A stretch of DNA of 64,000 nucleotides. It comes from Eledone cirrhosa (Eukaryota). This document shows positions 1 through 64,000 of the stretch, piece by piece (positions within the stretch are counted from its first letter, which is position 1; each line of letters opens with the position of its first letter). The DNA lies in contig OZ024750.1 in NCBI GenBank assembly GCA_964016885.1, positions 46,004,001 to 46,068,000 of the forward strand, written 5' to 3'. Both the position numbers and the translations under genes were made by a program. A model generated the notes under the pieces. It saw only the letters and a list, made by a program, of their open reading frames with translations, was not told the DNA's origin and made no database searches.

Positions 1-33846: not shown

Positions 33847-34325
33847 CAGTTGTCTTCCCGGTATTCTCGGGGGTTACGTTCCTAGAGCACCAGCTAAGTG
33901 TGAAAAACCGCGAATATTGGACGTGGTCCAAAAAAAATACCTTTAAACGTCAAAACCTCAGATATAAGCCGGCAAATACGGTACATCGTTATTATTAATT
34001 TAGAGGGACGGACGCCATGCTTTCCAGCATAGTTACGTCCCTTTACGATCTAAGTTCAAATCCCGCCGAGGTTGACTTTGCCTTTTATCCTTACGGGGTC
34101 GATAAAATAAAGTACCAGTAATGCACTGTGTAATTGCTGGCCTTGTGCCTAAAGTAGAAACAATTATTAATTTAGCGTTAAAAAGCGTGAAAAAATATAT
34201 ATTGCCACGAAAATAGCTATAAAAATCGCGGGAGATATTTACGATTCCGCGAATATGCGGTGGTTTCCACGTAACATTATTAATCAGGTTCTAAGCAAAA
34301 TTCCGCGAATACTAGGGATACACTG
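33847..34325. mobile_element. Tigger/pogo-like MITE
   Basis: TA-CAGT..CCCGGTATTCTCGG / CCGCGAATACTAGGG..ACTG-TA imperfect TIRs with a TA TSD. Confidence 0.7.
34004..34162 (+). mobile_element. 5'-truncated family A SINE with a 13-bp TSD, inserted in a MITE
   Basis: TSD ATTATTAATTTAG at 33991-34003 and 34163-34175. Confidence 0.85.
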
Positions 34326-34811
34326 TATATACAAAGACAAAGGAACCGTATATCACATAGTACTGTTCCAATAGTATTAATGTGAGTGCTCAGAATGTTT
34401 AATGTGTTAACGAGTTTCTCGATAACGCTCCTCACACGACTGAAGATTATTTATGAACATCACGAGGAAGTGACTGGCACAAACTCAGATCATAATATGT
34501 ACATGTGTGCGTGTGTGTATATACATATACATGTATGCGCGTGTGTGCGAGTATGACATCTATGATAGCCATGTAGAGTGGTTAAAACTATTTGTAGTTA
34601 TATGACTATGCCAAATCCGGCCATTAATCGCCTGTATGCACAAAACTGACTGGCCTATCTGCTCATATACACATCTGGCTGATCAGTGGGTCTGCTAATA
34701 TGCAGATCTGACTGATTAGTCAGTCTGCTGATAAGCAAATCAGGCCGATCAGTCACTGTATATTCCAGTAAATATCATATATTTTCACTAGCTCTGGCAG
34801 GTAAGTAGTAT

Positions 34812-34858
34812 ACGGTACTGATGAAAGGTAATCACCCAGAAACATTAGTGTCTGCCGT
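34812..34858 (+). ncRNA. Type I hammerhead motif, stem II partly decayed
   Basis: ACGGTA-CTGATGA-aaGGTaatcACCca-GAAA-CATTAGTG-TC-TGCCGT. Confidence 0.65.
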
Positions 34859-35021
34859 TTTGTTTATATGCCAACATAAGAGCAAGAATGATGAGTTTGA
34901 TCTACTGGCTTAAGAGGTTGTTTGCATAATTTCAAACGAATCGAATATTATTGTTAATATTCGAAAAACTCAGATTTACATTTCTTGTATTCAGCCATGT
35001 AGAGCGATAAAACTGTTTGTG

Positions 35022-35082
<61 letters not shown>

Positions 35083-35093
35083 AAAAAAATTCG

Positions 35094-35522
35094 AATTGGA
35101 GCTCTGAAATAGGAATATATATATGGATGTATATATAATGTATTTTGCAATACACTTTATGCTTAATTAAAAGCATTTTGAAGACCGTAAGCTATTGTTT
35201 TAAAGTAGTGACAAATTCACTTACTTTGATCTCAGCAAACAGGGGAGATAAGCCGACAAGTCTTGTTTCGATTTGGTTGAAGCTTATCAAGGCCAACTAC
35301 CCCTCCTGTCTACCGAGATCATTGATGTTATATTCTTATAGAAATCTAGTAAATAATCAGGAGCTGATTATGCAGAGCGGTTGTTGGTCAGGCAGAAATT
35401 AAAAATTAGAATTGGAGCTCTGAAATAGCAATATATATATGGATGTATATATAATGTATTTTGCAATACACTTTATGCTTAATTAAAAGCATTTTGAAGA
35501 CCGTAAGCTATTGTTTTAAAGT
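35094..35522 (-). repeat. ~113-bp direct repeats (35094-35206, 35410-35522) around an HHR; partial tandem terminal repeat
   Basis: AATTGGAGCTCTGAAATAG...TATTGTTTTAAAGT occurs twice, 316 bp apart. Confidence 0.85.
35251..35294 (-). ncRNA. Hammerhead motif, U3-A8 core variant
   Basis: Minus: GGCC-TTGATAA-GCTTCAACCAAATC-GAAA-CAAGACTTG-TC-GGCT. Confidence 0.6.
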
Positions 35523-35568
35523 TACAATAAAATAGCTCTAGGAAAGAGATTTTTCCGAGCCATATGTT

Positions 35569-36005
35569 ATAATTGAATATAAAAGAAAGATAAACACACA
35601 TATATACATATATGTGTTCAAATCATAAGGGACCAGATTCGCTAAGGTGAAAAAAAATACTAACTATGGACAATAGGGTTTGTCAGACTCAATTTAAGAA
35701 TAAATCAAGGAAATAAATACAAACTGGAATCGTGGTAACTACCAATCACCCAGACAGCGTTTGGCTATACTGTTTCGCAAATTAATTGTGAAGTGGAATA
35801 CCGATTCTTGCTCGTCAGTGGGTGAAGAATTAGTATCCTGGTCACTTCTAAGTAAATTAAAAACTGAATAGTGTGCGTATATATAATAACGCACATGGTT
35901 CCGGAACTTAGCGTGTCTCACAAACTCACACCACTAAAATGTGGTCCCTTACGATTTGAACACATTGTATATATCTGTGTTTCTCTTTCTTTTATATTCA
36001 ATTAT
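35569..36005. mobile_element. Element with ~65-bp imperfect terminal inverted arms enclosing a complete HHR
   Basis: ATAATTGAATATAAAAGAAAGA..TAAGGGACCA / TGGTCCCTTA..TCTTTCTTTTATATTCAATTAT. Confidence 0.75.
35746..35825 (-). ncRNA. Complete type I hammerhead ribozyme
   Basis: Minus strand: TCACCCA-CTGACGA-GCAAG...TTTGC-GAAA-CAGT(10 nt)GCTG-TC-TGGGTGA. Perfect 7-bp stem I, intact core, stem III and a GUC cleavage triplet. Confidence 0.88.
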
Positions 36006-36026
36006 ATATATATATATATTGGCACA

Positions 36027-36370
36027 TGGAGGCACATGGCTTAGTGGTTAGAGCATTGGCCTTGCAATCGAAAGGTTGTGAGTTAAATTCTCAGACCGGG
36101 TCATGTGTTGTTTCCTTGAGCAAGACAGTTTATTCACATTACTCCAGTTTACTCAGCTTTAGAAATGAGATGATAGGGACTGGGGTCCATATCATTCCAT
36201 TGCAACGCGGTCGTGGAGGTGCCGCGTCCCAAAACACCCAGCACTCACTGTAAATGAGGTTGGTGTCAGGAAGGGCATTCAGCTGTAGAAATCAAGCCAG
36301 AATCATTTCCTGTCCCACCCTTGCAAGCAGGGAAAAGTGGACGTAAAATGAAATGATGATGAAATGATGA
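36027..36370 (+). mobile_element. tRNA-derived SINE with a family B-like head and a different tail
   Basis: TGGCTTAGTGG head; tail GTCAGGAAGGGCATTCAGC...(ATG)n. Confidence 0.7.
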
Positions 36371-36486
36371 TATATGGGTGTGTGCATATATATACATATA
36401 TATATATAAAAATAAAAATAAATGTTTAAGCTTGTTGAATCCCAACAAATTAAATATAACCTCTGCATATATATATATATATGGAA

Positions 36487-36553
<67 letters not shown>

Positions 36554-36683
36554 GTTAGTCCTTCATCAGTGATCTTCCCACCATCATTGGTATTTCATCG
36601 CTTTAAAGACCATATACCTCCGGTTAGTGCGAGCAACGGCTAAAAAAAAGTCGTTGGGACACGTAAATAAAGGGGACACGAGA

Positions 36684-36754
<71 letters not shown>

Positions 36755-36755
<1 letters not shown>

Positions 36756-36943
36756 ACGAAGGAAATGTGGTAAGGAACCAGGTGGACCATAACGCACCAA
36801 AGTACTCAATACTTGAGGTAGTAGAGTGGGTAATAGGAACCAGTAAGACCCCGACAGCTGAGCTCAAGCCGTTTCGACGGCTAATTCTGGACAGAATTAG
36901 CCGTCGAAACGGCTTGAGCTCAGCTGTCGGGGTCTTACTGGTT

Positions 36944-36948
<5 letters not shown>
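36755..36948 (-). mobile_element. Penelope 3'-end remnant (family Z) with a perfect ~57-bp hairpin (36833-36948)
   Basis: Homologous to 30731-30865, downstream of the GIY-YIG ORF; flanked by (TA)n. Confidence 0.85.
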
Positions 36949-36996
<48 letters not shown>

Positions 36997-37439
36997 GTGT
37001 GTGCATAGAGAAAGAGGAAGAGGAAGCTAAGTAGGAAATATTGTTAGAATTGATCTGATTGTCAAAGCTGGAATAATATATATAATAAGAATAAGTTACA
37101 ATGATTGCTTGTCCATACAAAATGGTATATAATAAAGTCGTGTATACAATAAATTAGGAAGTTAGCCAGCTCATAAGGAGCAGAACCTGAACGATCAAGT
37201 CTAGGACAAATATCGAGGTTTTACTAGTCAATCAGAATTAAAATACAATATTCCCGTATCTTACGCGGTTAATGCATTTCCCACCTCCACCTTAATAAAA
37301 CGGAAACCGCGTATGTTGAAAATGCTCATACAAGAGTGTCTTTCAGGGTGCAGTATGCTTGGCTCTATGGAGGTTGTAGAAAACGATAGCTTTCCCTGAT
37401 ATTGTGTGATGTGGTTTCGTGCGAAACTACAAAATATAA

Positions 37440-37731
37440 GTAGTAGTATCAGCAGCAGCCTTAGTAGTAGTAGTAGTAGTAATTGTAGTAGTAGTAGTAG
37501 CAACAGCAGCAACAGCAGTAGTAGTAATAGTAGTAGCAGCAGCAGCAGTAGCAGCAGTAGCAGCAGCAGCAACAGCAGTAGTAGTAATAGTAGTAGCAGT
37601 AGCAGCAGTAGCAGTAGCAGCAGCAGCAGTAGCAGTAGTAGTAGTAGTAGTAGCAGTAGTAGTAGTAGCAGAGCAGCAACAGCAGTAGTAGTAATAGTAG
37701 TAGCAGCAGCAGCAGTAGCAGTAGCAACAGC

Positions 37732-37799
<68 letters not shown>

Positions 37800-37902
37800 C
37801 AGCAGCAGCAACAGCAGTAGTGGTAATAGTAGTAGCAGCAGCAGCAGTAGCAGCAGCAGCAGCAACAGCAATAGCAGCAGCAGCAGCAGTAGTAGTAGTA
37901 GC
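37440..37902. repeat. (GTA)n/(GCA)n tract
   Basis: Direct reading. Confidence 0.95.
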
Positions 37903-38284
37903 TAGCACACTAATATGTGTTATATATCTGTGTTACGTATTTCAATTTGTGAAGCGATAACAAAACAAAGGTTAGACAGCAACGCTTTACGGGTGTCTTT
38001 TCGGCCAAAGAAGCAGAGAAAATTTGACTTTCTTCTATGAAATAAGAACCGAAGAGTTAATGTCCACTACGGTTCTTTATTTCGTTCATCTTAAATGCAT
38101 CACTCCAACAGAGAGGGGGTCCGATTTGAAGCGCAAACTGGCAAATCAAGTGTAGTAGCAGTTTTATACGCGAAACTGCACTTCCAGCAAGGTGGCTAAA
38201 GAGGGGTAATTAATTTTTCCGTCTGTGTTATGCAACTGCTTGCATATTCAGCTGATTTATCTCTCTCTCTCTCTCTCTCTCTCT

Positions 38285-38320
<36 letters not shown>

Positions 38321-38446
38321 TAAAAAGGACGATTGATTATTCCTTCATTCATTTATTTATAGGTGACGCGCGTTTCGCTACTGATCAGCTCAAGGTTCGA
38401 TCTATATCAATCCTACCCGACTTAATAATCGGCAGTGACACCCACT

Positions 38447-38523
<77 letters not shown>

Positions 38524-38619
38524 GTTGTTAAACAATATTCGATGATTATGTCAAAGAATGAGTTTTACAGTAGATTGGAAGCCCTCAACGTGAAAAAAAA
38601 TAATTTTCAGGAGTTATTA

Positions 38620-38929
38620 ATATTAAATATAGGTATTAATAAAATAGATGTTCTTTTGATCAATTACATTTTATTATACATATTTCGGAGGTACAACAGT
38701 ACGTCCTCATCAGACAAAATATAATGATACATGACATACCCTGAGATGTTAAATAGTTAAGATTTAATCGACTACCTTGATTAAATCTTAACTATTTAAC
38801 ATCTCAGGGTATGTCATGTATCATTATATTTTGTCTGATGAGGACGTACTGTTGTACCTCCGAAATATGTATAATAAAATGTAATTGATCAAAAGAACAT
38901 CTATTTTATTAATACCTATATTTTAATAT
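38620..38929. repeat. Inverted repeat (~150-bp arms, 9-nt loop) with an HHR in each arm
   Basis: ...GTTAAGATTTAATC gactacctt GATTAAATCTTAAC... Confidence 0.95.
38827..38881 (+). ncRNA. Minimal type I hammerhead ribozyme (mirror copy at 38667-38721, -)
   Basis: TATTTTGT-CTGATGA-GGACGTAC tgtt GTACCTCC-GAAA-TATGTA-TA-ATAAAATG. Confidence 0.82.
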
Positions 38930-39139
38930 ATATATATATATATATATGTAGATAAATCTACCAAGAGTTTACGGTAGTGTCCAATCCGTATGAAGAACTC
39001 AATGTATTCCGGATATCATGGAAAGAAGAGATGTAATGAAAATCCAATTTCGGTGAAAGATAAACGGTATACAGAGTCAAGATAAAATATTAAACAAATA
39101 ATGAACAAACAATTCCTTATATTAAACAAAAAAAGTTCA

Positions 39140-39286
39140 CTATTTAACGATCGTTTCTAGGGCATATATGTGCTATAATTGGTATGCATATTTAACAGAT
39201 CTATGTACAAAATTATACAAAATTATACAAATTATCAAGATTAAATATACATACCTAACACATATATACGCCGTCTTCAGAAATAA
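39140..39286 (-). ncRNA. Hammerhead ribozyme with greatly extended stem II
   Basis: Minus: TTATTT-CTGAAGA-(~116-nt hairpin incl. GGTATGTATATTTAA/TTAAATATGCATACC)-GAAA-CGATCG-TT-AAATAG. Confidence 0.7.
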
Positions 39287-40058
39287 TGAAGTATATTTAT
39301 TGATAATAACAACAATTCAAAATATCAGTTCAAAATTGACCAATGAAAACACAAAGGGTTAAAAAGCAGTTTGGTGTGTGTATATACATGTAAAACCCTA
39401 CACACATTTTACAATAATGTGTGTATAATATGTATGTGCATACTAAAAAGATGGATGCAAATAAAAAATTTCAAGGTTAATATCTCTGTAAGCTTAATGC
39501 GCTGATAAGAAACGCAATGATACTTATGTAGTCAAGCATATAAATATATTTTTTTCATACTCACACATATCAGTATAATCACACATACATGTGCGTATAT
39601 ATATAAATATACACATAACCACGAACACACAAACACACACACACCCCCCACTCACATTTATATATGTGGATATAAAATCATAAGCAAATAGAAATTAAGT
39701 CACTCACATAAACACACTGGTACACACATTTCAAGATCAAGATACAGAAATTAGGTGGGAGGGGGGGGGAGGGGTCAGTATTAGGTTGTCAGACAGACAG
39801 CCTAATATAAATGTATCTATAAATTATGAAAAATAAAAAAATAAAAACAATAAAATATATTACATATAATATAATGTACATACGCATACAGATATACATA
39901 CACATACGTACATGTACGCACACATAGAGATATCTACACATACATACATACACACATACCTATACTGTCATACACACACATACATTTACACGAACATACA
40001 CATACACATATAAAAAGATAAAAATACGGACACACACACGCGCAACACATACACACAT

Positions 40059-40109
<51 letters not shown>

Positions 40110-40224
40110 TATACACACACACACATAGACTCATATATATATACATACACATACATATACTTATACATAAACATATATATCCCACACTCATACCACCATG
40201 AAAACACCTACAAACATCCAGATG

Positions 40225-40266
<42 letters not shown>

Positions 40267-40363
40267 AACATACACACACGTACACATATATGCATATATA
40301 CATACACATATACACACATACACATATACATATATATACACACACACATAAAATACAGACATG

Positions 40364-40394
<31 letters not shown>

Positions 40395-40490
40395 TTCATT
40401 ACCCTTATATATACACATAGTATATATACATACACAACCTCACTTATACACATATACACATAAGTTATATTACAATAATAATAAAGAATA

Positions 40491-40521
<31 letters not shown>

Positions 40522-40660
40522 TATACACACATATACACATATACATACATACACATACATATACATACATACATACACAAACATACATACACCTAAATAT
40601 AAACATATATAAATACACACATACGAATAAAGACATATATTCACACATAGACACCTATAT

Positions 40661-40704
<44 letters not shown>

Positions 40705-40794
40705 ATATACACACACATACACATACATACACATATATATATATATATACACATATATACACACGCACACACATACAGACACACATACACACTC

Positions 40795-40832
<38 letters not shown>

Positions 40833-42515
40833 GAGTGTGCGCAAATACATACATATATATACACACACACATACAAACACACACAAACACATACATATGC
40901 ATACATGCACACACACACACATATATCACATAGATACGAAGATAAACATATAAATAGAGAGACATACAAATATATACAGAACCCATATACACATACATGC
41001 AAACACGCATATACATATATACATATATACACACATATATATTCCTATATACAAGCATACACATACGCACACATATATACATATACCTACACATATATAT
41101 ACCACACATTCACATACACGTACATATATAATACATATATATACATACATATACATACATATGTATGTACAATCATATATACACACTCAATCTTACATTC
41201 ATATTTACATGCTCATATATGTATTTTTATATCTAGAAATAAATACCAAAAAAACTATATAGACACCCATCTACCCAAATTCATACATATACACTTACAA
41301 AAACAGATGATAATAGTATGGGGGAAAGGGGGGGGTTTGGAGAAGGGGATCAAAGTAAATATATGTTTCAAGAAACCTATAATATTTTCCATATCTTAAT
41401 TCAATGTATGTTCTTACATATTTTCAATGCTAGGAAATACGAAATCTATGCATCACAAAATAAAAAAGTATACCATTAATCATATGTCAACTAAACCAAA
41501 GATAGTCAACATATTGATTTCCAAGGTGTAAATTAGTTAGGTTTATAATATTTGAAGCAGAATTATGAAGTCAAACAGTAGTAGATTATTAATTACATTA
41601 TAACTAAATTAAAGTTAATAATAGGGAAAAGAAACCCAAATAAAAATAAAATAAAGTATTACATCGGTAGTAGCATATAAATTATATGTTAACTAAGTTA
41701 AAAATTATATATTTATTTCAATAGTATATGTTAATTAGTATATGTTAATTAGGTATACAATACATAAAGCAGATATTGTATTTCATCAATAGCATAATAT
41801 AATTATATGCAAATAAAAATCAAAATTAATACGCATACACATACATATACATACACATACACATACATATACATATACATACACATATATATATATATAT
41901 ATATACATATATATACACACATACATACATATATAGTCACATAAATATACATACAGATACACATACAATACACACATATACATATACATATAGATATACA
42001 TATCTTTTTCAAAAAATTTGCACAGAATATATTAACTAGGTATATATCCAAAAACACCTCCCATTCTATGATTACATGAAATTCTGCAATTCGTCTGTAC
42101 AAGGATACTAATTTTAAGCAAATTAAAATTAAAATTAAAGTTTTAGGTTGATTAAAGTTAAAACCAAATAATAAATATATTTCCAAAATGTATATTAATT
42201 AGGTCAATAATACTAAAAATTCTTTCTCCGTCATAGGATACATGATATTATTTTGTTATATTTTATCTGTAAAAGAATTATAATAAAAAAAATTTTATAA
42301 TAAAAGGTTAAACTAAATTAAAAAATTATAATAAAAGGTTAAAATAAGTTAAAATTAATCTATAAATTAAATTACTGAATATATATTAGTAATATTTAAA
42401 GGTTTTTCAAAATTAATGATTACATAATATTTTCTCATCTGTAATAAAATATTAATTAAATTAAATTTATAGGTTAACTAACATTTAAATTAAATTAAAT
42501 TCTAGAATAATGTTA

Positions 42516-44236
<1,721 letters not shown>

Positions 44237-44744
44237 GAGAGGGGGGAGAAGGGGATAAAATATGACTATTTCCGATTTAGCTATGTCTACGTTTGACTGA
44301 CGCCAATCGCAGGATACCTTTAGGTATGAGGAAATAAAAATTATATTTATATACGTATACATACACACACATATGCATACACATAAACATACATATATAC
44401 ATACGCACATAGATACACACCTAAAAACATACAAACATACACGCTAAATGCCTATATTTGTATGTTATGACCGATTATTTGTGAAAACCTTTGAATATAT
44501 GCTATATATGTGAATGGATACGTGTCTGAGAGTGTGTCCATATGTTTGCTGAACTATATGAATATGTGTTAATGTTTATACATGTGCGTGTATGACTGTA
44601 ATACTATACGTTTGTGTGGTACAATAGTCATATATATATATGTAATAAGCTTCGTGTAATGTGTTGCTTCAGGAACTACACAGCTTCTATATTTATGAAA
44701 TAATTTGTTTGTATGTACGTATGTATATATGTATATATACATAA

Positions 44745-45090
44745 GTATAGGGTTTGTCTGAGCATGGCAGGTCTAAAGAGTCACCTGAGAGTGCACAAGA
44801 ACAGGGAAGCAGGCACCTGTGGAGCTATAAATGGTCATCAGACGACGACATGTAATGTTTGTGGAAGGGTATGCAGGTCGAGTACTGATCTCACACGATA
44901 CCTTGGGTCACATGGTACCATGGGTCCAGCACTATGTGTCAATAATTGTCACAAGTGTCGTGTTTGTACCAGAGTTTTCAAGTCGCTGGCTGGACTAAAA
45001 ATCAACACATGTTCAGCGCATCGGTAGGGGTTCTCCTACATGGATATAAAGTAGTGGCCGTACTCGAAAACGAGTTGGCAGCCACCATAT
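44745..45090 (+). mobile_element. 3' end of an RTE-like LINE encoding tandem C2H2 zinc-finger remnants
   Basis: CLSMAGLKSHLRVH, CNVCGRVCRS..LTRYLGSH and [15 protein letters not shown], followed by the shared retroposon tail. Confidence 0.7.
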
Positions 45091-45106
45091 ATGTATATAA
45101 GTATAT

Positions 45107-45735
45107 GTCGGGTCACTCTTGAGTGCTACTGGTAACATCTAACCCAGTACAACCTGTCTCATGGTTGGGTCGTCGGCGACTAAACCGGCAACCCACCAAG
45201 TTTACTTGGTGAGGAGGGTGATTTTGGACACCCTGCAGGACAAAACCAAAATCTGAAAAAAGGGCGGAAGAACTCATAAGGGTCAACGGCACTCCAAAAG
45301 TGTGTAAATATGTATATACACATGTACATGTGTATGTATATGTATATGTGCACATACATGGGTGCATGTGTATGTATATACGCGGGGACATAGAAATAGT
45401 CGGGCTGGACATCCAATCACGCGGTTAAACCACTGTGAGTGAAGGACCCCTAGCCTTTCTCAGGGCATTTTTCTAGGAGTAGGCAACTCAGGAAACTGGG
45501 ATAACTCCGATAAAAAACCTGCGGCTCAGTAGTTACCAAGGATGTTGATCTTTTCTTCTTTTCAGGTTATAGCTAGTGTCTCTCAGAGAGTGGGATTGGC
45601 TCAGTGCACAGTCTTTCCTCACTTTAAAAAATATCTTCAGGCACAGGCATTGCACGATAGAATTAATTAATAATTATTAATAATGATATATCGTGCAATA
45701 GCCATACTTGATAACGAGGGGGCAGCCATCATCAT
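45107..45735 (+). mobile_element. Second non-autonomous RTE-related family (also 48340-48400 + 49020-49345)
   Basis: 5' region homologous to the 600-bp family; different interior; similar terminal GCCATACTTGATAACGAGGGGGCAGCCATC. Confidence 0.75.
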
Positions 45736-46227
45736 ATATGTACGTATGTATATATATGTGTATGTATATATATGAGTATGTATATAGGTGTGTATCCTGT
45801 ATATATCTCTCTTATTATGTGCATGTGTGCTTGTGTACATTCTTAGACTTATGCATATATGTGTATATGTAAATATATACACACACACACACACACACAC
45901 ATACATATACATATATATAAATGTAAGTATGTATGTCTATATGTATGTATGTATGTATATATATATGTGTGTATGTATATAGGTATGTAAGTTGGATATA
46001 TATCTCTTATTATGTACGTGTGTACATCTATAGATGTATGCATGTATGTCTATATGTAAACTACACACACACACATACATACACATATATATATAAATGT
46101 ATGTATGTATGTGTGTATGATATATATATACATATATGTATGTATATATATGTAAATACACACACACACATACACACATATATATAACTGTATGTATATG
46201 CGTATGATATATATGTGTGTATATATA

Positions 46228-46292
<65 letters not shown>

Positions 46293-46719
46293 TACATATA
46301 CACATATATACATATATCTATATATGTATATACGTATGTATGTATGTTCATGCGTACACATATACGTAAACGTATATGCACACATATATTTACACATTAT
46401 ATACATATGTGATGAGTGTTCTTGGGTGTATATAATTGTATATAAGCATGTCTGTGATAGCGTCCATGTTATTTGTATACTTGTACACGTGTATCCGTGT
46501 AGAATTATGTGTAAGTGTTGGTAATCTGTTTGTAGGATAATATTTGCTAAACTCAATTTACTGTCCGTTCGTCACACCATCCTATTGAGCGGCAGTAGCT
46601 TCTGTCGGCCATAAATAACCAAACATACCGTCTTACACAACACTAATTTACTTGCCGCAACATTAATTGAAGAAGTCTCTAGCTAATATTTGACCTACGT
46701 CCTGCTACAGTTAAATATT

Positions 46720-48205
46720 CACACCTACACACATATACGCACGTACATATACACATACGTACATATACACCCGTACATACGTACATATACACACGTACAT
46801 ACGTACATATACACATACGTACACACGTACATACGTACACACGTACACACGTACACACGTATACACTTACACACGTACATACGTACACATATACACACGT
46901 ACATATACACACATGTACACATCTACACACGTACTTATACACACACGTACATACGTACACACGTACATATACACATACGTACATACGTACATACGTGCAT
47001 ACATACATACGTACACACCTACACATATACATACATACATACACACGTACACACGTACATACGTACATACATACGCACACACGTACATACACACGTACAC
47101 ACGTACACACGTACACGCATACATACGTACACACGTACATATACACATACGTATATACATGCATACGTACACACGTACAAACGTACATACATACATACGT
47201 ACAAACGTACATACGTACACACGTACATACGTACACACGTACATACGTACATACGTACATATACACACACGTACATACGTACATACGTACACATGTACAT
47301 ACGTACATACGTATATACGTAACATACGTACACACGTTCATACGTACATACGCACACACGCACACACGCACGTACGCACGTACACACGTACACACGTACA
47401 TACGAACACACGTACATACGCATGTACGTACGTACATACGTGCACACGTACATACACACATGTACACACGTACATACATACATACGTACACTCGTACATA
47501 CGTACACACATACATACGTACACACGTACATACGTACACACACACAAACATACGTACATACATACATACATGACCACACAGGCACACACTGACACACACA
47601 CAGACACACACTGACACACACAGACACACACACACTGATGCACACACTAACACACACACTGACACACAAACTGACACACGCGACCAGACATCCACACACA
47701 AACACATACACACATACACACACACACTGACACACAGACACACTGACACACACACGACCACACAGACACACACACATACACACACACACTTGATCATTCA
47801 GACACCCACACAAACATACACAGACACAATCCCCCACACACGATAAAACCGACACACACATAGACACACTCATACACACAAACAGACACAGATACACATA
47901 CAGAAGCACACGCTCTCACACACACACATATATACACATATGACCAAACAGGCACACGCGCACATATACACAGACACTCACACACACAAACAAACATAAA
48001 TACACACACAGACACACTCACAAACACGGAGACACACTCACACACGCACAAATAAACATATGCGAACACACACACACACACGAACACATACATAGACAAA
48101 CACTCACACACATGCAAACAGGCACACACAAACATTCACACATACAGACATATACAATCAAACACATGAACACACACACAAACGTACACACACACACACA
48201 CACGC
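46720..48205. repeat. ACGT/ACAT/CA-rich low-complexity satellite
   Basis: Direct reading. Confidence 0.93.
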
Positions 48206-48408
48206 ATCAAACTTACTAGATGCCCTCATCTATTACATTATGAATTTCCTGTGAAGATACGTCGCTCAAATGTTAATGTGTTCCGCTCATGATTGCTGTG
48301 TCTTTGAGCAAAGCATATTATTTCATGTTGTACCCCTAATTTAAAACCTGACAAAGACGGAACAACTCATGAGTCAACGACTATCCAAACATATGTAAAT
48401 ATATATAT

Positions 48409-49013
48409 GGTGGCTGCCAACTCGTTTTCGAGTACGGCCACTACTTTATATCCATGTAGGAGAACCCCTACCGATGCGCTGAACGAGTGTGGCTTTTTAG
48501 TCCAGCCAGCGACTTGAAAACTCTGGTACAAACACTACACTTGCGACAATGATTGACACATAGTGCTGAGCCCATGGTACCATGTGACGACAAGTGCAGA
48601 GAGATCTCCAGATATAAAGCAATGCCTGTGCCGTGAAGCTTTTATAGTGAGCAAAGGCACTCCACAAAGCCAGTCCCACTCTCTTAACCAAGATGATATT
48701 TACCAAAAAGAAGAACAAGTCAACATCATTGGATACCATCAGGGTTGCAGGTGTTATATCAGAGTTTTCCTTCTCCTAGAATTCTGCCTTGACAGAGGCT
48801 AAGTGTCATATCTCCCGGTGATTTTGGATGGCCATTGACTCTTAAGAGCTCCTTTGCCCTTTGACAGGTTTTGTTTTTAGTCCTGCAGGATGTCCAAAGT
48901 CACCCTCCTCACCAAGAAGCCTTGGTGGGGTTGCCAGTTTAGTCGCCAACGACCCGACCATGAGACAGGTTGTACTGGGATACATGTTACCAGTAGCACC
49001 AACTGATGACCTG
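48409..49013 (-). mobile_element. Same family, nested inside a related element
   Basis: Matches 5156-5758; flanked by AAATATATATAT on both sides. Confidence 0.85.
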
Positions 49014-49392
49014 ACATAAAAATATATATATACATGAATACATATGTGTATATATGCCTGGGGACATAGACATATTCGGGCTGGATACCCGATCACGCGG
49101 TTTAACCACTAGGAGTGAAGGACCCCTAGCCTTTGTCAAGGCATTCTTCAAGGAGATGGCAACTCAGGAAACTGGGATGACTCTGACATAAAACCTGCGG
49201 CTCAGTAGTTACCGATGATGTTGATCTTTTCTTCTTTTCGGGTTATAGCTACCGTCACTCGCTTTTTTTTTAAAACTTCACGCACAGGCATTGCACGATG
49301 GCATTAACTGAAAAGTATTAATAATGTTATATCGTGCAATGGCAAATAGATAGATAGATAGATATATAGATAGATAGATAGATAGATAGATG

Positions 49393-49434
<42 letters not shown>

Positions 49435-49494
49435 AATAATACGTGTAAATTTATAAAATGTTTCCTTAGAATATAATGGTTATCGTGTTTCATC

Positions 49495-50680
49495 ATCACT
49501 ATTGTCATCAAGTTGCCACAAATTGTGCATCCAGTCTTTGGGATACCTCAATAGATGCTTTCACAACCAGTCCTCACTGCGGGTGTTTATCTTCATACGT
49601 AGAAGGATCTCGGTATTGTGACCTCATCAGTCATTGAGGTTGTCGGATCAGCATTTTCTACGTCTACCTCTGCTTCATCTTCTCTGAAATATGCCCTGAT
49701 TGAGGGTTTTAGACAGGTAGTCGTGGTGGCATACGGGACCGTACAAAATAAGCTATCATCTTTCACCCTCGCAAGTAGTAGTACCTGGCTGTCAAAGTTG
49801 TTTGTTTTGTGCTTTGTATATTGGATGCGTAGCAGTCTTGTACCACACTTGTGCTCGATGACCTGGATTCTTCGTCCTGTATCAACTGTAAGATTCGAGC
49901 TCTCACACACAACACAGAAGGAGCGATGTCATCAATTCCAGATTCATTATGGCAGAAAAACCAGACCGAGTCATATCATTACCTCTCTTTGATACATGCC
50001 TTCAGCGTGGTTACTAGAATGAATCCACTTCTTCAAGTCTTTTTCCATTCAGCACAATGATGCTGGCTGTATTCTGGTTAAGACTATTAAACTGAATCTT
50101 GTTTTTTTCTGAACTAATTTCCATTCCGTGTGCACTTGTCTTCGCAATACTCCGATCATCTAATGATGTCATCAGTCTCAGGTATTAGGATCAATTATAT
50201 TGTGTCCTTAGTGTCAATTGTGATACGTTTAATTTATTTTCGTTAACATTTTGAAGGTTTCGTAAGACATTATGTATCCCAGCTTGGATGTTTTGCACTG
50301 GTCTATTATCTACTTCACTTTGGCTTCCCTCGTTTTCTTCCTAAGCTGTTGTATTGCCGTTTTGTCTCCTGATTAATTAACATGGCCTCACTCAGATCCC
50401 TCTTAATTCACATAGGTAGAAGATATCATCTGTATCCGATGGTTTCAATTTCCTTCTTTGTTTCAGAAGCATTTCTAGAGTTCTCTCGTGGAGTGCTTCT
50501 TTGGTGCTGTCGGCCAGGAAGCGCATATCTTCTGTTGGAAGGTTGAGGGGGGTAAACATGCCTTATACGTTCACCTTAATCCTTGATGTAACCTTAGTAT
50601 ATTTTAGTTTGTTTATATATGTCAAACATAATAAATTATGCTGTCTTTCTTATGCTGTCTTTCTTATGTTAGTTTAAGTT
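49495..50680 (-). pseudogene. Decayed RTE/BovB-like LINE reverse transcriptase fragment
   Basis: CESSNLTVDTGRRIQVIEHKCGTRLLRIQYTKHKTNNF resembles the RTE-BovB CESWTL..RRIQAFE.KC.RRLLRI motif; frameshifted; upstream boundary uncertain. Confidence 0.75.
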
Positions 50681-50864
50681 TCAATATCACCAGAACCGGA
50701 GCTTGACCATTTTGTGGCTCGAGCATAGAGTAAATTTGGGGGTGAATCATCCCTCTGCTAGGTAATATGGTGAAATGTTGTGTTGGCTAGGGTGTTTACT
50801 GGTGCTAGTAAACTCGGTCTGATTTGACTAAAGTAGATCGTTCCTTATTATATATATATATATC

Positions 50865-51078
50865 TAAGTCTAAAGTCTTTGTTAAGCCAGAAGGCTCATC
50901 AGGCAGGTGCTTATCGGTGTTTCATGGCGTGAAGCGACTGAGAGTACAAGACTCCCTCCTGGACAGGGCGCCAGTCCATCGCAGGGTTAAATCTCCAGCT
51001 ATTGCTGGTACTCATTTCCAGCTGAGTATATTGGAGCAACGTGAAATGAAGTGTTTTGCTCAAGAACACAACACGCAT
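50865..51078 (-). mobile_element. 5'-truncated family B SINE
   Basis: Matches 4635-4840. Confidence 0.8.
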
Positions 51079-51082
51079 CCCA

Positions 51083-51250
51083 GGAAGGAAATGTGTTAAG
51101 GAACCAGATGGACCATAACGCACCAAAGTACTCAATGCATAGGGTAGTAGAGTAGGTAATAGGAACGAGTAGGACCCCGACGGCTAATTCTGGATCCAGA
51201 ATTAGCCGTCGAAACGGCTTGGGCCCAGCCGTCGGGGTTCTACTCGTTCC

Positions 51251-51253
<3 letters not shown>
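51083..51253 (-). mobile_element. Family Z remnant with a palindromic hairpin
   Basis: Same sequence as 36755-36948; centre CTAATTCTGGATCCAGAATTAG. Confidence 0.85.
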
Positions 51254-51282
<29 letters not shown>

Positions 51283-52154
51283 ATTTAAGATCATGATTTC
51301 GATTCTCGCCCTGGTGGTTCCTTATGCCATTAAACAGGATTTGTTATTTCACATGGCTCCGATCCACTCAACTCATGAAGTGATGTATATCAGTGATTCA
51401 AATGTCCACTTTGTCAAACACATTGTCAAGTTAAATCTCCTTGAGAATTAAATCAAAGGTGAACCTGTCTATGAAATGTTCTGCTTCTTCCTTGTTTATT
51501 TCGCAAGTGGCCGTTCCTTTGTTCGAACAAGTGGAAAACTGATCATTGAAGTCGACACAGATGCAACACAAGATATTTTAAGATTATTGAAATTTAATTT
51601 TCAATGTCTTCGTTTTGCTAAAGTTTACAGAATTGATGGTGTGTATTGTCCAAAACGGGGATATTAGTAAGAAAACAATAAATGTTTGGCAAACACTTCT
51701 GTAAACAGGCTATCATGAAATAAAATATAAAAACTATAATTAAATTGAGTATTTGTAAGCCTTTGATTGTCTATGAGAGCAAATATGAATAAACCTTCGT
51801 TTTGAGTATGATGGTTAACGAAATCTCTCCCATCATCAAAAGACATAGGGCAATGAAAAAAAATGCAACAACAACATCATTAGTATTAGCAGCATGATTA
51901 ATGATGAAAAAAAGGCTAAAGGCTTGAACCATTTCAAATTAGGTTCCAAGCTCAGGTGACCTTATATTATATAGTGCTAACTTCACATTTTCTGTGACAC
52001 ATTCTTGTCATATGAAGATTTGACTGCAGCGACGATATTAATTTTTTTCATGTGCTTATGTGTTTCTTTCATGAAGAATCTGCCTAAATCCAGTTAATAT
52101 TGTCTCAACTGATAATTTGGTATTTTCTATGTATGTAAGAGTAGAGGAGTGTAT

Positions 52155-54490
<2,336 letters not shown>

Positions 54491-55042
54491 ACAAAACCTA
54501 CTGAGGCTAATATCCAGCCAGCTGATTGCCGAAAAATGATCAAAAGATCAAACTATTAGGTTGAAATAGTAATAATCATTTTAGTGTTCCAGGGCGAAAG
54601 ATGCGTAGACCTCGTTGTCTAATGAACTAATAAGAAGCAAGTATGATGAGTAGCTATTAAAAATATATATATATATATAATAAATAAACATTAGGATAGA
54701 GAAAGCGAGAAAGATGGAAATCATTCTGACACACAACGTAGAAAACATTTCCCCAATCACCAAGAATATTAAAGGAGAAAAAAACATAAATATAAATGTC
54801 GAGTAAGAAAGATATAAAGAATTTAAAACTAAAAACAACTGATAAACATTGAAAAGAGCTTCGACCTCTCTACACATGGGAGATAACTTCAAAGCAGGAA
54901 GTTCATGAAAAGTTTAGGAAAACGAGATGCGGGGGACACCAGATCAGTATTGAATTCGAACCTCGAAGGACTTGATTCATTTGCATATTCATGCTATATG
55001 GATGTATGTTACTTTGTATGAATATATATATACATACATATG

Positions 55043-55075
<33 letters not shown>

Positions 55076-55132
55076 GGGAATGTAATAAACGTAATGAAGA
55101 CATAACAAGTCGTCCTTTTATTATTATTATGC

Positions 55133-55320
55133 GGTGTATTGGCAGTATCGGTAGAGGGTCGGACGCCATGCTTTGACGGATAGAGTTACGGCCCTTGTCA
55201 TTCTGAGTTCAAATCTCGCCGAGGTTAACTTTGCCTTTCATCCTTACGGGGTCGATAAAATAATGTACCAGTAATGCACTGGGTATTTGCTGGCCTTGTG
55301 CCAAAAGTAGAAACAATTAT
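55133..55320 (+). mobile_element. Family A SINE
   Basis: Full head, core and tail. Confidence 0.85.
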
Positions 55321-55446
55321 ATTATATATATATATGCATGTATTTGTTTTCTCTTCAACATGTATTGAGTACTCTCTTCTTCAGCCGGTGACAAAAGTAA
55401 CGGCTACACACACAAACACACACACGCACGCACACACACACACACC

Positions 55447-55497
<51 letters not shown>

Positions 55498-56196
55498 ACA
55501 TACATATAATTTCACTCTATGTACATGTCATATTTTATCATATTTTCTATGGCAGTAGTATATATTATTATTTACCATTTTTTGTGGCACCACCCGACCC
55601 CAGTATTCTCCACTCTCTGATGACACACACCCTTCTGGCCGTAATACCTGCCATTCCAAAAACTTATTAAAAACCAATTAAATACCTTTCTGTGGTAGAA
55701 GATTTGGGCTTAGAATGTAGTCTTGCATATAGAATTACTGACACCCACATGTACACACACATACACATACATAAATATATATATATGTACACAGAAACAA
55801 ACACCCACACATATACATATACACAAATACACACACATACACATACATAAATATATACACAGAAACAAACGCACACACATACATATACACACATACATAC
55901 ACATACACATACATACATATATATATATGTACACAGAAAGAAACATTCACACATATACATATACACACATACCTACACATACACATACATATATATATAT
56001 GTACACAGAAAGAAACATTCACACATATACATATACACACATACCTACACATACACATACATATATATATATGTACACAGAAAGAAACATTCACACATAT
56101 ACATATACACACATACCTACACATACACATACATATATATTAACACGGAAACAAACAACCACACATATACATATACACACATACACACACATACAC

Positions 56197-56228
<32 letters not shown>

Positions 56229-56338
56229 GGAAACAAACACCCACACATATACATATACACACATACACACACATACACATATATATATATATATATGCAC
56301 ACGGAAACAAACACCCACACATATACATATACACACAT

Positions 56339-56404
<66 letters not shown>

Positions 56405-56795
56405 GGAAACAAACACCCACACATATACATACACACATACATACACACATACCAATACATATATATATATATCCTCACGGAAACAAACACCCACACATAT
56501 CCACGCACATACGTACTTTTGTAGATATATATAAATACCTATGTACATATGTATGTATACATACACACATAGATGCATATATTATATATATATATGTATA
56601 TATATATGTGTGTGTGAGTGTGTGTATGTGTGTGTGTTTGTAATATATACACAGTGTTCTTGGGGCAGTGGAATCACATTAGTCTTTAGACGATACACAG
56701 GAGATATAACTGTCTTTGGCAAGATTTATCAAACGTAACAAGAGCAGGTGACACCGACGATACCATATATAAATATAAATAAATATATATATGTA

Positions 56796-57148
56796 TACGA
56801 TATTAACAAATGGAAACTATATTTATAAAACCATATTTATTTCATTATACATATTTCAAGGACACCAAGTTAAATTATGGTGTGCTTTCATCAGATAAAA
56901 TATAATATAGAGCAATTTTATAAATAAAAGTTGACATACCCTTAAAGAATGCAACCATTACTGTTGAAAGCACACCATAATTTAACTTGGTGTCCTTGAA
57001 ATATGTATAATGAAATAAATATGGTTTTTATAAATATAGTTTCCATTTGTTAATATCGTATTTTTACTCCAATTATTTGTTGAGTGCTTTATATCAGTTA
57101 TAAAAATATTTGCTTGTTGTATCCCAACAATTTAAATAGAACTTTTAC
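56796..57148 (+). mobile_element. Family X remnant with ~95-bp inverted arms (56796-56890 / 56965-57060)
   Basis: Reverse-complementary arms; the 3' end matches 3420-3502, 36420-36466 and the reverse complement of 26780-26870. Confidence 0.85.
56838..56902 (-). ncRNA. Minimal type I hammerhead ribozyme
   Basis: Minus: TATTTTAT-CTGATGA-AAGCACACCA..TGGTGTCCTT-GAAA-TATGTA-TA-ATGAAATA. Confidence 0.8.
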
Positions 57149-57454
57149 ATATATATATATATATGAATAAAGTTAGTCCTTCATCAGTGATCTTCCAACG
57201 ATCATTGGTATTTCATCGCTTTAAAGACCATATACCTCCGGTTGGTGCGAGCAACGGCTTAAAAAATCGTTGGGACACGTAAATAAAGGGGACACGAGAG
57301 TGTAAACAAACAAAGATGGTGAAGCAACGAAAAGTGAAGAAGAACGAGTCAAGTCATAGGAACGATCGACTTTCGTCAAATCGGACCGAAGAAACAATGT
57401 TTCCGTTGGTCTTTCCAATTGCTAATACTATCTATCGGTCGCAACTCCAGGTAG

Positions 57455-57575
57455 AAGGAGCAACGTGAAATAAAGTGTCTTGCTCAAAGACATAACTGAT
57501 CGACTGCTTCAGGAATCGAACTCATGACCTCACGATTGCGAATCCAATTCTCTAACCACTCAGCCACACGCCTTC
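57455..57575 (-). mobile_element. Family B SINE head fragment
   Basis: TGGCTGAGTGG and GAGTTCGATTC on the minus strand. Confidence 0.7.
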
Positions 57576-57664
57576 GACAATACTATATTGAATACAATTA
57601 TTACCTCAGTCGTAAACAACAACAATAGCGACGATAACAGCAACAACATCAATATTATAAACAA

Positions 57665-58150
57665 TAATTGTTTCTACTTTAGGCACAAGGCCAGCAATTA
57701 TTCCAGTGTATTACTAGTACTTTATTTTATCAACCCCCTATGGAGGAAAGGCAAAGTTAACCTCGACGGGATTTGAACTCAGACTGTAAAAGGGCGTAAC
57801 TCTATGCTGCAAAGCATGACGTCCGACTCTCTACCGATACTACCAATCCACCGCTAAAAAAATAATAATTGTTTCTACTTTTGGCACAAGGCCAGCAATT
57901 ATCCCAGTGTACTTTATTTTATCGACCCCGTAAGGATGAAAGGCAAAGTTAACCTCGGCGGGATTTGAACTCAGAATGGCAAGGGCAAAGCGTGGCGTCC
58001 GACCCACTACTGATACTGCCAATCCGCTGTGTGATTTGGCACTATTTTCTCTTCCCTAAAAAGATCAAGGGAATGTTTTACCTCGGCCGGATTTAAATTT
58101 AAAACATAAAGGACAGTAAATACAGAGCTTTATATCCGATACCCTAACAA
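57665..58150 (-). mobile_element. Cluster of 2-3 tandem family A SINEs
   Basis: Copies at 57665-57853 and 57867-58027, plus a decayed one at 58040-58150. Confidence 0.8.
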
Positions 58151-58523
58151 TATTGCAAGGGGCCCTTGCAAGATCTATCACGGAATAATATATTAATGCG
58201 CAGTTCACTACATTATAATTAGATGAGGGACGTGTGTTACTGCCGAAGTTGGACATTCGGTTGTTTGATCAGCTGCAAGTCTAACTCTTGAATTAAAGTT
58301 TAAGGTTATGTCGAGAGAAGAACTTGAGCACTCATTATTGTGAAATGATCTTCTTCAACTCTCAACCATATCTACGTCCATGTAAGGATGGAATGGTACA
58401 CATGTTAGTATTATATTTATATGCATACTTGAATTTCTCTACTTGAGCTACACATTTTAAAACTTGACGGAGTTGATCCCTCTTCAAGTGTAGAAGCTCT
58501 GACCAAAGCTCGTTACTTCCCTG

Positions 58524-58554
<31 letters not shown>

Positions 58555-58610
58555 TTCGTTTCTGAATTTGTTTAGCAAGATTCTTTATCTGAAAACATGT
58601 GTTGAAACCG

Positions 58611-59115
58611 ATATTGTTATACTTTGGGATAGTCATGTTGCCAATAAGAAACACACGCACCAGTTACTTTCACTTCAATTTATTATAAATTAAATTTATA
58701 AATTTATAAATTTCCGGTTGGTTGGTTGGTTCCACAACCAGACGATTGTTAATATATTGTCAAAGTTCTTTCGTCACACATTCTGTGACCTCTTCAGCGA
58801 CTGGGGATTATTTTCTTTGTTTTTGTGCCTCTCCTTTTGTTCTGTCCTACGCCAACTTGTTTTTTTACAAGATGGCGTAGGACAGAACAAAGGAGAGGCA
58901 CAAAAGCAAAGAAAAGAATCCCCAGTCACTGAAGAGGTCACAGAATGTGTGACGAAAGAACTTTGACAATATATTAACAATCGTCTGGTTGTGGAACCAA
59001 CCAACCAACCGGAAATTTATAAATTCCTAAATTTATGAATTTAATTTATAATAAATTGAAGTGAAAGCAACTGGTGCGTGTGTTTCTTTTTGGCAACATG
59101 ACCCTCCCAAAGTAT

Positions 59116-59123
<8 letters not shown>
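58611..59123. repeat. Inverted repeat (~250-bp arms)
   Basis: ATATTGTTATACTTTGGGA...CCTACGCCA / TGGCGTAGG...TCCCAAAGTATAACAATAT, ending at (TA)n. Confidence 0.95.
58925..58967 (+). ncRNA. Minimal hammerhead motif (mirror near 58759-58801, -)
   Basis: GTCA-CTGAAGA-gGTCAC..GTGAC-GAAA-GAAC-TT-TGAC, with one extra G at the base of stem II. Confidence 0.55.
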
Positions 59124-59155
<32 letters not shown>

Positions 59156-59314
59156 TTAAAAATAATAATAAGAAGAAAGCAAGGACGGGCGGGGGGAAGT
59201 TTTCCATGTCTGCTGGGGGTCTCGGATATTTCTACGCATTAAAGACAAGATATCTACCTCCAGTGCGTTCAATAACTAGGTAAGTTATTGGGAAAACGAA
59301 GGAGGGAAGGAAAG

Positions 59315-59438
<124 letters not shown>

Positions 59439-61336
59439 TGTGTAAAAGAGAGAGTGAGTTGAGTCGCAACCTAATTGGTACTTGTATATTTGTTGACTGC
59501 AAAGGGATGACATCAGCTCGATTTGAACTGAGACCAGAAATACCCCAATGCAGTTTCTCCGACTCTTTAATAAATCCACCTGCTGACCGGTTTCAGTATG
59601 TAACGTACAAATCATCATTTTTTACTGTCACTCACCACTAGATTCACCACTGACCCCTTTTTTGATGATTCTAGTTGTCGTTATTTTTGTAAAGTATGTA
59701 CGTAGTATCCTTGAATGTTCAGATTTTTTCCCCACAATAATTATGTCCCCGGTTCGATTCCTCCTCATGACATCTTGGGCAAGTGTCATTTATACTATGC
59801 TTCGTGTCGATCCATGCATTGGGAGTGCATATTGTTAGAAGGAAATTACTGGAATCGAGTAGGGCGAACGTCATCTATAATTCGATGGGGAAAACATTAA
59901 ATATTCCTAAGATTTCTGTTTCTATCGAATGCTTAACGTCATACAGCTTAAATTCATGAGCAGACTGTTCCGTTCATTGAAAAGCTGGAATTCATTGTTG
60001 AAGACCACGCCAAGGAAAATTGATTGGGCCTTTAATGTTAACAATAGAAATATCTCCTGCGACTACGTCTTGAAGAAATGTACCACATGTTGTCAGAATG
60101 TTCAACCTTAGACCACAAAATGCATACATGTAGGTTAACAATCATGGGAATTGTATAACCAGTTATACTTTATAAGGATAATACTTTTCGATGTTAGGTT
60201 AGGTAATACTCCGTTTCGAATCTTGAAGAAGCATTTACATGATTATTCAATTCGCTAAAAATTGGAGCCAAATCTCTCTCAACACATTGGAAAAATGCCA
60301 CATTGTACAATTTAGATTGAAATATACATTTGACCATAGGCTTTTTCATCGGTGCATGGCCTAGAACAAAACAATAGCAACATCAACAGCTATACAAACG
60401 AAGGATAATCACTATGTAACAAAAGAAAATGTTGACTGGTTTTCCAAGACAAAAATGCGTCATAAATAGTGTTTCAGTAATTAACAAAATAACGACTATG
60501 TAATGAACAGAAACAAGTTGGAAAGTCTGCATGTAAAATGTATAAGTATTAAGGGAATGTATACCGTAATGTATTGAAACAAGCCAAAATACAAATTACT
60601 AAAACAAAACTCCTTATAGTACGACACGTAAGATGTGTGTCTAATTATTTAATTTTTACTTATAAATGGTGAAGCAGGAATGACATTGGCTCTCTTTTGT
60701 AATTTACATTGTCATTGTTTCATATAAGCATTGACAAAGACACGTTCCAGAAAATAGCAATATAAATAAACTCTGTAAATATAGCAAGAACATTCTTTCA
60801 AAGTATTTGTTTAGTGTTAGATATTTGCATGCATAAGTTCGGAGATTTATAAGATGCCTTTCATTCCAGCTTTCATTGTTATATAAGAAAGGATACGTCT
60901 GGTTTAACACTAAAGCTTAATACTACTACTACTACTACTACTAATAATAATAATAATAATAAAGATAAAGGTGATGATGATAATAATAATAATGATATGA
61001 TTGAGATGTATGATAAAAGAACATGAACTTTTCTCTCAGTATTTAGGAACAACAAGGTGCAAACTAGAAGCTAATTACATTGGTAAAAAAAAAGAAAAAA
61101 AAGATTTCGACAAGAATAATAGAACAGAAATGTTTAAGACCGTGAATACAAAGTGAAAATATACTTTGAAAAACAATGAATGGAGAGAAAAGCCACGTCG
61201 TGGTCAATAGCTTGCAAGACATGACAAAGTGAAATTATGTCTGAGCGAAAGAGAACAATGACTTGAGAACTTTCAGTTAAAATCCGAAACATGTCTGATT
61301 GTTTCATACAAAAGTCCAACGCCTAGACACAAATAA

Positions 61337-61755
61337 TTGTTTCTACTTTAGGCACAAGGCCAGCAATTGCCCAGTGCATTACTGGTACTTTATTTTATCG
61401 ACCCCGTAAGGATGAAAGGCAAAGTCAACCTCGGTGGGATTTGAACTCAGATCGTAAAGGGATGTAACTATGCTGGAAAGCATGGCGTCCGAACCTCTAC
61501 CGATACTGCCAATCCACCGCCCTAGACACAAATAATGGTTTCTATTTTTGGCACAGAGGCTAGCAATTTAGAGAGACAGAAAATACGATTCAATCGACCC
61601 CAGTACATTACTGGTACTATGTTTTATCGACCCCCGTAAGGATGAAAGGTAAAGTTAGCTTCGGCGGGATTTAAACTCAGGACATAATGGGCCATAACTC
61701 TATGTTGCAAATCATGGTTTCCGACGCTCCACCGATTCTGCCAATTCACTGCCCT
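61337..61755 (-). mobile_element. Young family A SINE inserted at the tail of an older one
   Basis: TSD CCTAGACACAAATAAT at 61323-61338 and 61521-61536. Confidence 0.85.
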
Positions 61756-61917
61756 CGGGGGCACAAATAATTATGACAAAACTGAAAAAATGAAAATAGA
61801 TCCTGACCACTGCAAAGTGAATATAACATAGACGTCTATAGCTTCTTTTTCCAGCGCGTTTCCCTTGCCGTCCTCCGGGGAAACACCGTCTCCATTCTGT
61901 CCGCCGGGGTTGTGGGT

Positions 61918-62661
61918 GGGCCCCATCGCGTACCTTTGTAGTTGTTGTATACAGATATTAACTCATCAACACACTTATTTGTTCTTGAACACACACCACA
62001 CATATGTACTGGGCCCCATCGCGTACCTTTGTAGTTGTTGTATACAGATATTAACTCATCAACACACTTATTTGTTCTTGAACACACACCACACATATGT
62101 ACTGGGCCCCATCGCGTACCTTTGTAGTTGTTGTATACAGATATTAACTCATCAACACACTTATTTGTTCTTGAACACACACCACACATATGTACTGGGC
62201 CCCATCGCGTACCTTTGTAGTTGTTGTATACAGATATTAACTCATCAACACACTTATTTGTTCTTGAACACACACCACACATATGTACTGGGCCCCATCG
62301 CGTACCTTTGTAGTTGTTGTATACAGATATTAACTCATCAACACACATATTTGTTCTTGAACACACACCACACATATGTACTGGGCCCCATCGCGTACCT
62401 TTGTAGTTGTTGTATACAGATATTAACTCATCAACACACATATTTGTTCTTGAACACACACCACACATATGTACTGGGCCCCATCGCGTACCTTTGTAGT
62501 TGTTGTATACAGATATTAACTCATCAACACACTTATTTGTTCTTGAACACACACCACACATAAGTACTGGGCCCCATCGCGTACCTTTGTAGTTGTTGTA
62601 TACAGATATTAACTCATCAACACACATATTTGTTCTTGAACACACACAGCACACATATGTA
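61918..62661. repeat. 93-bp tandem minisatellite, 8 near-identical copies
   Basis: GGGCCCCATCGCGTACC recurs at 61918, 62011, 62104 ... 62569. Confidence 0.97.
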
Positions 62662-62730
62662 CTCAGTATCACTCGCTCGCTCTCTTGTACTAACACAAAT
62701 TTAATACATTCAGAAACAACTTCAGTTATA

Positions 62731-63026
62731 TTTGTTTCTACTTTTTGGCACAAGGCCAGCAATTACCCCAGTGTATTACTGGTACTTTATTTTATCGACC
62801 CCGTAAAGATGAAAATCAAAGTTAACCTCGGCGGGAATTGAACTCAGACCGCAAAGGGACGTAACTATGCTGGAAATAATGGCGTCCGACCCTCTACCGA
62901 TACTGCCAATCCAGCGCCTTTAACTTCAGTATTATTGCTTCTTGATTATATTTACACAACATAGAATATGAGATACGTTGTAACGTAACTCCCACTAACA
63001 CACACACACACACACACACACAAACG

Positions 63027-63102
<76 letters not shown>

Positions 63103-63460
63103 CACACAGACGCAATCCCAAATGCATGTGAAACCACACATATATATATATATATATTTGTTTCTACTTTTTGGAACAAGGCCAGCAATTACCCAGTGCA
63201 TTACTGGTACTTTATTTTATCGACCCCGTAAGGATGAAAGGCAAAGTTAACATCGGCGGGATTTGAACTCAGATCGTAAAGGAACGTAACTCTTTGCGTC
63301 AAAGCATGGCGTCCGACCCTCTATGTATATATATATATAATAATTGTTTCTACTTTTGGCACAAGGCCAGCAAATACCCAGTGCATTACTGGTACTTTAT
63401 TTTATCGACCCGTAAGTATGAAAGGCAGCAAAGCTAGCCTCGGCGGGATTTGAACTCACA
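62731..63460 (-). mobile_element. Three family A SINE copies
   Basis: Copies at 62731-62918, 63158-63323 and 63342-63460. Confidence 0.85.
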
Positions 63461-64000
63461 ATATATATATGTATATTGATACATTGATAGAATTTGGTAC
63501 TGGAACCGGGATGATCGCTAATCAGAGAAGTACTCAATGTAAAGTATGTGGCAGAGTATTTACATTAGTAAAAGTAGAAGAACGACCGCGAACTAAGCAG
63601 TATCAACTAGATACCTTTTCTAAAACAGGTAACTATACGAAACTGCGGTGATCACAGTCGATGGTATTTGAACCGGTGCATTCAGGTCAAATTTGCTTTC
63701 ATCATTTTGGAATGGATTATCCGTCCAGTGGTATGTATTCAACCATTATTTATAGTTATTTGCCGTGTGGCTGCCAAATACATTCTAAATCAACGGAATT
63801 TTATTTAGTCATGGATTCTGTGATATTTTCGGGGAATTATAGAATAATTCTGTAAACGTTTCTAAATTCTCTTAAAATTTATGGAACTCTTTAGGTTCTA
63901 TTTTTTGTTTCATATTTCTTCTTCTTCTTCTTACTACTGCTGCTACTACTACTAATACTGCTACTACTACTACTACTATTACTGTTACTACTACTACTGC

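Follow-up and report, generated by a model that had tools for sequence, protein, structure and literature searches.

The closest described systems are the metazoan non-LTR retrozymes of coral, mussel and axolotl (Cervera and de la Pena 2020, PMC7229834). According to the available text of that study, each has a unit that is low in GC, does not code for protein and contains a single canonical type I hammerhead, the copies are tandem or permuted and have no LTR, and Penelope-like elements (PLEs) carrying minimal hammerheads coexist with them; a canonical type I hammerhead in such a repeat is the known retrozyme case and no exception. A preprint treats vertebrate retrozymes as non-autonomous PLE derivatives (bioRxiv 10.64898/2026.07.22.740005); in its available text they are dispersed monomers with rarer dimers and multimers, and one of nine dimers tested cleaved in vitro. 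PLE insertions are described as 5' truncated and partly tandem, with a second copy inverted beside the first and a tail at only one of the ends (PMC8557442, PMC3846280). As far as the available text of PMC11167929 goes, the tail is defined in vitro by two RT start sites, both target strands are cut and extended, and the choice of start site did not differ between the strands.

Here we analyse a hammerhead in a window of 64,000 nt from Eledone cirrhosa (GCA_964016885.1, OZ024750.1, positions 46,004,001 to 46,068,000) and the repeat family to which it belongs, which we call family A. Family A shares with the metazoan retrozymes all of the features listed above, but its unit of 516 bp exceeds their reported genomic repeats of 150-450 bp, and its copies are mostly 1-1.5 units in inverted pairs whereas the metazoan retrozymes form long arrays (PMC7229834, available text). 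The available descriptions of EN+ Penelope-like elements (PMC8557442, PMC3846280, PMC11167929) match it in 5' truncation, partial tandems, the adjacent inverted copy, the one-end tail, (TA)n targets and two fixed RT start sites; unlike them, it has no ORF, its tail is 85 nt rather than 30-40 nt, its hammerhead is canonical rather than minimal, and the rule of one tail per pair is counted. We found no published description of family A in the hammerhead and retrozyme literature on octopus, cephalopods and molluscs, a search outside which the supplement of PMC7229834 might list it, and the available text of PMC13282606 does not mention a ribozyme. Judged from its sequence, family A is likely to be a non-LTR retrozyme with Penelope-type insertion, of a kind already known but as a family apparently not described.

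Results

The minus strand of the window reads as a complete type I hammerhead at 35746-35825, with a predicted cut between 35753 and 35752. Stem I (35825-35819 with 35752-35746) is paired at 7/7 positions, the core CUGACGA occupies 35818-35812, stem II (GCAA/UUGC, 35811-35808 with 35780-35777) encloses a 27-nt insert, GAAA lies at 35776-35773, and stem III (35773-35769 with 35758-35754) consists of 5 bp, one of them U-G, closed by a 10-nt loop; the GUC site places C17 at 35753. The window copy has all three stems (7, 4-5 and 5 bp, with stem I open) and satisfies the core consensus (C3 U4 G5 A6 N7 G8 A9 / G12 A13 A14, A15.1-U16.1 and H17). A strict descriptor (stem I at least 6, stems II and III at least 4) finds this one site in the window and no site in 200 windows resampled in 1-kb blocks. 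The sequence-only reading had proposed a complete canonical hammerhead with a genuine stem III, and both parts are borne out, stem III being kept across subfamilies. No Rfam family reaches its gathering score anywhere in the window and the Rfam hammerhead models match nothing up to E=5 between 35500 and 36350, which is likely due to the long domain II insert. We conclude that the motif is real, and that it is likely a ribozyme of the ordinary mobile-element type (a retrozyme) and not part of a MITE or a host regulator. Elsewhere in the window there are minimal PLE-type hammerheads with a palindromic AT-rich stem III at 26969(-)/27047(+), 38713(-)/38835(+) and 56894(-), two of these sets being perfect inverted pairs.

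The assembly searched for further copies comprises 3.0 Gb. With the inner 306 bp as query there were 2686 first-look candidates, of which the 40 scored gave full-length matches at 91-94%; exact matches to two 20-mers taken from the ribozyme number 196 and 633, against 0 for control 20-mers, so that family A has at least 633 copies by exact 20-mer count. Arms were mapped at 181 loci (335 arms, after removal of 13 duplicate places), which were picked by similarity or exact motif and are not a random sample. The unit that emerges from the mapping is circularly permuted and measures about 516-519 bp; it is short and non-coding, has one type I hammerhead and no LTR, and contains no RT + GIY-YIG ORF, its longest stop-free frame being 70 codons. 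More than one unit is present in 75 of the 335 arms; five arms span two hammerheads (one of these is poorly mapped, at 76%), and a single arm of 1260 nt at L092 has three hammerhead sites. Long tandem arrays were not seen at the mapped loci, the longest stretch being about 2.4 units. One arm, at L194:1539-2027, contains four tandem repeats of unit 387-479, a piece of 93 bp. L091, with two hammerheads 2.7 kb apart, was considered as an ORF-bearing copy, but the pair arose by local duplication and contains no coding frame.

In the window, the long arm of family A lies at 35522..35939 on the minus strand and shows about 94% identity to the family. It is 5' truncated and runs from unit 141 to 516 and then from 1 to 41, where its 85-nt tail is cut. 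The inverted short arm (35938..36012, plus strand, unit ~440-516) has its 3' end in a (TA)n tract at 35995..36020, the likely insertion target. The inverted arms of about 65 bp that had been described at this locus are there, as a 72-nt match at 90% identity between 35568-35639 and 35938-36006, but they do not bound the element, which extends beyond the left arm to 35522; the short arm and the matching stretch of the long arm together make false terminal inverted repeats, the two arms being family A copies joined at their truncated 5' ends. With a single hammerhead, no sequence of unit 42-140 and a divergence of about 6%, the window copy is probably a dead insertion. Directly after the (TA)n, at 36037-36094 on the plus strand, there is a tRNA-like head (25.9 bits, under the Rfam cut-off), probably that of a tRNA-derived SINE.

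Across the family, the 5' starts of the arms are scattered along the unit and the 3' ends cluster at two sites: of the 335 arms, 123 end at unit 80-87 and 122 at 500-516/1-2. Both sites are TA-rich (unit 85 and 516) and they lie 85 nt apart. An inverted pair with the 5' ends joined and the 3' ends outward, which we term tail-out, occurs at 121/181 loci, the reverse orientation at one, and 60/181 have no adjacent tail-out pair; the shorter arm measures 31-763 nt (median 116). There are 122 pairs, 73 of which can be classed at both ends, and 72 of the 73 combine one tail end with one non-tail end (P=1.6e-20). A further 21 loci gave 13 pairs in which all seven classable ones follow the same rule, which brings the combined count to 79/80. 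Ends enter TA repeats in 198 of 258 classed cases, against 409 of 3620 random positions, and since the arm ends lie in (TA)n a target-site duplication cannot be read. All of the traits of Penelope-type insertion are present (5' truncation, partial tandem, adjacent inverted copy, one-end tail and microsatellite target), and the insertion pattern of family A is the Penelope-like 'tail' signature. The pairing rule suggests that the two strands use different start sites within one event.

At 35522 the tail of family A is replaced by a second repeat of unrelated sequence, family B (35085..35522, minus strand, 1.4 units of 316 bp), which has a (TA)n tract at its outer end (35023..35082). Its motif is hammerhead-like, with a U3-A8 core (35290-35284 in the window, where C17 is at 35255) and a stem III of 4 bp, and the window copy has a mismatch in stem II; the U3-A8 variant is known to be active, according to the available text of PMC3088659. 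Family B has 1093 candidates in the genome, and L310 is a family B array with 26 motifs. Its tail is 26 nt and the two-end rule is followed by 11/11 classable pairs among 14. A template switch joining families A and B in a single event was set aside, given that the family B copy is 99-100% identical to other copies and the family A copy only 91-94%. From the same divergence, family B probably landed after family A, cutting its tail. Of the two, family B is the better candidate for a retrozyme active at present. With its U3-A8 core it would escape searches restricted to CUGANGA.

Among 188 stretches that span the hammerhead, 95 pass an intact test and 57 a strict one, the window copy among them; the requirement set for stem II leaves subfamilies with only 2 bp there undercounted. 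No core column has a variant above 15% (0/11, compared with 53/516 over all columns). This conservation is in part a product of the sampling, many of the loci having been selected by exact motifs that lie within the ribozyme or next to it. An alignment was made of 60 of the 151 collected stretches. One pair of stem III in it is G-C in 27, A-U in 26 and G-U in 3 of the 60, and the loop varies in length. The four pairs of stem II are held in 56/60, 58/60, 38/60 and 30/59, such that only 2 bp are conserved family-wide.

A further helix of 14-16 bp, helix P, joins the sequence directly upstream of stem I to the first part of domain II, and its loop contains little beyond the 5' strand of stem I, the core and the G-C pair that stem II conserves. 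In the window copy its 5' strand (35825..35838, minus strand) is immediately 5' of stem I and its 3' strand (35795..35809) pairs with 35838-35825 at 13 of 14 positions. Between 81% and 94% of cells are paired in its segments. Compensation is seen at two pairs (in 18 and 7 cells), and several other changes affect one side only; a rival fold without the knot reaches much the same overall pairing (93.3% versus 92.7%). In a tree of 97 arms the compensatory changes fall mostly on one subfamily split and hence amount to approximately one event each. Folding of a 122-nt region of the window copy, with pseudoknots and tertiary contacts left out of the calculation, gives -29.0 kcal/mol without the ribozyme and -20.9 kcal/mol with the ribozyme forced. 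The active form is thus disfavoured by about 8 kcal/mol in such pseudoknot-free folding, which prefers helix P or a core-blocking rod. Its predicted ensemble share has a median of 5e-4 over 58 copies, and RNAalifold on 60 copies returns an inactive rod, not a hammerhead. Cleavage as a monomer, which had been expected for this locus, is plausible, and helix P may be either a pseudoknot or an off-switch. Pseudoknots between stems I and II and stems II of 2 bp are known hammerhead features (PMC3088659, available text), but the examples given there have 4-6 bp (Perreault 2011) against the 14-16 bp of helix P, which may instead be an inhibitory fold. The layout also differs from the solved pseudoknotted hammerhead, whose pseudoknot replaces helix II as far as the available text of PMC11300833 describes it. 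For most animal retrozyme circles the available text of PMC7229834 predicts unhindered folding, whereas the prediction for the hammerhead of family A, known here from DNA, is that the extra helix blocks it or ties it into a pseudoknot.

The predicted cut site was compared with the arm starts by gapped alignment. The 20 nt directly 3' of the cut served as anchor for 100 arms, 99 of which could be aligned. Upstream, 93/99 read through the site by at least 19 nt. The start coincides with the site in two arms (0.21 expected, P=0.019) and falls within 8 nt of it in six (1.86 expected), an excess that is small and weak, as another 9-nt window holds seven starts to the six here. Among 126 companion arms, an independent set with 13 at risk, 3/13 start at unit 327-328, the cut site. 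The read-through would be in keeping with templates that are circular or have not been cut; occasional cut linear templates would fit the small excess of starts. Two single cases are also recorded: an arm junction at the predicted cut site in L015 (a reverse-strand arm ending at unit 327-328), and a 15-nt internal deletion ending there in L114 (at ~2047). Ends of this kind would be expected if a template jump or a ligation took place where RNA had been cut. Contigs from three runs of one sample, of unrecorded kind, show no pile-up of ends and carry no weight on transcription or cleavage.

Intact RT + GIY-YIG frames are present in the genome, in many elements. No autonomous element sharing the family A unit was found in 30 GIY-YIG loci, 3 long-frame loci and 32 loci of a young 830-aa element, and these 65 PLE loci, a sample from many thousands, showed no pLTR homologous to the unit. 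The 830-aa element (L308 and L309) is very young and has a period of ~6.2 kb and an 830-codon frame. It has no Pfam match and no hammerhead by descriptor in two full units, and its similarity to family A is limited to 41 nt of AT-rich sequence, with none to family B. Its truncated copy in the window is the longest frame there (42519-44135, minus strand), which, judged by its motifs, is a truncated RT + GIY-YIG element; at least 150 identical nuclease domains of this element occur in the genome. The autonomous RT + GIY-YIG elements at L094, L095 and L045 have ends with minimal hammerhead-like motifs of U3-A8 core, which CUGANGA descriptors miss. At L033, L051 and L058, sequences with 72-85% identity to the 3' region of family A lie near GIY-YIG frames and were considered as parts of those elements; they are in (TA)n beyond the element ends and are read as separate, older insertions. 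The adjoining elements at these three loci belong to one PLE family.

Discussion

We regard it as probable that the window copy is a 5'-truncated member of a non-coding hammerhead repeat family of ~516 bp, which is likely to be a non-LTR retrozyme and to have reached its (TA)n sites through copying by the RT and GIY-YIG nuclease of a Penelope-like element. The retrozyme reading draws on the arms that carry 2-3 hammerheads in tandem; the helper is inferred because no sampled autonomous element shares the unit. In our model, tandem source copies would be transcribed, the hammerhead would cut the transcripts to monomers and these would be ligated into circles. The helper enzyme would nick both target strands, and with one strand primed at each of the two sites the product would be an inverted pair resembling a MITE. 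Helix P could clamp stems I and II as a pseudoknot or keep the ribozyme off in the circle.

The same inverted, tailed and (TA)n-targeted anatomy would be expected if the family A unit were the pseudo-LTR (pLTR) of an autonomous Penelope-like element, with the loci as short 5'-truncated insertions and no separate retrozyme cycle, and animal retrozymes have been reported as pLTR-derived (10.64898/2026.07.22.740005, available text). However, upstream of the unit start the arms run into the unit's own end and not into an ORF, the arms that exceed one unit include some with 2-3 hammerheads, and the sampled autonomous elements carry minimal hammerheads of other sequence or none that was detected. 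We suggest that the pLTR explanation is unlikely. A non-autonomous DNA transposon (a MITE) that had captured a hammerhead is what the window copy appears to be when its 90% inverted arms and TA flanks are viewed singly, and the locus had been called MITE-looking. The arm mapping contradicts this: arm length and position vary by locus, no fixed terminal inverted repeats common to the copies were found at the 181 loci, 60 of these loci have no adjacent tail-out pair, and the unit is permuted and tandem while the element continues past its left arm. We therefore give the MITE almost no credence.

The sequence-only reading also raised the possibility that the hammerhead cuts a host pre-mRNA from within an intron. 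The window copy is indeed among the copies that pass the strict test, but many others pass it too and intactness is not special; the predicted fold, moreover, disfavours the ribozyme. A Pfam scan of 150 of the 178 stop-free stretches in the window gave no convincing host exon, so cutting of a host pre-mRNA finds no support there, and two zinc-finger-like stretches resemble each other and are repeat-like. An intron larger than the 64-kb window may surround the hammerhead. Co-option of this copy by the host is, in our judgement, very improbable.

The single locus matters little, being one among hundreds to thousands of decayed copies, and the family shows how hammerhead retroelements come to be classed as MITEs. 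The vertebrate study proposes the same partnership between retrozymes and PLEs, and in its available text the evidence is co-occurrence and pLTR homology; for family A the evidence is the insertion signature, which links retrozymes to the Penelope-like machinery by mechanism where the published links, as far as their available text goes, rest on co-occurrence and homology. More speculatively, and with rather less than even confidence, we propose that two unrelated retrozyme families under a strict two-site rule (79/80 and 11/11) would be direct genomic evidence of a dimeric Penelope-like enzyme that mobilises hammerhead circles in trans, its halves using different start sites, and that the hammerhead of family A would be gated by the 14-16-bp covarying helix as a pseudoknot or as an on/off switch between linear and circular forms. 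The main value of family A lies in the pairing rule, in helix P and in its young neighbour, family B, and the family offers a test case for how the circle of an animal retrozyme escapes self-cutting, a question left by PMC7229834 in its available text.
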